NCBI GenBank assembly: GCA_963699755.1
Contig: CAVOVB010000002.1
Location: 576,001 to 640,000 of the forward strand
Length of the DNA: 64,000 nt
Direction of reading: 5' to 3'
DNA from: an uncultured delta proteobacterium
GTDB taxonomy: Bacteria; Myxococcota_A; Polyangia; Polyangiales; Houyiibacteriaceae
The notes beneath the pieces were generated by a model. That model ran no database searches. It saw only the letters and a list, made by a program, of their open reading frames with translations, and had not been told where the DNA came from. Positions within the stretch are counted from its first letter, which is position 1. The number at the start of each line of letters is the position of its first letter. A program made the translations under genes and the position numbers. This document shows positions 1 through 64,000 of the stretch, piece after piece.

Positions 1-981
1 GGTGACTTCTGGATGAGCGTGGTGAAAGCCGAGGAGCTAGCCCGATGCGGCTCGGCGGGCGTCACGATGGGACTTCTCGTTCAGGCCGATATGGCAACCC
101 CGGTCATCAATGACCTCGGCTCGCGTGAAGTGAAGGACGAGTTCCTGGCGCCTGCCATCGCCGGCGACAAGATTGCGGCGCTCGGCGTGAGTGAGCCCGG
201 CGCAGGCTCTGATGTCGCAGGGTTGCGAACGACCGCGCGGGCGGTTGGTGACGAGTACGTCATCAACGGCTCCAAGACATACATCACCAACGGTACGCGC
301 GCGGATTTCATCACGCTCATGGTCAAGACCGATCCCGATGCAGGACATAGCGGCATCTCAATCATCGTCTGTCCCACGGATGTGAAGGGTTTCAGCATCT
401 CCAAGAAGCTCGAGAAGGCTGGCAACTGGGCAAGCGACACAGCCGAGCTCTTCTTCGAGGATGTCCGCGTACCGAAGCGGTACTTGCTCGGACAGGAAGG
501 CATGGGCTTCGTCTATCTGATGCAGAACTTCCAGTCGGAACGATTGGTTGGCTGCGTGAGCGGGCTGGAGGGCTCGAAGCTTGCGCTCGACCGCTCGGTT
601 CAGTTCGGCCGCGAGCGAGTCGCATTCGGAAAGCCGTTGATCAAGCGGGAGTACTGGCAGCAGAAGTTCGTCGACCTGTACACGAAGTACGAGGCAGGCA
701 AGGCGCTCACCTACAACGCCTGCGCTGCCTACAACGAGGACAAGTTCGTGAACAAGGGCATGCTCTCGATGGAGACGACTCGGATCGTATCGATGTCGAA
801 GGCCTACGTCGGCGACGTGACCGCAGAGATCATGGATCAGTGCATGCAGTTCCACGGCGGCATGGGCTATCTAGAGGAGCTCTGGGTGGCCCGCGCCTGG
901 CGAGACGCGCGCCTCTTTCGCATCGGTGGCGGAGCAACGGAAGTCATGCGCTACGCGACCGCGAAGATCATGGGTCTTTGA
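1..981 (+). CDS. Acyl-CoA dehydrogenase (5'-truncated by the window edge)
   Basis: Frame is open from base 1. ACAD motifs ALGVSEPGAGSD, YVINGSKTYITNG, TAELFFEDVRVP, QFHGGMGY and RIGGGATEV. Confidence 0.93.
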   Translation, partial: GDFWMSVVKAEELARCGSAGVTMGLLVQADMATPVINDLGSREVKDEFLAPAIAGDKIAALGVSEPGAGSDVAGLRTTARAVGDEYVINGSKTYITNGTRADFITLMVKTDPDAGHSGISIIVCPTDVKGFSISKKLEKAGNWASDTAELFFEDVRVPKRYLLGQEGMGFVYLMQNFQSERLVGCVSGLEGSKLALDRSVQFGRERVAFGKPLIKREYWQQKFVDLYTKYEAGKALTYNACAAYNEDKFVNKGMLSMETTRIVSMSKAYVGDVTAEIMDQCMQFHGGMGYLEELWVARAWRDARLFRIGGGATEVMRYATAKIMGL

Positions 982-1128
982 GCGCGAAGCGCGGCGCGCG
1001 CCGCGGCGGAGCGCGTGGCGTCGACGGCGCTGCAACGTAGCGCGAATGGCCTGCTCCCCAGAACAACAAGGCATCGGCGCTTGATGGTTGGCGCTGGAGG
1101 TTTGATCCCTGCTGCGGTCATCAGGTGC

Positions 1129-2175
1129 TCACGCTGAGCCCTGCTGCGGTTCGCGGAGGGCCTCCTGCACCTTCTCCCATACGTCGGTCGTTCCTATCAC
1201 ATCGACGATCATGACCGCTTCTGCCGCCGAGATGTTGTCTTGTTTTGGCGTGCTGATGTCGAGCCAGCCGGCAATGCGTCGAGCAATTGCCAGACGGGTC
1301 GCGAGCTCACTCCGGGCTCTGGTCAAGCTGCCAAAGCGCGTCCAGCGCATCGACCAGATCTCGTCGGCGATCCAGTCACCGAAGACCCTGTTCGGGGCGA
1401 CCGGATCGACGACGCGCTCCCCAGCTCGCTCGAACGAGTCCGCCCAAGGACGCCCGTGCTCGCTGCGTTCACGACGGTCGACCAGGAAAGCAATCGCGTC
1501 CCCAAACCATCGCGCTGCAAAGGACGCGCGCGCGGCACCGTGAAAGCCGAGCATCTGGTCGGCTACTTCGGTCCAGCTCATTCCCTCGAGCTTCGGAAAG
1601 GGCTGTGCCCCGAGCAAGGTCATCAGGTTCTTTCCTTCGAGCAAGGCGCCGATTAGGTCTGCCTCGCGCTCAGCGTACTCCGCGAAGGAAAGCGACTCCG
1701 TCGAAGACCAGAAGACCTCGTCGAAGACAGCATGGTCCGGTTTCAGCTCGCCATTCGAGTCGAGCACGCAAGGCCGCGCAGCTTCTGTGCTGATCGGCGG
1801 TAGCGGGCCGAGAGTACGGCAGGTGCATCGGTGCTGAGTCGAGATCCGACCGCCTAGAGGTGTAGCGGTCAGCGCGTAGGGAAACTGAATGCAGGGCGTC
1901 GGCTTCATTTTGGGACCGAGCCTGGAATGGATGGCGCATCCCTCCTCAGTCCAGAACACGCAGCGCCCCGTATCGCTCCGCATCATCAGAACGGCGGCAT
2001 CCTCGCCTTGATGCCGGTCGATGGCGTCTTCGGAGATCATCGCAAGCAGTTCGCAATCTTCGTCGCTGAGCGCCCCAACCGCATGGATATCGCTGCAACA
2101 AAGGCCGTCCCCGACACAGTCGAATCGTGCACCCAAACGCACCAGCAAAGGCTCCCGCCGCGCGTGAGCGGTCAT
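1129..2175 (-). CDS. YkgJ/CxxCxxCC-like cysteine-cluster protein (paralog 1)
   Basis: FDCVGDGLCC...CVFW...CAIH...KPTPCIQFP pattern. Full-length similarity to 11764-12801. Confidence 0.7.
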   Translation of the reverse strand: MTAHARREPLLVRLGARFDCVGDGLCCSDIHAVGALSDEDCELLAMISEDAIDRHQGEDAAVLMMRSDTGRCVFWTEEGCAIHSRLGPKMKPTPCIQFPYALTATPLGGRISTQHRCTCRTLGPLPPISTEAARPCVLDSNGELKPDHAVFDEVFWSSTESLSFAEYAEREADLIGALLEGKNLMTLLGAQPFPKLEGMSWTEVADQMLGFHGAARASFAARWFGDAIAFLVDRRERSEHGRPWADSFERAGERVVDPVAPNRVFGDWIADEIWSMRWTRFGSLTRARSELATRLAIARRIAGWLDISTPKQDNISAAEAVMIVDVIGTTDVWEKVQEALREPQQGSA

Positions 2176-3671
2176 GCGCTTGCCAGACGTGGCTCGGAGG
2201 AGAGGTAGAGAACCTCCATCCCGGGCATCACCACGGCATCGCCTCCGGGGTTGAACTGTTCCTTTCCGCTGTCGGGATCCCGAACGCCGATCACGAGACA
2301 GCCGGTCGAGGCGTGAATCCGCCGGCTCACCTCGTCGAAGCTCGCCGGGACTTCCATTCCCTCCGGAAGCTGACCCACGTAGAGGGTCTGGTGGCCGGCA
2401 AAGACCATGCGACTCGTCGCGTCGGCTACGCCAGGGTAGACGACCGTGTGCGCCAGCAGCGAGTAGCCCACTTTGCGGGTCTCGATGACCTCGTCGCTAC
2501 CGGCAGTGCGCGCATGTTGCACGTTTTCGGAATCCAGAACCTCGGCAATCACCCGGACTGGCTTCTTGCGTTTCTGAGCTGCCGCGCTCTTGGCCAAGGC
2601 CGACCGAATCGTGAAGACGGTAAGAATGGTGGTCGCGTCGGCCTGCTGTGGCTTGACGCGGCGCGAACCGGTCACGATGACCGTCGAGGCATAGGCAATG
2701 CGCGCTTTGTCCAGCTCACTCTCCTTGGTCGGGTCACCCTGGACCCACATGAACTCGGGGGCGAGCTCGAGAGGGCGCTCGTGGGGACCAAAGAGCACCA
2801 CGCGTTGCTCTTCGAAATCGATCTCTTTGCTGAGCACGTCGAGCAGCATTCCGCTGCCCACTTCGTAGCCGCACACCACGATGTGATTCACATAACCGCT
2901 CATTCGAAACTGCTCCTCTCGGATACTCAGAACCGCGTGTAACAGGCTGTGTCCGATGATGCCTGCGAATAGGGCCAAGGTGAACAGGCCACCGACCATC
3001 ATCACACCACCAATGACGCGACCCAAGGCGGTCGCCGGCGTGATGTCCCCGAAGCCCACGGTCGTGATGGTCACCAAAGCCCACCAGAGCCCATCGCCAA
3101 CCGTCCTGATCTCGGGGTTCGAATAACGTTCGACGAGAAAGAGGCTGATGCCCCCGAGAATCGTTTCGACGCCGAGGACCGAGAACGCGAACGTGAAGAG
3201 CAGGCGGTCTTCCTGGAACGCGTGCATGAGACCTTGGAATGGATTGGCGTAGCGGAAGAACTTCCGGGTGCGCAGTAGCCTCAGAAGGCGCAGAGCACGC
3301 AAACCTCGAAGCGCGGGAACCAAGGCGAGGACGGTGACGATGTCGATCAACATCATCGGGGTCAGCGCAAATCGAATCCTATCGAAAACCTCGGTGCGAA
3401 TCCTTCCTAGAGGAGGTTGTTTGAACACCTCGAGCACCGGCGGGCGATACGTGAGGATCCTCGTGCTGACCTCGATCGCAAAGAACCACAGAAGGACGCG
3501 GTCGATCCGCTGAAGGATTCGATCACCCCGTGATCCGTCGGGAAAGAAGGGCTCGGCGATCAGCACCGCGATCGATAGGACAATCAGGACCCAGACGGTC
3601 GACTCGACCAGTCGGTATACCTGCGTGCGCGGGTTGTGAAACGCAGCATGCAGGTAGTCGCGCGCGGTCAT
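2172..3671 (-). CDS. 6-TM potassium channel with C-terminal RCK (TrkA-N-like) domain
   Basis: S4-like LRGLRALRLLRLLR, pore motif WWALVTITTVGFGD, RCK motifs HIVVCG and GDPTKESELDKARI. Confidence 0.9.
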   Translation of the reverse strand: MTARDYLHAAFHNPRTQVYRLVESTVWVLIVLSIAVLIAEPFFPDGSRGDRILQRIDRVLLWFFAIEVSTRILTYRPPVLEVFKQPPLGRIRTEVFDRIRFALTPMMLIDIVTVLALVPALRGLRALRLLRLLRTRKFFRYANPFQGLMHAFQEDRLLFTFAFSVLGVETILGGISLFLVERYSNPEIRTVGDGLWWALVTITTVGFGDITPATALGRVIGGVMMVGGLFTLALFAGIIGHSLLHAVLSIREEQFRMSGYVNHIVVCGYEVGSGMLLDVLSKEIDFEEQRVVLFGPHERPLELAPEFMWVQGDPTKESELDKARIAYASTVIVTGSRRVKPQQADATTILTVFTIRSALAKSAAAQKRKKPVRVIAEVLDSENVQHARTAGSDEVIETRKVGYSLLAHTVVYPGVADATSRMVFAGHQTLYVGQLPEGMEVPASFDEVSRRIHASTGCLVIGVRDPDSGKEQFNPGGDAVVMPGMEVLYLSSEPRLASA

Positions 3672-3679
3672 GCGTCGCG

Positions 3680-3708
3680 AGCATCAATTGGCCGGGAGCT
3701 GGTGTCAA
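3680..3708 (-). promoter_or_regulatory. Possible sigma70-type promoter for the K+ channel gene
   Basis: TTGACA-N17-GATGCT on the minus strand, just upstream of ATG 3671. The -10 match is weak. Confidence 0.35.
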
Positions 3709-3732
3709 CCGCTCCGAACGGACTAGGTCAGC

Positions 3733-5955
3733 CTATTCGGCCGCTACTGGCGTTTGCTCGACCTCCGTGAGTTCGATTGCGTCCGCGAGGATTTCGGCGA
3801 TGTCACGTTGACCAATCTCTGCCTCCTTTTCCGCAGCCTTGAGACCATCGGTCAACATGGTCATGCAGAAGGGACAGCCGCTCGCGATGGTGCTTGCGCC
3901 GGTGTCGAGCAACTGCAGCGTGCGCTTGTTGTTCACGCGCTCGTCGCCGTGTTCTTCCATGAACATTTGGGCTCCACCGGCACCGCAGCAAAGGCCCTTG
4001 TTGCGGTTCCAGTACGGAACCTCGGTCAGCTCGAGGCCGTCGATTGCCTCGAGAATCTGTCGCGGCGAATCGTAAACCTGGTTGTACCGGCCGAGATAGC
4101 AGCTGTCGTGGTAGACGACCTTTCCCTTCACCGACTTCGACGGAACGAGCTTGCCCGCGACGAGCAGGCCATTGAGGAAGTCGCTGTGGTGCACCACATC
4201 GTAGTTGCCGCCGAAATCGCTGTACTCGTTGGCAAGTGTGTTGAAGCAATGCGGGCACGCCGTGATGATCGTCTTTTTCGAAGCCTCGTAGCCGTTGAGG
4301 GTTTCGATGTTTTGCTCGGCGAGCATCTGAAAGAGATACTCGTTGCCGGCGCGGCGCGCAGGATCGCCAGTGCATGTCTCCTCGGTGCCGAGAATCGCGA
4401 AGTCCACGTGCGCCTTCTTCAAAAGCTTGGAGACGGCGCGCGCAACCTTCTTGGCGCGGTCGTCGTAGCTGGCCGCACAGCCGACCCAGTAGAGAACTTC
4501 TGCATCGGGCTTGTCGCTCAGCAATGGGATGTCCAGGCCGTCTGCCCAGTCGGCACGGTCCATCGCCGAGATGTTCCACGGGTTCCCGTTGGTCTCGATG
4601 CCGTTGAACGCCCCCTGAAGCTCGCCCGGGAACTCGTTCTTCATCATGACTTCTTCGCGGCGCATGCCGATGATCTTGTCGACGTAGGAAATCATGACGG
4701 GACACTGCTCTTCGCAAGCGCGGCAAGAGGTGCAGCCCCAAATCACGTCCGGATGAAGAACATTCGGAACCAGATCGACGACGGTCTCCCCGACGAAATA
4801 GCCGCCCGCTGGCGCCGCCGGAAAGGTGTGAATCGGCTCCTGGGCATCGCTCGGCTTCGGTTCGGCGGCCGGAGTATCACTGGGCTCTTCGACGAGGGCG
4901 TCCTTGCCGAACATGTCTTTTTCGGTGGCATAGAGGTGATCTCGCAGTGCAAGCGTGAGGTGCTTGGGCGAGAGCATCTTGCCAGTGATATAGGCGGGGC
5001 AATTGTCGCTGCATCGCCCGCACTCGGTGCAGGTGTACAGGTCCATGATGTGCTTGTACGTGAGGTCGCTGAGCCTGTTGATGCCGAGCGACTCCTCCCG
5101 CTCGACCTTCCCTTCGAGGTCCTCGACCTTCGGAAGCGCATTCGGCCGCCGTTCATAGGCGAACACGTTGGGAATCACGGTGAGCACGTGGAAGTGCTTC
5201 GAGTACGGGAGGATGTTCAAGAAGATTAAGACGAATGCCGAGTGCCACCAGAAACCCGAGTGCTGGAACGCCTTCAGGGCACTCACGTTCTCCACGTTCG
5301 AGAGAAACTGCGCAACGATTCCGCCAAACGGCTCCCACCAGCCGGCGTGAATCACTTCGCCAGTGGCGCGGGCATCGACGACCAAGGAGGCGCCGACGTA
5401 GAGGAAATCCGCGGCCATCATCGTGATGATGATGAACAGAATCAGAATGGGCTCGGTGAAGATGTGGCGGTTGGCGTGGTGGCCGAGCGTCATCCGAGGC
5501 TTGTTTTTGACGGCCTTCGGGTCGCCGCTGTCCTCGCCGCGCTTAACCCAGCGCAGGTAGAGAAAGAGGAGCGAGCCCACGATGGCCGCAAACGCCGCGA
5601 GCTCCTTGACTAAGGAGTACAGCTTGCCGACCAGGTGGTCGGTGCTCAGCAAACCCCAGAAGTCGAACCCGGCGTCGAAGCCACGGCCCCAGAGCATGAG
5701 GCTGTTGAGGAGGAGCACCTGGAACGCGACGAAGATACCCACATGCGCGAACCCCGCCATGGTGTAGTTGGGCATCCTTTTTTGGCCAAAGGCATAGATG
5801 AGCAGCGTCTTCGTTCGGTCGGCGATTTGCTCGCCATCCCAGGCAAAGCGCGGGTCGGGTACCCCAACCTTGACCTGCCGGAGCCGCCGAAACGCGGACC
5901 ACGAGAAAAATCCGAGCGTGCTCACCAGCAGCAGCGTCATCCAAATCGGACCCAT
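3733..5955 (-). CDS. Membrane-bound Fe-S oxidoreductase (FadF/HdrD-like): TM domain, 2x[4Fe-4S], two CCG-type domains
   Basis: N-terminal TM helices, CTECGRCSDNCP, CTSCRACEEQCP, YWVGC, TACPHC, YHDSCYLGR, CCGAGG, CPFC. Confidence 0.9.
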   Translation of the reverse strand: MGPIWMTLLLVSTLGFFSWSAFRRLRQVKVGVPDPRFAWDGEQIADRTKTLLIYAFGQKRMPNYTMAGFAHVGIFVAFQVLLLNSLMLWGRGFDAGFDFWGLLSTDHLVGKLYSLVKELAAFAAIVGSLLFLYLRWVKRGEDSGDPKAVKNKPRMTLGHHANRHIFTEPILILFIIITMMAADFLYVGASLVVDARATGEVIHAGWWEPFGGIVAQFLSNVENVSALKAFQHSGFWWHSAFVLIFLNILPYSKHFHVLTVIPNVFAYERRPNALPKVEDLEGKVEREESLGINRLSDLTYKHIMDLYTCTECGRCSDNCPAYITGKMLSPKHLTLALRDHLYATEKDMFGKDALVEEPSDTPAAEPKPSDAQEPIHTFPAAPAGGYFVGETVVDLVPNVLHPDVIWGCTSCRACEEQCPVMISYVDKIIGMRREEVMMKNEFPGELQGAFNGIETNGNPWNISAMDRADWADGLDIPLLSDKPDAEVLYWVGCAASYDDRAKKVARAVSKLLKKAHVDFAILGTEETCTGDPARRAGNEYLFQMLAEQNIETLNGYEASKKTIITACPHCFNTLANEYSDFGGNYDVVHHSDFLNGLLVAGKLVPSKSVKGKVVYHDSCYLGRYNQVYDSPRQILEAIDGLELTEVPYWNRNKGLCCGAGGAQMFMEEHGDERVNNKRTLQLLDTGASTIASGCPFCMTMLTDGLKAAEKEAEIGQRDIAEILADAIELTEVEQTPVAAE

Positions 5956-6014
5956 CGTCTTCTCCCTGACTTCAAGCGCGGAATCGGTACAAATGTAGGC
6001 TCGCGCTGCGCGAA

Positions 6015-6043
6015 GGTTTAGGGGTGCTCTGCGGTGAAGTCAA
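6015..6043 (-). promoter_or_regulatory. Probable sigma70-type promoter for the Fe-S oxidoreductase gene
   Basis: TTGACT-N17-TAAACC on the minus strand. Confidence 0.45.
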
Positions 6044-6100
6044 ATCCCATGCCCAGCCTCTGGTCGGGCCTCGAATCGCCAGTTCCATTATGATTCCAAG

Positions 6101-7684
6101 GTGGGCCGTCTGACTTCGATAATTCTTCTGGGGCTCGCTGCATGCACGGCACCGGCCCTGCGCACAGTCCCGCGTGTCGAGGACGGCGAGCTGGTGCACG
6201 GCCCCTTCGTCTCTCCGTACGCCTATCGGTGGTTCATCGAGGGCGAGACCTGGGCCAGCAAGGGCCAGCACGACCGAGCGGTGATGGCATTCGAAAACGC
6301 GACCGCGGCGCCGACAGATGACGAGCTCCTCATGACCCGCCTGGCTGAGGAGTACGAGTTGAGCGGCGAGTCGCGGCGTGCCGACCGCACTCTGAGCCTG
6401 GCACGTCGTTCCTATCCGGGTTCGCCGAGGGTCGCCTTTGCCGAGGGTCGGCTCGCGCAACACAGAGGCGAGGACATGGAGGCAATCGCCGCGTTCCTGC
6501 GCGCCAGGGAGCTCGCGCGCAGCTGGGACGCACCCGTCATCGCGCTGGCGGAGACACTGGTAGCAGCGGGGCATGAAGAGCGGGCGAGCGCGATCTTGCT
6601 CGAGTACCTCACCGGCTCGAGGGGGGCGGGCTTGGACCGCGCTAGGCGGGTTCTGGTCGACCTGGCGCGACGCAGGGGAGATGCACAAACCCTGGAACAG
6701 GCCCTTGGCTCCGATCTGCGGTTGACGCCGGCGGCGCGCGCCCTGGCCGCTGGAAAGCTCGCGCTCGAGAGCGGTCAACCCGCGCTGGCGGCGAGAATTC
6801 TCGCGGCGGCATTGGATACTCCCGAGACCGTAGTCTTGTGGTTGCGCGCGCTGGTGGAAAGCGGTGACCGGAAAGAGGCGGCGCTGTTCTTGCATCACGT
6901 CAAGAGCGAACGTCTGGGCGGCCTTCCCGAGCATGTAGCCCTGCTCCTGCAGATCGACGAAGCCGACACCGCACTTCGCTTGCTGGAATCCGCAGAGCGA
7001 TCACCAAGGGTGGAGTCCGCTAAGGGTCATGCGCTCCTTGCCCGCGGGGACTACCTGGAAGCCGCCGCCGTTCTTTCGGAGGTCCCGCTCGGCGCAGCAA
7101 GCTTCGAAGCCGCGCGAATCGCACTTGCCGCATGTTGGATCGCGCGGGGCCGCTCGGGTGCTGCAGCCGAAACGCTGAGCCAGGCACCACACGATTCGCT
7201 CGCCATTCGCGAGATGCTCGCCGAGATCTATCTCGGAGAAGGGACGCTACCCTCGGCTCTTCGACTCTTCGACCCGAAACGAAACCCCGAACGCGCAACG
7301 CTTGCCAGCGTCTTCGAGCGGGCGGGTCGATTTGAAGAGGCCGCAGCGTACTACGCAGCGGTGAGGGCGACTTCTGCCGATCAAGCCCAGTTGCAAGCGC
7401 GTGCCTCGGCCGAAAAGCTCGCTGCGCTCGGAAATCGCAGGGCCGCGATCGCCATTCTCGATCGATGGACCGCGAGCGCCCCCGATGACCTATACGCCAG
7501 GGTTCGCCTCGTCGAGCTCCTCGCGGCCGATGATCGGGCTGACCTCGCACAGAAGAGCGGCCGACAAACGCTCGAGCTCATCGACCAGCCCCTTCTGCGC
7601 GCACACCTCATCGACGTCCTCGAGGCTTCGGCGGAGAGAGACGAAGCCATGAACCAGCAGGTTTCTGCGGAATCGAAGCCGTGA
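6101..7684 (+). CDS. TPR-repeat lipoprotein
   Basis: Lipobox LAAC after a short hydrophobic signal. Ala/Leu-rich TPR-like helical repeats throughout. Confidence 0.7.
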   Translation: MGRLTSIILLGLAACTAPALRTVPRVEDGELVHGPFVSPYAYRWFIEGETWASKGQHDRAVMAFENATAAPTDDELLMTRLAEEYELSGESRRADRTLSLARRSYPGSPRVAFAEGRLAQHRGEDMEAIAAFLRARELARSWDAPVIALAETLVAAGHEERASAILLEYLTGSRGAGLDRARRVLVDLARRRGDAQTLEQALGSDLRLTPAARALAAGKLALESGQPALAARILAAALDTPETVVLWLRALVESGDRKEAALFLHHVKSERLGGLPEHVALLLQIDEADTALRLLESAERSPRVESAKGHALLARGDYLEAAAVLSEVPLGAASFEAARIALAACWIARGRSGAAAETLSQAPHDSLAIREMLAEIYLGEGTLPSALRLFDPKRNPERATLASVFERAGRFEEAAAYYAAVRATSADQAQLQARASAEKLAALGNRRAAIAILDRWTASAPDDLYARVRLVELLAADDRADLAQKSGRQTLELIDQPLLRAHLIDVLEASAERDEAMNQQVSAESKP

Positions 7685-7691
7685 ACCGCGC

Positions 7692-8300
7692 TCAGTACTC
7701 GCCGAAGAGATCTTGAATCCGCACGTCGAGCGCGGTTGCGATCTTGTAGAGGGAGCTGATCGACGCACTCGACTCGGCGCGTTCGATTTGTGAGAGAAGC
7801 GAAACGCTCAGCCCCGTACGGCGGGCCATCTGCTTCAAGGTCAGCCCGCGATCTTTGCGCAGCCCCCGAATGGTTTCGCCAATGACGCGATGAAGGTTCT
7901 CCTCAGGTGTTCGGAGGAGCCCCTTCTTGCGCATCACCCGATCGAGCACCTCGCGGAACTCATCGGGGTTGAAAGGCTTCTTGAGATAGTCGACCGCGTC
8001 GAGCTTCATCGACTGCACCGCGGTGTCGAGTGACGGAAAGCCGGTGAAAATCACGACGGCTACGTCGCTATCGACCTTACGAATCTGCTCGAGGAGCTCG
8101 ACGCCCCCGAGGCCCGGCATCATCAAGTCGAGCACGACGAGGTGGTATCCTCCGTCTTTTACCTCCTCAGGCGCGTCTTTGGGGTTGGCAAGGGTGGTGA
8201 CCTCGAAGCCGTCCTTCGTCAGGAACGTCTCCATGAACTCCAAGATCGCCGGGTCATCATCAACGACCAAAACTCTTACGGGTAGTAACGCCTTTGCCAT
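7692..8300 (-). CDS. Response regulator: receiver domain plus XRE-type HTH
   Basis: VLVVDDD, LDLMMP, DYLKKPF, then IRGLRKDRGLTLKQMARRTGLSVSLLSQIER. ATG 8300 is preceded by GGAGG. Confidence 0.9.
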   Translation of the reverse strand: MAKALLPVRVLVVDDDPAILEFMETFLTKDGFEVTTLANPKDAPEEVKDGGYHLVVLDLMMPGLGGVELLEQIRKVDSDVAVVIFTGFPSLDTAVQSMKLDAVDYLKKPFNPDEFREVLDRVMRKKGLLRTPEENLHRVIGETIRGLRKDRGLTLKQMARRTGLSVSLLSQIERAESSASISSLYKIATALDVRIQDLFGEY

Positions 8301-8341
8301 CCTGCCTCCGCTGCAATTGTAATTGCAGTGTTCAATTATAG

Positions 8342-8415
<74 letters not shown>

Positions 8416-8432
8416 TATTTCAAGCTCGGCGG

Positions 8433-8461
8433 AATCTAGCGTTATCGTCGAGTGCTGTCAA
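8433..8461 (-). promoter_or_regulatory. sigma70-type promoter of tRNA-Pro
   Basis: TTGACA-N17-TAGATT on the minus strand, 17 nt upstream of the tRNA. Confidence 0.8.
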
Positions 8462-8465
8462 AGAG

Positions 8466-9791
8466 CTATCCTACATTTACCCACACATACGCCTGGTAGG
8501 CGTCCGCCCAGGCGCCTGCACCTTCGATCCAGGGACCTATCTGGACGCGGCCAGTGGGATCAATGCGCAGTGATTTCAGACCTGAAGGGCGTTCTGCTCG
8601 GGGCTCGAATCCCGGCAAGTCCGCCTGGCCCACCACCCCGGAACCCTCCGCGTCCAGCGGCGAGCAGACCGCGTAGAGGAGCGTTCCACCCGGTCGAACC
8701 AGCGGCGCGACCGATTCGAGCAGACGGCGCTGTGTCTCAGCGATCTCCACGGCGTTCCCCGGGCCGCTTCGCAGTAAAATTTCAGGCCTACGGCGCAGCG
8801 TCCCTAGGCCCGTGCAAGGGGCGTCCACGAGGACGCGGTCGAACTCGCCTTGGACCCCACCCTTCCCGACGGTCCAATCGACACAAGCGGTCTGAAGCCG
8901 CGCAGGATCGAGTCGCAGCCGCGCGAGCTCGGCAGCGATCTGCTCGAGTCGGTGTTCGTGAAGGTCGGTCGCCACGACGCTACCGGATTCGCCCACTGCT
9001 TCGACCAGCTGGGCGGTCTTGCCGCCGCGACCGGCGCAGGCATCGAGCACTCGCTCGCCGGGCTGCGCGTCCAACATGAGGCCGATCAGCTGGGCACCCT
9101 CTTCCTGCGCGGCAAACGAGCCTTCTCGGTAGCCTGGTAGCGCGCGCGGATCGCCAGCGCCACTGACTCGCAAACCTAGCGGCGATAGCGAGGTCGGCGT
9201 CACGGACGCATTGGGTTGTGCAGCAGCGAGCGCCTTGGAGACTAGGTCTCGATCGCGGTCCACGCGCACTCGCAGATCGATCGACGGGGGCTCCCGCCCA
9301 ATACGGAGAAGGTCTTCCGTCCGCTTTGCTCCGATCGAAGCATGAAGGTCGTCGCGCAACCAATCGGGGATGGCCAAAGACGAAGGAGGTTGAGGAGTGT
9401 CTGGACGATCGGCAGCAACCTTTCGAAGCACGGCATTTGCGAAACCAGCAAGTCTCTTGCCGCGTTTCATGCGCACGAGCTCCACCGCATCGTTGACTAC
9501 GGCATGCGTGGGAACACGCTCGAGGTAGAGAAGTTGGTAGACCGCGCCGAACAGCGCTGAGCGCGTCCAGTCATCGACCTTGAGTGGACCCTGAAGGTGT
9601 CGCCGGATTGCGGCTTCGAGATCGGGCGCGGTTCGAAGCGAGCCGTAGACGATCTGCGTTGCAAGCGCGACATCGGTGCGTCTGAGCGCAGCGCGACGCA
9701 CCTCCGCATCGAGGGTCGGTGTCGCCCAGGCGTCATCGTGTGCGACCCGTTCGAGCACCCGGGTTGCGATCAGTCTGGCGGGGGCCACCAC
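8466..9791 (-). CDS. rsmB: 16S rRNA m5C methyltransferase (RsmB/Sun) with NusB-like N-terminal domain
   Basis: HAVVNDAVELVR, FANAVLR, VLDACAGRGGKT, VLVDAPCTGLGTLRRRPE, LLYAVCS. Confidence 0.88.
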   Translation of the reverse strand: MVAPARLIATRVLERVAHDDAWATPTLDAEVRRAALRRTDVALATQIVYGSLRTAPDLEAAIRRHLQGPLKVDDWTRSALFGAVYQLLYLERVPTHAVVNDAVELVRMKRGKRLAGFANAVLRKVAADRPDTPQPPSSLAIPDWLRDDLHASIGAKRTEDLLRIGREPPSIDLRVRVDRDRDLVSKALAAAQPNASVTPTSLSPLGLRVSGAGDPRALPGYREGSFAAQEEGAQLIGLMLDAQPGERVLDACAGRGGKTAQLVEAVGESGSVVATDLHEHRLEQIAAELARLRLDPARLQTACVDWTVGKGGVQGEFDRVLVDAPCTGLGTLRRRPEILLRSGPGNAVEIAETQRRLLESVAPLVRPGGTLLYAVCSPLDAEGSGVVGQADLPGFEPRAERPSGLKSLRIDPTGRVQIGPWIEGAGAWADAYQAYVWVNVG

Positions 9792-9911
9792 GGCTCAAGC
9801 TTACTCTCGTCCCCTCTGCAGGCACGGAGATTGGAGACCTCGTGAACCCCATGATACCTTAGCCTCTGTGGGTCAGAGGATGGTGCGATTAAGGGCAAGG
9901 AGGCGAGCTCG

Positions 9912-10784
9912 ATGAGCGCGCTGGTTCTCGTGGGGGACCCCGATCCCTTCAACCTGCGTTTGCTGCACGAAGCGTGCGAGGCCGCAGGCTATGATGTCGT
10001 GACTGCAGCGGATGGGCCCGAGGTGCTCGCGATGGTCGCGCGCCGGCCTCCGGACCTGCTCATGCTGGACGCGAAGATGTCTGAAATCGATGCGTTCGAG
10101 ATCCTTCGCATTCTCAAAGCCGACACCAGCCTCGTGCGTATTCCGGTTTTGCTCGTGACGGACGAAGGAGACCTCGAGGCGCGTCGTCGCGGAATCGAGC
10201 TAGGCGCTGAGGACTACCTGACGCGCCCGTACCGGGTGTTCGAGATTCAGCAACGCGTGCGCAACGTCTTGCGCGCGACTAGACGCGACCGCCTTGGTAT
10301 TCCAGAGAGCACGCCTCCGGCCGACCAGCGTGACCCGGTCACGGGCGCCGGAACCCCGTCGCAGCTCCTGATCAGCTTGGACTACGAGCACACCCGGGCA
10401 GAGCGCTACGGGCATCCCCTGAGTTGCATCGTCGTGAGGGTCGCCAACGCCACTGAGATCGCAGCTGCAAGCGATGACGGCACTGCGGATCGCGCGATGG
10501 CCCTGATCGGCAGCGGGCTCAGGTCGTGTATTCGCGCCGTCGATCATCTCTTTCGTTTGCGACGCGACGAGTTTTGCATTCTTCTACCCGAAACCGACGG
10601 CGACGGCGCAGGCTACGTGCTTCGGCGCCTGGAAGGCCAGATCGAAAGCGGAGCGCTCTGGGGCGGGGACATCACGCCGAGGCCAGAGATACAGATCGGG
10701 CTCACGAGCACACCGGAATCGAGCGTCAAGAGCGGCGACGACCTCCTGAAGCAAACCCGGCATTCGCTCTCGCGCAACGCGTAG
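9912..10784 (+). CDS. Receiver domain plus degenerate GGDEF domain protein
   Basis: REC motifs PDLLMLDAKM and GAEDYLTRPY. DPVTG...ERYGHPLS, and LFRLRRDEFCILLP where GGDEF is expected. Confidence 0.8.
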   Translation: MSALVLVGDPDPFNLRLLHEACEAAGYDVVTAADGPEVLAMVARRPPDLLMLDAKMSEIDAFEILRILKADTSLVRIPVLLVTDEGDLEARRRGIELGAEDYLTRPYRVFEIQQRVRNVLRATRRDRLGIPESTPPADQRDPVTGAGTPSQLLISLDYEHTRAERYGHPLSCIVVRVANATEIAAASDDGTADRAMALIGSGLRSCIRAVDHLFRLRRDEFCILLPETDGDGAGYVLRRLEGQIESGALWGGDITPRPEIQIGLTSTPESSVKSGDDLLKQTRHSLSRNA

Positions 10785-10791
10785 AGCATGA

Positions 10792-11235
10792 CTAGAGCGC
10801 AACGGCGAAGCGTGCGACCCAGACCACCACGGCACAGCCGGCAAGCGCGAGCGCCCAGCGGTTCAGTTCGAAGCGCTGGACGACTTCGTCGAGCGACCAG
10901 CCGCGCAGGGCAGCGGCTGCTCCGAGCGGAACGCAGGCGCAGACGACGAGGAACAAGGCCAAACCGAGTGGATTTGCGCTTGCCGCCATCGACCATTGAC
11001 CGCGGATGCCATGCGCAAACGCGGTCGTCAGTCCGCATCCGGGGCACGGCGAGCCGGTGAGTGAGAGAAAGCCGCAGGGGGGCAGGCCAAGCTGGGTGTG
11101 CGTGCCGTAGCCTCGAGCATCGGGCTCGATCGCCGCGGCCACTGCCAACAGCAGGATCGATCCGGAAACGATGCTCCACCACAACAACTGCTGCAGAAGC
11201 CGCACCGAAGCGTCGTTATCGCGGGTCTCGGTCAT
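10792..11235 (-). CDS. DUF2752-family membrane protein
   Basis: GTHTQLGLPPCGFLSLTGSPCPGCGLTTAF...ANPLG motif with TM helices. Confidence 0.8.
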   Translation of the reverse strand: MTETRDNDASVRLLQQLLWWSIVSGSILLLAVAAAIEPDARGYGTHTQLGLPPCGFLSLTGSPCPGCGLTTAFAHGIRGQWSMAASANPLGLALFLVVCACVPLGAAAALRGWSLDEVVQRFELNRWALALAGCAVVVWVARFAVAL

Positions 11236-11767
11236 TGCTGGGCTCGCGCCAGTCTGGGTTGCGTTGGAGCTCTCCGTCAAGTGTCGCGATGCAGGGCAGC
11301 TCGCAACAGAGCTCGCCGATCGCCTCATGCACCTCCCGGCCGATGGGATTGTCATTGCCCGCCGCGAAGTCCGCGTAGTGAGCGTGGAGGCACTTCACAC
11401 CAGCTGACGAGCCTCCGACCCCCCCAGAGGTCCGATTGCGCGCATCGGCAGGGAGCAGCGCGTCGCGTTCGCGCGCGTAGCGCTGCTGGGCAGCCATGAG
11501 GGCGCGGCGCAACTCGGGGTCGGCGTCGATCTTGGCTTGTGCGGCGCGAACCCCGCCCTGCCCTTCGAGCCGCGCGATTCGACGGCACGCCAGAGGACAG
11601 GTGAGCCAATAGCGTGTGGGAAAGGGCTCGCCGGAATCGAGAATCGGAGGGACCTCTGCAACGACGGGCAAACCGAGACTACAGCTCCGCAGAACGAGCG
11701 ATGCCGCGCGCAAAGGTCGCCCGATTTGGAGGGAGAGCACAGCGCTATCGCGTTCGCCCGTCCTCAT
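11216..11767 (-). CDS. DUF501-family protein
   Basis: QIGR, GEPFPTRYWLTCP, IARLE, GGVGG, VKCLHAHYA, NPIG. ATGA overlap with the upstream gene. Confidence 0.85.
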   Translation of the reverse strand: MRTGERDSAVLSLQIGRPLRAASLVLRSCSLGLPVVAEVPPILDSGEPFPTRYWLTCPLACRRIARLEGQGGVRAAQAKIDADPELRRALMAAQQRYARERDALLPADARNRTSGGVGGSSAGVKCLHAHYADFAAGNDNPIGREVHEAIGELCCELPCIATLDGELQRNPDWREPSNDRDPR

Positions 11768-12801
11768 GAGGCGCGCATGCGGTCCTTGACCTCGGTCCAG
11801 AAATCGGACTCGCCGACGAGCTCGAGCATCATCACGGCTTCGGCCGCAGCGCGATCCGCCCTTGCCCCCGCATCTCGCAGGCGCCCACAGATGTCCTCCG
11901 CGACCGTGAGCCTCGTGGCGAGCTCGGTGCGCGCCAGGGCGAAGTCGTACTCCTCGGCCCACTTGAGCGACCAGACCTCGTCGGCGATCCAATCACCGAA
12001 AACCTGGCGGCTCGTGCGCACCTTGGGCGACCGGGCCTCGGCGCGATCGAACGCGGCGCGCCAGGGGCGCCCCGGCGGCCTTGGGCTTCGGCCGTTCTGA
12101 AGGGTTGCGATCGTGTCCCCGACCCAGGCCATGGCGACGCCAAACTGCGCGCCGTCGCGTGCGTCGATGAACTCCTGGGCTTGCTTCGCCCAAGTGCTGC
12201 CGCGAAGCTTCGGGAAAGGCTTGGCGTCCAGGATGGCAAGCAAGGGCTCACGGCTTTGAAGTCGCTTGAGGTATTCGGCTTCGATCGGCTCCCAATCGGA
12301 GAAGCTGAGGGCTTCGTTGCGGCGCAGGGGGATACGCTTGATGCGTCGATCAGCGATCGGCCGGCTGCCACCGTCGGATACCGAGGGCTCGACGTCTTCA
12401 GGGCGAATCTCCGGGCGCTCACCCATCGTGCGACAGGGGCAACGATGGTCGGTCGTGATTCGGCCGCCCACCGGCGTCGCGGTCAGCCCCAGCGGAAAGC
12501 GTCGGCAGCCATCGGGCTTGGCCTGGGGGCCGAGCTTGGCGTGTACCGAGCAACGCTGATCAGGCATCAAGAACAGGCAGCCTCCATCGGCCGCCGTATT
12601 GAGCATGTAGTCGTCCTGATCGTCGTTCCATCCTGCTGAAGCGCGATCGATGCGGCGCATGGCTGCAACCTCCTTCTTGGTGAGGGGCCCGATGGCGTGG
12701 ATGTCGGTGCAGCAGAGGCCGTCGCCGAAGCAGGTGTACCGCGCACCCGGACGAGGTAGAAGCGGTCGCACCTTGGTCTTTTTCTTTTTGTTTCCAGCCA
12801 T
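11764..12801 (-). CDS. YkgJ/CxxCxxCC-like cysteine-cluster protein (paralog 2)
   Basis: YTCFGDGLCC...CLFL...CSVH...KPDGCRRFP. Confidence 0.72.
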   Translation of the reverse strand: MAGNKKKKTKVRPLLPRPGARYTCFGDGLCCTDIHAIGPLTKKEVAAMRRIDRASAGWNDDQDDYMLNTAADGGCLFLMPDQRCSVHAKLGPQAKPDGCRRFPLGLTATPVGGRITTDHRCPCRTMGERPEIRPEDVEPSVSDGGSRPIADRRIKRIPLRRNEALSFSDWEPIEAEYLKRLQSREPLLAILDAKPFPKLRGSTWAKQAQEFIDARDGAQFGVAMAWVGDTIATLQNGRSPRPPGRPWRAAFDRAEARSPKVRTSRQVFGDWIADEVWSLKWAEEYDFALARTELATRLTVAEDICGRLRDAGARADRAAAEAVMMLELVGESDFWTEVKDRMRAS

Positions 12802-12831
12802 GAATTCGCGCGGGCTTCCTTCATCCGAGGG

Positions 12832-12852
12832 AAAAGGGGACTGCCCCCTTTT
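12832..12852. repeat. Short perfect inverted repeat between divergent genes
   Basis: AAAAGGGG-ACTGC-CCCCTTTT. Confidence 0.7.
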
Positions 12853-12871
12853 TCTGGGATATCATTTCGAG

Positions 12872-13393
12872 ATGAGAGCGAGTCCTTCACCGCTCGTGGG
12901 TTACAACACGAACGTGCGCCATAAGGGAAAGCTGTACCACATTCAAACCGAAGATTCGGGTGTGACACGGCCTCACGTCATCACGCAGCTTTTCGCCGAT
13001 GGCGGTCGCATCGTCGCATCGGAGAAGACTTCGTACCAGGAGCACGTCGAGTCGGAGCATCTCCCGGAGATCGTGAAACAGCTCATGCGCGAGCAACACA
13101 AGCGTGTGTTCATTGGATTGCGCGACGGCGTCTACGACGAGAAAGCTCCCTCCCGCACCGACGGCAGGGGCGAGGCAGCTCCCGCTGAGGTGAGCACCGA
13201 AGTGCTCGAGCACGCCGCGGCCCGCCTCGTCGAAGGGTCGCCACAGTATGAGCAGTTTCGCCCGAGCAGCGCGTCCGGCCAACGGATCTCGCGCGCACCG
13301 GCCGCTCCGTTCGGACACGAGCTCCTGAGCGAAAAGACGCTCGATGAAGTCATTCTGGCCTATCTCGCGCAGGACCTCGGAACAGGCACCTGA
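12872..13393 (+). CDS. Hypothetical protein of a type I recall as conserved in myxobacteria/deltaproteobacteria
   Basis: GYNTNVRHKGKLYHIQTEDSG...PHVITQLF N-terminal domain and C-terminal EKTLDEVILAYL motif. Confidence 0.7.
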   Translation: MRASPSPLVGYNTNVRHKGKLYHIQTEDSGVTRPHVITQLFADGGRIVASEKTSYQEHVESEHLPEIVKQLMREQHKRVFIGLRDGVYDEKAPSRTDGRGEAAPAEVSTEVLEHAAARLVEGSPQYEQFRPSSASGQRISRAPAAPFGHELLSEKTLDEVILAYLAQDLGTGT

Positions 13394-13404
13394 GATACCT
13401 CGGC

Positions 13405-13433
13405 TTGACACTCTTCGGGACGCGTTGTTAGCT
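13405..13433 (+). promoter_or_regulatory. Possible sigma70-type promoter for the SCP2 gene
   Basis: Perfect TTGACA at 13405 followed by a TGTTAGCT -10-like element. Confidence 0.4.
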
Positions 13434-13470
13434 CCTCGCCCGACGGAAGATCCGTGCGTGGCGGTCTACG

Positions 13471-13794
13471 ATGCCCGACGCAAGAACCTCATTCACCCAG
13501 AACATTCCGCGCTCGATCGAAAGCGACCTCGAGAAGGCCAAAGCCGTCGATGCGATCTTTTTATTCAGGCTCAATGGCGAGGGCGGCGGGGTCTGGACCG
13601 TCAACATGAAAGACGCGCCAGGGGTCACGGAGGGTGATTTGGGTAACGCCGAGTGCACGATCGAGCTCTCCACCGAGGACTGGAAGGCAATGACCGAGAA
13701 GCCTGGAACGGCGATGCAGTTCTTCATGCAGGGAAAGATCAAGCTCACGGGCAACGCTCTGCTCGCCACCAAGCTCCAGTCCGTGATCGGCTAG
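13471..13794 (+). CDS. SCP2 sterol/lipid-binding domain protein
   Basis: GEGGGVWTV...AECTIELS...MQFFMQGKIKLTGN...ATKL. Confidence 0.88.
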   Translation: MPDARTSFTQNIPRSIESDLEKAKAVDAIFLFRLNGEGGGVWTVNMKDAPGVTEGDLGNAECTIELSTEDWKAMTEKPGTAMQFFMQGKIKLTGNALLATKLQSVIG

Positions 13795-13808
13795 CTGGTC
13801 TGGCAGCC

Positions 13809-14102
13809 ATGACCGCTCTGAAAGACCGCCTCTTCGAGCTTCTCCAGGACCCGCGCGTCAGCAGACTGATGCGGGAACCGAAGGTTCAGCAGGTCGTGGT
13901 GAAGGCGTTTCGGCTCCGCGGTCGGGCGGAAGGGGCATTGGAACGGCGAGCTCAACGAATCGCGGGCATGCTGAACCTCGCAACCCAGCGAGATCTGCGA
14001 TCGCTTCATCGACGGATTCGGCATCTCGAACAAGAGCTGCGCGAGGCGCAGGAACGAATCATCGAAGCCGAAGGTGCTCGAGAAGCTCCGGCCCATAGTT
14101 GA
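13809..14102 (+). CDS. Hypothetical coiled-coil protein (phasin/PhaE-like C-terminus)
   Basis: LNLATQRDLRSLHRRIRHLE segment; follows the SCP2 gene by 14 nt. Confidence 0.55.
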   Translation: MTALKDRLFELLQDPRVSRLMREPKVQQVVVKAFRLRGRAEGALERRAQRIAGMLNLATQRDLRSLHRRIRHLEQELREAQERIIEAEGAREAPAHS

Positions 14103-14556
14103 TCCCGAAATAGAACAGGGCGACGAACGGCACGATGATGCTGAGGATTGCCAAGCTCACCCCCAAGACGGCGATCGCGTAGTCCCAGGCCGTCGCCTTC
14201 GACTCGGGAGCTTCGTATTGGCGAATCAGCTCGAGGTTTCGCCGGTTCGATTTGTAGGCGAGGTCGAAAATGTCGCCCACGACTGGCAGCGCACCGGCAA
14301 GCACGTCCACCAAGATGTTCAGAACCATTCGAAGCAGGACCACGCGGGGTACCCCGCGCCGCAGCGCCAACGCCAGGAGACCGATCGATCCCACGCCGGA
14401 GACCGCATCACCAAGACCGGGAAACAGAATTCCGATGATCGGATCCAACCCAAATCGGACATCAGTGCCCGGAATGCGGAACCGGTCGTCGAGCAGCGCG
14501 ACGAGATACTCAGCCCAGCGTCTCAGCGTCGAAACTGAACGTTCCGGATCGACCAT
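14059..14556 (-). CDS. DUF4112-family membrane protein
   Basis: LLDDRFRIPGTDVRFGLDPIIG...PVVGDIFDLAYKSNRRN. Confidence 0.88.
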   Translation of the reverse strand: MVDPERSVSTLRRWAEYLVALLDDRFRIPGTDVRFGLDPIIGILFPGLGDAVSGVGSIGLLALALRRGVPRVVLLRMVLNILVDVLAGALPVVGDIFDLAYKSNRRNLELIRQYEAPESKATAWDYAIAVLGVSLAILSIIVPFVALFYFGINYGPELLEHLRLR

Positions 14557-14576
14557 GCCCGCACTGTAGGGCGCTG

Positions 14577-15896
14577 TCAGTCGTCCGCCAGGACCTGCTC
14601 GCCGCAGACTTCGGCGATGACTGTTCGTAGTCGCTCCCGCAAGTTAGAGCCTTTTTCGACGAAGTGATGAATGCCCAGCTGGTGAAGCAGCTGGACATCG
14701 TGCTCCTGCGCACCTGCACTGACGGAGATGATCGAGCAACTCTGCGCAAGCCCGTCGCCTCGAAGCTGCATGCAAAGCTCGACTCCATTCATGCGAGGCA
14801 TGTGCAAATCGAGCAGCATGACGTCGGGCTCTTGCTTTTGGACTTCGCTCAGGGCCTCTTCGCCGTCATGAGCAACTCGGATGTCCGTCGGTCCGAGAAT
14901 TTGCCTCACGTAAAACGCGAGAATCTTTGCGAGGTCCACATCGTCATCGACGATCAATACCGAGGGCGACTTGCTCTGGTTCTCTTTCGGATTCTCGCTG
15001 CGTGGTCGTTGATCGCGAACAGCACGCAACTGCCAAGCGACTGCCTCAGCGCTTTGGTTGCGCAGCTGCGGGTTCGGACTGAGCATTTCGTGGACGAGCT
15101 GACATAGAGCCAACGGGCAGTCGGGCCGGAGCTCTGCGAGAGCCCGGGGGTGCCCGCGCTCGTGTGACGCGATCACCTCACGAATGGTCACGCCCGCATA
15201 GGGCCGGGATTCCGTGAGCAACTCGTACGCCAGCACGCCCAGAGCAAAAATATCGACCAGATGACCACTCCCCGTCGTGGCTGTGTTCAGCAGAGCCTCC
15301 GGCGCCATGTAAGGCGGAGAGCCGGCAACTCGCTGTTTCCCGTTGACGTCGAACTCGGGCAGGACGAGCCCGAAGTCCATCAACACGACACGATGCACCG
15401 GAGTGAGCATGATGTTGTCGGGCTTGATATCTCGATGAACGAGCCCGGCACGGTGGACGACGCTCAGACCTTCCGCGGCCGGTAGCAGAATCTGCACGAC
15501 CTCGGACGGGCTGAACGGATCGCCGCTTCCCCAGCGCGTTTCGGCATGCTTGGTGAGGGACACGCCGTAGACCCGCTCCATCACCAGGTAGTCAATTCCG
15601 CGGTGCTCCCCCAGAGTGTGAACACTGACCAAGCTCGGATGCTGGAACGCAGCCAATGCCCGGGCTTCGTTTCTGAGCGGCGGGGTCAACGGATTCGGCC
15701 AGGCGGCCTTGATCGCGACCTTCCGATTGAGCAGATGGTCGTGGGCTTCGAAAACCTGCCCCATCCCACCCCTGCCAAGGAGCTTGACGATCTCATAGAC
15801 GCCAGCGAGAAGCTCACCGGTGGCGAAAATGCGGTTCTCGCTCTCCTCCTGTGGCTCGCCCGAAACGAATGCTTGTCCACCCCCGAGATCGCGCAT
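14577..15896 (-). CDS. Ser/Thr protein kinase fused to a C-terminal receiver domain
   Basis: GRGGMG, VAIK, HRDIKPDN, DFG, YMAPE, then VLIVDDD...LLDLHMP...FVEK. Confidence 0.9.
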   Translation of the reverse strand: MRDLGGGQAFVSGEPQEESENRIFATGELLAGVYEIVKLLGRGGMGQVFEAHDHLLNRKVAIKAAWPNPLTPPLRNEARALAAFQHPSLVSVHTLGEHRGIDYLVMERVYGVSLTKHAETRWGSGDPFSPSEVVQILLPAAEGLSVVHRAGLVHRDIKPDNIMLTPVHRVVLMDFGLVLPEFDVNGKQRVAGSPPYMAPEALLNTATTGSGHLVDIFALGVLAYELLTESRPYAGVTIREVIASHERGHPRALAELRPDCPLALCQLVHEMLSPNPQLRNQSAEAVAWQLRAVRDQRPRSENPKENQSKSPSVLIVDDDVDLAKILAFYVRQILGPTDIRVAHDGEEALSEVQKQEPDVMLLDLHMPRMNGVELCMQLRGDGLAQSCSIISVSAGAQEHDVQLLHQLGIHHFVEKGSNLRERLRTVIAEVCGEQVLADD

Positions 15897-15940
15897 ATCA
15901 GTATTTTTATACTATCACGCTGTGACTGTAAGAAACAAGC

Positions 15941-16747
15941 TCAGAGGTCGATTACCTGGATATCCAGACCATCCAGGGGTCTGCCTAGGAATCGAGACGC
16001 AGCAGCCGCAAATTGGCCTGGCAAATCGGTGACCAGGATTTTCAGGGAGCCGGCGGGCCGATCGGAGGAGCGGTCGGGGGTGAGCATCTCGGTCAGGGCT
16101 GCCGCGGTCGCCTCGGCGCTGTCCACGATGGCGACCTCATGGCCCAGCAGCTCCGCCGCGACCTCGTGGATCGTCTCGGAGAGCAAGGGGTAGTGCGTGC
16201 AGCCGAGCACGATCGTATCGACATCGACGTCGACCAGCGGTTGGAGATAGCGCCGGGCCGCGAGCCTAGGCACCTCGCCCGCTACCCAGCCTTCCTCCGC
16301 CAGCGGCACGAGCAAAGGAGCCGGCCGAGCGAACACGCTCATCTCCGGGTTTTCGCTGTGAATTGCGCGTTCGTATGCTCCTGAGGTCACCGTACCCGCA
16401 GTGGCGAGAACTCCAATGCGGCCGCTACGAGTGGCTTGCACCCCGGCACGACCGCCGGGTTGGATGACGCCAATCACTGGAATCTGGAGGCGGGCTTGGA
16501 GCTCGCCGAGCGCGACGCCACTCACGGTGTTGCAGGCGACGACCAAGAGCTTGATGTCGAAGCTCAACAGGTGCTCCGCACAGGCAATCGCATATCGGAC
16601 CACCGTTTTCGCACTGCGCGTTCCATAAGGAACCCTCGCCGTGTCGCCGAGGTAGACCAGATTCTCGGCCGGAAATGCCGCAGCAATGGCCCGGACGACA
16701 GTAAGGCCGCCCAGGCCCGAATCGAAAATGCCAATCGGCTTTGCCAC
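15941..16747 (-). CDS. murI: Glutamate racemase
   Basis: IGIFDSGLGGL, GDTARVPYG, ACNT, LGCTHYP. Confidence 0.95.
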   Translation of the reverse strand: MAKPIGIFDSGLGGLTVVRAIAAAFPAENLVYLGDTARVPYGTRSAKTVVRYAIACAEHLLSFDIKLLVVACNTVSGVALGELQARLQIPVIGVIQPGGRAGVQATRSGRIGVLATAGTVTSGAYERAIHSENPEMSVFARPAPLLVPLAEEGWVAGEVPRLAARRYLQPLVDVDVDTIVLGCTHYPLLSETIHEVAAELLGHEVAIVDSAEATAAALTEMLTPDRSSDRPAGSLKILVTDLPGQFAAAASRFLGRPLDGLDIQVIDL

Positions 16748-16825
16748 GTGCCCCGTCCGGGCCAAGGTTACACGCCCTCCCCGAAAGAGCCACAGCAGAC
16801 TCGTCTCTGGTAGGGTGCAAACGAG

Positions 16826-18214
16826 ATGCCCGCATTGGCACTGATTTCGAGAGATCCCGACGTCCACCAAGAGCTCCTCGCTACGCTCGATGGGACAGCA
16901 TGGTCGGTCGAGTGGCTCGGACCCGAGGTGGTGGGCGATTCGGAGCTGCATCAGGAAGTCGTGGCGCTGGATGCGGCGCACCCCGCCGCGCTGTCCTGGG
17001 AACCAACGCGGGGAAAGCCCGTGCTTCTGGTCGTGGACGGCGAGTATCCCGCCGCTTTGGACGAGCTCGCTAGCGATCTGGTTTTCCGGCCGACACTTCG
17101 AGAGCGACTGCTCGTCCGGCTCGAACGACTGCGAGCTCGCGGGCCGATCGACGATTTACGGCGCCAGTACGCCAAGACCTTCGCGTCGATGGCCGTCGGC
17201 ACCGTCGTGCTTGGCCCTGACCTCGAGATCCTGATCGCCAACCCTCGTTCCTACGAAATCGTCGGCCACCGCGAGGAAACGATGACGTCCACGGACATCG
17301 GGGAGATGTTGTCTGCACGAGACCTTCCCCGCATTCGAGAAGCGCTGTCACAAGGGCAATACCCGCGCGGGATGGACATCCATCTCGTCCGGCGAGATGG
17401 TACCGGAATCATCTGCAACGCCTCGTTTGCTCCTTTGATTGGGGCAGAGGATCACACCGTGGTCTCTTTCGAAGACGTCAGCCATCAACGACAGAGCGAG
17501 TATGAGCTTATCAAAACGATGGAGTTTCTGGAATCTTTGATCGACGCTAGCGTGGATGCGATCATCGCGACCGACATGGAACAACGAGTGCGCGTGTTCA
17601 ATGCAAGCGCGTCGCGAATCACTGGGCATCACGTATCGGACGTGATTGGGGCGGTGACGCTCGAAGATCTTCTCGGACGAGCGACAGCCGAGCTCGTCGC
17701 GCAACGCCTGCACTCCCTAGAGCACGGAGGACCAGGCCGGCTCGAACCCACCATGCTGGATCTACTGGACATCCATGGGGCGCGGATTCCGGTTCAGCTT
17801 TCGGGTTCGCTGATCTACGAACTGGGCAAGCCCTCTGCCTTCGTCCTCATCTTCGCCGATCTTCGGGACAGAATGCGAGTCGAGGAGCGGTTGGCCGAAG
17901 CGCAGAAGAAGTTGGCCTTCACCGAAAAGCAAGGTGTCCTTGCCGAGCTGGCGGGAACAGCGGCGCACGAGCTCAACCAGCCCCTGACCAGTATGATGGC
18001 CTATGCGGAGCTTCTGCTGCGCCAATCCGAACCGGACTCCAACGGAGCCAAAGCCGCGCGGGTGCTGATCCGCGAAGCAGAACGAATGGCTGAAATCGTC
18101 CGCAAAATCGGAAAGATCACCCGGTACGAAACCACCTCGTACGTCGGCCATCAGAAGATTTTTGATTTGGATCGCGCCGCCGATGCGTCGAGTGAGCCGG
18201 AGGCAAAGGGCTGA
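16826..18214 (+). CDS. PAS-PAS-HisKA protein without an HATPase domain
   Basis: Two PAS-like repeats and H-box AAHELNQPLT. The protein ends about 80 aa later with no N/G boxes. Confidence 0.82.
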   Translation: MPALALISRDPDVHQELLATLDGTAWSVEWLGPEVVGDSELHQEVVALDAAHPAALSWEPTRGKPVLLVVDGEYPAALDELASDLVFRPTLRERLLVRLERLRARGPIDDLRRQYAKTFASMAVGTVVLGPDLEILIANPRSYEIVGHREETMTSTDIGEMLSARDLPRIREALSQGQYPRGMDIHLVRRDGTGIICNASFAPLIGAEDHTVVSFEDVSHQRQSEYELIKTMEFLESLIDASVDAIIATDMEQRVRVFNASASRITGHHVSDVIGAVTLEDLLGRATAELVAQRLHSLEHGGPGRLEPTMLDLLDIHGARIPVQLSGSLIYELGKPSAFVLIFADLRDRMRVEERLAEAQKKLAFTEKQGVLAELAGTAAHELNQPLTSMMAYAELLLRQSEPDSNGAKAARVLIREAERMAEIVRKIGKITRYETTSYVGHQKIFDLDRAADASSEPEAKG

Positions 18215-18217
18215 GCG

Positions 18218-19918
18218 ATGGACGACTCCGCCAAGCAGAAGCCGCCCCCTTCTCGGGAAAGCCTGGAACCAAGGGTGTCGTCGGTGAAGTCGATCATCTC
18301 GCCGCGGCATGGCCGGCTCCGCGCGGCGGAAGGCGCCACGCTGCCACGCATTCTCGAGTCGCTGAACCAGGCTCAGCACGAAACCGCAGGGCCAACGACC
18401 GACGAAAGGATCCTCCGTGCATACCTACACGCCCTCGAGCGCCTCTATCCGAGGGTTCGCTTTGCGATGAGGTTGTCCAATCCGATCCTCGATCGGAGCT
18501 CCGTCGTTCAAGCCACGACTCATCACGTTCGACCCGAGGCGATCGACGAGGTCTCGATCACGGAAGCGGGGCTTCTACGCGCGGGTTTCCCCGAATCAGC
18601 GGAGCCCCCAGCAGCAATGCGCTTGCGGCGAACCTATCAGCCGATCTTGATCGCCGATCCCGCCGAAGAGATGCTTCCGGCCGATGGCCTAGACGTGCCG
18701 CTGGCGCGCGCCGGCGAGATCTTCGGTGTCTTGGCCGCAGAGTTCGAGCGAGGCTCCGAGCTTCCCCCAGGTCTCGAGGAGGCGCTTCTGATGACCGCGA
18801 CCCAAGCCAGCGCCGCAATCGAAAGCGGCCGCCTGCGCCGGGAGTCACTTCACCTTCGGGATTACCTCGAAAAGCTACTCGAGCACGCGAAGATCCCGGT
18901 CTTGGTGATCGGCCGTGACCGCAACATTCGCGTGGTCAGCAGTGCGTTCGGCCGAATTACGGGGCTCGATCGAAGCGAGCTGATCTCCAGGGATCTCCTA
19001 CAACTCGCTGGCCAGAACGAGCGCGTGCGGGTCTTGTCCGCCTTCGTGAGCGCGCTCCGCGGCCAGGACGTGCCGCCGTTCGAGCTCAGGTTGGTCAAGG
19101 CCGGAGGCGGAACCGCACGACTTCAGTTCACGCTGGCGCCCATTCTCGATTCGGAAGGCAAGGTCGCTGGTGTCATCGCAATTGGACAGGACCGGACCGA
19201 GGTCCGCGAGCTCGAGGGTCAGGTCATCCACGCGGAGAAGCTCGCAACGCTCGGGCAGCTCGCCGCGGGCATCGTCCACGAGATCAACAACCCGCTGACG
19301 AGCATTTCCGTCTACGGCGAGTATCTGATGAGCAAGTTGTCGCGCAGTGGCGCTGAGCAGTCGGACATCAAGCGGATGGAGCGGATCCTGCGCAGCTCCG
19401 ATCGCATCATGTCATTCACCCGTAATCTTCTGACCTATGCGCGCCCTTCGAAAGAGGAGGCACAACCCGTCTCGCTCAACGAGGTGCTCGAAGAAGCGGT
19501 CGGCTTCTGTGAGCACAGCATCAGCGAAGCGAACGTGGCGATAGTCCGCGACTATGGAGAGAACCTTCCCAAGGTGAAGGCCGTTCGTGGGCAGCTTCAT
19601 CAGGTTTTCGTCAATCTCATCACCAACGCCTGCAACGCGGCACCCGAGGGAGGCGGTCGAGTGCGCCTGACCACCCGGGTCCACGGTCACGACCAGGTTC
19701 AGATCGAGGTCGAGGACGATGGCGTCGGAATTCGAGCAACCGAGCTGGGCCGGGTTTTCGAGCCGTTCTTTTCGACCCGCCGAAAGGGCCAAGGAACGGG
19801 GCTGGGCCTCTCGATTGTGAAGAACATCGTCGAAGAGCATCGGGGAAGCATCGAGATTCAGAGCGAGGTCGACCGGCGCACCGTCGTTCTGATCACGCTG
19901 CCCTCGCTCATCGCTTAA
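18218..19918 (+). CDS. GAF-like/PAS sensor histidine kinase
   Basis: VHEINNPL, QVFVNLITNA, EDDGVGI, FEPFFST, GTGLGL. Confidence 0.92.
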   Translation: MDDSAKQKPPPSRESLEPRVSSVKSIISPRHGRLRAAEGATLPRILESLNQAQHETAGPTTDERILRAYLHALERLYPRVRFAMRLSNPILDRSSVVQATTHHVRPEAIDEVSITEAGLLRAGFPESAEPPAAMRLRRTYQPILIADPAEEMLPADGLDVPLARAGEIFGVLAAEFERGSELPPGLEEALLMTATQASAAIESGRLRRESLHLRDYLEKLLEHAKIPVLVIGRDRNIRVVSSAFGRITGLDRSELISRDLLQLAGQNERVRVLSAFVSALRGQDVPPFELRLVKAGGGTARLQFTLAPILDSEGKVAGVIAIGQDRTEVRELEGQVIHAEKLATLGQLAAGIVHEINNPLTSISVYGEYLMSKLSRSGAEQSDIKRMERILRSSDRIMSFTRNLLTYARPSKEEAQPVSLNEVLEEAVGFCEHSISEANVAIVRDYGENLPKVKAVRGQLHQVFVNLITNACNAAPEGGGRVRLTTRVHGHDQVQIEVEDDGVGIRATELGRVFEPFFSTRRKGQGTGLGLSIVKNIVEEHRGSIEIQSEVDRRTVVLITLPSLIA

Positions 19919-20024
19919 ACGCCCGTGATCACCAGGGGTTCGAATGTCAGAGCGAGGCTCTAGGTTTAGCGATGGAATCAACCCCGTTTCTGAGAGGTTA
20001 GGGGTGGCACAGGGAGGAGAATTC

Positions 20025-21422
20025 ATGTTCGGAATCAAGCTGCGGCGACCTTGGCTCATGGCACTCGGCGCGACGATCGCCATCCCGATGCTCGGCACGG
20101 CATCGGCATCACCGAAGAAGGGCACGATCGACGAAGACGCGATGTCCAGGGCGGTCGCATTTGAAACCGCGTTGACCAGCGTTGCCGAGTCGGTGTCACC
20201 TCTGGTCGTCAGCATTCAAGTCGAAATGAGCAGGCCGCAGAACAGCGGTTTTCCACCCTTCTTCGGAGGCCAGGGTCCCGGGGGCATCATCCGAGGAGGC
20301 GGTTCGGGTGTCATTTTGCGATCCGACGGATACATCCTGACGAACAATCACGTCGTCCATGAGGCGAGCCGCATCGACGTTCGCTTGAAGAACGGCAAGC
20401 GCTATCCGGCGAAGCTCGTCGGCTCGGACTCAGCTACCGACCTGGCCATGCTGAAGATCGACGCGCGCGGCCTACCCGAGGCGGAGTTTGCGTCCTCCGA
20501 GAACGCGCGCGTAGGCCAATTCGTGATCGCGATCGGCTCACCCTTCGGCCTCGACTACACCGTCACGACCGGTGTCCTCAGCGCAAAGGGTCGGGGGCGC
20601 ATCGGCGCCAATGAAATCGAGGACTACCTTCAGACCGACGCCAGCATCAACCCTGGAAATTCTGGTGGTCCGCTCGTCGACCTTCACGGCCGCGTGCTCG
20701 GGATCAACACGATGATCATCGGCCGCGGCTCCGGGATCGGATTTGCGATTCCGTCGGAGATCGCGCAGCGAGTCGCCAACCAGCTGATCGCGAGCGGCTC
20801 CGTCAAGCGGGCCTGGCTCGGCGTCTCCTTCCAGGAAATCACTCCCGAGCTGGCTGCGCATTTCGGCGGAAACCTCGATGGAGGCGCGTTGATCAATGCC
20901 GTTGTGCCGAGCGGACCGGCGCATCAAGCAGGTCTGCAATCTGGGGACGTGATCACCGAGATCGAAGGGCAGAAGATTCGAGAAGGGCATGACCTCCTGC
21001 GGACGGTATTGCGCCACGACGTCGGGGAGCGCCTCGTTGTCGCGGTGCGCCGTGGCGAAGAGACGAAGAAAGTCGTCTTGGTGACCGGCGAGAGACCAAG
21101 CGAGCGGAGCGCTCAATCGCAAGTGCAGGGCGTCGAAGACAATGCGATGCTCGGGCTCGCGCTCGAAGAGCTGACGCCGCAGCTTCGGCAACGATTCCGT
21201 TACGAAGGGGAAGGTCGAGTGTTCGTGCGCGCGGTCGAACCGGGCTCAGACGCGGACCGCGCGGACCTTCGCCCCGGCGACATCATCCTTCAAGCCGACC
21301 GAAAAGCGGTGAGCAGAATCGCCGAGGTTCGCGCGGCCCTGCGAGACGGCGAGGCCCTACTCTACGTCGAGCGCGACTCGCAGCGCTTCTTTCAACCGCT
21401 CGGCCGGTCCAAGGGGCGCTAG
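20025..21422 (+). CDS. HtrA/DegP-family serine protease with two PDZ domains
   Basis: TNNHV, TDLA, QTDASINPGNSGGPL and two PDZ domains. GGAGGAG SD before ATG 20025; N-terminal signal peptide. Confidence 0.93.
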   Translation: MFGIKLRRPWLMALGATIAIPMLGTASASPKKGTIDEDAMSRAVAFETALTSVAESVSPLVVSIQVEMSRPQNSGFPPFFGGQGPGGIIRGGGSGVILRSDGYILTNNHVVHEASRIDVRLKNGKRYPAKLVGSDSATDLAMLKIDARGLPEAEFASSENARVGQFVIAIGSPFGLDYTVTTGVLSAKGRGRIGANEIEDYLQTDASINPGNSGGPLVDLHGRVLGINTMIIGRGSGIGFAIPSEIAQRVANQLIASGSVKRAWLGVSFQEITPELAAHFGGNLDGGALINAVVPSGPAHQAGLQSGDVITEIEGQKIREGHDLLRTVLRHDVGERLVVAVRRGEETKKVVLVTGERPSERSAQSQVQGVEDNAMLGLALEELTPQLRQRFRYEGEGRVFVRAVEPGSDADRADLRPGDIILQADRKAVSRIAEVRAALRDGEALLYVERDSQRFFQPLGRSKGR

Positions 21423-22951
21423 CGCGCGACGGTAATCTCGATCGCGGGGCCCCGCGCTTCGACGCGGTACGCCGGGTGCCGCCCCGCCACGAAACGGAGT
21501 GTCAGCTCGGAGAAGTCTCCCCGGTTGAGGATACTGGCGTGCTCCACGTCCGGATGTGCTGAGGCGATCGGACCAGCCCGAGAAAGGGAGAGGCTTCCCG
21601 GAATCGTCACGGAGAATCCGTCCGCTTCGACGATCCCCTCTAGCTCGGTCACGGGGTTGTTCATTCGAAGAACGTACTTCTCACCACCAGGAACCGAGTC
21701 GGCTCCAAAGGCGGTCCCGTGAACGGTCTCCGGCGGCAAGGGAGCACCCTGCGGCTGGTAGGTCACGTTCTCAGCCTCGATCGCGGTCGCGGCCTCTGTC
21801 GCATTCCCGGTCTCGGTCCCAGGCCCGGTCTCGGTCCCAAGCCCGGTCTCTTTCGCCGACGCAGCGCTGCCCGCTGCCGCCCAAAGGTAGATCCCCCAGC
21901 CCGCCGCGACAATCCCGCAGACCATCGCTGCGAGGATCAAATATCGGCGTCCGTTTCGGCGGGTGTTCTTGAGATGTGCACGGGCGGCCTCGCTTCTCGG
22001 CACCTGCTTGCGTCGAGGCTTGTCGTCGAGCTGCGAGCGTAGCGCGCCGATGAATCGAGCGACCAGCGCGAAGAGCTCCTTCACGTTGCTCGTGACGCGA
22101 GGCACCAGCCCATCGGTGAGCGCAGAACGGGCGCTGTCGATGCTGTGGGAAGCTCGATCGGTCGCCGACTTCGCATAGGCGCGCAATCGATCGCCAACCG
22201 ATGCCTTTGCAGCGTCCCCCACCTCGGAGTCGTAGCGAACGATGCGCGGCGTATCGTACATTCGAGCCTCGCGGTCGCCGTGGTCTGCCTGAACCGTGGC
22301 AGGCGCCTCGTCGGGGAGCGTATCCCGGTCCTGGTCGTCACCTGAGAAGCCTTCCAAGGCATCTGCGACTTCGTAACCGATGCTCAGGACCAGCTTCGGC
22401 GTAGTTCCGTCCATCTTGAGCTCGACAGCCTCGAGGTGGCCGCGCCGGCCGGCGCTCTCGTTCAGCACCGCCGCCCCGATCGCGAGAAACGGCAAGTGTT
22501 GCTCCACGAACAGCGCCTCGTCCGTCTCCGATTGAACCTCGGCCATGATTGGAGTGCCGACCCCCTCCAGCTGTAGATGAACGATCGGCGCCTTTGCGCT
22601 TGTACGCCCCCAACGCTGAATCAGCGCCTCGATGCGCGTCCGGTCCTGGTCGGAGAGATGGGTGAACCGGATGCCGAACTCGCCGACGTGGGGCCCGCTC
22701 TCGTGTGCCCAGACGACCCGGCCGATCATCTCGATGGCCTCTCCGCCCGCAGGGTTGTCCAGCTGGCAACGAAGCGTCGATCCCACATCGGGCAAGACCG
22801 ACGCCCGGATCGAAAGCCCACCAGCTCCTACATTGATCCCGTCAGCTTCGAACTCCTGATGGAAGCCTTCGGGGTGGAGCTTGATCAGAACCTCGTCGAG
22901 CGGCACGCGCGGCTGCCGAGGTGCTTGATAATAACCCGCGGATGTATTCAT
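21419..22951 (-). CDS. PilZ-domain bitopic membrane protein with a periplasmic C-terminal domain
   Basis: RQPRVP (RxxxR-like), NVGAGGL, GRVVW...GIRF, then one TM helix (YLILAAM...GIYLW) and a beta-rich C-terminus. Confidence 0.75.
   Translation of the reverse strand: MNTSAGYYQAPRQPRVPLDEVLIKLHPEGFHQEFEADGINVGAGGLSIRASVLPDVGSTLRCQLDNPAGGEAIEMIGRVVWAHESGPHVGEFGIRFTHLSDQDRTRIEALIQRWGRTSAKAPIVHLQLEGVGTPIMAEVQSETDEALFVEQHLPFLAIGAAVLNESAGRRGHLEAVELKMDGTTPKLVLSIGYEVADALEGFSGDDQDRDTLPDEAPATVQADHGDREARMYDTPRIVRYDSEVGDAAKASVGDRLRAYAKSATDRASHSIDSARSALTDGLVPRVTSNVKELFALVARFIGALRSQLDDKPRRKQVPRSEAARAHLKNTRRNGRRYLILAAMVCGIVAAGWGIYLWAAAGSAASAKETGLGTETGPGTETGNATEAATAIEAENVTYQPQGAPLPPETVHGTAFGADSVPGGEKYVLRMNNPVTELEGIVEADGFSVTIPGSLSLSRAGPIASAHPDVEHASILNRGDFSELTLRFVAGRHPAYRVEARGPAIEITVAR
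21806..21850. repeat. 18-bp tandem repeat (2.5 copies) within the CDS
   Basis: CCCGGTCTCGGTCCCA(G/A)G x2.5, encoding an ETG(L/P)GT linker. Confidence 0.85.
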
Positions 22952-23082
22952 CGAATGCTCTCCTGCGCGACCCGTGAGTCGCCCCCGTCACGACTGGTCC
23001 CAAAACTCGGCGAATGCGTCCACTTTTCTGCAACCCGCTTCCTTGACCAGTTCGTGACCGGACCGCAGTCTTGGCGGCCACC

Positions 23083-23739
23083 ATGGGCGTGCGAATCACT
23101 GTGCAGTCACTTTGGACGGAGCTCGAGTCTTCGACTTTCGTGTACGAGTTTGCGCAGTCTCGCATCGTGATCGGGCGCTCCCGGAGTGCAGACGTTCAGC
23201 TCCCTCATGCGGCGGTCAGCGCAACGCACGCAAGCATCCACGAGCAAGATGCTGGCTACGTTCTCGTGGACGAAGGCTCGACCAACGGCACGCGCGTCAA
23301 CGATGTCCGCGTGGTTCCAGGGCGCCCCAAACTGCTGCGGAACAATGATCTGTTGGACCTGGGCGGCTATCGCCTCAGCATCGACGTCGGTGTGCCGGTC
23401 TCACAGACGATGTCGGCCCGACTCACTTCCGACTTTGCTCGGCGGATCCTGGCCGAGCAGCTCGAAGGAAAGGACGCAGAGGGCGTCGATGCGGAGCTAG
23501 ACGCCATCCAGAAAGGTCCCGACAGGCGCGTGGAGCTGCTGCCCATTCCGAAGGAAACCCGAAGTGAGCCGCCTCGCGAAAGGGAATCGAGACCCTCGAG
23601 GCCGCGGCAGTCGAGGCCGAATAGCCACCCACCGACCGAGCCCGCTCGGCTCCGGCGAAGCGAAATGGCGGTCTATGCGCTTGCTGGGCTCGTCATCACC
23701 GCGAGCATCATCGCGATGGCCCTCCTGATGCGGTCCTAA
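23083..23739 (+). CDS. FHA-domain protein with a C-terminal TM helix
   Basis: IGRS...VSATHA...[11 protein letters not shown] motifs. Confidence 0.88.
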
Positions 23740-24500
23740 GTGTTGCGGAGATAGACTAGACGAAGGCCCTCGAGGGTGAGGAACTCGTCGATGTCTTCGA
23801 TCGTTTCGCTCTCCGGCTCGATCAAAGCGGCGAGGCCACCAGTCGCGATCACCGTCACCTCGGGGCCCATCTCGGAAGCCAAGCGCCGCACCAGGCCGTC
23901 TACCAATCCGACGTAGCCGAATACGATACCGGACTGCATGGAGTGCACAGTATTGCGCCCTATCGCTCGCGGAGGCCGTGCTATCTCGCTGCGAGGCAGC
24001 TTTGCGGCGCGAGAGAACAAGGCGCTCGCACTGATCTGGATCCCAGGGGCGATCGCGCCTCCAAGATACTCGCCCTTTTCCGAGATGCAGTCGAAGGTGG
24101 TCGCAGTGCCGAAGTCGACGACGATGGCCGCACCCTTGATACGCTCGTACGCTGCTACTGCGTTCACGATACGGTCGGCGCCGACTTCTCGGGGATTCTC
24201 GTAGAGCACGGGCATCCCCGTCTTGATCCCTGGACCGACTACCATGACCTCGTGATCGAAGGCTCGGTCGATGGCTTCGATGACGGTATCGTTGAACGAA
24301 GGCACTACCGAAGCGAGGATGCTCGCACGCACCTCGCTGCGCTCGATTCCTACGAGTGCCAGCAAGTTCAGAAGAAGGACATGGTACTCGTCGCTCGTCC
24401 GGCCCTTCGACGTCTCGATTCGGAAGTCGTGCACCAGGCGCTCCCCGTCGTAGAGGCCGAGCACCGTGTGGGTATTGCCGACGTCGACGACGAGTAGCAT
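23736..24500 (-). CDS. coaX: Type III pantothenate kinase
   Basis: [31 protein letters not shown]. Confidence 0.95.
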
Positions 24501-25019
24501 CTAGCGAGGTCGCAAGGACAAGGTCAGCTCGAGGAGCTCCCCGAAAGTCTTCGGACGCGGGAACTCCGGCTGATCGGTTGCATAGACGATGGGCTGGCCG
24601 GTGGGTGCAACGCTCTGGGGCCGAATTGACTCGGGCCGACGTGAGCGCGGCGGCACGACAGGAGGTCCCGATGCAGGCCGTCCCGAGCGCGCGCGGGGCT
24701 CGACCGAAAGCGGACGCTCGACCCGCGGTGGCTGAGAGGAGTAGCGCGTCGGACTATCGCGCGTAGGTGACGTCGGTGGATCGGAGAGCGGCGAGGAGGG
24801 CAGCTGCGTCGGAAAAGCGCTCGGGAAAGGAGTCGGCTCCGCCGCCTGGGACGGAGCGGATGGTCGCTCCGCCGGGATGGATGACGGTGCGGCAGCGACG
24901 GTACCCGATGCGGTCCGAAGCCTCTCGAGCGCTTCGGCAGCGTGGGTCTCACGCTCTTCGGGACGCTTGGCCCGTACCTTGTCGAGCAAGGATCGAAGCC
25001 TGTCTTCCCGATCTGTCAT
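24501..25019 (-). CDS. Hypothetical Pro/Ser-rich protein with short ordered termini
   Basis: Coupled to both neighbours (ATGA overlap upstream, TAG-ATG abutting coaX). C-terminus RPKTFGELLELTLSLRPR. Confidence 0.6.
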   Translation of the reverse strand: MTDREDRLRSLLDKVRAKRPEERETHAAEALERLRTASGTVAAAPSSIPAERPSAPSQAAEPTPFPSAFPTQLPSSPLSDPPTSPTRDSPTRYSSQPPRVERPLSVEPRARSGRPASGPPVVPPRSRRPESIRPQSVAPTGQPIVYATDQPEFPRPKTFGELLELTLSLRPR

Positions 25020-25564
25020 GATGCCCTCTTCGTTTCGAGCATGCCTACGATCGCCGGCAAGTCTGCTCCATCCTTGAACCAACCCCAGACCGTTTCGGCT
25101 ACCTCGAAATCGACCATGATGAACTTCGATTCACCCGTCGGAACGCAGGAGACCTGTCGCCGAGAAATCTCGGAGAACATGCCGCCGAGAAGCGCCGCTG
25201 CGCCAAGCTCGTCTTCGTCCAGATCCGGGGCGTCACGAAGCGCTACCACGAGCGCGGAGCCCCAGCGCTCGAAGGTCAGGCGCCCCCAGCCGAAGAGCGA
25301 GGTAACGGCCGATACGTGGCCGAGCACGGCCTCCGCGGACAGGACAGACGCGGGCCTGTCCAAGCTGCCGAGCACCTGCTGACCGAGCAGCTCCCCCAAG
25401 CGCCGGAGCGGAGTGAGGTCGCCATCGCGCGCTGCCGCCGCAACCAAGGATGAAAGCACATCCTCGCTGAGGACCACGACCCGCTCGCCATTGCGCGTGC
25501 GAACCGTGCCGCCAGTCAAATTGAACTCATAGAAGCCGCTAGGATCAAAACGGCCGTCGTGCAT
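25016..25564 (-). CDS. V4R-like small-ligand-binding domain protein
   Basis: GTVRTRNGERVVVL...LRRLGELLG...GWG...LLGGMFS pattern. GGAGG SD. Confidence 0.55.
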   Translation of the reverse strand: MHDGRFDPSGFYEFNLTGGTVRTRNGERVVVLSEDVLSSLVAAAARDGDLTPLRRLGELLGQQVLGSLDRPASVLSAEAVLGHVSAVTSLFGWGRLTFERWGSALVVALRDAPDLDEDELGAAALLGGMFSEISRRQVSCVPTGESKFIMVDFEVAETVWGWFKDGADLPAIVGMLETKRAS

Positions 25565-25612
25565 AGGCCCCCCTCCAGATGGGATGTAGAAGGTACAGGC
25601 GGATCGTGTCAA

Positions 25613-26953
25613 ATGTCCCGGGTGAAATCAAACCTCGTCTGCGCCGTCATTACGGTCGTCCTGCAGACGCAAACCGCGCAGGCGCAGGGCGATCTGCTGG
25701 ATGCAGACGGCATTGCCGAGGCGATCGTCTCGATGACCTCGCGGGTCTGGACGGGGCCCCGAACCCCCACCCCAGACCCCATCCCTAGACCTCTCGAGGC
25801 TTCGCAGGGCATTCGTTCGCCCTACGCCCTGCTCAGCGTGCATGCCGACCCGGAGGTCAGTCCGCGGTCGATGCGGCGTGCACTCGGCGCGCTCGAGCTC
25901 GCCAGAGGCCGGCTCGACGCCATGGGTTGGCCGTGGCCCATCTCAGATGGCGACCTCGGGGGTGGGCCAGAATTCGACCTCTACCTCAGCAGCGCGCTCG
26001 CCGCCAACGCCTACTCGGACGGCATGGCCATCTGGTCTTACTTCGACCGGGCTTCGACCTTCGCGGTCGTCAGCCCAGCAATGCCGGACTCGACGATCGA
26101 GGCCTGCGCGACCGCCGCCTACGTCGATGCGCTCCTGATGGGTATCGACCCCGCGGAGGCGAGAACTTGGCGGCGTGCCACGGCGACATGGTTGACCTGG
26201 GAGCTCACCGGCCAATTCGGCTGCGGTGAAGACCTGAGCCGTCAACAGGCGGAGCCCCATCGTTCCTGGGTGGCTGGCGCTGCAGGCGACGGCGCTGCAG
26301 GCGCGCTCTGGCTCGCTTATCTATCGGCCCGCCACGACTCGGTACCCGGCGGGTTCGTCCGTGATGTTTGGGGGCTTGCAAGTCAGCGCACCTGGGAAGG
26401 AGCGGGGCTCCGTGCAGATCCGGATCTTTGGTCGGCCATCGAATCCGCGGTCGATCGCAGCGGCGATCGTTTGCTCGACAACGTCGAAGAGCTGGCCGTC
26501 CTCAGGTGGTTCGTCGGGCGTGCCGATCGTGGCGACGCAGTCATCGCTTCCCTCGACAGCGATGCGATGGTGCCGATAACCCGAGAGATGAAGCGCCTGC
26601 CGACGCGAGTGGTCGCCTCGCAGCCACTGGCGACCTTCGGCAGCGCATACCTGGTGATGGACGCTGACACCTGGGGCGAAGACCGGCGGCTTCGCGCCTG
26701 GCTGCAAGGCGAATACGGAGTGCGCTGGTCATTCGTCGCTGTTCAGCTGGACGGCCACGGCCACGAGATTCGCCGGATCGCCGCACCAGCCACTGGTCCG
26801 ACACCCCGGGCGTACCTACCCATCGAGCTCGACGATGCCACGCGACGGCTCCTGTTCGTGGTCACCAACCTCGCGGACGGCCTACCAGACGCCGACGAAC
26901 CAGAGGTCAGCCAACGTGCATTCGAGCTGATCGTCGATCGCGCGGCTGACTAG
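25613..26953 (+). CDS. Secreted protein resembling a metalloprotease fold but lacking HExxH
   Basis: Signal peptide ending AQA. GWPWPISDGDLGGGPEFDLYL, then ATAAYVDALL...WRRATATW. Confidence 0.55.
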   Translation: MSRVKSNLVCAVITVVLQTQTAQAQGDLLDADGIAEAIVSMTSRVWTGPRTPTPDPIPRPLEASQGIRSPYALLSVHADPEVSPRSMRRALGALELARGRLDAMGWPWPISDGDLGGGPEFDLYLSSALAANAYSDGMAIWSYFDRASTFAVVSPAMPDSTIEACATAAYVDALLMGIDPAEARTWRRATATWLTWELTGQFGCGEDLSRQQAEPHRSWVAGAAGDGAAGALWLAYLSARHDSVPGGFVRDVWGLASQRTWEGAGLRADPDLWSAIESAVDRSGDRLLDNVEELAVLRWFVGRADRGDAVIASLDSDAMVPITREMKRLPTRVVASQPLATFGSAYLVMDADTWGEDRRLRAWLQGEYGVRWSFVAVQLDGHGHEIRRIAAPATGPTPRAYLPIELDDATRRLLFVVTNLADGLPDADEPEVSQRAFELIVDRAAD

Positions 26954-28299
26954 CGGGGCCGGCGGCGGCGGCGGCGGCGAACACGCGGCTCCGCCTCGTA
27001 TACAGCGTCGCTGGGCTCGTGCGCCCATGCGGGAACTTCTTCACCACGGGCCGTGCGGTCGAGCGCAAATAGAGTCGCTGCGTCGGCGAAGTACTCGCGG
27101 CGCGAGATCGACTGTATGCGACCCGTTCGAAGACGCCTTTGCGCCATGATCAGTAGGCGGATGCGGTCCTTGAGACGTCGCGGCAAAGAAAGCCGAAGCG
27201 AGAGCTCCCGAACGAACTCCTCGTAGGCGACCGGTACGTCCGACACGCCTTCGAGCGCTTCGTCGACGGGCCCCAGCAGCAGTGCCGCGAGCAAAACGGC
27301 GTCGCCCGGAAGCCGGTCTTCGGCAGCTAGCGCGTCGACAGCCTTCAATCGTCCGAAAGTCAGCGACGCACCTTCGAGATCATCGTCCAAGAACGACGCG
27401 AGCTCGGGAAACGTCTCGCTCAGCACGCCCACGTCCCAGGAGAGGAACACCGAGCGATGCGCGGCGCCGCCACGCAGGAAACGAAGGATCTCCTCGAGCA
27501 CTCGAGGCGCAGCGGCGCGACGGAGGTCTCCTCGGTGGCGAACCATCGCGTCGTAGACTTCTGGATCGAGCCCCATGTCGAGGCGAGCACTGAACTTGAT
27601 CGCGCGAAGGATGCGCACGGGGTCTTCCCGGAATCGAACGTTCGGGTCACCGATGGTCCGGAGCAAGTGCTCTTCGAGGTCGGCCACGCCACCCACGAAG
27701 TCGATCACCTCGCCCCGTTCTAGGTCGTAGAAAAGCCCGTTGATCGTGAAATCGCGCCGGATGGAATCCTCATGTGGCTGGCCAAAGATGTTGTCGTTGG
27801 TGATTAGCAGGTCGGCGTCATCGCAGTCCGTGTCCGACTGCCGCGAGGGGATCAAGCGTACCGGCTCGGGGCCAGCACAAAGCGGAATCTTTTTCGCGAA
27901 CTTCGGTTTGATGACCTCGTAGTCCTGCGAAGGATCGCGTCGAAAGGTCGCAACTTCGATTACCTTCCCGCCGGAGAACAAGACGTGCGCCAGGCGGAAG
28001 CGCCTGCCGATGACGCGGCAGTTGCGGAAGAGGTCGCGCACCTCATAGGGGCGAGCGCTGGTAGCAAGGTCGAAGTCCTTGGGCTTTCGGCCGAGCATCA
28101 GGTCGCGCACACCTCCGCCGACGAGATAGGCGGTGTGACCATGTCGGTTGAGGCGGCGAATCACCTTCGCAGCATCTTGGTCAACGAGCCTGCGAGGTAT
28201 CGCATGGGCATAAACGATGGGCTCGGGTGGCTCCTCATCGAGGAGGCCTCGATCTTCGCCTTCTCGCCGACCGAAGTCAGAATCTATCACTCGGGTCAT
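26950..28299 (-). CDS. pcnB: Poly(A) polymerase I
   Basis: VGGGVRDL, KDFDLATSA, PAP-I signature VIGRRFRLAHV, EVATFR, RRDFTINGL, EDPVRILRA, Arg-rich C-terminal tail. Confidence 0.92.
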   Translation of the reverse strand: MTRVIDSDFGRREGEDRGLLDEEPPEPIVYAHAIPRRLVDQDAAKVIRRLNRHGHTAYLVGGGVRDLMLGRKPKDFDLATSARPYEVRDLFRNCRVIGRRFRLAHVLFSGGKVIEVATFRRDPSQDYEVIKPKFAKKIPLCAGPEPVRLIPSRQSDTDCDDADLLITNDNIFGQPHEDSIRRDFTINGLFYDLERGEVIDFVGGVADLEEHLLRTIGDPNVRFREDPVRILRAIKFSARLDMGLDPEVYDAMVRHRGDLRRAAAPRVLEEILRFLRGGAAHRSVFLSWDVGVLSETFPELASFLDDDLEGASLTFGRLKAVDALAAEDRLPGDAVLLAALLLGPVDEALEGVSDVPVAYEEFVRELSLRLSLPRRLKDRIRLLIMAQRRLRTGRIQSISRREYFADAATLFALDRTARGEEVPAWAHEPSDAVYEAEPRVRRRRRRRPR

Positions 28300-28378
28300 C
28301 GAAATCCAATGCCCATGAAGGGCAAGAGGCAGTTGATGCCTTGTAGCAAGAACCGGTCCTGACGGCAATCTAAGACCA

Positions 28379-29470
28379 ATGCTACCGTCTCCCAACAAGA
28401 TGAACGAGCTCGAACGAATGGCTGGAAATGTGATCGTATGTGGATTTCCGGGCACCGAAGCACCGCCGACGGTTCTGCGCTGGTTATCGGAGGAGGCCAT
28501 AGCGGGTTTGATCCTGTTCAAGCGCAACATCGACGACCTGAATCAGGCTGCCACGATGATCGCGTCATGCATCGAAGGAACCGACCCTGCGAAACCGGTC
28601 TTGGTCTGTGTCGATCAGGAAGGCGGCCGCGTGGCGCGTTTCGGAGAGCCTGTGCTTCGGCTTCCGCCTATGCGGACGCTGGCGGCGGTGGGTGATGTCG
28701 ACCTCACTCGTGACGCGGCAACCGTTCTCGGACGCCAGTTGCGCTCCATCGGCATCAATCTGGACTTTGCGCCGGTGCTCGATGTCGACACCAACCCGGA
28801 CAACCCCGTCATCGGTGATCGTTCGTTCGGCAGCACGCCTGATACTGTGATCGAGCACGCGCTCGCTTTCGCCGAGGGACTTCACGACGGAGGGGTGTTG
28901 TCCTGCGGCAAACACTTCCCCGGCCACGGCGACACCGACCTCGACAGCCACCTCGCCCTTCCGATGCTCCGCCACGGCCGAGCCCGGCTCGAAGAGGTGG
29001 AGCTCCTTCCCTTTCGCGCGGCAGCTCGGTGGATACCTTCCCTGATGACAGCCCATGTCGTATTCGAAGCAGTCGACCCGGGCGTTCCCGCCACGATGTC
29101 CGGGGCTGTGATCAGCAAGCTCCTGCGCGAGGATATTGGTTTCGAAGGGGCGGTGTTCTCCGACGATCTCGAGATGAAGGCAATTACAGAACTACATTCG
29201 ATCGAGGAAGCGGGCGTACTTGCGATCGAAGCCGGCTGCGATCTTCTGCTGGTCTGTTCGGATCTCGAAGCCGCAGCTCGGCTCCGCGAGACGCTTGCCA
29301 CCAAAGCCGGCCGCGACGAATCGTTTCGAGTCCGTCTGACGGGGGCCCGAGCGCGCGCCGACGCGCTTCGCCGACGCATCGATGAGTTGCCCCCTGCCGT
29401 CCCAGTCGAAAACGCGCTAGACAACGCCCAGGCGCGATCCGTCGTGCAACGCCTACGGCAACTAGAATGA
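28379..29470 (+). CDS. nagZ: Beta-N-acetylhexosaminidase (GH3); alternative start at 28400
   Basis: ILFKRN, DQEGGRV, FAPVLD, KHFPGHGDTDLDSH, MTAHV, SDDLEM. Confidence 0.93.
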   Translation: MLPSPNKMNELERMAGNVIVCGFPGTEAPPTVLRWLSEEAIAGLILFKRNIDDLNQAATMIASCIEGTDPAKPVLVCVDQEGGRVARFGEPVLRLPPMRTLAAVGDVDLTRDAATVLGRQLRSIGINLDFAPVLDVDTNPDNPVIGDRSFGSTPDTVIEHALAFAEGLHDGGVLSCGKHFPGHGDTDLDSHLALPMLRHGRARLEEVELLPFRAAARWIPSLMTAHVVFEAVDPGVPATMSGAVISKLLREDIGFEGAVFSDDLEMKAITELHSIEEAGVLAIEAGCDLLLVCSDLEAAARLRETLATKAGRDESFRVRLTGARARADALRRRIDELPPAVPVENALDNAQARSVVQRLRQLE

Positions 29471-30459
29471 CTGCAGCCGATCCACTTCCAGAGGCTCCAA
29501 CCTCGTGCCTGCTCCGCAACCACTGGCAAGTCGGCGTCTATCGCACGCCGTTTGCGGAGGCTCAGCTGAACAGCCACGGCTGGAGGCGCTTGCGTCTCAA
29601 GGAGTGGCACTACCTCTCCTTCACGACGGATGAGTGGTTCGTCGCGCTCGGCCTGGTGCAGCTGGGCTACGTTGGAAACCTCTTCTCCTATGTCGTGGAT
29701 CGGGCTCAACGTCGGCCCGCCGTCGCCTACGGTTCTCTATCGCCATTGGGCAGGGCCCTGAGCGTCGCATCGAGCTCCATCGAGGGGACGACGGTCTGGA
29801 AGAGCCGGGCCGCCACCGTGTCGATCGCGTCCAACGACGGTTGGGACCTAGAGCTCGACATGCCGCTAGGTGCGGAGCGCCTGCGCGGACGGGCACGAAT
29901 CGAGGCGCGCGATTCTCTGGCCCTCTTGCACCGACTCGGCCCAGGGCGCGTTGCGTACACTCACAAGGCTGCGGGCTGGCCCGCCTCCGGGCAACTCGAG
30001 CTCGGCTCTCGCGGCATTCGGCTCGAAGGTGGGCTCGCGGCAAGCGATTGGACGCGTTCGCAAGCCAACCGGCTTACCGAGTGGAAATGGGCATCCATGA
30101 GTGGCTTCCTGCGCGATGGCACGGCTATCGGCCTCAATCTATCCGCCGATGTCTACGACGACGAAAAGGGTCACTCTCTCGAGAACGCACTTTGGATCGA
30201 CGGCGAGGTGCAGCGCCTGTCCGGTGTGCGTTTCGACGTGCCAAGGGATGCCAAGACTCAGCGCTGGGTGATCCGGAGTCTCGATAGCAACGAAGTCGAC
30301 ATCGCGTTCGATCCACTGGGCGCTCGGGAAGAACACATGAATTTTGGCCTGGTGCGAACCGATTTCGTACAACCCTATGGCCGATTCGCGGGCCGTGTTC
30401 GCGGATACGACATCACCGGTTGCTTCGGTGTCGTCGAAACGCACGTGTCGGTTTGGTGA
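29467..30459 (+). CDS. DUF2804-family protein
   Basis: RLKEWHY, YTHK, DW...WKWA, ENALWIDG, QPYGRFAG, GVVETHVSVW. Confidence 0.8.
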   Translation: MTAADPLPEAPTSCLLRNHWQVGVYRTPFAEAQLNSHGWRRLRLKEWHYLSFTTDEWFVALGLVQLGYVGNLFSYVVDRAQRRPAVAYGSLSPLGRALSVASSSIEGTTVWKSRAATVSIASNDGWDLELDMPLGAERLRGRARIEARDSLALLHRLGPGRVAYTHKAAGWPASGQLELGSRGIRLEGGLAASDWTRSQANRLTEWKWASMSGFLRDGTAIGLNLSADVYDDEKGHSLENALWIDGEVQRLSGVRFDVPRDAKTQRWVIRSLDSNEVDIAFDPLGAREEHMNFGLVRTDFVQPYGRFAGRVRGYDITGCFGVVETHVSVW

Positions 30460-30471
30460 GCTGAGGGCGGG

Positions 30472-32142
30472 TTGGAGATTTTTGGCGACACGAGCGGGCT
30501 GCGTCCTTCCGACACCCGAGCGCTGCAACGAATCTACCGGCGCAAGGTGCCGCTCGATCGACTGACGACGCCAGACCTCACCCGCGCGCTCGTGGGTGTT
30601 TCACACGCGACCGGACGACAAGTCGGGGTTCTAGTCGACCGACGCGGCACGGTGCACCACGTCATCGTGGGCGACGCATCCAAGCTCATGCTGCCCGACG
30701 TGGGTCGTATGCGTGCCGGTGCCGGCCGGCTTCGAGGCCTGCGGCTGATTCACACTCACTTGCGGAACGAGCCTCTGAGTCGGGACGACCTGGTCGACCT
30801 GACGCGTCTTCACTTGGACATGGTGGTCGCGATCTGTCTGGCGCCAGGCGAAGAGCGGGCGCTCTGCGTGTACTATGGGCACAATTTCCCCGGTGTCGAC
30901 GACAGCAACGAACCACCGTTTCGCACCTTCGGTCCCATTCCGTACGCCAAGGCGCAGGAAAATCCAGCCGAAATCATCGCAACTCTCGAACAAGAGTTCG
31001 CCCGGGCGGCACGAGCGCGTGGAGTCACAGCCAAAGATGGTCGCGCCATCTTGATTCACGTTTGCGACAAGCGAAGCGCTGGCAAGGCAGAGGACTCGCT
31101 TCGAGAGCTCGAAGAGCTCGCTCGCACGGCAGGCGTCGAGGTCGCCGATCGCGTGCTGCAGGTCCGCGAACAGGTGGACCCTCGCTTTGCGCTTGGTCGT
31201 GGGAAGCTCGAAGACGTCGTCATCCGCGCAATGCAGCTCGATGCCGAGACACTGATTTTCGATCGCGATCTTCGGCCTGCGCAGGCGAACAACATCGCAC
31301 GAATGACTGACCTCAAAGTAGTCGATCGCACGCAGCTCATCCTCGACATCTTTGCCCAGCACGCGGAGAGCAGCGACGGTAAGCTGCAGGTCGAGCTGGC
31401 ACAGATGAAGTACCTCCTGCCGCGCCTCGGCGAACGTGACGACGCTCTTTCACGCCTCACCGGTGGAATTGGAGGTCGCGGACCGGGCGAGACCAAGCTC
31501 GAAGTTGGACGACGCCGAGCCAGGGAACGCATCGCGCGCCTCCAATCGCAGCTCAAGCAACTCGGGCGGCAGCGCGAGCAGCGGCGCGCGCGCCGAAAGC
31601 GGAGCGGAATGCCCACCGTGGCGATCGTCGGCTACACGAACGCCGGCAAGAGCACGCTTATCAATGCGCTGACCGGGAGCGACGTGATCGCGGAGGACAA
31701 GCTCTTCGCAACGCTCGATACGCGCTCTCGAACGACCAGGCTGCCGTCTGGGCGCGAGGTGATCATCACCGACACGGTCGGCTTCATACGCGATTTGCCA
31801 AAGGATTTGTTCGCCGCGTTCCGTGCGACCTTCGACGAGACGCAGGACGCGGACCTCTTGCTACACGTGATCGACGCCTCGGACCCATGCCGGAGCGAGC
31901 ACGTCGAAACGACCGAGAAGTTGCTAGTCGACCTCGGTCTCGAGCGTGTCCCGCGGATCCTGGTCTTCAACAAGTGCGACAAGCTGGATACCCCTCACGC
32001 AACGCTCGGTGACCGAGGCGTTCCGATAAGCGCGTTAGACCCGAGCTCCCTCGGCGTGCTGAAGGAAGCGATAGAGCGGCGCATCGAGGTCTCGCACCCG
32101 ATGCTCCAAGCCGACGAGCCTACTTCTTCACGACCGGCTTGA
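30472..32142 (+). CDS. hflX: GTPase HflX with extended N-terminus
   Basis: [53 protein letters not shown]. Confidence 0.95.
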
Positions 32143-33007
32143 TGCCGACCTTGCCGTCCTTGACGACGACCTCGAAATCGATGCGCCTGCCCTTGTGTTT
32201 GCGGTCGAGCACGGGAACCATCTTCTTCAAGCTCTTCGCCACCGTTTCGTAGTCGATTTTGTCGGTGCGCTCGTTGTTACCCCGCTTGGCCTCTACGTAG
32301 CTCTCGAAAATTTGCCGCATCCGCGCTTCGCCAGGCCCCTTGCTGCGTGCGGCGATCGGCGGTGGCGTGCGCCGATGCGCAGGAACCACGTTGTTTGGTG
32401 CCTCTTTCCGAGGACTCGGCTTGTTCGATCTCGGTTTCGAGAATCGCGCCGTCGGTAATTGCTGCGTGTCTGCGTCCGGCGGTTGCAGGTCTTGGGCGCG
32501 AATGTTCTGCAGCGTGGTGGAGGTATCTTCAGGGCCGTGCGCCATGGCCGTTGCGGAAGCCTGAGGCGCTTGCCTGAGCTCGTCCATTCGATCGCTCGCC
32601 TCGGCGATCAGCTGGTCCATGCTGACATCGTCATGGGGATCGAGCTCGAGAGGACCGGTGCTCCGACGCTGTCTCTGTTGCTCCCTCTGCGAACGCGCGG
32701 CCTCGCGTCGGCGCCTCGCTCGGAGCAAGTCGCGGCGATAGGTGCCTTCTTCGATCTGACGTCCAATGCGGCGCCAGTAAGTCTGGAGAGTGGTGTAACG
32801 TTGGATCAGAGTTTGGAAGCGAAATCGAAGCGCAGTGTTTCTAGGTTGCTCCTTGCGCAAAAGATGAAGCGTTCGATCGAATTGCTTCCGCGGGATCTGC
32901 GGCTCGATTCGCTCGATACCTTGAAACCACTGCTCATAGAGGTGCTTGACGCGCGAGAGCTGAATCTCGGCATCAGACAACATGATTTCGAATTCTTTCG
33001 GTGTCAT
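32120..33007 (-). CDS. Myxobacterial protein resembling the MXAN_5187 C-terminal domain
   Basis: LYEQWFQGIERIEP...NTALRFRF...YW...IEEG N-terminal domain; C-terminus YVEAKR...[16 protein letters not shown]. Confidence 0.65.
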   Translation of the reverse strand: MTPKEFEIMLSDAEIQLSRVKHLYEQWFQGIERIEPQIPRKQFDRTLHLLRKEQPRNTALRFRFQTLIQRYTTLQTYWRRIGRQIEEGTYRRDLLRARRRREAARSQREQQRQRRSTGPLELDPHDDVSMDQLIAEASDRMDELRQAPQASATAMAHGPEDTSTTLQNIRAQDLQPPDADTQQLPTARFSKPRSNKPSPRKEAPNNVVPAHRRTPPPIAARSKGPGEARMRQIFESYVEAKRGNNERTDKIDYETVAKSLKKMVPVLDRKHKGRRIDFEVVVKDGKVGIKPVVKK

Positions 33008-33017
33008 GAGCTCACCG

Positions 33018-33668
33018 TCAAAGCGGTGTGACCTCCAAATTGTCGAATGAGAGGTTCGATTGCCAGTTATTGAAGCCAAAATGATCGTGACCCCGGCCCT
33101 GTAGCGGCTCGGAATCCTCCATGCTCACTAGGACTTCGTCATCCACCCAGGCTGTCAGAGTGCCGTCTGTCCGCTCGATTCGAAACCGGTAAACCCTACC
33201 CGGCTCGACTTCTCTGGGCTGGCCCACGACCCGATCATCGCCGTGCTCGTCCATCCGAGCAAGGACGTTTCGTGAGTTGTCCCAGCCCCCGAAAATGATG
33301 ACGTAGCTCGTTGCCGTATACTTGCCGTTCTTCGCGTACGACGCTCCGTCGCCGAAAATCTCGACTTTGATGTCTCCTTCGGGACTCTCGCTGCGCACGT
33401 CGAATTCGACCCGGACCTCCCGCGGAAGCGTCCGCAGAAGCCAAAGCGGATGGTTCTTCGCCCCCTGGACACGAAGCTCGCCCGATTCGATTCGCCAGTT
33501 TCCCCCGGTGTCCTTGTATGCGCTCCCGAGCCGAGCGCGTTCGAAGTCGTCCGAAAAGCCAGTCCCTATTCCAGGGTCGCCCTGCGGGGTACATCCAGCC
33601 AAGGAGCACAGCAGTAGCAAAGCGCGGACCGGCGATGGCAACCGACTATTCTGGGTCGGTACACCCAT
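33018..33668 (-). CDS. Lipoprotein with a ConA/LamG-like beta-sandwich domain (start uncertain; alternative 33641)
   Basis: Lipobox LAGC, FSDDFER...WRIESGEL...FDNLEV. Confidence 0.6.
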   Translation of the reverse strand: MGVPTQNSRLPSPVRALLLLCSLAGCTPQGDPGIGTGFSDDFERARLGSAYKDTGGNWRIESGELRVQGAKNHPLWLLRTLPREVRVEFDVRSESPEGDIKVEIFGDGASYAKNGKYTATSYVIIFGGWDNSRNVLARMDEHGDDRVVGQPREVEPGRVYRFRIERTDGTLTAWVDDEVLVSMEDSEPLQGRGHDHFGFNNWQSNLSFDNLEVTPL

Positions 33669-34752
33669 CTTCATCCAAATCCTGCCCTTCGATCGCCTCT
33701 TCATTTGGGCACTGGTCATCAGCGTCGGGGATGAAGTCGTTGTCGTTGTCCGGATCCATGCAGCCGTCCTCGTCCTCGAACCCGTCGATGTCTTCGGGGA
33801 GACGCGGGCACTCGTCCCGCGAGTCCGGGATGCCGTCTCCGTCCAAATCATCGGTCTGCGGAGACCAAGACACGCCAACGATTGCGCGAAAGCGGGGCTG
33901 TCCAAGCCCTCGAACGAATCCCATGCCGAGCGCGGCGGTCATCGTCACGTGGTTCTTCGTCCAGCGGACGCCGATGTCGCCTTCGAGGGTATTGGTGCTC
34001 TTGCCGCGAAACGAACTCGTGCCGCGGAGCTCGATGAGCCCGAACAGATCTTTGGCAGGCGGAATTGGCGGCTTCAACGAGACGCCGTACTGAAGCTCCT
34101 GCCCAAGCGTGTCGACACCGAAATTCCGAGGATTCACGCGATAGCGCCAACCCAGCATCATACCGGCGCCCGCGCCAAGAAGATGAAAGTCCGCGAGCAG
34201 CTGAGCGTCAAACGAGAACTGCCCTTCGCTCGCATAGAAGCTCGAGCTGCCGATCGGCACCGGGAGCGTCAGCAAAAGACCCATGCCAGGTCCGTCTGGG
34301 CGGTTCTGCGTTTCCTCGGTCTTCTCTCCGAAGAACCGAATCTTGGTCGTGAAACGCGGATCCTCGACGGCAAATCCCGTAAACGATCTCGGAATGTCGC
34401 CCGGCTCGACGGTCGTCTCCCCGGTTTGATAGAGAACGAGCGGAACTTCCAACGCGAGTGACCAGCGCCCGAAAAGGCCGACCTCGAAGAACAGGTCCCC
34501 GGTCATTCGATCGTCGATCAGCTGATCGCGAGTTCCATTCGCGTATTGAATGCGCAATGGACGATTCGAATACCAGGTCACGAGGCCGAGGTTGTAGCGA
34601 GTATGACCCAGCGTCCCGCTGCCGTTGAAACCGAGGAAGCCAAATCGGTCGAGTGCAGGACGAAATCGCTCGACGTTGATCTCTTGTGCGGACACCGAAA
34701 CCGACGCTGCCAGCGCCGCGACTAGACCAAGTGCCGCCGCCAAACGAGTCAT
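33646..34752 (-). CDS. Outer-membrane beta-barrel-like protein with TSP3 Ca-binding repeats and no OmpA domain
   Basis: Signal peptide, alternating beta strands, then DDLDGDGIPD..DECP..EDIDGFEDEDGC.DPDNDND..DQCP..DEDGC followed by a stop. Confidence 0.75.
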   Translation of the reverse strand: MTRLAAALGLVAALAASVSVSAQEINVERFRPALDRFGFLGFNGSGTLGHTRYNLGLVTWYSNRPLRIQYANGTRDQLIDDRMTGDLFFEVGLFGRWSLALEVPLVLYQTGETTVEPGDIPRSFTGFAVEDPRFTTKIRFFGEKTEETQNRPDGPGMGLLLTLPVPIGSSSFYASEGQFSFDAQLLADFHLLGAGAGMMLGWRYRVNPRNFGVDTLGQELQYGVSLKPPIPPAKDLFGLIELRGTSSFRGKSTNTLEGDIGVRWTKNHVTMTAALGMGFVRGLGQPRFRAIVGVSWSPQTDDLDGDGIPDSRDECPRLPEDIDGFEDEDGCMDPDNDNDFIPDADDQCPNEEAIEGQDLDEDGCTDPE

Positions 34753-35546
34753 CTGGCCTCGCTCGTGCCCAAGAGGTGCGTCGTACGAACGTTCTTCAGC
34801 GCAGCGAGCATGCTTTGGCGAACCTTGGGTGCGCGCCTTTCGAGGTCATCGAGAAGCTCCTTGACCTGTTGGCGCCAAAGGTTTTCCTGCGATCCGCAGA
34901 GGTTGCATGCAATGATCGGGAAATCCAAACCCCGCGCGTATGCCGCGATGTCTTGCTCGGACGAATAGAGCAATGGGCGAATCACGGTATTGCGCCCGTC
35001 GTCGCTGAGAAGCTTCGCGGGCATCGCGCTCAGTGATCCGTTGAACATCATGTTCAGTAGGAGCGTTTCGATGGCGTCGTCACGGTGGTGTCCGAGCGCG
35101 ATCTTGGTGCAACCCAGGCTCTCGGCAACGTTGTAGAGGATGCCTCGGCGCAGTCGCGAGCACAGGCTGCAGTAAGTCTGGCCCTCCGGAATACGCTCAG
35201 TTACCAGATGGTAGGTGTCTTTGCGAACAATTTGGTGCTCGTAGCCACGCTCGCACAGCCAGGCCTCGAGTGCGGTCCCGTCGTACCCGGGTTGGCCCTG
35301 ATCGAGGTGCACCGCGATGAGCGCGAACGGCACCGGCGCTCTTTGACGCGCTCGCTCCAAGAGATGCAGCAAGGTGTAGCTGTCCTTGCCACCGCTGATG
35401 GCAACCATGACTCGATCTCCAGGCTGGATGAGCTCGTAGTCCGCGATGCACCGCCCCATTTCACGAGCAAGTCGTTTCTCCAAGCTGGCCTGATCCACGC
35501 GGGATGGGTACCCGGGGAGAGAGGCGGCTGCAAGCCTCTCGATCAC
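34749..35546 (-). CDS. ttcA: tRNA 2-thiocytidine(32) synthetase
   Basis: SGGKDS, CSLCSRLRRG, GHHRDD, IRPL, CNLCGSQENL. Confidence 0.95.
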   Translation of the reverse strand: MIERLAAASLPGYPSRVDQASLEKRLAREMGRCIADYELIQPGDRVMVAISGGKDSYTLLHLLERARQRAPVPFALIAVHLDQGQPGYDGTALEAWLCERGYEHQIVRKDTYHLVTERIPEGQTYCSLCSRLRRGILYNVAESLGCTKIALGHHRDDAIETLLLNMMFNGSLSAMPAKLLSDDGRNTVIRPLLYSSEQDIAAYARGLDFPIIACNLCGSQENLWRQQVKELLDDLERRAPKVRQSMLAALKNVRTTHLLGTSEAR

Positions 35547-36814
35547 GTCGCTCTTCGGAGGGCGACGGCGCGCGCGTGCGCCTCCAAACCCTCGAGCCGA
35601 GCGAGCCCCTCGAGGAGATCGGCCTGGCTGGTGATGGCTGCCTGCGAATACCGAATCAGTGACGACCGGACGACGAAATCGTAGACGCCCAGCGGGGAGG
35701 CAAAACGGACTGCGCCACCGGTTGGAAGCACGTGGCTCGGACCCGCTGCGTAGTCCCCCGCAGCTTCGGGGGTGTGATAGCCGAGAAAGATTGCACCGGC
35801 CGGGCCAATCGTTTCGAGCAACGCTTCTGGATCCGCAACGGAGAGGCTCAAGTGCTCGACCGCAAGCTTGCTTGCCGCCCGGCTCGCCTCCGCGAGGTCG
35901 TTGACGACGAAGCAGTAGCCGTTGCTGCGTACAGACTCGAGTGCAATCGCGCGCCGAGGAAGCGATGCGAGTTGTCTTTCTAGGGCAGCGTCTACTGCGT
36001 CCGCCTGAGCGCGCGAAAGCACGATGGCGAGCGGATAGGCCGCTTCGTCGTGCTCCGCCTGCGACAACAGGTCGGCTGCGACTATTTCCGGATCCGCGCC
36101 GTCATCCGCGACAACGAGAATCTCGCTTGGACCGGCGATCGAGTCGATGTCGACAACGCCGAAGACCAGCCGCTTCGCGCAGGCGACGTAGATGTTGCCC
36201 GGGCCGACGACCTTGTCCACGCGCGCAATCGACTCGGTGCCGTATGCGACGGCGGCAATGGCTTGGGCACCGCCTGCGTCGACAACCTCGGTAACGCCGG
36301 AGACTTCGGCGGCAGCCAAGACCTCCGGGGTGGGGTTTGGCGTGATCAAGACGATCCGCTCGACCCCAGCAACCGTAGCGGGAATAGCGGTCATCAGGAC
36401 GGTCGACGGATAGCGGGCTTTGCCGCCCGGTGCGTACACCGCCGCAGCGGCGACCGGCTTGACGCGTTGACCGAGCCCAACGCCGCCTTCTTCGTAGCGA
36501 AACCCCGTCTCCCGCTGATGCTCGTGGTAACGCCGAATTCGGTCGCCGGCTGCCGCCAACGCCCCGCGAATGGCGGGATCGACTGTGCGGGCTTCCTTCA
36601 ACCATGCATCGCGGCTCAAAATCAGTGATCGAGGACGCCGACGATCAAAGCGTTCGGTATAGTCCAGGACGGCCTCGTCTCCCCGCTCTCGCACCGCATC
36701 GAGGATCTCGCGTACGTCAGGCTCGACGCGGGCAAGATCTTCGTCGCCGCGCCGGCTCAAAGACGCAAGTGTGTCTTCGTAACCGGTTTGGCCCTGTTCG
36801 TAGATCGTCAGCAT
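35543..36814 (-). CDS. hisD: Histidinol dehydrogenase
   Basis: YAPGG, GGAQAIAA, GPGNIYV, IAGPSE, SQAEHD, GDYAAGPSHVLPT, EGLEAH. Confidence 0.96.
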   Translation of the reverse strand: MLTIYEQGQTGYEDTLASLSRRGDEDLARVEPDVREILDAVRERGDEAVLDYTERFDRRRPRSLILSRDAWLKEARTVDPAIRGALAAAGDRIRRYHEHQRETGFRYEEGGVGLGQRVKPVAAAAVYAPGGKARYPSTVLMTAIPATVAGVERIVLITPNPTPEVLAAAEVSGVTEVVDAGGAQAIAAVAYGTESIARVDKVVGPGNIYVACAKRLVFGVVDIDSIAGPSEILVVADDGADPEIVAADLLSQAEHDEAAYPLAIVLSRAQADAVDAALERQLASLPRRAIALESVRSNGYCFVVNDLAEASRAASKLAVEHLSLSVADPEALLETIGPAGAIFLGYHTPEAAGDYAAGPSHVLPTGGAVRFASPLGVYDFVVRSSLIRYSQAAITSQADLLEGLARLEGLEAHARAVALRRAT

Positions 36815-36897
36815 TTGCTGTTTCTAGCCGTCCAAGCAGTGGGGTCAACCGCGCAACCTTGCCCTCTGGGGCTGAAAGTGGTCAGACTTCGCCGATC

Positions 36898-38397
36898 ATG
36901 AACGTACGCCTTTACAACACCCTGACGGGCCAAAAGGAGCCCTTCGAGCCGGCCGACCCTGACCACGCCCGCGTCTATGTCTGCGGCCCAACGGTCTACG
37001 ACTACGCTCATCTAGGCCACGCTCGTTGCTACCTCGTTTACGACGTGCTGGTTCGCCACCTGCGAAGCAATGGCATGAAGGTAACCTACGTCCGGAACAT
37101 CACCGACGTGGACGACAAGATCCTCAAGCGTGCCGCGGAGACTGGCAGCGAACCGACGGCGCTCGCAACGCGTTTTGCCGATGCCTATTCGGAAGACATG
37201 CATCGGCTCGGGAACCTCGACCCGGACGTGGAGCCACGCGTCAGCACGCATCTCGAAGACATCTTGGCCCTAGTGCAAAGGCTGATCGATGGTGGTCATG
37301 CGTACCTGGCGGACGGCGATGTCTATTTCTCGGTCGAGTCCTTTCCCAGGTACGGCAAGCTGAGCCACCGCGACTTGACGAAGATGAAAGTCGGCGCGAG
37401 CGACCGGCTCGACGACGCGCAGACTGCACGCAAGCACCACCCCGCAGACTTCGCGCTCTGGAAGAAGAGCGATGGCGATGCCTGGGGTTGGGAGAGCCCC
37501 TGGGGGCGCGGTCGCCCAGGCTGGCACATCGAGTGCTCCGCCATGTCGATGAAGCATCTCGGCGATACCCTCGATCTTCACGGAGGCGGACTGGACCTGG
37601 TCTTTCCGCATCACGAAAACGAGATCGCCCAAAGTGAGGCTGCGACGGGCAAACCCTTCGCGCGGTGCTGGATGCACAACGGATTCGTCGAAGTCGACAA
37701 GGAGAAGATGAGCAAGAGTCTCGGCAACTTCTTCACAGCACGAGATCTTTTCGACCGAGTCGAGCCCGAAGCGATCCGCTACTTCATGATGACGGTGCAC
37801 TACCGGGCACCGCTGAATCTCGACTGGACCCTCGACGAGGCCGGCAACGTGACCGGCTTCCCGCAATTCGAGGAAGCGGAACGGCGCGTCGCGTATCTGT
37901 ACAAAACAAAGCAGCGCCTCGAAGGGCTTCCGCCGAAGCGCATCGCCGACAGCGATGCCCCCTGTCCGGCTGAGATCGCGGGCTTCGGTCGAGCCCTGCG
38001 GGAGTCCTTGGACGACGACCTCAACATGCCGGTCGCGCTGGCGAAACTCGCCGATTTCCTCAAAGGAGTGAACGAGCTCTGCGATCAGGCGATGCGGAAG
38101 AAGGGAACGGCTCCCAAGAGCTCGGTAGAGCAGGCAAAGGCGGGGTTCGGCGCCTTGGAGGCAGAGCTCGGTCTCGGCACCGAGGCCGCCGACGCCATCC
38201 TTGCGCGAATCCGTGATCGAAGGGCGATGGCCACTGGCTTGGAGACCGCGAGCGTCGAGCAGCGAATCGCGGAGCGCAACGAGGCAAGAAAATCCAAAGA
38301 CTTCGCCAAAGCGGATCGGATTCGCGATGAGCTCGAGGCGCTTGGAGTGGAGCTACTAGACGGCCCCGAGGGGACCGGCTGGACCATGGCGGACTGA
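36898..38397 (+). CDS. cysS: Cysteine-tRNA ligase
   Basis: YVCGPTVY, HLGH, DFALWK, GRPGWHIECS, FPHHENE, KMSKS. Confidence 0.97.
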   Translation: MNVRLYNTLTGQKEPFEPADPDHARVYVCGPTVYDYAHLGHARCYLVYDVLVRHLRSNGMKVTYVRNITDVDDKILKRAAETGSEPTALATRFADAYSEDMHRLGNLDPDVEPRVSTHLEDILALVQRLIDGGHAYLADGDVYFSVESFPRYGKLSHRDLTKMKVGASDRLDDAQTARKHHPADFALWKKSDGDAWGWESPWGRGRPGWHIECSAMSMKHLGDTLDLHGGGLDLVFPHHENEIAQSEAATGKPFARCWMHNGFVEVDKEKMSKSLGNFFTARDLFDRVEPEAIRYFMMTVHYRAPLNLDWTLDEAGNVTGFPQFEEAERRVAYLYKTKQRLEGLPPKRIADSDAPCPAEIAGFGRALRESLDDDLNMPVALAKLADFLKGVNELCDQAMRKKGTAPKSSVEQAKAGFGALEAELGLGTEAADAILARIRDRRAMATGLETASVEQRIAERNEARKSKDFAKADRIRDELEALGVELLDGPEGTGWTMAD

Positions 38398-38458
38398 TGA
38401 GAGTATCAGGTGAGATGCGCCGATCTCCGGATTTCCAGGGGATCGCGCCAGCACCGAT

Positions 38459-40147
38459 GTGTCACTAACAGGCGATGTATGTCACGCTGATAGTTCCTTG
38501 GAGCATCCGGTTTTGAACTCGTCTGTCCCAGAGCCAGTGGCGGAAGGTACTTTGAGTGCGACGCCACTGGGTCACGTGTTGCTGTCCATCCAGAAGAAGG
38601 GGCTATCGGGGACTCTGGCAATCTGGCCGGATGACGAGCGAACGGGGCAAGACCGTATCCTCTTTCGCTCCGGCGCTCCGGCAACGGGACGATTCCTCGA
38701 CCCGGCCGCCGACTTCGAGCACGGCCTGCTCCACCTCTTCAGCCGGGGAGAATCGCCGTATGCGTTCTACGAAGCGGACTTGGTCGGTGATGGGGAAGGT
38801 GTACTCCGAGGGACAGTCGACATCTTCTCGCTCATTGCGCACGCCCTTCGCACCGATGTTCCCAGGGACGCCGTGGCGCGCGTCATTCGAAAGCTCGGCC
38901 CCGAAGCGCAACGAATCAAGTCCGGAGCGCCCTTGGCGAGACTCCAGCTTCAATCCAACGAGGTTGCGTTCGTCGAGTTGATGCGCGCCGAGCCCGCGGC
39001 GGCGGGAACGCTGGTCGATCAGTTCGGCGACCCGAAAGTCGCCCAGCGGATGCTCTATCTGCTCGCGATCACGGGATGTCTGGAACCGTACGTTCCCGGC
39101 TCACAACAGAAGCTCAGGGCGGTGAGGCCCACTACAGGTCAGGGGGGGGCGCGAGCATCCACTCCGCCGGCACCCGGCGTTTCGATGCGGCCATCGGGAG
39201 GGGTCCCCTCGAGGGATCGCTACTCGACACCTCCTACCGACCGAGAGTCCGGTGTTCCGCGAGCAGACTCGGTCTTGCCGGCCTCGCTCAGCAACCTGCC
39301 GCCATCACGAACGCTCTCTGGCGAAATCGTGGCACCGCGCGCGCTGCCATCGGCGCCCCCACCGAGCCTCAGTCCGGAGCTCACGAAGCGCTGGGAAGAG
39401 ATTGCCCGAGTCGTCGCGATGATGGACCGACAGAACTACTTCGAGATGCTCGGCGTAAAGGAATCCGCCGACACGAGGGAAATCCGCAAGAAGTACATGA
39501 CGGTCGCAAAGACTTGGCATCCGGACCGCTTGCCTTCGGAGCTTTCCGCTCTCCGTCCCTGGGTCGAGGAGATCTTTCACTTGTTCACGGTGGCGAGCGA
39601 TACGCTGAGCGATCCCAAGAAGCGCGTGGAATACCAGAGGACCGTGATGCAGGGCGGCGGCACGCCTGAAGCGGAACGAAAGCTCAACGTCATGGTCGAG
39701 GCAGCGATCAACTTTCAGAAGGTCGACGTGCTGGTGAAGCGGCGGCGGTACGACGAGGCAGCGAAGATCTGCGACGCGGCGATGACGGTCGTTCGCAAGG
39801 AGGCCGACTACCCGGCGATGAAGGCGTGGATCCTGCTGCTGCGTGATGGGGTCGAGAAAGAAGAGACCGCAGTCCAGATCCGCGAGCTGCTCCGCACGAC
39901 TTTCTCGATCAACCCAGACCATGTGCACGGCCACTTCGTGCGCGCCCATTTCTTGAAGAGGCAGGGCGAGCACGACAAGGCGCTCAAGCACTTCAAGAAA
40001 GTCGCCAGGCTCGACCCGCGGAACCTCGAGGCAGCTCGCGAGGTCCGAATTGGGACGATGCGCCAGTCCAGAGGCCGAAGCAGCGCACCACCCCCTCGAA
40101 ACGAAGGCAAGCGCCCCAAGATCTTCGGGAAGTTCTTCAAGAAGTAA
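38459..40147 (+). CDS. DUF4388-like domain plus J domain plus TPR protein (start uncertain)
   Basis: GTLSATPLGHVL...SGTL N-terminal domain, NYFEMLGV...WHPD (intact HPD), C-terminal TPR. Confidence 0.8.
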   Translation: MSLTGDVCHADSSLEHPVLNSSVPEPVAEGTLSATPLGHVLLSIQKKGLSGTLAIWPDDERTGQDRILFRSGAPATGRFLDPAADFEHGLLHLFSRGESPYAFYEADLVGDGEGVLRGTVDIFSLIAHALRTDVPRDAVARVIRKLGPEAQRIKSGAPLARLQLQSNEVAFVELMRAEPAAAGTLVDQFGDPKVAQRMLYLLAITGCLEPYVPGSQQKLRAVRPTTGQGGARASTPPAPGVSMRPSGGVPSRDRYSTPPTDRESGVPRADSVLPASLSNLPPSRTLSGEIVAPRALPSAPPPSLSPELTKRWEEIARVVAMMDRQNYFEMLGVKESADTREIRKKYMTVAKTWHPDRLPSELSALRPWVEEIFHLFTVASDTLSDPKKRVEYQRTVMQGGGTPEAERKLNVMVEAAINFQKVDVLVKRRRYDEAAKICDAAMTVVRKEADYPAMKAWILLLRDGVEKEETAVQIRELLRTTFSINPDHVHGHFVRAHFLKRQGEHDKALKHFKKVARLDPRNLEAAREVRIGTMRQSRGRSSAPPPRNEGKRPKIFGKFFKK

Positions 40148-40187
40148 GGGGCGGTTCCACTGGGGCGCGGAAAGAGGCGTGACCCCG

Positions 40188-40380
40188 GGCGACGACCAAG
40201 CATACGACCTGAGAGCGGGTCGCAGCGGCCGTGCTCGCGATTGGGCGCCCCGTCGCCGCGGCTCTTCACGGAGCCAACCGGCTAAGCGCCGGCCCAATCG
40301 CCGTGCTGCCCCTCGGGAGCCGTTCTCCTGTGTGGATGGAGTTGAACGCAGGGGCGCCCGCGAGCACCTGCGTCGCCTGC
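40188..40380 (-). ncRNA. ssrS: Probable 6S RNA
   Basis: About 190-nt rod: closing helices 40371-77/40188-94 and 40351-67/40231-51, an unpaired central bubble, internal stems 40325-28/40270-73 and 40318-22/40279-83, and an apical hairpin. The motif order CTGCGTT..GGAGAACG..GGCAGCACGG..CTCCGT.AA matches my recollection of cyanobacterial-type 6S RNA. A TACGAT -10 element lies at 40391-96. Confidence 0.65.
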
Positions 40381-40413
40381 CTTTCTCCGAATCGTAGGGT
40401 TGATCGTTGCAGC

Positions 40414-41340
40414 TCAGAACGTCGCGATCGTCACGTGGGCTCGGGCGTCGTGGGCTGGGACGATGACGAGGTCCGGGTTTGCACGTTGGAGTCGGTGTAA
40501 GAGGACCAGTTGGTCGCGGACCGCGGCGGCGTCGTGGTCGACCATTCGCCTGGTGAGCCAAGGTTTTTCGGCGGGCCAGTCGATACCTTCTCGGGTCCAC
40601 GAGGTGTCACCGATGACCAAAAACCGCCTGCGGTCAGGGAGGGTCACGAATGCTGCGATGGAGCCAGGGGTGTGACCGGGCATTGGCACGAGCACCACAG
40701 TTCCGTCGCCGAAGAAGTCGTGGCTCGCTGCAAACGGACCGTACGCGCCGTCAGCAAAGCTCAGCTCTTGGAGCTGGAACTGGCCGCCGGCCTCTAGCTG
40801 TCGGTAGAGCTTCCCGCCTGCATCATCCGATCGCGCATGCGCGAGCTCCTCCGGCGTGATCCAAACCGGCACTTCGCGAAGGTCCTGGAGACCGCTCACG
40901 TGATCCCAGTGCGAGTGCGTGAGCACGACTCCCCGAAGGTCGTGAGGCCCGAGCCCGCGCGCGGCAAGAGCGTCGATCGTCGGTTGCTTCACGCTGAGAT
41001 GCGCTAAGGCCTGCATCAGCAACGGCGTCGTTTTCAGATGCTGCGCCAACTTCCGACCCACCCCTGCATCGATCAACAAGCGCCCCCGAGGATGTTCAAC
41101 CATGAACGCAGCAAGCCCGGTTGTGAAGGGCTTCAACAAAGACCCTCCGCGAACGCTGAAGCCCTCCTGGCTCTTGATCTCAGCGCCCCGAATCACTGAA
41201 AACGATACGCCCTCGATCGAAACCGGCTGTGGCAGAGCAGGCCCCATGGCCTTCGGAACGGTCAACGGACGCTTCAGAAAGCTCCACGCGAGGCTGGCGA
41301 GCAGAACGATGACGAGCAGGAGAGCGATCCGGATCTTCAC
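40414..41340 (-). CDS. MBL-fold metallo-hydrolase (AHL-lactonase-like), N-terminally anchored
   Basis: LIDAG, THSHWDH (HxHxDH), PGHTPG, IGD, PAHD. Confidence 0.88.
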   Translation of the reverse strand: MKIRIALLLVIVLLASLAWSFLKRPLTVPKAMGPALPQPVSIEGVSFSVIRGAEIKSQEGFSVRGGSLLKPFTTGLAAFMVEHPRGRLLIDAGVGRKLAQHLKTTPLLMQALAHLSVKQPTIDALAARGLGPHDLRGVVLTHSHWDHVSGLQDLREVPVWITPEELAHARSDDAGGKLYRQLEAGGQFQLQELSFADGAYGPFAASHDFFGDGTVVLVPMPGHTPGSIAAFVTLPDRRRFLVIGDTSWTREGIDWPAEKPWLTRRMVDHDAAAVRDQLVLLHRLQRANPDLVIVPAHDARAHVTIATF

Positions 41341-41483
41341 GTGGCGGCAAAGATAGTACCGGGGCAGCTCCCTGTCCCGACCACAACCAGCGTCACGGCG
41401 ATGGTCAGCGTTGGGCGCCGGCGGCCCTCCGGAAATCGCCGGCCCCAGCTCTTCCAAACACTCGAAATCGGTCAACAGGCCTC

Positions 41484-41499
41484 TGGCACGCGTACTGCA
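41484..41499 (+). promoter_or_regulatory. sigma54-type (-24/-12) promoter upstream of radC
   Basis: TGGCAC-GCGTA-CTGCA with exact GG-N10-GC spacing, 14 nt before ATG 41514. Confidence 0.55.
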
Positions 41500-41513
41500 C
41501 ATCGTCCTTCGCC

Positions 41514-42209
41514 ATGGACCGTCCCCGTGAGCGAATCGCCCGTCTTGGCCCAACGACCCTCTCCGATACAGAGCTCCTCGCGCTCATCCTAGGAACCGGA
41601 CGCTCGGGCGAGGGCGTTGGCTCGTTGGCGAGCCGAATCCTGCGAGACATCGGAGGGCTTTGGGCACTCGCACGAATGAGCGTTGCCGAGCTTGCCCGGA
41701 TCGAGGGTATCGGCCCTGCAAAGGCGGCTCGCCTGGCGGCTGCGTTCGAGCTCGGGTCGCGCAGCCTGGTTTCGCCCGATCTCAATGCCGCCCCGCTCTC
41801 GAACAGCGAAATGGTCTATATTCGGTACGGTCGGCGGCTCATGGCGAGCCCAGTCGAGCGGTTCATGGTGGTCTCGGTCGATGCGAAGAACCGTGTGCGC
41901 GCCGAGCGGGAGGTAGCGCGCGGAGGTCGCACGAGCTGCCAGGTCGATCCGGCGGAAGTCTTCCGGCTCTTGGTCGCCGAATCGGCCTCCGGTGCCATCT
42001 TCGTTCACAACCACCCAAGCGGAGACCCCGATCCGAGTCGCCAAGACCTCGAGCTCACCCAACGTCTCGTCTCGGCGGGCTCGTTGCTCGATATCCGCAT
42101 CCTCGATCATGTCATCGTGGGGACTGGGAGATACACCAGCCTCCGCGATGCAGGCCTGTGGCCTACTAACCCCCCCAAATCACAGGCTTCTACGGCTCTG
42201 CCGGAATGA
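41514..42209 (+). CDS. radC: RadC/JAB-domain protein (full length)
   Basis: PRERI...LSDTELLALIL, GIGPAKA, HNHPSGDPDPSRQD, LDHVIV. Confidence 0.95.
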   Translation: MDRPRERIARLGPTTLSDTELLALILGTGRSGEGVGSLASRILRDIGGLWALARMSVAELARIEGIGPAKAARLAAAFELGSRSLVSPDLNAAPLSNSEMVYIRYGRRLMASPVERFMVVSVDAKNRVRAEREVARGGRTSCQVDPAEVFRLLVAESASGAIFVHNHPSGDPDPSRQDLELTQRLVSAGSLLDIRILDHVIVGTGRYTSLRDAGLWPTNPPKSQASTALPE

Positions 42210-42219
42210 TTGGGGCGAC

Positions 42220-42248
42220 TTGACACCCCATCAACGCCGTGCTTTCTT
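42220..42248 (+). promoter_or_regulatory. Probable promoter of the rpmH operon
   Basis: TTGACA-N17-TTTCTT with TG upstream of the -10 element. Confidence 0.45.
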
Positions 42249-42278
42249 CCCGCACTCTTATCTCTCGGGAGCATTGCA

Positions 42279-42428
42279 GTGAAGCGGACCTATCAACCCC
42301 ATCGTAAGCGCCGTCTTCGGACACACGGGTTCCGCGCGCGTATGAAGACCAAGAGCGGGCGAGCCGTGATCAACGCTCGTCGTCGCAAGGGGCGCAAGCG
42401 CCTCACCGTGTCCTGCTACAAAAAGTAG
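42279..42428 (+). CDS. rpmH: 50S ribosomal protein L34
   Basis: [44 protein letters not shown]. Confidence 0.97.
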
Positions 42429-42442
42429 CGTCAAACTGTGCG

Positions 42443-42838
42443 ATGATGCCTCGCACTTCGGGAATCACGGGGGCTCTTGGCGACAAACCGCAGCGCTTTC
42501 GACGCAGCGATCGGCTTAAGAAGCGCTACGAATTCAAACAAGCACAGCTGAGCGGGCGACGAATCCACACCCCCCACTTTCTCATCGTCGTCCTACCTAC
42601 TGCACAACGAAACACGCGACTTGGGATCACCGTGACGAAGAAAGTGGGAACCGCCGTCAAGAGAAACCGAATCAAGCGAGTCGTGCGCGAGGTCTTTCGT
42701 CGCAACCGCGAACTGTTTCCGGCCTCCCACGACTTCGTCTTCATCGCAAAGCGTGGTGCCACCGACATTGATTACGGCTCGCTCTTGAACGAGCTCCAAC
42801 GCGCCTCGCGGAAGCTGGAAGCGGGGGAGGCGCGATGA
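42443..42838 (+). CDS. rnpA: Ribonuclease P protein component
   Basis: RLKKRYEF, RLGITVTKKVG, AVKRNRIKRVVRE. Confidence 0.95.
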   Translation: MMPRTSGITGALGDKPQRFRRSDRLKKRYEFKQAQLSGRRIHTPHFLIVVLPTAQRNTRLGITVTKKVGTAVKRNRIKRVVREVFRRNRELFPASHDFVFIAKRGATDIDYGSLLNELQRASRKLEAGEAR

Positions 42839-43092
42839 TCCGGGCGGCTCTTCTCTTCTTGATCCGCCTCTACCAGATGACGCTGTCGCGCCTGATCGGT
42901 CCTTCGTGCCGATTCGAGCCCTCTTGCTCGCACTATACCGCAACCTGCATCGAGCGGTTCGGCGCACTGCGAGGCTCGTGGCTGGGACTGAAGCGAATCG
43001 GACGTTGCCACCCGTTGAATCCAGGCGGCTACGACCCCGCACCGCATCCCGAGCACCCTCAGCAAGAAACGCAAGAGGCGCGGCATGGATGA
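42835..43092 (+). CDS. yidD: Membrane protein insertion efficiency factor
   Basis: CRFEPSCSHY...RIGRCHP...GGYDP. Confidence 0.95.
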   Translation: MIRAALLFLIRLYQMTLSRLIGPSCRFEPSCSHYTATCIERFGALRGSWLGLKRIGRCHPLNPGGYDPAPHPEHPQQETQEARHG

Positions 43093-44881
43093 TCGAAAGC
43101 AACCGCCTGTTGCCCTCATGCTACTGCCGCTCGTTGCGCTCGGGGCGATGCTGGCTGTTCAGCATTTTGCCCCCCCGAAGCCGAAGGCCCAGACCGAAGA
43201 GCTTCCGGTCGACCAGGCGGCAGCAGCGGTTCCCGAGGAGGCCGAACGCAGCGGCACCGAGGCGGCTCCGCCGCAGCTATCGCCGGTAGATGCGCGCTCT
43301 CGCGTCGACTCGCAGCAGATTTACAGGCTCGAAAGCGATCGCATCATCGCATCCTTCACCGACCTGAACACCGGCATGGTGAGCTTGCGGGTCAAAGGCG
43401 AGCGGTACCACGACGAAGAGGGAAACCCCATCGAGCTGGTGACGACCGACAAAGAGCAGTACCTGCCGCTCACGCCTTCGTTCTCCGGCGTGAGGATTCC
43501 TGCCGATGCGCGATGGCAAATGGTCGAGGCCACCAAAGAAAGGCTGCGCTTCCAGTGGGCGGGCGACGGGGTTTCGGTCACCCGTACTTGGGAGCTCGCT
43601 GAACCGCCCTTTCAACTTCACTCCTCGATCGAGGTTCGGAACGACGCCTCCAGCTCGAGGTCGGTGGGTGTGGGGATCACCTCCGCCCATTACGTTCGCC
43701 GCGCAGACGAGAAAGCTGGCTTCATCGGAAGGCCGTCCCCGGCGCTGAGCCACGGGATCTGCCAGCAAGGCGACGACACGATTCGGGAGGACCGAGAAGG
43801 CCTCTTGAGCGAAGACGAGCTGCGTCCGATGCAACCGCATAGCTACGGCCCCGGCATCGAGTACGTCGCGCTCTGCAGCGTCTACTTCGCCATCATTGCG
43901 GCGCCGGAGGGCGGCAGCGCCGAGCGCTGTGACATGTTGACGACCGATCGCGGTGGGACCGTGAAGGAACCGGACGGGAGCCTCTTCGAGGCAAGGCTCA
44001 CCTACGCACCACAGGAGATCGGTCCCGGAGAAACTGCAACCTTCCGGACCGCGGTCTATGCCGGTCCCAAGGACTACGACGCGCTCGAGGAGTTCGGGCA
44101 CAGCGCTTCGAAGGTCATCGACCTCGGATGGTTCAGCTTCATCGCCCGAGGGATGAGCTGGCTTCTGCGCACGATCTACGGATTCATCGGCAACTGGGGC
44201 GTCGCGATCATCCTCCTCACTCTTCTCGTCCGAGTGTTGCTGCTGCCGTTCGTCGTCCCACAGTTCCGGAACATGGCGAAGCAGCGCGCGCTCAAGCCCG
44301 AGATCGATAAGATCAACGAGCTGTACAAGGACGATCGCGAAAAGAAGGGCGCCGCGATGATGGAGCTCTGGCGCAAGCACAAGGTAAACCCGCTTGGCGG
44401 CTGCCTCCCAGTGCTTCTGCAGATGCCGATCTTCTTTGCGCTCTATCAGACGCTCTCGACGAGCATCGAGCTCTACCACGCGCCGTTCGTCCTATGGTGG
44501 ACCGACCTCTCCTCGCCGGACCCCTACTACGTATTACCAATCATCCTCGGCGCTCTGATGTTCATTCAGCAAAAGCTCACGCCGGTCCAAATGGACGCGA
44601 CGCAGGCCAAGGTCATGCTCTATGCCATGCCGCTGATGATGACGTTTTTCATGCTGCTTCTCCCTACCGGCCTTTGCTTGTACATGGTGACCAGCTCCGC
44701 CATCGGGATCACGCAGCAGCGATACATGTACTGGAAGATGGACCAAGAAACGTCAGCCCTGGCGACCAGCGGGGAGGACGGCGACGATGAACCAGATCAC
44801 GCGGCTGACGATACGGCAGCCGCCGCACCCAAGCAGGCCAAGCCCAGCAGAAAGAAGAGGACTCGCCGTGGACGAGCTTAA
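43085..44881 (+). CDS. yidC: Membrane protein insertase
   Basis: YAGPK, IDLGW, NWGVAIILLT, NPLGGCLP.LLQMPIF, DLSSPDPYY. Confidence 0.95.
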   Translation: MDDRKQPPVALMLLPLVALGAMLAVQHFAPPKPKAQTEELPVDQAAAAVPEEAERSGTEAAPPQLSPVDARSRVDSQQIYRLESDRIIASFTDLNTGMVSLRVKGERYHDEEGNPIELVTTDKEQYLPLTPSFSGVRIPADARWQMVEATKERLRFQWAGDGVSVTRTWELAEPPFQLHSSIEVRNDASSSRSVGVGITSAHYVRRADEKAGFIGRPSPALSHGICQQGDDTIREDREGLLSEDELRPMQPHSYGPGIEYVALCSVYFAIIAAPEGGSAERCDMLTTDRGGTVKEPDGSLFEARLTYAPQEIGPGETATFRTAVYAGPKDYDALEEFGHSASKVIDLGWFSFIARGMSWLLRTIYGFIGNWGVAIILLTLLVRVLLLPFVVPQFRNMAKQRALKPEIDKINELYKDDREKKGAAMMELWRKHKVNPLGGCLPVLLQMPIFFALYQTLSTSIELYHAPFVLWWTDLSSPDPYYVLPIILGALMFIQQKLTPVQMDATQAKVMLYAMPLMMTFFMLLLPTGLCLYMVTSSAIGITQQRYMYWKMDQETSALATSGEDGDDEPDHAADDTAAAAPKQAKPSRKKRTRRGRA

Positions 44882-45413
44882 GAGTAAACCGCGTGACGGA
44901 GCGCTGATTCTCGATCAACCAACGCAGGACGATCCCAGCCGATATGCCGGTGACGGCAAGGCCGAAGAGGCTGCGGAGATTCTCGAGGAACTGATGAACT
45001 TGATGGACCTCGACGTTCGGGTCGACATTCGCGCCGATGGCGAGCGAATCGAGCTCGACGTGACCGGAGAGGACTCCGGCCGCGTGATCGGCAAGAAGGG
45101 CGCAACCCTCGATGCGCTCCAATTTTTGATCAACAAGATGGTCAACCGCTTTCCCGAAGGGCGCCGCCACGTCATCGTGGATTCCGGCGACTACCGAGAG
45201 CGCCACGACGACGGTCTCATTTCGATGGCCAAACGCCAGGCCGATCGTGCCATCAACGAAGGCAAAGTGGTTACCCTTCAGCCGATGAACGCCCGCGACC
45301 GCCGCGTCGTCCACATGTCGCTCGCGAAATTCGACGGCGTGAGCACGATGTCGCAGGGCGAAGGAATGCGCCGCCGGATCCAAATTATCCCGGCACGTAA
45401 GCGCCGGTCGTGA
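44868..45413 (+). CDS. jag: Jag/KhpB RNA-binding protein (KH plus R3H; no Jag_N domain)
   Basis: VIGKKGATLDALQ, DSGDYRER, PMNARDRRVVH, SQGEG. GGAC/GAGGA SD before GTG 44868. Confidence 0.88.
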   Translation: MDELKSKPRDGALILDQPTQDDPSRYAGDGKAEEAAEILEELMNLMDLDVRVDIRADGERIELDVTGEDSGRVIGKKGATLDALQFLINKMVNRFPEGRRHVIVDSGDYRERHDDGLISMAKRQADRAINEGKVVTLQPMNARDRRVVHMSLAKFDGVSTMSQGEGMRRRIQIIPARKRRS

Positions 45414-45420
45414 TCCATCG

Positions 45421-45446
45421 CCTCACCGCCAAACCGGCGGGTGGGG
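45421..45446. terminator. GC-rich hairpin between convergent jag and rsmG genes
   Basis: CCTCACCGCC-AAACC-GGCGGGTGGGG with a weak U tract. Confidence 0.45.
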
Positions 45447-45453
45447 TTCGCGT

Positions 45454-46089
45454 CTAGAGGCTTGCGGTGGCGCTCGATGAGACAGACCGGCGATAGGACA
45501 GGATCGATCGGGGTGCGCCGCTCGAGGGCACCTCGTAGTCGAGCCGGCGTTCGAGATGCAGGTCGTCGGGCGCGTTGAGCTCGGTCCCGGCGGTCAGTAC
45601 CCAGACCTCGTCAGCCAGTTGCGCGCCGATCGGCAACCAGTCGGAGGGTGAAAACGTCGCGCGCGAAAGGGCGATGTCAAACGGCGCGCCATCGACGGCC
45701 GGCCTTCCGGGGTCAACCTTCTGCTGCAAGATCGTCGTGCGTCGAGCGAGGCCGAGCGACCCGGCAGCGGTCCGCAAGAACGTAGCTCGTATTCGTCTCG
45801 GCTCGACGAGCGTTGCTCGCAGCATCTCCTCGACAAGCAGGATCGGGATGGTTGGCGCCCCGACACCTGCGCCGATGTCTACCAGTGAGACCGAGGCGTC
45901 CGTCCATCCAGCGCGGATCAACTGAGCCGCGTCGAGAAACAGGATTTCGGCAAGCTCGGTGTCGGTCCGCGCCGAAGTGAGATCGGTCCGCGCGTCCCAT
46001 GACCGCGTGACCTCGAAGTAGGCCACCCAGCCCTCGGGTTGTTCAATCCCCGCTTCGGCGCACAGGGCGCGAATCGCCTCCACAGTCAT
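45454..46089 (-). CDS. rsmG: 16S rRNA m7G methyltransferase (RsmG/GidB-like, divergent)
   Basis: WDARTDLTS, LVDIGAGVGAP, TLVEPRRIRATFL, FDIALSRAT. Confidence 0.78.
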   Translation of the reverse strand: MTVEAIRALCAEAGIEQPEGWVAYFEVTRSWDARTDLTSARTDTELAEILFLDAAQLIRAGWTDASVSLVDIGAGVGAPTIPILLVEEMLRATLVEPRRIRATFLRTAAGSLGLARRTTILQQKVDPGRPAVDGAPFDIALSRATFSPSDWLPIGAQLADEVWVLTAGTELNAPDDLHLERRLDYEVPSSGAPRSILSYRRSVSSSATASL

Positions 46090-46925
46090 CCGGCCCGGGC
46101 CCGGTGCCAGGCCAGCTTGAGGTCAGCCATCTGCGCGTATCGCTCTTCCCTGTGGCAATGCATGGCCCGTTCGATCACTCGCGCGATCGCAGCAGGCACT
46201 GGGGCGACGGCGTCGATTGGAAGGCAATCGCCTGCGTCGATCTTCATCATGAGGCGGCCGAGGTGGCGCTCGCCAAACGCTCGCCGCGCGCTCAAGGCCT
46301 CATAGAGCAGGACCCCCACCCCATAGACGTCGATGCGTTGGTCGACATCGCTCTTGCCGGTCAGCACCTCGGGTGCCATGTACCCGGGGGTGCCGCTGAG
46401 TTCGCCGGTCGCCGTCAGCCGGTCGAGGCCGAGGATCTTCGAGGCGCCAAAGTCCACGACGCGTGGACTCCCCTGCGCCGGCCAGATCACATTCGCTGGT
46501 TTCAGATCCCCGTGAAGGACGCCGTGCTGGTGGACCGCGCCCAGGCCATCGCTCAGCGCGTCGACCAGAGCATCCGATTGCTCAATGGACACCGGCCCGC
46601 TCGACAGCCGCTCGGCAAGTGTCTCACCCTCGACATACTCGGTCACCAGGAAGACCAGGCCCGCCTCGTCGATGCCGAGCTCGAGCAGTCCGACGATCGC
46701 CGGATGATCCAAGGCCTTGAGGATGGCCCCTTCACGTCGAAACCGTCTCCGCATCGACTCGTCCGAAAGGAACTCGGCGCGAAGCACTTTGACCGCCGCC
46801 TTCGACCCACCGACCCGATCTACCGCTTCGAACACGTCACCCATGGCGCCGCGTGCTAGCTCTGCAACCAGCTCGTAACGGCCGGCCAGGATCGTTCCAA
46901 GACCGATGGCGGGAGGGTTGGTCAT
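46086..46925 (-). CDS. Stand-alone Ser/Thr protein kinase (non-RD)
   Basis: ARGAMG, AVK, HGDLKPAN, DFG, GTPGYMAPE, IDVYGVG. Confidence 0.9.
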   Translation of the reverse strand: MTNPPAIGLGTILAGRYELVAELARGAMGDVFEAVDRVGGSKAAVKVLRAEFLSDESMRRRFRREGAILKALDHPAIVGLLELGIDEAGLVFLVTEYVEGETLAERLSSGPVSIEQSDALVDALSDGLGAVHQHGVLHGDLKPANVIWPAQGSPRVVDFGASKILGLDRLTATGELSGTPGYMAPEVLTGKSDVDQRIDVYGVGVLLYEALSARRAFGERHLGRLMMKIDAGDCLPIDAVAPVPAAIARVIERAMHCHREERYAQMADLKLAWHRARAG

Positions 46926-46987
46926 GACTCGGCGGGAAGATAACTCTCTTCGCAAACTCGCCCAACTGACGTACGCTCCGCCCGCCG

Positions 46988-48055
46988 ATGACGCTGCCCA
47001 ACCTCAACGAGGCGCTCGAAAAGCTCTACGGACGGCCTCTGCCCTCGATCGAGCTGATCAAGCTGCGCGCAGATGCGTCGACGCGGAGCTATTTCCGCGT
47101 GCAGGTCGCCAAGGCCCCCGCTGGCAGTCCCAAGAGCCTCATCGTCATGCAACTGCCCGAAGACGCTTTCCGCAGCGATGAAGGAGGCCAATCCGCAGGC
47201 CGTGATCGCCTTCCCTTTCTCGAGGTCGCGGAGCTGCTCCACGCCAGGGAGGTACCGGTCCCATCGATCTACGTAGAAGACCTCGCCAACGGGATCATTC
47301 TACTCGAAGATCTCGGAAATCTGACCTTCGAGCAGAAGCTGCGCCAGACACCGCCGTCCGACTGGCAAGGCCTCTACGAAAACGCCGTCGACCTCCTGGC
47401 CAACCTGCATGAACGCTGTGCAGACCTCCCCGCGAGCTCGATCGTCTCGCGACGCAGCTTCGATCGCGACCTGCTCCACTGGGAGCTCGATCATTTCCGG
47501 GACTGGGGACTCGAGGCCCCGTTTGGCCCGCTCGATTCCGCAGAAAATGCAACCCTTCATGATGCATTTTCGAGAATCGCGTCGGCGATCGAGGCGATGC
47601 CCTACGGCTTCGTTCATCGGGACTATCAATCGAAGAACCTGATGGTCGGGCAGCATGGCGCTCTCACCCTCATCGATTTCCAAGACGCGCTGCGTGGCCC
47701 GCGTGTCTACGACCTCGTCGCCCTTCTCTGCGACTCCTACGTCTCGCTGGAGCTTGGCCTGCAAGAATCGATGATCGACCGCTATGCCGCGCTGCGTCAT
47801 CTCGAGCCGGCTAAGCTTCGTCGAGAGTTCTGGCTCGTGGCCTTGCATCGCAAGCTCAAGGACGCGGGGCGATTCATCTTCATCGATCGGGTCCGCAAGA
47901 ACCCCGACTTCCTGCAATGGTACCCGCAAAGCCTCGTCTACGTGGGACGCGCCATGGCACAGACGCCTGGGTTCGAGGGACTTGCGCGTCTCTTGGCCCA
48001 AAAGATCCCGGGTTTTCCGGATGGCGTAGGAAAACCTCACTCCGCCTCGGAATAG
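46988..48055 (+). CDS. APH-family phosphotransferase (AmgK-like MurNAc/GlcNAc kinase)
   Basis: DASTRSYFR, LLEDLG, HRDYQSKNLM, IDFQDALRGP..YDLVALL, KDAGRF. Confidence 0.85.
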   Translation: MTLPNLNEALEKLYGRPLPSIELIKLRADASTRSYFRVQVAKAPAGSPKSLIVMQLPEDAFRSDEGGQSAGRDRLPFLEVAELLHAREVPVPSIYVEDLANGIILLEDLGNLTFEQKLRQTPPSDWQGLYENAVDLLANLHERCADLPASSIVSRRSFDRDLLHWELDHFRDWGLEAPFGPLDSAENATLHDAFSRIASAIEAMPYGFVHRDYQSKNLMVGQHGALTLIDFQDALRGPRVYDLVALLCDSYVSLELGLQESMIDRYAALRHLEPAKLRREFWLVALHRKLKDAGRFIFIDRVRKNPDFLQWYPQSLVYVGRAMAQTPGFEGLARLLAQKIPGFPDGVGKPHSASE

Positions 48056-48204
48056 AGGTCTCGGAGCCGACGTTCACCCCACAAGCAGCGGGGGGTGAAA
48101 CCGAACACGAAACAGTACGCTCCTCTCTCCCACCATCCGACATCCCGCACCCGCGGTTTCACCCCCTGCCTGCGGTATCCGTGTCGGATCCGAACCGGCA
48201 ATGG

Positions 48205-48232
48205 TTGCGGGCACGGAGGGGAGCGGTAGACT
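48205..48232 (+). promoter_or_regulatory. Probable sigma70-type promoter for the uORF-dsbA unit
   Basis: TTGCGG-N16-TAGACT, 14 nt upstream of ATG 48247. Confidence 0.5.
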
Positions 48233-48246
48233 CTGACTTCGCCTCG

Positions 48247-48603
48247 ATGAGACTTCCCCTCCACGCACTGGCTCTGGCCGCGATGCTTTCGTTGGATGCG
48301 GCATCCGTGGATGCTTCGGACTGCAGCTGCGAAGGGATATCCGTGGAGGGCTGCGGCGACAGCGTGCAGCTCCGCGAAGAGCCCGCCGGCCCGCCCCTGT
48401 GGTGCGAACGCACGGATGACCCGCGTTGCATGCCGGCGAGTACCCACGGCAGTTCCGTCCAGACGCTGGTGCCTGTCGTGATGAGCTGGGCTCAACCGAT
48501 TCGATGGGACGCGCCTCCGCGCACCGGCATCCGACTGGAAGTACGGGCCGACGGCGAGCCGCGGACTGAGTACTCACGAAGAGTCGAACGACCGCCGCGC
48601 TAG
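48247..48603 (+). CDS. Small exported Cys-containing protein ending in RPPR; candidate arrest-peptide leader ORF
   Basis: 118 aa, signal peptide MRLPLHALALAAMLSLDAASVDA, Cys at 26/28/36/53/61, C-terminus RRVERPPR-stop. Confidence 0.6.
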   Translation: MRLPLHALALAAMLSLDAASVDASDCSCEGISVEGCGDSVQLREEPAGPPLWCERTDDPRCMPASTHGSSVQTLVPVVMSWAQPIRWDAPPRTGIRLEVRADGEPRTEYSRRVERPPR

Positions 48604-48707
48604 CATCGGCCGCCCTCAGCGGGCGGTCGTCTCGGCATCTGGTTTGTTCATTCGAACGTTGAGTTTGTTTTTAGCTCGCCGCGAAATCGTGGCGCGAGGA
48701 TAGAGAT

Positions 48708-50702
48708 ATGAGTAAAGGTTCATCGGTTTTGCTGGCCATCGTGATGGCGATCGCCGGGTTTGCGGTCGGTCATGTCGTTGGCTCACGGTCCCCTTCCGAC
48801 GGAGGAGTCGCCGACTCGGGCAGTGGGGAGGAAGCGAAGGCGGCCGACGTCAAGGTCGCTCAAGATGTCGAACGCTACAAGGTTCCAGTAACCAGCGAAC
48901 AACCCTCCAAGGGTCCCAAGGACGCACTCGTGACCATCGTCGAGTTCAGCGAGTTCCAGTGCCCCTTCTGCGCTCGGGTCTTGCCGACCACAAAGGAGAT
49001 CCTCGACACATACGGCGACAAAGTCCGTCTGGTCTGGCGCAACAACCCCTTGGACTTCCACAACAACGCCGCTCCAGCGGCTGCAGTGGCCATGGAAGCC
49101 TACGCGCAAGGGGGCGATGAAAAGTTCTGGGAGGTGCACGATGTGCTCTTCGCGAACCAGCGGGCGCTCGGCCGGACGGAGCTCGAAGGCTATGCGGAGA
49201 AAGCCGGGCTAGACCCAGCGAAGGTCAAGAGTGCGCTCGACGAAGGCACCCACAAAAAGGCGATCGACGGCGACCAGGCCTTGGCGGCCCAACTCGGAGC
49301 ACGTGGTACGCCGTACTTCTTCGTCAACGGACGACAGCTGCGAGGGGCACAGCCCTTTGCCGCGTTCAAGACGGTCATCGACGAAGAGATCGCAACCGCC
49401 GAGAGCCTCCTCAAGAAGGGTGTGAAGAAGGAGCAAATCTACGCGACCTTGACCAAGGACGGTCTGACCAAAGCAGCGGCCCCCACGCCGGAGGCGCCGA
49501 AGGCCGGTCAGCCGGACCCGAAGGCGGTCTATAAGGTTCCGCTCAAGGGCGACGAGCCGCAGAAGGGTCCGGACGACGCGCTGGTCACGATCGTTGAAAT
49601 CAGCGACTTCGAGTGCCCGTTCTGCGGTCGAGTGGAGCCCACAATCAAAGAGATTGAAGACAAGTACGGCAACGACGTCCGCATCGTCTGGATGAACAAC
49701 CCTCTCCCGTTCCACAAGAACGCCAAGGGCGCGGCCAATGCAGCGCTGGAAGCCTACGCGCAGAAGGGAGACAAGGGCTTTTGGGCGATGCATGACAAGA
49801 TGTTCGCAAACCAGAAGGCTCTCACGACCGACAACCTCGAGCAGTGGGCGAAGGAGCAGGGACTGAACATGTCCAAGTTCAAGAAGGCGCTAGCCGAAGA
49901 CAAGTACGGCAAGACCATCGCGGAGCAGCAGGCGCTGGCCAACCGCTTGGGAGCCCGTGGAACCCCTGCGTTCTTCATCAACGGGCGCAACCTTCGGGGC
50001 GCGCAGCCACTGGCCGCCTTCACGACGGTGATCGACGAGGAGCTCGCCAAGGCCAAGGCGCTCGTTGCGAAGGGCACGCCCCGCGCCAAGGTCTATGAGA
50101 CGACGATCGCCACGGGCGAGACGGGCCCGAAGACCGAGCCGGCTGCTGCAGCTCCGGACGCCAACAAGGTCTACGACATCCCGGTGCCGAAGAATGCCCC
50201 AACCAAGGGCGCGGCCAAGGCGAAGGTTGTGATTCAGGAGTTCAGCGACTTTCAGTGCCCCTTCTGCAGCCGGGTGAACCCGACGATCGCCCAAGTGGTC
50301 AAGGAGTACGGGGACAAGGTCGAAATCGTCTGGCGCGACTACCCGCTTCCCTTCCACAAGGACGCGCAACCGGCGGCTCAGGCGGGACGCGAGGTCTTTG
50401 CTCAGAAGGGCAACAAGGCTTTTTGGGCCTATCACGACCTTCTCTTCGCCAATCAGAAGACGCTCTCCCGCGAAAACCTTGAGAAGTTCGCGGAGCAGGT
50501 CGGCGGAATCGACATGAAGGCGTTCAAGGCCGCACTCGATTCTGAGAAGCACAAGGCCGCGGTCGAGGCAGACATGGCGGCGGTGACCAAAGCGGGTGCG
50601 CGAATCGGTACGCCGTCGTTCTTCATCAACGGTAAGCTGCTCCAGGGCGCACAGCCGTACCCCGCGTTCAAGGCCGCGATCGACGAAGCGCTCAAGAACT
50701 GA
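48708..50702 (+). CDS. Triple DsbA-like thioredoxin-domain protein
   Basis: N-terminal signal/TM and three repeats, each with CPFC and a cis-Pro loop GTP(Y/A/S)FF.NG..L.GAQP. Confidence 0.92.
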   Translation: MSKGSSVLLAIVMAIAGFAVGHVVGSRSPSDGGVADSGSGEEAKAADVKVAQDVERYKVPVTSEQPSKGPKDALVTIVEFSEFQCPFCARVLPTTKEILDTYGDKVRLVWRNNPLDFHNNAAPAAAVAMEAYAQGGDEKFWEVHDVLFANQRALGRTELEGYAEKAGLDPAKVKSALDEGTHKKAIDGDQALAAQLGARGTPYFFVNGRQLRGAQPFAAFKTVIDEEIATAESLLKKGVKKEQIYATLTKDGLTKAAAPTPEAPKAGQPDPKAVYKVPLKGDEPQKGPDDALVTIVEISDFECPFCGRVEPTIKEIEDKYGNDVRIVWMNNPLPFHKNAKGAANAALEAYAQKGDKGFWAMHDKMFANQKALTTDNLEQWAKEQGLNMSKFKKALAEDKYGKTIAEQQALANRLGARGTPAFFINGRNLRGAQPLAAFTTVIDEELAKAKALVAKGTPRAKVYETTIATGETGPKTEPAAAAPDANKVYDIPVPKNAPTKGAAKAKVVIQEFSDFQCPFCSRVNPTIAQVVKEYGDKVEIVWRDYPLPFHKDAQPAAQAGREVFAQKGNKAFWAYHDLLFANQKTLSRENLEKFAEQVGGIDMKAFKAALDSEKHKAAVEADMAAVTKAGARIGTPSFFINGKLLQGAQPYPAFKAAIDEALKN

Positions 50703-50719
50703 ACGAGCGCGCCACAGTC

Positions 50720-50762
50720 AGGACGGGGCAGGTTCGCACGTCGGGCCTGCCCCGTCCTTTTG
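50720..50762 (+). terminator. Intrinsic terminator
   Basis: AGGACGGGGCAGG...CCTGCCCCGTCCT (13-bp stem) followed by a T run. Confidence 0.85.
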
Positions 50763-50831
50763 ACACGCAGGGGTGGACACACTACATTCCGTCCCGTTCT
50801 AAAAACTAAAGTATTTTCAAGGTGTTGACGC

Positions 50832-51737
50832 ATGGTTCGAGCGAAAGCTGCAGCCTCTAAACGACCCCCGAAGAAGCCCACGGTCGAAGAGCTCTATTTC
50901 AGGAGCGACAGCGCTTACCTTTGCCTTCTGCTCAATCGTCGGACGCGATTCATTCGCGTCATCGACTTTCGGGCTGGAGCACTCCCAGCGAAGCGGCTCT
51001 ACATTCAATCGGTTGCCACTCAGGAGAACGTCGACAAGGTGATCACCCTCGTCGAAAAAGACGAGGTCTCGTCCTGGACGCGCGTCGGCTTCGTCCGCGA
51101 AGGAACGATTCCCGGCTTTTACAAACGCAGCGATGGTCATCTCTGTGGATGCGTGATCGGCGACAAGACAGCCTCGATCGAGGTCAGCGATGCTTCCGCC
51201 AAGCTCATGGAGCGGACGATCAACGCAGCCAAAAAGGCCGCCAAGGACATCCCCGAAAAGATCAAGGGCGCCTCGGTTCGAGAGGCGAGCGAAAAGGATG
51301 CTCTCTCCGCCCGCGACGCAGCATGGAAGAAGAACGAAGGCTTTGGATCGTTCGACATATTCGGGCGCGACGCGCAGCGTATCTACTTCGACGTCAGCGT
51401 GCGGCGCAGCAAGACCAACTACGTTTCAGCCGAGTTCCAGGACTGCTTCGGACACGCCCTCGTCGAGGTCCTCTGGCTGCCGACGAGCGAGAACGAGATG
51501 CTTGCGGTGACCGCCGGACTTAGAGCGCTCGCAGAGAACCTCCAGGAACGCGGGATCGTGTCCATGTTTGCCTTCGCGCCAAACGACAATGTGGAGATTT
51601 CGACCGCATTCGTCGCGGCGGGCTACCGTAAGACGGGTTTGCTGGCACAAGGGATTCTCGACGCGAAAGGCGGCCGAAAAGACGCCATCTTATGGACTCT
51701 GAAATTCGCAAACGCCGACGGTGATGAATTCGAGTGA
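50832..51737 (+). CDS. Tandem GNAT-like protein resembling beta-lysine acetyltransferase AblB/YodP, degenerate
   Basis: RFIRVIDF...ENVDKVI...GFVREGTIPGFY, then VREA..D...SAE...GHA...GIVSMFAFA...GYRKTGLL...AILW. Confidence 0.55.
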   Translation: MVRAKAAASKRPPKKPTVEELYFRSDSAYLCLLLNRRTRFIRVIDFRAGALPAKRLYIQSVATQENVDKVITLVEKDEVSSWTRVGFVREGTIPGFYKRSDGHLCGCVIGDKTASIEVSDASAKLMERTINAAKKAAKDIPEKIKGASVREASEKDALSARDAAWKKNEGFGSFDIFGRDAQRIYFDVSVRRSKTNYVSAEFQDCFGHALVEVLWLPTSENEMLAVTAGLRALAENLQERGIVSMFAFAPNDNVEISTAFVAAGYRKTGLLAQGILDAKGGRKDAILWTLKFANADGDEFE

Positions 51738-51793
51738 GCCTTGACCGTATCGGTTCGAGGCCGTTAGGCTCGCGAACGAGCAAGGAGAGGCGT

Positions 51794-52186
51794 ATGCGCT
51801 CACGCGAGGACATCGAGTCGTATCTAGCCCGCGCCGAGGTTCCCTACGAAGAGATCGGCGGGGACGGCATGTGGCTCATCCACGATAGGAGCCAGGGCGA
51901 GAAGATCGCCATCCAGGCTGCAGACTCGCTCCTTCTATTCCGAGTGAAGGTCTTGGAGCTCCGTGAGGTCCGGGACAAGGCGGCACTGTACGAAGAGCTG
52001 CTGACTCTCAACGCCTCGGACCTGGTGCATGGAGCCTATGGAATCTCGGACGGTGCAGTGGTCCTCACCTGTACCCTACAACTGGAGAACCTCGACTACA
52101 ACGAGCTGCAGAGCGTGCTCGACGACTTCTCACTGGCCCTCGCCAATCACTACGAGAAACTGAGCGAGTTCCGGATCGCCACCTAG
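51794..52186 (+). CDS. YbjN/CesT-like chaperone-fold protein
   Basis: ALYEELLTLNASDLVHGAYGI...LENLDYNE. GGAG SD. Confidence 0.75.
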   Translation: MRSREDIESYLARAEVPYEEIGGDGMWLIHDRSQGEKIAIQAADSLLLFRVKVLELREVRDKAALYEELLTLNASDLVHGAYGISDGAVVLTCTLQLENLDYNELQSVLDDFSLALANHYEKLSEFRIAT

Positions 52187-52202
52187 GAGAAGGAGACGAG
52201 CA

Positions 52203-52991
52203 ATGGGGTTCCTCAGCCGTCTGGCACAACTGATCAAGAGCAACATCAACGACCTGATCAACAAGTCGGAAGATCCGGAGAAGATGCTGAACCAAGTCAT
52301 CGTCGAGATGAATCAGCAACTGGTCGAGGCGAAGAAGCAGGTCGCGGTCGCCATCGCCGACGAAAAGAGGCTCCAAAAGCAGTTCGGGAACGAAGCAACC
52401 AAGTCACAGGACTGGGAAAGCAAAGCCATGCTCGCGGTCCGGTCGGGTGACGACGAGCTGGCAAAGGAGGCCCTGCTCCGGCGCAAGGAGCACGACGTGA
52501 TCGCCGCCCAATACAAAGAGCAATGGGAGCGGCAAAAGGCGCTCACCGATCAGTTGAAGACCGCACTCAAGGCGTTGAACCACAAAATCGGCGAGGCGCA
52601 GCGCAAGAAAAACGTGCTGATCGCTCGAAAACGCCGCGCCGAAGCGATGAAGAGCATCCAGGAAACGATGAGCGGTCTGTCCGATGCGAGCGCGTTCGAA
52701 ACCTTCGACCGAATGGCCGAGCAGATCGACCAAATGGAAGCCGAGGCCGAGGCTGGCGCCGAGGTCGCCGAGCAGTACACCGGCGACATCCTCAAGCATC
52801 GATTCTCGGAGCTGGAAGCTACCGCGGGCGCCGACCTCGAGCTCGAGGCCCTCAAGCGCAAGATGGGGCTCATCCCCGCCGAGGAGCCCAGCGTGAGCGC
52901 CCGGGTCGCCGCCCCTGGGGAGCAATATGAAGAAGAGGAGCTTGCCGAGCTCGAAGAAGCCCTCGACGAGCTCAAGCGCCGGGAGCGCTGA
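52203..52991 (+). CDS. pspA: PspA/IM30 family protein
   Basis: MGFLSRLAQLIKSNINDLI...EDPEKML...FDRMAEQIDQMEAEAEA; long coiled coil. Confidence 0.92.
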   Translation: MGFLSRLAQLIKSNINDLINKSEDPEKMLNQVIVEMNQQLVEAKKQVAVAIADEKRLQKQFGNEATKSQDWESKAMLAVRSGDDELAKEALLRRKEHDVIAAQYKEQWERQKALTDQLKTALKALNHKIGEAQRKKNVLIARKRRAEAMKSIQETMSGLSDASAFETFDRMAEQIDQMEAEAEAGAEVAEQYTGDILKHRFSELEATAGADLELEALKRKMGLIPAEEPSVSARVAAPGEQYEEEELAELEEALDELKRRER

Positions 52992-52993
52992 GC

Positions 52994-53021
52994 TTGACAG
53001 GAAGCCGCTGCCGCTTAAGTT
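52994..53021 (+). promoter_or_regulatory. sigma70-type promoter for the zinc-ribbon gene
   Basis: TTGACA-N16-TAAGTT. Confidence 0.6.
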
Positions 53022-53039
53022 GCCGGCCGAATCCTAGCC

Positions 53040-53357
53040 ATGCCTACCTACGATTACAGTTGCGACCACTGCGGGCACCAGTTCGAACGCCAGCAACGCA
53101 TCACCGAGAAGCCGCTCAAGAAGTGCCCGAAATGCGGCAAGCTCAAAGCCCGGCGGATGATCGGCGGAGGTGGTTTCATCCTCAAGGGCGGCGGTTGGGA
53201 GTCCGACCTCTACTCGGGCCCTTCGAACCGTACAGCGAGCACGTCCAAGAGTAGCGACTCGCCCGCGGCGTCGGCCGCGGAGTCATCCAAGGCCGCGGAG
53301 TCACCCAAGGCCGCGGAGTCACCCAAGGCCGCCTCGAGCAGCAAGTCGGACTCCTAG
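53040..53357 (+). CDS. FmdB-family zinc-ribbon protein
   Basis: MPTYDYSCDHCGH...CPKCG...GFILKGGGW. Confidence 0.92.
   Translation: MPTYDYSCDHCGHQFERQQRITEKPLKKCPKCGKLKARRMIGGGGFILKGGGWESDLYSGPSNRTASTSKSSDSPAASAAESSKAAESPKAAESPKAASSSKSDS
53273..53332. repeat. 18-bp tandem repeat (3.3 copies) within the CDS
   Basis: GGCCGCGGAGTCA(T/C)CCAA x3, encoding AAES(S/P)K. Confidence 0.9.
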
Positions 53358-53366
53358 ACGGCCGCG

Positions 53367-55544
53367 CTAGGCCGGCTCCAGGTACGAGGCGATGATCTTC
53401 CTTGTACCCCAGCCAGGGAAGCGCACTGAGACGCGCGGCGGGGAGCCCTGCATCACTTCTCTCACCTCCCCGACTCCGAACTTCGGGTGCCGGACCTGCA
53501 TGCCGCGCCGTAACTCTTCGAGATCCGAGAGATCGGAGCCCTCGTTGTAGTCGACGTAGCTCTCGCGCGGCTCGTCGTGGCGCTCCTCGGACGCTGAGGC
53601 GCTGGTCCCCGAGCTCGCCCTGGCGCCGATCCATTCGACGTCCTCTTTGGGCAGCTCGGTGAGAAACCGTGATGGAATCCCGACGCGCTGCTGGCCAAAG
53701 ATCCTTCGGACGGCAGCAAAGCTCAAGACCAGCCGTTGCTTGGCACGCGTAAACGCTACGTAGGCTAGACGTCGCTCCTCTTCGAGCTCTTCGGGGTCTT
53801 CCCAGGGGTCGATCCCCTTGAACGGAAACACTTGCTCTTCGAGGCCGGTCACCATCACGACCGGGAACTCCAAGCCCTTGGCAGCGTGCACCGTCATCAA
53901 GGTCACCCGATCGCCGCCAACCTGCTCATCCGCAGAGGTCTGCAGGGTCACGTTCTCGAGGAATTCCGCAAGGGTGGATTCCGAACGCTCGCTTTGAAAC
54001 TCGTCCATGGATGCTACCAGCTCTTGAACGTTCTGGAGTCGTGCGTCCGCCTCGGGCGTATCGTCGTGCTGAAGCATATCGGCGTAGCCGCTTTGATTGA
54101 CGAGCTCCGCTCCGACTTCACCCAGGGGCGCACCGGAGCCCGGAAGCTCGCGCAGACTGGTCATGAGAGCACGGAAAGCTTCGAGTCGTTTGCGGGGGCC
54201 GCGGCCGAACTGAGCGAGGGCCGCATCGTCGTCGAGCAGATCCGTGAGACTCTGCCCGTACTGAGCCGAGAGATCGAGAAGCGAATTGATCGTAGTCTTT
54301 CCAATCCCCCGCGTCGGGGTGTTGATGATTCGCAGCAGGCTCATGTCGTCTGCGGGGTTGGTCATCAGCCGCAAATAGGCGAGCAGGTCCTTCACTTCCG
54401 CGCGATCGTAGAAGCGCATCCCGCCGACGATGCGATAACCGATGTTGGCACTTCGGAGGGCCTCCTCGATGACGCGTGACTGCGCGTGCGTTCGATAGAA
54501 GACCGCAACATCGGAGAAACGCTGCCCTTGGGACGAAAGCTCACGAATGCCCCGGAGGACTAGACGCGCCTCGTCGCGCTCATCCATGGTGCGGACGACG
54601 AGAATCGCATCGCCCTCCGGATTGTCGGTCCAGAGCACCTTGGGCTCGCGGTCGGTGTTTCGCGCGATCACCGCGTTTGAGGCGCGTAGAATGCGTTGCG
54701 TCGAGCGATAGTTTTGCTCGAGCTTGACGAGCGTAGCGTCGGGGAAAGACGAACGAAAATCGAGAATGTTTCGGCGATCTGCGCCGCGCCAGCGGTAGAT
54801 GCTCTGATCGTCGTCGCCCACCACACAGAGGTTGCGGTGCCCTTCCGAGAGCACGCGAACCAGCCTGAACTGCGCATGATTGGTGTCCTGAAACTCGTCG
54901 ACCAGAACGTGCGCGAAGCGCCCCACGACGGCATCCCGAAAGAGCTCATCCGTTTCGAGGGCCCGCACTGTGCGGTAGATCAAGTCGCCAAAGTCGAGCG
55001 CATTGGCTTGGCGAAGCCGCTCTTCGTAGGTTGCGTATACGCGATGGACCACTTCCGACCAGGCGTCGGGCGTCTCGATGTCCTCGGGTCCTTGTACCTC
55101 CTGCTTGGCACGATTGATCCGGCCGGCCATGGCCTTGGGTTGATATCGTTTCTCGTCTAGACCGAGATCTCGCAGCACACGCTTGACTAGCGCCTGCTGG
55201 TCCTGGTCATCGTAAATCGTGAAATCCTTGCTCACACCGGAGCTCTCCCCGTAGCGCCGGAGCAACCGTGCGCAGGTCGCGTGAAAGGTGCCAACGTGCA
55301 CCGCCGCGCCCTGGTCTCCCAGCAAGCCGAGAAGGCGCTCCCGCATTTCACCCGCAGCCTTGTTGGTGAAGGTAACCGCGAGAATCCTCCAGGGTGCGAC
55401 GTCGTGCGCGGCGATGAGCTGGGCGACGCGAAAGGTGATGACGCGGGTCTTCCCGCTGCCGGCGCCCGCAAAGACCACGAGCGGCCCCCCTTCGTGAACG
55501 ACTGCCTCGCGCTGACGTGAATTCAGAGAGCTCAGGTCCAGCAC
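53367..55544 (-). CDS. UvrD/PcrA-family ATP-dependent DNA helicase
   Basis: AGAGSGKT, VDEFQDTN, VGDDDQSIY, QNYRST, TVHAAKGLEF, EEERRLAYVAFTRA, C-terminal Tudor-like HPKFGVG. Confidence 0.95.
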   Translation of the reverse strand: MLDLSSLNSRQREAVVHEGGPLVVFAGAGSGKTRVITFRVAQLIAAHDVAPWRILAVTFTNKAAGEMRERLLGLLGDQGAAVHVGTFHATCARLLRRYGESSGVSKDFTIYDDQDQQALVKRVLRDLGLDEKRYQPKAMAGRINRAKQEVQGPEDIETPDAWSEVVHRVYATYEERLRQANALDFGDLIYRTVRALETDELFRDAVVGRFAHVLVDEFQDTNHAQFRLVRVLSEGHRNLCVVGDDDQSIYRWRGADRRNILDFRSSFPDATLVKLEQNYRSTQRILRASNAVIARNTDREPKVLWTDNPEGDAILVVRTMDERDEARLVLRGIRELSSQGQRFSDVAVFYRTHAQSRVIEEALRSANIGYRIVGGMRFYDRAEVKDLLAYLRLMTNPADDMSLLRIINTPTRGIGKTTINSLLDLSAQYGQSLTDLLDDDAALAQFGRGPRKRLEAFRALMTSLRELPGSGAPLGEVGAELVNQSGYADMLQHDDTPEADARLQNVQELVASMDEFQSERSESTLAEFLENVTLQTSADEQVGGDRVTLMTVHAAKGLEFPVVMVTGLEEQVFPFKGIDPWEDPEELEEERRLAYVAFTRAKQRLVLSFAAVRRIFGQQRVGIPSRFLTELPKEDVEWIGARASSGTSASASEERHDEPRESYVDYNEGSDLSDLEELRRGMQVRHPKFGVGEVREVMQGSPPRVSVRFPGWGTRKIIASYLEPA

Positions 55545-55701
55545 CCGCTGAACCTAGCTGTCCGTCCTAGGAAAACCAGCGAAAAACTGCAGTTCAGAGG
55601 ATGGATCGAGACCGAAAGCTGGCCTTCCCGCCGTTTTGCGCGTAGAGATCCAAGGTAGGTCGCGACGGCGACTAACCCCTTGAAAACGTCGAGGATCTTG
55701 G

Positions 55702-56361
55702 GTGAATCAACCGCTGTCCAATGCGTCCAAAACCGAGGAGGCCTCAACCGGTTCCTCCGCAAAGGGCGATCATGACTTGGTACAACGCGTACAAGAAGGA
55801 GATACGGCGGCTTTTCGAGCGCTGTTCGATAAGTATCATCGCCGAGCATTCGCCGTCGCCATGGGTGTCGTCAAGAACGAAGACGACGCCTTGGATGCCG
55901 TCCAAGAGGCGTTCGTCAAGGTCCACAAGAACATACATAAGTTCGAGGGAAGCTCGAGCTTCTACACTTGGCTCTATCGCATCGTTATGAATGTCTCGAT
56001 TGACCACGTTCGACGCACGGGAAGGCGCAAAGACCTGGACTTCGACGAGCGCGCGCTGCATGAGGAAAGCGAGGTCGCGGGGGACGGAGCGCTCGTGCCG
56101 AGTGTGACCAATGCCAACCCGGGCAAGGCGGCCCTTCGCCGCGAGCTCGGAAGCGCGATTCAGGTGGCCCTTCAAGAGCTGCCCGAGCATCATCGGGCGG
56201 TGATAGTGCTTCGAGAGATCGAGGGTATGAGCTATGAAGAAATGGCTGAAGCGCTCGAGGTGCCGAAAGGCACCGTCATGAGTCGCTTGTTTCACGCCAG
56301 AAAGAAGATGCAGACCGCCCTTGCCCCCTATCTTTCGGGGGATGCGGTTTCCGAGGACTAG
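55702..56361 (+). CDS. ECF RNA polymerase sigma factor
   Basis: DALDAVQEAF, FYTWLYRI, LREIEGMSYEEMAEAL..PKGTVMSRLFHAR. Confidence 0.93.
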   Translation: MNQPLSNASKTEEASTGSSAKGDHDLVQRVQEGDTAAFRALFDKYHRRAFAVAMGVVKNEDDALDAVQEAFVKVHKNIHKFEGSSSFYTWLYRIVMNVSIDHVRRTGRRKDLDFDERALHEESEVAGDGALVPSVTNANPGKAALRRELGSAIQVALQELPEHHRAVIVLREIEGMSYEEMAEALEVPKGTVMSRLFHARKKMQTALAPYLSGDAVSED

Positions 56362-56363
56362 TC

Positions 56364-56897
56364 ATGGAGAGCGCGAAAACAGAGGACGAGAAGCTTCAGA
56401 TGTTCTTCGATGGAGAGCTTGCCCCGGAGGACGAGGCCGCGGTGCGCCATAGCCTGGAAGGCTCGCCCGAGGGCAGAGCGCAGGTGCGCGAGTGGGAGCG
56501 GCTGCGCGATGCCATGAAGAGCGTTTCGGCGGACTGGGCCGGGGAGCTCGACTCCGATGCGCTTTTCGCGCGGATCGAGGCCCAGATCATTGCGCCTGTC
56601 ATTCCGATCGATCGGCCGGTGCAGCGGCCTGCCATGCAGCGGGTTCCAGGCCGCCGTGAGCGCCGCGTCTGGGGGGGAGTCGCTACCGGACTCGCCGCCG
56701 CGGCGGCTATCTTCTTGGCGGTCATCGCCTGGCCCGAGAGTGCACCGCAGGGTGGAGATTCGGCAGTGGCGCGCGGCTCGCAGGTGCTGGAGGCCGATTT
56801 CGGCTCCAGCACGGGGACGATCTTCGAGGTCGAGGGCGGCGCTGGGCAATCTTTGGCAGTGGTTTGGATCGACGATGAAGGGGTAGGGCTTCCATGA
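56364..56897 (+). CDS. Anti-sigma factor (single TM)
   Basis: LQMFFDGEL..E...HSL N-terminal ASD-like helix, one TM and a VVWI C-terminus, directly after the ECF sigma gene. Confidence 0.75.
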   Translation: MESAKTEDEKLQMFFDGELAPEDEAAVRHSLEGSPEGRAQVREWERLRDAMKSVSADWAGELDSDALFARIEAQIIAPVIPIDRPVQRPAMQRVPGRRERRVWGGVATGLAAAAAIFLAVIAWPESAPQGGDSAVARGSQVLEADFGSSTGTIFEVEGGAGQSLAVVWIDDEGVGLP

Positions 56898-57397
56898 GTC
56901 TCATTCGACACTTGCTGGTGATATCGGTCTTGTTGGGCGCTTCGACCGCCTTTGGACAGGGCAGCTCCTTGGTGAGATCCGATCGCGTCTCCACGGTTTC
57001 GAACGTGCCAGCAGAGGTCCTGGTCGTCCTGGCCAAAGAGGAGGCGGGCAACATCGATGCCGAGCTGAAGAAGCTGACCGCGCTCCGTCGACCTCCGTTC
57101 AACTCCTTCCGTTCGATGAAGATTTTGTCCCGTCCGAAGCTGACCCTCACCCCCGGCAAGGACGCATTGGTTTCCCTTCCAAACGGCCGCAGGGTGAAGT
57201 TGACCCTCCTGCGAGTGATGCCCGACGGGCGATACAAGGTGAAGGCAGCGATCAACCGTCCGGACAAGTCTGACTATCTGCCGCTCCTTCAAGTCGTCGC
57301 CTCGGCCGGGGATCCATTCTTCGTCGCCGGGCAGACCTATCAAGGTGGGACCCTGGTGGTCGGTGTGACGGTCGACCCGAAGAAGAACGCCGAGTAG
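56894..57397 (+). CDS. Exported hypothetical protein in the ECF operon
   Basis: Signal peptide ending AFG; ATGA overlap with the anti-sigma gene. Confidence 0.65.
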   Translation: MSLIRHLLVISVLLGASTAFGQGSSLVRSDRVSTVSNVPAEVLVVLAKEEAGNIDAELKKLTALRRPPFNSFRSMKILSRPKLTLTPGKDALVSLPNGRRVKLTLLRVMPDGRYKVKAAINRPDKSDYLPLLQVVASAGDPFFVAGQTYQGGTLVVGVTVDPKKNAE

Positions 57398-58090
57398 GTG
57401 CGTGCGGACGACCCAGACGTGATCGAGATCGAGGGACCTCCAGCACTCGCACGACCCGCCGAGATGGTCATCGCCGCCCTCGCCCCCCTTGTTACAACGG
57501 AGCGTCTGCAACGGATCGCCGATGTCGTGAGCGGTCGCACCGATGACCTCGTCCTGGTCCTCGACCGGATTTCTGATCCACACAACTCCAGTGCAGTGTT
57601 GCGCAGCGCAGATGCATTCGGTCTTCAGACGGTGCACGTGATCGTCGGGGCGCATGGATTTCGCGCGTCCCGCGGAGTCTCCAAGGGCGCGCATCGCTGG
57701 TTGGACATCCTGCGATACCGAAGCGCCGAAGCCTGCGCGCGGCGCCTGAAGCGCGACGGCTACACAATCTATGTCGCCGCTATGGGAGGCGACACAGGGC
57801 TCGAAGACTTGCGCAAGATGAAGCGCCTGGCCGTCGTGTTCGGGAACGAGCATGGGGGAGTGTCGCAACAGATGCGAGCCCTCGCGGATGGCAGCTTTTC
57901 GATTCCCATGCGTGGCTTCGTCGAGAGTCTGAACATCTCGGTCGCCGCGGCGATCACCATGCAGACACTGGCCCGGGACGGTCGACCAGGTCTTTCGTCC
58001 ATGCGGCAACGCGAGCTCCAGGCCAGATTCCTAATGAATTCGGTGAAGAACGCGGACCAGGTCATCGAAAAATTCTGCGGGAATGATTGA
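57398..58090 (+). CDS. TrmH/SpoU-family RNA methyltransferase
   Basis: PHNSSAVLRSADAFG, FGNEHGGVS, IPMRGFVESLNISVA. Confidence 0.92.
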   Translation: MRADDPDVIEIEGPPALARPAEMVIAALAPLVTTERLQRIADVVSGRTDDLVLVLDRISDPHNSSAVLRSADAFGLQTVHVIVGAHGFRASRGVSKGAHRWLDILRYRSAEACARRLKRDGYTIYVAAMGGDTGLEDLRKMKRLAVVFGNEHGGVSQQMRALADGSFSIPMRGFVESLNISVAAAITMQTLARDGRPGLSSMRQRELQARFLMNSVKNADQVIEKFCGND

Positions 58091-58160
58091 GCGGGTACGA
58101 CTGTCGTGAATTAGGGGGGAAGGCGCTGGGCAGGGGATGCTATAGGCGCCGGCGGACGAA

Positions 58161-60596
58161 ATGGCTGGGAAGCGAACACAGACAAAGAAGCGCAAGCAAA
58201 CTAAGCGCAAGCCAGCTAAGCGCAAGAAGCCGGGAACCAGCGGACGTGCGCTCTGGCCCAAGCTGATCGGCGGTGCCCTGGTTCTCGGCGCGCTGCTGAT
58301 CTTGGGGGCATACGCCTACTTCAGCCGCGACCTACCATCGGTCAGCGCCTTGCGTGACTACACGCCGCCACAGACTACCCGCGTATACGACCGAAACAAG
58401 AAGGTCATCGGCGAGATTTTCGCGGAGCGCAGGACCGTGATTCCAATGTCTCAGGTACCACGGAACGTGGTGCTCTCGGTCCTCGCAGCCGAGGATGCGG
58501 ATTTCTACGAGCACGAGGGGCTCGACTACCAAGGAATGCTACGGGCAATCTGGCGGGACGTGATTGCGGGTCGTGCCGCGCAGGGAGGCAGCACGATTAC
58601 GCAGCAGGTGGTCAAGCTGATGCTACTGACGCCAGAACGTACCGTGCAGCGAAAGGTACGCGAGCTCATACTCGCCCGACGACTGGAAAACGAGCTCTCG
58701 AAGGACGAGATCCTTCACCTCTACCTCAACCATGTGAACTTCGGGCATGCTCGCTACGGAATTCAGGAAGCAGCGCAGTACTACTTCGCGAAGGACGCGC
58801 GGGATCTGACCTTGGCCGAGTCGGCAATGCTTGCAGGCATTCCGCAAGCGCCCGCGCGCCTTTCGCCCCGACTAAACCTCGACGCTGCGAAACGACGCCA
58901 AGCGTATGTACTCTCGCAACTTCAGGCGAAGCGCGACGTGTACTGGCCCGATTTGAGCGAGGCGGCCATCGCCTCGGCTCGCAAAGAGAAAGCCGAGCTC
59001 GGCCCGTTGCGCGAGGGTTCGGGCAGCGCGCCGGAAGTGTTGGAGATCGCGAAACGCGCGCTTCGCGCCGCGGTGGGAGACGAGGCCCTTGGAAAGGGTG
59101 GCTACGAGGTCTACACCTCGATCGACCTGGCGCTCCAGGTCAAGGCACGTGATGCGCTTCAACGGGGGCTTCGCGCCGTCGACGAGCGACAGGGGTACCG
59201 GGGTCCATTTCGGCGCAAGAAGCGAAGGAGCGGATGGAAAGCAAGCTCGCCAAGCGGTCCGCTTCGAATGGGCCGCACCTATATCGCGCGGGTAATGGGC
59301 GCTGACGACGAGAACGAGAAGATTCGCCTCGATGTTGGAGGTCATTCCGCGGTGCTTCGGATGCGCGACGCAACGCGATACAACCCCGAGAGACGCCCGG
59401 CTTCGGCTTTCGCGAAAATGGGTGACCTCCTGCCAGTCTCAATCACGCAAACGGGTGAGGAAGAGGACCCGGCGATGGCGCGCCTCGAACGCGGACCCGA
59501 GGGCGCCGTGGTCGTGATCGAGCCCCGCTCGCGGGCGGTGCTCGCCTTGGTCGGAGGCTTTGCGGCGAAAACCGGTTTCAATCGGGCGACACAAGCGATC
59601 CGGCAACCGGGCAGTGCCTTCAAGCCGATCGTGTATGCGCGGGCGATTCAGTCGCGGCGATTCACGGCGGCGTCGCTGGTGGTGGACGCGCCGGCGGTGT
59701 ACGACGAGTGGAAGCCGCGCAACTACGAGCAGTGGAACTACCAGGGCGCTGTTCGTTTGCGTCAAGCGCTCGCCCGCTCGATCAACATGGTTGCAATCCG
59801 AGTCGTGGAGGACATCGGCGTTCAGGAAGTGGCGGAGTTTGCAAGGCAAGACGGCATCAGCACCAAACTCGAAGAAGATATGGCTTTGGCGCTGGGGGCG
59901 AGCGGGGTCAAGCCAATCGAGCTCGCGAATGCCTATGCGACTTTCGCGGCAGGCGGGCGCTGGGCACCAACGCGAATCGTGAGCAGGATTGTGGGTCCAG
60001 GGGGGGTGCGGATACCCGTCGAACCAGATGAGCCGGCTCGTGACGTCATGACGCCCAGCGAAGCGTACGTGATGACGAGCATGTTGCGCAGCGTGGTCAC
60101 CGAGGGCACGGGCGCTCCTGCGCAGCGACTCGAGCGCGCTGTGGTTGGCAAGACCGGTACGAGCAACGAGGCGCGAGATGCCTGGTTCGTTGGCTACTCG
60201 CCATCGGTCGTCGCCGGGGTCTGGGTCGGGTTCGACGATCAACGCTCGCTCGGCAAGCGTGAGACCGGCACGAGAACGGCGTTGCCAATCTGGATCGATG
60301 TCATGGCGGCGGCTGATCAAACGCCGAAGGAGACCGACTTCGCCATGCCGAGTGGCGTGATCAGGGCTCGGATCGACCCGGCCTCGGGCCTGCTGGCCTA
60401 TGAGGGGCAGGAAGACGCCTTCGAAGAGGTGTTTCTCGTGGGAACAGCCCCTACCGAAATCGCGAGGTCTCCGGATGTCGCCGACCCAAATCTGTTCCTA
60501 ATGGAGCAATTCGACGAAGAAGGCGAGAGCGATTCGACCCAGTCCGCAAAGTCACCTCGTGAAGAGCGAGTGCTCGGCGGCGTAGCCCCGCCATGA
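58161..60596 (+). CDS. Penicillin-binding protein 1A (transglycosylase/transpeptidase)
   Basis: AEDADFYEH, QGGSTITQQ, RKVRE, RQPGSAFKP, SIN, KTGT. Confidence 0.95.
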   Translation: MAGKRTQTKKRKQTKRKPAKRKKPGTSGRALWPKLIGGALVLGALLILGAYAYFSRDLPSVSALRDYTPPQTTRVYDRNKKVIGEIFAERRTVIPMSQVPRNVVLSVLAAEDADFYEHEGLDYQGMLRAIWRDVIAGRAAQGGSTITQQVVKLMLLTPERTVQRKVRELILARRLENELSKDEILHLYLNHVNFGHARYGIQEAAQYYFAKDARDLTLAESAMLAGIPQAPARLSPRLNLDAAKRRQAYVLSQLQAKRDVYWPDLSEAAIASARKEKAELGPLREGSGSAPEVLEIAKRALRAAVGDEALGKGGYEVYTSIDLALQVKARDALQRGLRAVDERQGYRGPFRRKKRRSGWKASSPSGPLRMGRTYIARVMGADDENEKIRLDVGGHSAVLRMRDATRYNPERRPASAFAKMGDLLPVSITQTGEEEDPAMARLERGPEGAVVVIEPRSRAVLALVGGFAAKTGFNRATQAIRQPGSAFKPIVYARAIQSRRFTAASLVVDAPAVYDEWKPRNYEQWNYQGAVRLRQALARSINMVAIRVVEDIGVQEVAEFARQDGISTKLEEDMALALGASGVKPIELANAYATFAAGGRWAPTRIVSRIVGPGGVRIPVEPDEPARDVMTPSEAYVMTSMLRSVVTEGTGAPAQRLERAVVGKTGTSNEARDAWFVGYSPSVVAGVWVGFDDQRSLGKRETGTRTALPIWIDVMAAADQTPKETDFAMPSGVIRARIDPASGLLAYEGQEDAFEEVFLVGTAPTEIARSPDVADPNLFLMEQFDEEGESDSTQSAKSPREERVLGGVAPP

Positions 60597-62188
60597 ACCG
60601 TTTTGGCACCCGTGTCGTCGTTCTCTTCGCGTTGGCCGCAACCTTTCCCGTCGCACTGACCGCACTGGTCTGGCTCGGCGTTTCTCATTGGGGTACTTCC
60701 AAGACGTCGACGGAAGCGGAGATCGTCCGCCTCCAGTTGCAAGCCCTCGACACGCAGCGCGCGGCGGCGGTCAGCCGCCTTTGCCGAGACGACCTTGCCG
60801 TCGACACGCTGCTCGATGAACGCGGACGAGAGGTACCGCCCACGCTCGACTACGACCGTCTCTTTCGGGGTTCGATGCAAGCGGCTGGGCTGCAGGCACT
60901 GTGGGTGCTCGACTCTCTAAGCGGCGAAATCGTTGCGACCGGTCATCGCCAGCGTAAGCTCGGCGTCGACGGCGCTGAGCTGACGCGCCAGGCGCGAAAC
61001 GCGGGGGATCGGGAGTTCGTGCTGCTCCTGGGTGCCCCGGAGCATCAGAGATTTCTGGTGAGGTCGTGCTCGATCGCTCGCGCTGGGGCGAGGCTGACCC
61101 TGATCGCCGGTCATCGTTTCTCGGATCTTCGTAGCCTCGATCCTGAGCAGCTCGTCATCACCGGAAAAGCCGGCCGGGGGGACGAGCTGGTGGCGGAGCT
61201 CGCGGATGCCGAAGGCGTGGTTCAAAGTGTCTTGGTCTGGCGCCCACGACTCGACCGGCGAGGCCCACCGCTCCTCTTGTGGATCGCCTGCGTCGCCCTG
61301 TTGGCGTTGGGCCTCGCGCTGCTCTTCGGCGGCTATCTCAATCGCTGGCTGCAGTCCTCCGTCGACGAGCTGACGGAGGCGGCGACGAGAGTCGGCCGAG
61401 GCGATTTCAACACGACGCTGCGAGATGGCACGGCTGGAGCGTTTCCCGCCACGGCGACGGCTTTCAACCGGATGACTCATGACCTGCGCGACGCAAGGGA
61501 GCAGCTGCGGCAGACCGAGCGCATCGCCGCATGGCAAGAGATCGCCAAAAGCCTCGCACACGAGCTGAAGAATCCGCTCTCCCCGATTCGTCTTTCCATC
61601 GAAACTCTGCGCAAGGCGCGCGAACGCTCGTACGATGATTTTGATGCCATGTTCGACGAGTCCACGAAGACGATTCTTCAAGAGGTCGAGCGGCTGCGAA
61701 TCATCGTGGACGAGTTCAGTCGATTCGCGCGCCTCCCGGCCCCCCAACTCCGAAACACTGATCTTCGTGAGGTCGTCGCACAGGCAGCGTCGCTGCACGC
61801 AGACGGTGAGGCAAGGCTCAGCACCGATCTTCCCGAAACACCAGTTACCGCGTTCGTCGATGCCGATCAGATCACGCAGGTGCTGCACAACCTGCTCCAG
61901 AACGCTCGGGACGCGGCGACGACGGCGCACCCGAATGGCGGCGGCACGGTGCGATTGAGCCTGACGGAAGAGGCTGGCACGGTTTACATTCGCGTGGAGG
62001 ACAACGGCCCGGGAATCTCGGCCGATCAGACGGAAGCGATCTTCGAGCCTTACTACACGCGCAAGGAAGGCGGCACCGGGCTCGGTTTGGCCATCACGCA
62101 GCGCATCGTGACCGAACATGGGGGGCGCATCGACGTCGAGTCGAAGGTGGGGCGAACGGTCTTCACAGTCGTGCTGCCGCGGCGCTGA
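60593..62188 (+). CDS. HAMP-domain sensor histidine kinase (NtrY-like)
   Basis: Two TMs, HAMP (FNRM), AHELKNPLSP, NLLQNA, DNGPG, GTGLGL. Confidence 0.9.
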   Translation: MNRFGTRVVVLFALAATFPVALTALVWLGVSHWGTSKTSTEAEIVRLQLQALDTQRAAAVSRLCRDDLAVDTLLDERGREVPPTLDYDRLFRGSMQAAGLQALWVLDSLSGEIVATGHRQRKLGVDGAELTRQARNAGDREFVLLLGAPEHQRFLVRSCSIARAGARLTLIAGHRFSDLRSLDPEQLVITGKAGRGDELVAELADAEGVVQSVLVWRPRLDRRGPPLLLWIACVALLALGLALLFGGYLNRWLQSSVDELTEAATRVGRGDFNTTLRDGTAGAFPATATAFNRMTHDLRDAREQLRQTERIAAWQEIAKSLAHELKNPLSPIRLSIETLRKARERSYDDFDAMFDESTKTILQEVERLRIIVDEFSRFARLPAPQLRNTDLREVVAQAASLHADGEARLSTDLPETPVTAFVDADQITQVLHNLLQNARDAATTAHPNGGGTVRLSLTEEAGTVYIRVEDNGPGISADQTEAIFEPYYTRKEGGTGLGLAITQRIVTEHGGRIDVESKVGRTVFTVVLPRR

Positions 62189-62335
62189 CCAATGCTCGAA
62201 CACGAACGCGGACGCAATCCCGCTCCCGAACGCGATGGCTTCAGCGAAGGGAAGCGTCGCCTGTCTAGAACTGGCTACGCCGGTCGCACACCTAGGCATG
62301 GACCGCATCGCTGCTCTCCGCTGATGCGCTTGGCT

Positions 62336-63520
62336 TCACACGGTCGGCAGCGACCCGGACGGCTGCACCCGTGGTTGCGTCAGAATGGGCATGTAGCGCC
62401 AGGCGAAACAAAGGAACCCGAGACACCATGCCGCCGCCGAAACCGTCAACAACGCGCGTGCTCCCGGCCCAATCGTGGCTGCCACCCTGCAAATCGCCGC
62501 AATCGTGATCAGGACGTACGCCGCGGTCAGTAGCGGGTGACTCTCCAAGGGGCGGTTCGTGTGACCCAGCGCAGCGCGACTGGCGACTGCGAGAATCATC
62601 GTCGCGACGGCGCCGCTCGTCAGCGCGTGAATGCCTGCCGTTTGTGGGATCAGTCGCAGCTCCGCGAGGCTCAGGAGCAGGATGCCGAGCGGGAGCCACG
62701 AGAAGGCGATGTGGAGCACCCACACCAACGGCTCGCGACCGGTATGGATGCCTTGCCAGCGCGACAGTCGAACGAACAAGAGCACACTGGTCGGCAAGCC
62801 GAGCGCCGCCGTCCAGCTCGGAGGAGCGTCTACGAGCTGAAGGGTGGCAAAGCTTGCCATCAGCCAGCTCGTCAGGAGATCGAAACGTTCGAACATCGGC
62901 GGCAATCTCACCGGCTGGCGCTCCTGATCCGAGAGGCCCCGTTGCAGCCAGTTTCTCGTGAACGCTGGGATGATTCGGCCGCCGACCAGATTGATGAGCA
63001 TCACGACCAGCCAAAGGCCGGCGAGGAGCGCAGTCATGGTCCAGCCGGCGTTGCGCTTCATTCCCACGAAGAAGAGCACGTTGCTTGCTGCGAGAAGAGC
63101 GAGAATCCAGAGCACCTTGTAGTTGCGCTGATTGCGCGCGCCGATCACCTCGCGGCTCATCAGCAAGAACAGGAGCGCGCTGTAACCAAGATCCGCGACG
63201 ATGGCCACTGGCAGCAGGCTCTGGGACGGCAGAAAGAAGAGGACGCGCGCGATCGACCAAAGGGCGCTGAGAACCACCAAAGGGGGTCCGGAGACGGGCG
63301 AGCGCTTGGTCCAAGTCGCAACGGCCGTCAGGGCGAAGCCCCCTATGGCCGCTCCCGCAAATCCGAAGATCATCTCGTGTGCATGCCACCAGATGGGACT
63401 CCCGAGCATCGTAGGAAACGGCACGTATCCGAGCCAGGCCCCAACCCAGAGCGGTACGACGAGAATCGCGTGGAGGGTGGCAAGGAGAAAGAGTGGACGA
63501 AACGCGTAGCTGAAGAGCAC
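62336..63520 (-). CDS. nnrS: NnrS family membrane protein
   Basis: FRPLFL, WHAHEMIFGF, GFALTAVATWT, GGRIIPAFT, EPLVWVLH, HAL, SRAALGHT. Confidence 0.92.
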   Translation of the reverse strand: MLFSYAFRPLFLLATLHAILVVPLWVGAWLGYVPFPTMLGSPIWWHAHEMIFGFAGAAIGGFALTAVATWTKRSPVSGPPLVVLSALWSIARVLFFLPSQSLLPVAIVADLGYSALLFLLMSREVIGARNQRNYKVLWILALLAASNVLFFVGMKRNAGWTMTALLAGLWLVVMLINLVGGRIIPAFTRNWLQRGLSDQERQPVRLPPMFERFDLLTSWLMASFATLQLVDAPPSWTAALGLPTSVLLFVRLSRWQGIHTGREPLVWVLHIAFSWLPLGILLLSLAELRLIPQTAGIHALTSGAVATMILAVASRAALGHTNRPLESHPLLTAAYVLITIAAICRVAATIGPGARALLTVSAAAWCLGFLCFAWRYMPILTQPRVQPSGSLPTV

Positions 63521-63529
63521 AGTCGCCGC

Positions 63530-64000
63530 CTATTGCGCCTCGATTCCGTAGGACCTCAGCTTTCGCTGCAAGGTCCTCCGGTCGATCCCGAGCGCCGATG
63601 CTGCTTTGGTGATGTTACCATCCATCTCTCCCAGAACGCGCTCGATGTGCTCGCGTTCGACATCCGCGAGGCTCGTCGGGCTTGGCCGCGTGGCACCTGG
63701 CGTCGGAGTCGACTCCCTCGCGTTTCCGAAGACGCTTGCGGCAATCATTCGGCGAACCAAGTCTCCATCGAGCGTATCGGAGATCGAAAACAGCGACGCG
63801 CGACGGAGGACGTTGAGAAGCTCTCGCACATTGCCAGGCCAGTCGTATTCTCTGAGCGCGGCAAGCGAATCAGCGTCGAGCGCGAGGTTGCCCTTGCCGA
63901 GACGCGCAAGCAGATGCGCCGCCAGCGGCTCGAGGTCGTCGAGACGCTCTCGCAGAGGTCGAATCAGCACGGGGAACACCTGCAACCGAAAGTAGAGGTC
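63530..64000 (-). CDS. sigma54-dependent transcriptional regulator, C-terminal part (truncated by the window edge)
   Basis: DLYFRL, LRER, YDWPGNVREL, Fis-type HTH GNITKAASALGIDRRTLQRKL. Confidence 0.93.
   Translation of the reverse strand, partial: DLYFRLQVFPVLIRPLRERLDDLEPLAAHLLARLGKGNLALDADSLAALREYDWPGNVRELLNVLRRASLFSISDTLDGDLVRRMIAASVFGNARESTPTPGATRPSPTSLADVEREHIERVLGEMDGNITKAASALGIDRRTLQRKLRSYGIEAQ

What the first reader, a model, noticed from the sequence alone, without database searches (positions are those of the whole stretch)
48205..50702. Candidate arrest-peptide leader ORF (exported, Cys-containing, ending RPPR) controlling a triple-DsbA oxidoreductase
Seen: a promoter-like site (48205-32) precedes a 118-aa ORF with a Sec-type signal peptide, five Cys and the C-terminus RRVERPPR-stop. 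Next come a 104-nt spacer, the triple-CPFC DsbA-like gene, and a terminator. The last Cys (C61) is 57 residues from the C-terminus. Established: SecM, MifM, VemP and RAPP-type peptides (ApdA/ApdP) are exported leader peptides whose C-terminal ribosome arrest controls the downstream gene. DUF2946-type leaders (CutF, CruR) combine a signal peptide, Cys motif and Pro-rich C-terminal stall. Inference: 57 residues is roughly the ribosome tunnel plus translocon, so the Cys cluster would sit at the periplasmic face while the ribosome is at RPPR. The ORF could therefore monitor disulfide formation (or a metal, or export) and tune synthesis of the oxidative-folding enzyme. I know of no described arrest peptide regulating a Dsb gene.
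Basis: partly seen in the sequence, partly recalled or inferred. Interest (0 to 1): 0.85.

Follow-up and report, generated by a model that had tools for sequence, protein, structure and literature searches.

The report
Cysteine-ruler leader peptide before triple DsbA
Across many myxobacteria, a small cysteine-bearing leader gene with a signal-peptide-like start sits directly before a three-domain DsbA-like enzyme gene, and it likely stalls its own ribosome to sense disulfide formation outside the membrane and set how much enzyme is made.

Summary
The 118-aa ORF (48247-48603) is a conserved gene with no family match in Pfam or NCBIfam. Its profile hits 128 of 401 genomes of the order, one locus each. 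In 77 of 79 loci outside the genus a DsbA-like gene follows directly; the other two lie at contig ends.

Only W-C-x7-C and R-[LVI]-[ED]-R-P-P-R are conserved. The linker between them varies freely in sequence but is 52-61 residues long (SD 2), while the N-terminal part varies from 55 to 128. A published estimate of the distance from ribosome to periplasm is about 50 residues. In other families of the class, 23 of 60 dsbA loci carry unrelated Cys leaders ending [RH]PP (control 1 of 1615).

Best reading: an arrest peptide monitoring Dsb-dependent disulfide formation (0.58). Stalling is untested. RPPR fails the RAPP rule, and bare RPP is reported not to stall. Rho was not found in these lineages, so CruR-type termination is unlikely; the RNA coupling is unresolved. 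The idea of RAPP leaders before DsbA or thioredoxin genes is already in print (PMC12992588). Verdict: new variant of a known kind.

The parts
48205..48232 (+). Conserved promoter-like site (TTGCGG, 16 nt, TAGACT); implies a very short 5' UTR with no Shine-Dalgarno sequence
   Evidence: Same layout in genus loci and in 52 of 65 distant leaders; an SD-like word in only 4 of 65
48247..48603 (+). Leader ORF, 118 aa, predicted mostly disordered; candidate arrest peptide
   Evidence: AlphaFold mean pLDDT 50.9, pTM 0.26
48247..48315 (+). Predicted Sec signal peptide (residues 1-23)
   Evidence: Inspection; A23 invariant; signal-like starts in 65 of 77 distant leaders by a hydrophobicity rule
48322..48354 (+). 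N-terminal cysteines C26, C28, C36 (D-C-x-C at the predicted mature start)
   Evidence: C-x-C in residues 16-45 in 38 of 65; at least one extra Cys before the core pair in 64 of 65
48400..48429 (+). Core motif W52-C53-x7-C61 (consensus W-C-x3-D-D-P-R-C)
   Evidence: C53 and C61 invariant in 78 of 78 aligned cores; W, P and R at 92-94%
48430..48579 (+). Length-conserved, sequence-free linker ('ruler')
   Evidence: C61 to R115 is 54 here and 52-61 (mean 56.2, SD 2.1) in 65 distant leaders; apart from P63 and positions near the tail, no column exceeds about 37% identity
48580..48600 (+). Candidate stall motif R-V-E-R-P-P-R
   Evidence: R-P-P invariant in 78 of 78, with synonymous codon variation; the search profile contained this tail
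48573..48663 (+). Predicted long RNA helix between the last leader codons (48573-48593) and the spacer (48641-48663); mutually exclusive with the small hairpin 48645-48658; genus only
   Evidence: 87% of cells paired but no significant covariation; stronger than synonymous recodings in 27 of 29; the rival hairpin covaries
48608..48628 (+). GC-rich hairpin just after the stop codon
   Evidence: 98% paired; 4 of 8 pairs with changes on both sides
48664..48672 (+). U-rich tract directly after the long helix (possible attenuator tail or ribosome standby site)
   Evidence: At least 6 U in 8 nt in 25 of 29 genus spacers but only 13 of 73 distant ones
48677..48700 (+). GC-rich hairpin (48677-48694) abutting the dsbA Shine-Dalgarno sequence (48696-48700)
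   Evidence: 99% paired, one-sided changes only
48708..50702 (+). Three-domain DsbA-like protein with a hydrophobic N-terminal anchor; CPFC at residues 85, 303 and 517
   Evidence: Pfam Thioredoxin_4 x3; solved relatives by sequence include BdbD and ScsC-type proteins
50721..50761 (+). Terminator-like 16-bp hairpin followed by TTTT
   Evidence: Folding; the next gene has its own promoter-like site at 50760-50788

Best explanation
The ORF is a conserved leader gene directly upstream of a three-domain DsbA-like gene, and it likely works as an exported ribosome-arrest peptide that monitors disulfide formation in the periplasm. Shown: the gene, its coupling to dsbA, the two conserved motifs and the fixed 52-61-residue distance between them. 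Inferred: the signal peptide threads the nascent chain through SecYEG, and the ribosome pauses at R-V-E-R-P-P-R just as C53-C61 emerge in the periplasm. When Dsb activity is sufficient, oxidation or folding of the cysteines (or a mixed disulfide with the membrane-anchored DsbA) would pull the chain and release the pause, leaving dsbA expression low. When it is insufficient, the pause would last and dsbA expression would rise. The RNA step is the least certain. Rho was not found, so in this genus the best guess is that the stalled ribosome prevents the long helix between its last codons and the spacer, which otherwise ends just before a U-tract like an intrinsic attenuator.
For: Synteny: 30 of 30 genus loci and 77 of 79 distant loci. 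Two-motif conservation with a free linker: Cys-to-RPP SD 2.1 against Met-to-Cys SD 15.2, n=65. Only 16 Cys in the 50 residues before RPP against 147 in the next 20, over 73 loci. Independent dsbA-anchored test: 23 of 60 loci have an unrelated signal-bearing Cys leader ending [RH]PP, against 1 of 1615 control genes. About 50 residues span the peptidyl transferase centre to the periplasm, and DsbA-dependent disulfide folding measurably releases a SecM stall (PMC7513700). Predicted disorder and a short SD-less 5' UTR fit a regulatory peptide. The nearest named ESM Atlas clusters for homolog P0072 are DUF2946, DUF6660, DUF6769 and CzcI (a lead only). Precedent: SLIV_27375.
Against: No stalling has been shown. 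RPPR meets neither register of the RAPP rule, and bare RPP is reported not to stall (PMC4176338); EF-P is present. Equilibrium folding does not open the dsbA ribosome-binding site on stalling: harder in 20 of 29 genus loci and 22 of 42 distant ones. A broad tail-versus-spacer duplex test showed no signal. The terminator-like state is predicted in only 14 of 29, and in the window itself a rival hairpin forms in the stalled state. Neither VKOR (0 of 24 genus genomes) nor DsbB (0 of 101) was found for this genus, so the enzyme's oxidase role is uncertain. In class families f32, f33 and f46 the last conserved Cys lies 85-94 residues from the tail. The length range may be partly narrowed by the profile search.
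Confidence: 0.58

Rival explanations
1. Same arrest-leader architecture, but the cysteines sense copper or another thiophilic metal in the periplasm, as in CutF, and induce a DsbA/ScsC-like foldase against metal stress.
For: The characterized Cys plus Pro-tail leaders are copper sensors. Solved relatives of the DsbA domain include copper-resistance ScsC proteins, and trimeric ScsC isomerases are tied to copper (PMC5524982, PMC8900818; abstract starts only).
Against: The core is C-x7-C, not CxxC or CxxxC; no conserved His or Met; no match to DUF2946; the operon holds only dsbA, ending at a terminator.
Confidence: 0.17
2. An arrest leader that monitors export or general periplasmic folding capacity (SecM/VemP-like); the cysteines only stabilise a small pulling element.
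For: The signal peptide is conserved; Cys-free leaders with the same [DE]RPPR tail occur before unrelated genes (L164, L165).
Against: The downstream gene is not a Sec or YidC component; the Cys pair is invariant and held at the periplasm-emergence distance.
Confidence: 0.09
3. A secreted small partner or substrate of the triple DsbA acting in trans, with RPPR as a binding or sorting signal; no translational control.
For: Co-transcription is plausible; stalling is unproven; RPP alone is not a known staller.
Against: A trans-acting protein would not need a fixed-length, sequence-free linker; unrelated leaders share only the tail and the position; predicted disorder; five small genomes and two others keep dsbA without a leader.
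Confidence: 0.1
4. Regulation, if any, rests on the RNA or on translation of the ORF regardless of its peptide sequence.
For: Conserved hairpins and rare codons in the tail: TCA in 20 of 30 and AGA in 21 of 30, against 5% and 3% genome usage.
Against: RPPR and WC-x7-C are conserved as amino acids with synonymous variation, across lineages whose spacers differ widely in length and sequence.
Confidence: 0.06

Closest known systems
SLIV_27375 and the RAPP/RGPP leaders before DsbA or thioredoxin genes (Fujiwara et al., PMC12992588)
   Same: Small upstream ORF with a localisation signal, a conserved Cys pair and a C-terminal Arg/di-Pro motif before a thioredoxin-fold gene; proposed link to disulfide formation.
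   Different: SLIV_27375 has four predicted membrane segments and a RAPP/RGPP motif, in Streptomyces. This family is soluble, signal-peptide type, ends R-[LVI]-[ED]-RPPR (which that RAPP/RGPP screen would not retrieve) and has a fixed Cys-to-tail length.
CutF (Rhodobacter; PMC9973294, 10.1101/2025.02.05.636593)
   Same: 118 aa, Sec signal, periplasmic cysteines, Pro-rich tail, cis control of the next gene, hairpin near the downstream ribosome-binding site.
   Different: CutF has CxxxC, a PPP tail and a copper oxidase target; here C-x7-C, RPPR and a DsbA target. No DUF2946 match, and opening of the binding site on stalling is not predicted.
CruR (Bordetella, DUF2946; PMC9426467)
   Same: Conserved spacing between the Cys motif and the stall motif; long intergenic region.
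   Different: CXXC, 45 residues, RAPP; signal-independent; works through Rho, which was not found in these lineages.
SecM, VemP, ApdA/ApdP monitoring substrates
   Same: Exported leader predicted to be a client of the machine encoded downstream, giving negative feedback by force-sensitive arrest.
   Different: Target is a Dsb enzyme rather than Sec/YidC; the motif differs.
BdbD-type DsbA and trimeric ScsC (for the downstream gene)
   Same: Thioredoxin_4 domain, CP-aromatic-C active site, G-T-P loop.
   Different: Three catalytic domains in one membrane-anchored chain; oxidase or isomerase role untested.

Membership tests
RAPP/RGPP arrest peptides (ApdA, ApdP, RQH) | [quoted passage not shown] | tested here: not met
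   Tail is E-R-P-P-R. Read as R-P-P-R the A-site is Arg; read as E-R-P-P the -2 residue is Glu/Asp. Both break the rules in PMC12992588 and PMC7897499.
RAPP/RGPP arrest peptides (ApdA, ApdP, RQH) | Small ORF with a localisation signal and a C-terminal motif, directly upstream of a co-oriented gene | tested here: met
   (signal by inspection and hydrophobicity rule)
RAPP/RGPP arrest peptides (ApdA, ApdP, RQH) | Demonstrated, EF-P-resistant elongation arrest | not testable with these tools
   Needs in vitro translation and toeprinting
DUF2946 (CruR, CutF) | Match to Pfam PF11162 | tested here: not met
   No DUF2946 hit for the ORF or any of 21 family members at E up to 1; Atlas similarity shares only 99 of 256 features
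DUF2946 (CruR, CutF) | CXXC or CxxxC metal-binding motif | tested here: not met
   Core spacing is C-x7-C in 64 of 65
DUF2946 (CruR, CutF) | Conserved spacing between the Cys motif and the Pro motif | tested here: met
   52-61 residues, against 45 in CruR
DUF2946 (CruR, CutF) | Heads a metal-homeostasis operon | tested here: not met
   The next gene is DsbA-like in 77 of 79 distant loci; wider neighbourhoods were not examined
CruR mechanism | Rho-dependent termination | tested here: not met
   No Rho in the own genome or in f1 0/34, f22 0/22, f3 0/11, f7 0/5
CutF mechanism | Stall opens a stem-loop over the downstream ribosome-binding site | tested here: inconclusive
   A hairpin abuts the SD, but the spacer is long and folding predicts no opening
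CutF-like proteins, broad rule of PMC9973294 | Under 150 aa, PP within the last 15 residues, Sec signal, co-oriented gene within 1000 nt | tested here: met
   Whether this family is in that paper's list of 5,334 proteins could not be checked: the held supplements (8,054 characters) gave no hits
SecM/MifM/VemP monitoring substrates | Downstream gene encodes a Sec or YidC component | tested here: not met
   Downstream gene is DsbA-like
DsbA-like oxidoreductase (downstream gene) | Thioredoxin_4/DSBA domain with CXXC | tested here: met
   Three domains, each CPFC
DsbA-like oxidoreductase (downstream gene) | Oxidase activity recycled by DsbB or VKOR | tested here: inconclusive
   VKOR in 111 of 151 order genomes but 0 of 24 in the genus; DsbB in 0 of 101; a DsbD membrane domain is present in the own genome

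The most novel reading that the evidence does not exclude
A natural monitoring substrate for oxidative protein folding: a class-wide set of exported leaders uses an undescribed arrest motif (R-[LVI]-[ED]-R-P-P-R) and a molecular ruler to place a Cys pair at the translocon exit, so that the membrane-anchored triple DsbA itself pulls the nascent chain off its stall and shuts down its own synthesis, through a Rho-independent RNA switch.
Probability: 0.4. Interest if true: 0.87.

Novelty: new variant of a known kind. Interest (0 to 1): 0.72.

Why it matters
Known exported arrest peptides report on protein export or copper. Feedback control of a Dsb gene by a nascent chain has been proposed (PMC12992588) but was not shown in any paper my searches returned. 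This family offers an unusually clean test: two short invariant motifs, a natural ruler that matches the measured ribosome-to-periplasm distance, and over a hundred natural variants. It would add a non-RAPP stall motif that motif-based screens miss, and show how such leaders couple to the next gene in bacteria where Rho was not found.

Tried and rejected
Pfam and NCBIfam scans of 21 family members gave no meaningful family. The AlphaFold model was too uncertain for a fold search.

RNA evidence: only two metatranscriptome runs held a small share of the words, as contigs of relatives. No listed piece bridged leader and dsbA, so co-transcription was not shown either way.

Rho-dependent control was rejected: Rho was not found, and the C>G skew is weak. 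A separate dsbA promoter of the leader's type was found in 0 of 126 spacers (about 0.5 expected by chance; other promoter types are not excluded).

A simple switch on the ribosome-binding site was not supported. A general tail-spacer duplex across the order was not supported. The positive genus result used windows chosen after seeing the alignment, kin are not independent, and one of five control windows reached z -1.13.

The W-C-x7-C profile found no convincing member outside the order: two class genomes matched only through the tail and one phylum genome at E 8.5e-4, not followed up. A literature search on myxobacterial multi-domain DsbA returned nothing. No complex prediction was run.
Full report
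OBSERVATION. The ORF at 48247-48603 has 118 aa, five Cys and the end RRVERPPR. A 104-nt spacer follows, then a 664-aa gene with three Thioredoxin_4 domains, each CPFC, then a 16-bp hairpin with TTTT at 50721-50761. The promoter-like site and this hairpin were not listed by the consensus scan; both rest on comparison and folding. Source names on homologs point to Polyangiales/Myxococcota.

A REAL GENE, TIED TO dsbA. Strong homologs occur in 32 of 36 same-genus genomes. In 30 of 30 loci read, the own included, dsbA starts 89-109 nt after the stop and the last core Cys is exactly 57 residues from the end. The RPPR and WCER codons vary synonymously, and differences fall mostly on third positions. 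A profile search of 1.84 billion representatives returned 21 proteins, most of them distant leaders with the same two motifs. That profile hit 128 of 401 genomes of the order, one locus per genome. I fetched 79 of the 80 hits outside the genus, leaving out the unpublished G150. In 77 a DsbA-like gene follows on the same strand, mostly with three domains; L086 and L163 end at contig edges, and L139 looks frameshifted.

ANATOMY. In 78 aligned cores only C53, C61, R115, P116 and P117 are invariant; the tail consensus is R-[LVI]-[ED]-R-P-P-R. Of 77 distant leaders, 65 passed a hydrophobic-start rule. In these the distance from the second Cys to the Arg of RPP is 52-61 (mean 56.2, SD 2.1), whereas the distance from Met to the first Cys is 55-128 (SD 15.2), and the linker has almost no conserved column. 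Extra cysteines lie near the predicted mature N-terminus in 64 of 65. The protein is predicted disordered. A TTG...TAnnnT promoter lies shortly upstream of 52 of 65 leaders, nearly all without an SD. Caveat: the search profile contained both motifs, so their invariance and the length range are partly built in.

INDEPENDENT TEST FROM THE dsbA SIDE. Close homologs of the dsbA gene occur in 248 of 301 genomes of the class. I read upstream of 60 of the best-scoring loci from 59 genomes without a hit to the core profile. In 23 there is a signal-bearing ORF ending [RH]PP plus up to 8 residues, 20-350 nt upstream (24 with L179, whose start was miscalled). The same rule fires for 1 of 1615 long ORFs of the own genome, or 31 without the hydrophobic filter. 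These leaders belong to other sequence families. Their conserved cysteines lie 55-68 residues from the tail in f17, f39 and f16, and 85-94 in f32, f33 and f46. The misses include 8 loci flagged with another dsbA-like gene upstream, 3 without a usable start, and the small genomes G039, G041, G043, G062 and G064.

MECHANISM. Elfageih et al. (PMC7513700; parts 1-2 of 4 read) take about 50 residues as the span from the peptidyl transferase centre to the periplasm, and show that DsbA-dependent disulfide folding releases a SecM stall. With the ribosome at P116/P117, C61 is 55-56 residues out, just emerged. A cysteine pair held at this distance, in front of a Dsb gene, fits a monitoring substrate: oxidation releases the stall and lowers dsbA output. 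This is inference. Against it, the tail is not RAPP in either register (PMC12992588 section 7; PMC7897499 passages), and bare RPP is reported not to stall (PMC4176338 passages), so any arrest must depend on upstream residues.

RNA COUPLING, UNRESOLVED. Rho was not found in the own genome and was found in only 18 of 151 order genomes, none in the four main leader-bearing families. The genus spacer has three conserved hairpins, two with compensatory changes. A longer helix can join the last leader codons to the middle of the spacer and ends at a U-tract. It is 87% paired without significant covariation and beats synonymous recodings in 27 of 29 loci, mean z -1.48 (windows chosen afterwards); rare TCA and AGA codons are kept there. 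But the terminator-like state is predicted in only 14 of 29, U-tracts occur in 13 of 73 distant spacers, stalling does not open the ribosome-binding site in folding models, and a broad duplex test was negative. RNA data were uninformative.

THE ENZYME. Solved relatives include BdbD and ScsC-type proteins. VKOR occurs in 111 of 151 order genomes, which fits an oxidase, but in 0 of 24 of this genus; DsbB was found in 0 of 101; a DsbD membrane domain is present in the own genome. Three domains in one chain recall the trimeric ScsC isomerases (PMC5524982, PMC8900818; listing and abstract starts only), so the leader might monitor isomerisation of its four or five cysteines rather than first oxidation.

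WHAT IS KNOWN. PMC12992588 (passages, sections 7, 13 and 14, supplement search; file 10 was not searched and figures were not seen) finds RAPP/RGPP leaders enriched before DsbA and thioredoxin genes, shows arrest by SLIV_27375 and suggests sensing of oxidative folding; it does not show regulation of the downstream gene. CruR (PMC9426467, passages) and CutF (PMC9973294, passages and a supplement search without hits; 10.1101/2025.02.05.636593, part 1 of 6 and passages; its supplements were not seen) define the copper-sensing leaders. PMC10987492 (passages) did not list this motif in the passages seen. Neither this family nor a demonstrated Dsb-regulating arrest peptide appeared; most subscription papers are not searched, and the unseen list of 5,334 CutF-like proteins may contain members.

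VERDICT. A real, previously unannotated family of cis-acting leaders that likely works like CutF/SecM-type monitoring peptides but belongs to neither DUF2946 nor the RAPP family. Probability that it is a regulatory arrest leader at all is about 0.84; that it senses Dsb-dependent disulfide chemistry, 0.58. New variant of a known kind; interest 0.72.

Noticed in passing
G000 and order-wide: Rho was not found in 133 of 151 genomes of the order, including GC-rich genomes of 10 Mb; it is kept mainly in family f16 (15 of 20). PMC11347177 (passages) lists only 1 of 12 Myxococcota as lacking Rho, so this loss looks much wider than reported there.
   Followed up: partly
Genus g1: Neither VKOR (0 of 24) nor DsbB (0 of 12) was found in the genus although most of the order has VKOR; how its DsbA-like proteins are re-oxidised is unexplained. 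A DsbD membrane domain is present in G000.
   Followed up: partly
L165:433-1059 and 2599-2952; L164:454-939: Leaders with a hydrophobic segment, no Cys cluster and a [DE]RPPR tail; in L165 one precedes a Na+-transporting decarboxylase beta subunit gene (OAD_beta) and another precedes a small membrane ORF. The tail may be a general stall motif in this class.
   Followed up: partly
G000 C1 minus strand near 329034 and 1897356; C7 plus strand near 98299: Three canonical RAPP/RGPP-ending leader candidates: one His-rich, before an 840-aa exported protein, and two paralogs before membrane proteins of about 530 aa (SulP-like by recall, not tested).
   Followed up: no
L167-L170, L184, L218, L166: Small genomes (1.8-4.1 Mb) keep the triple dsbA but show no leader by my rule, suggesting loss of the control on genome reduction.
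   Followed up: partly
G151 C1, G091 C304, G087 C38, G137 C50 and others: Many genomes have a second multi-domain dsbA in tandem behind the first.
   Followed up: no
G402 C117 (L197) and G413 C169 (L172): The dsbA match contains internal TGA stops; L197 appears frameshifted yet retains a Cys leader ending LLRPP. May be assembly errors.
   Followed up: no
window 50758-50788: The U-tail of the dsbA terminator overlaps the TTGACA box of the next gene's promoter-like site.
   Followed up: no
window 43085-44881 and 52203-52991: YidC-like and PspA-like ORFs (labels recalled from the sequence, not tested) lie a few kb either side, so the region is rich in envelope-biogenesis and stress genes.
   Followed up: no
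G000 C3 near 588990-589880: A second, single-domain DsbA-like lipoprotein (CPHC) with a Cys-rich N-terminal region, followed by a WCGPC thioredoxin gene.
   Followed up: no
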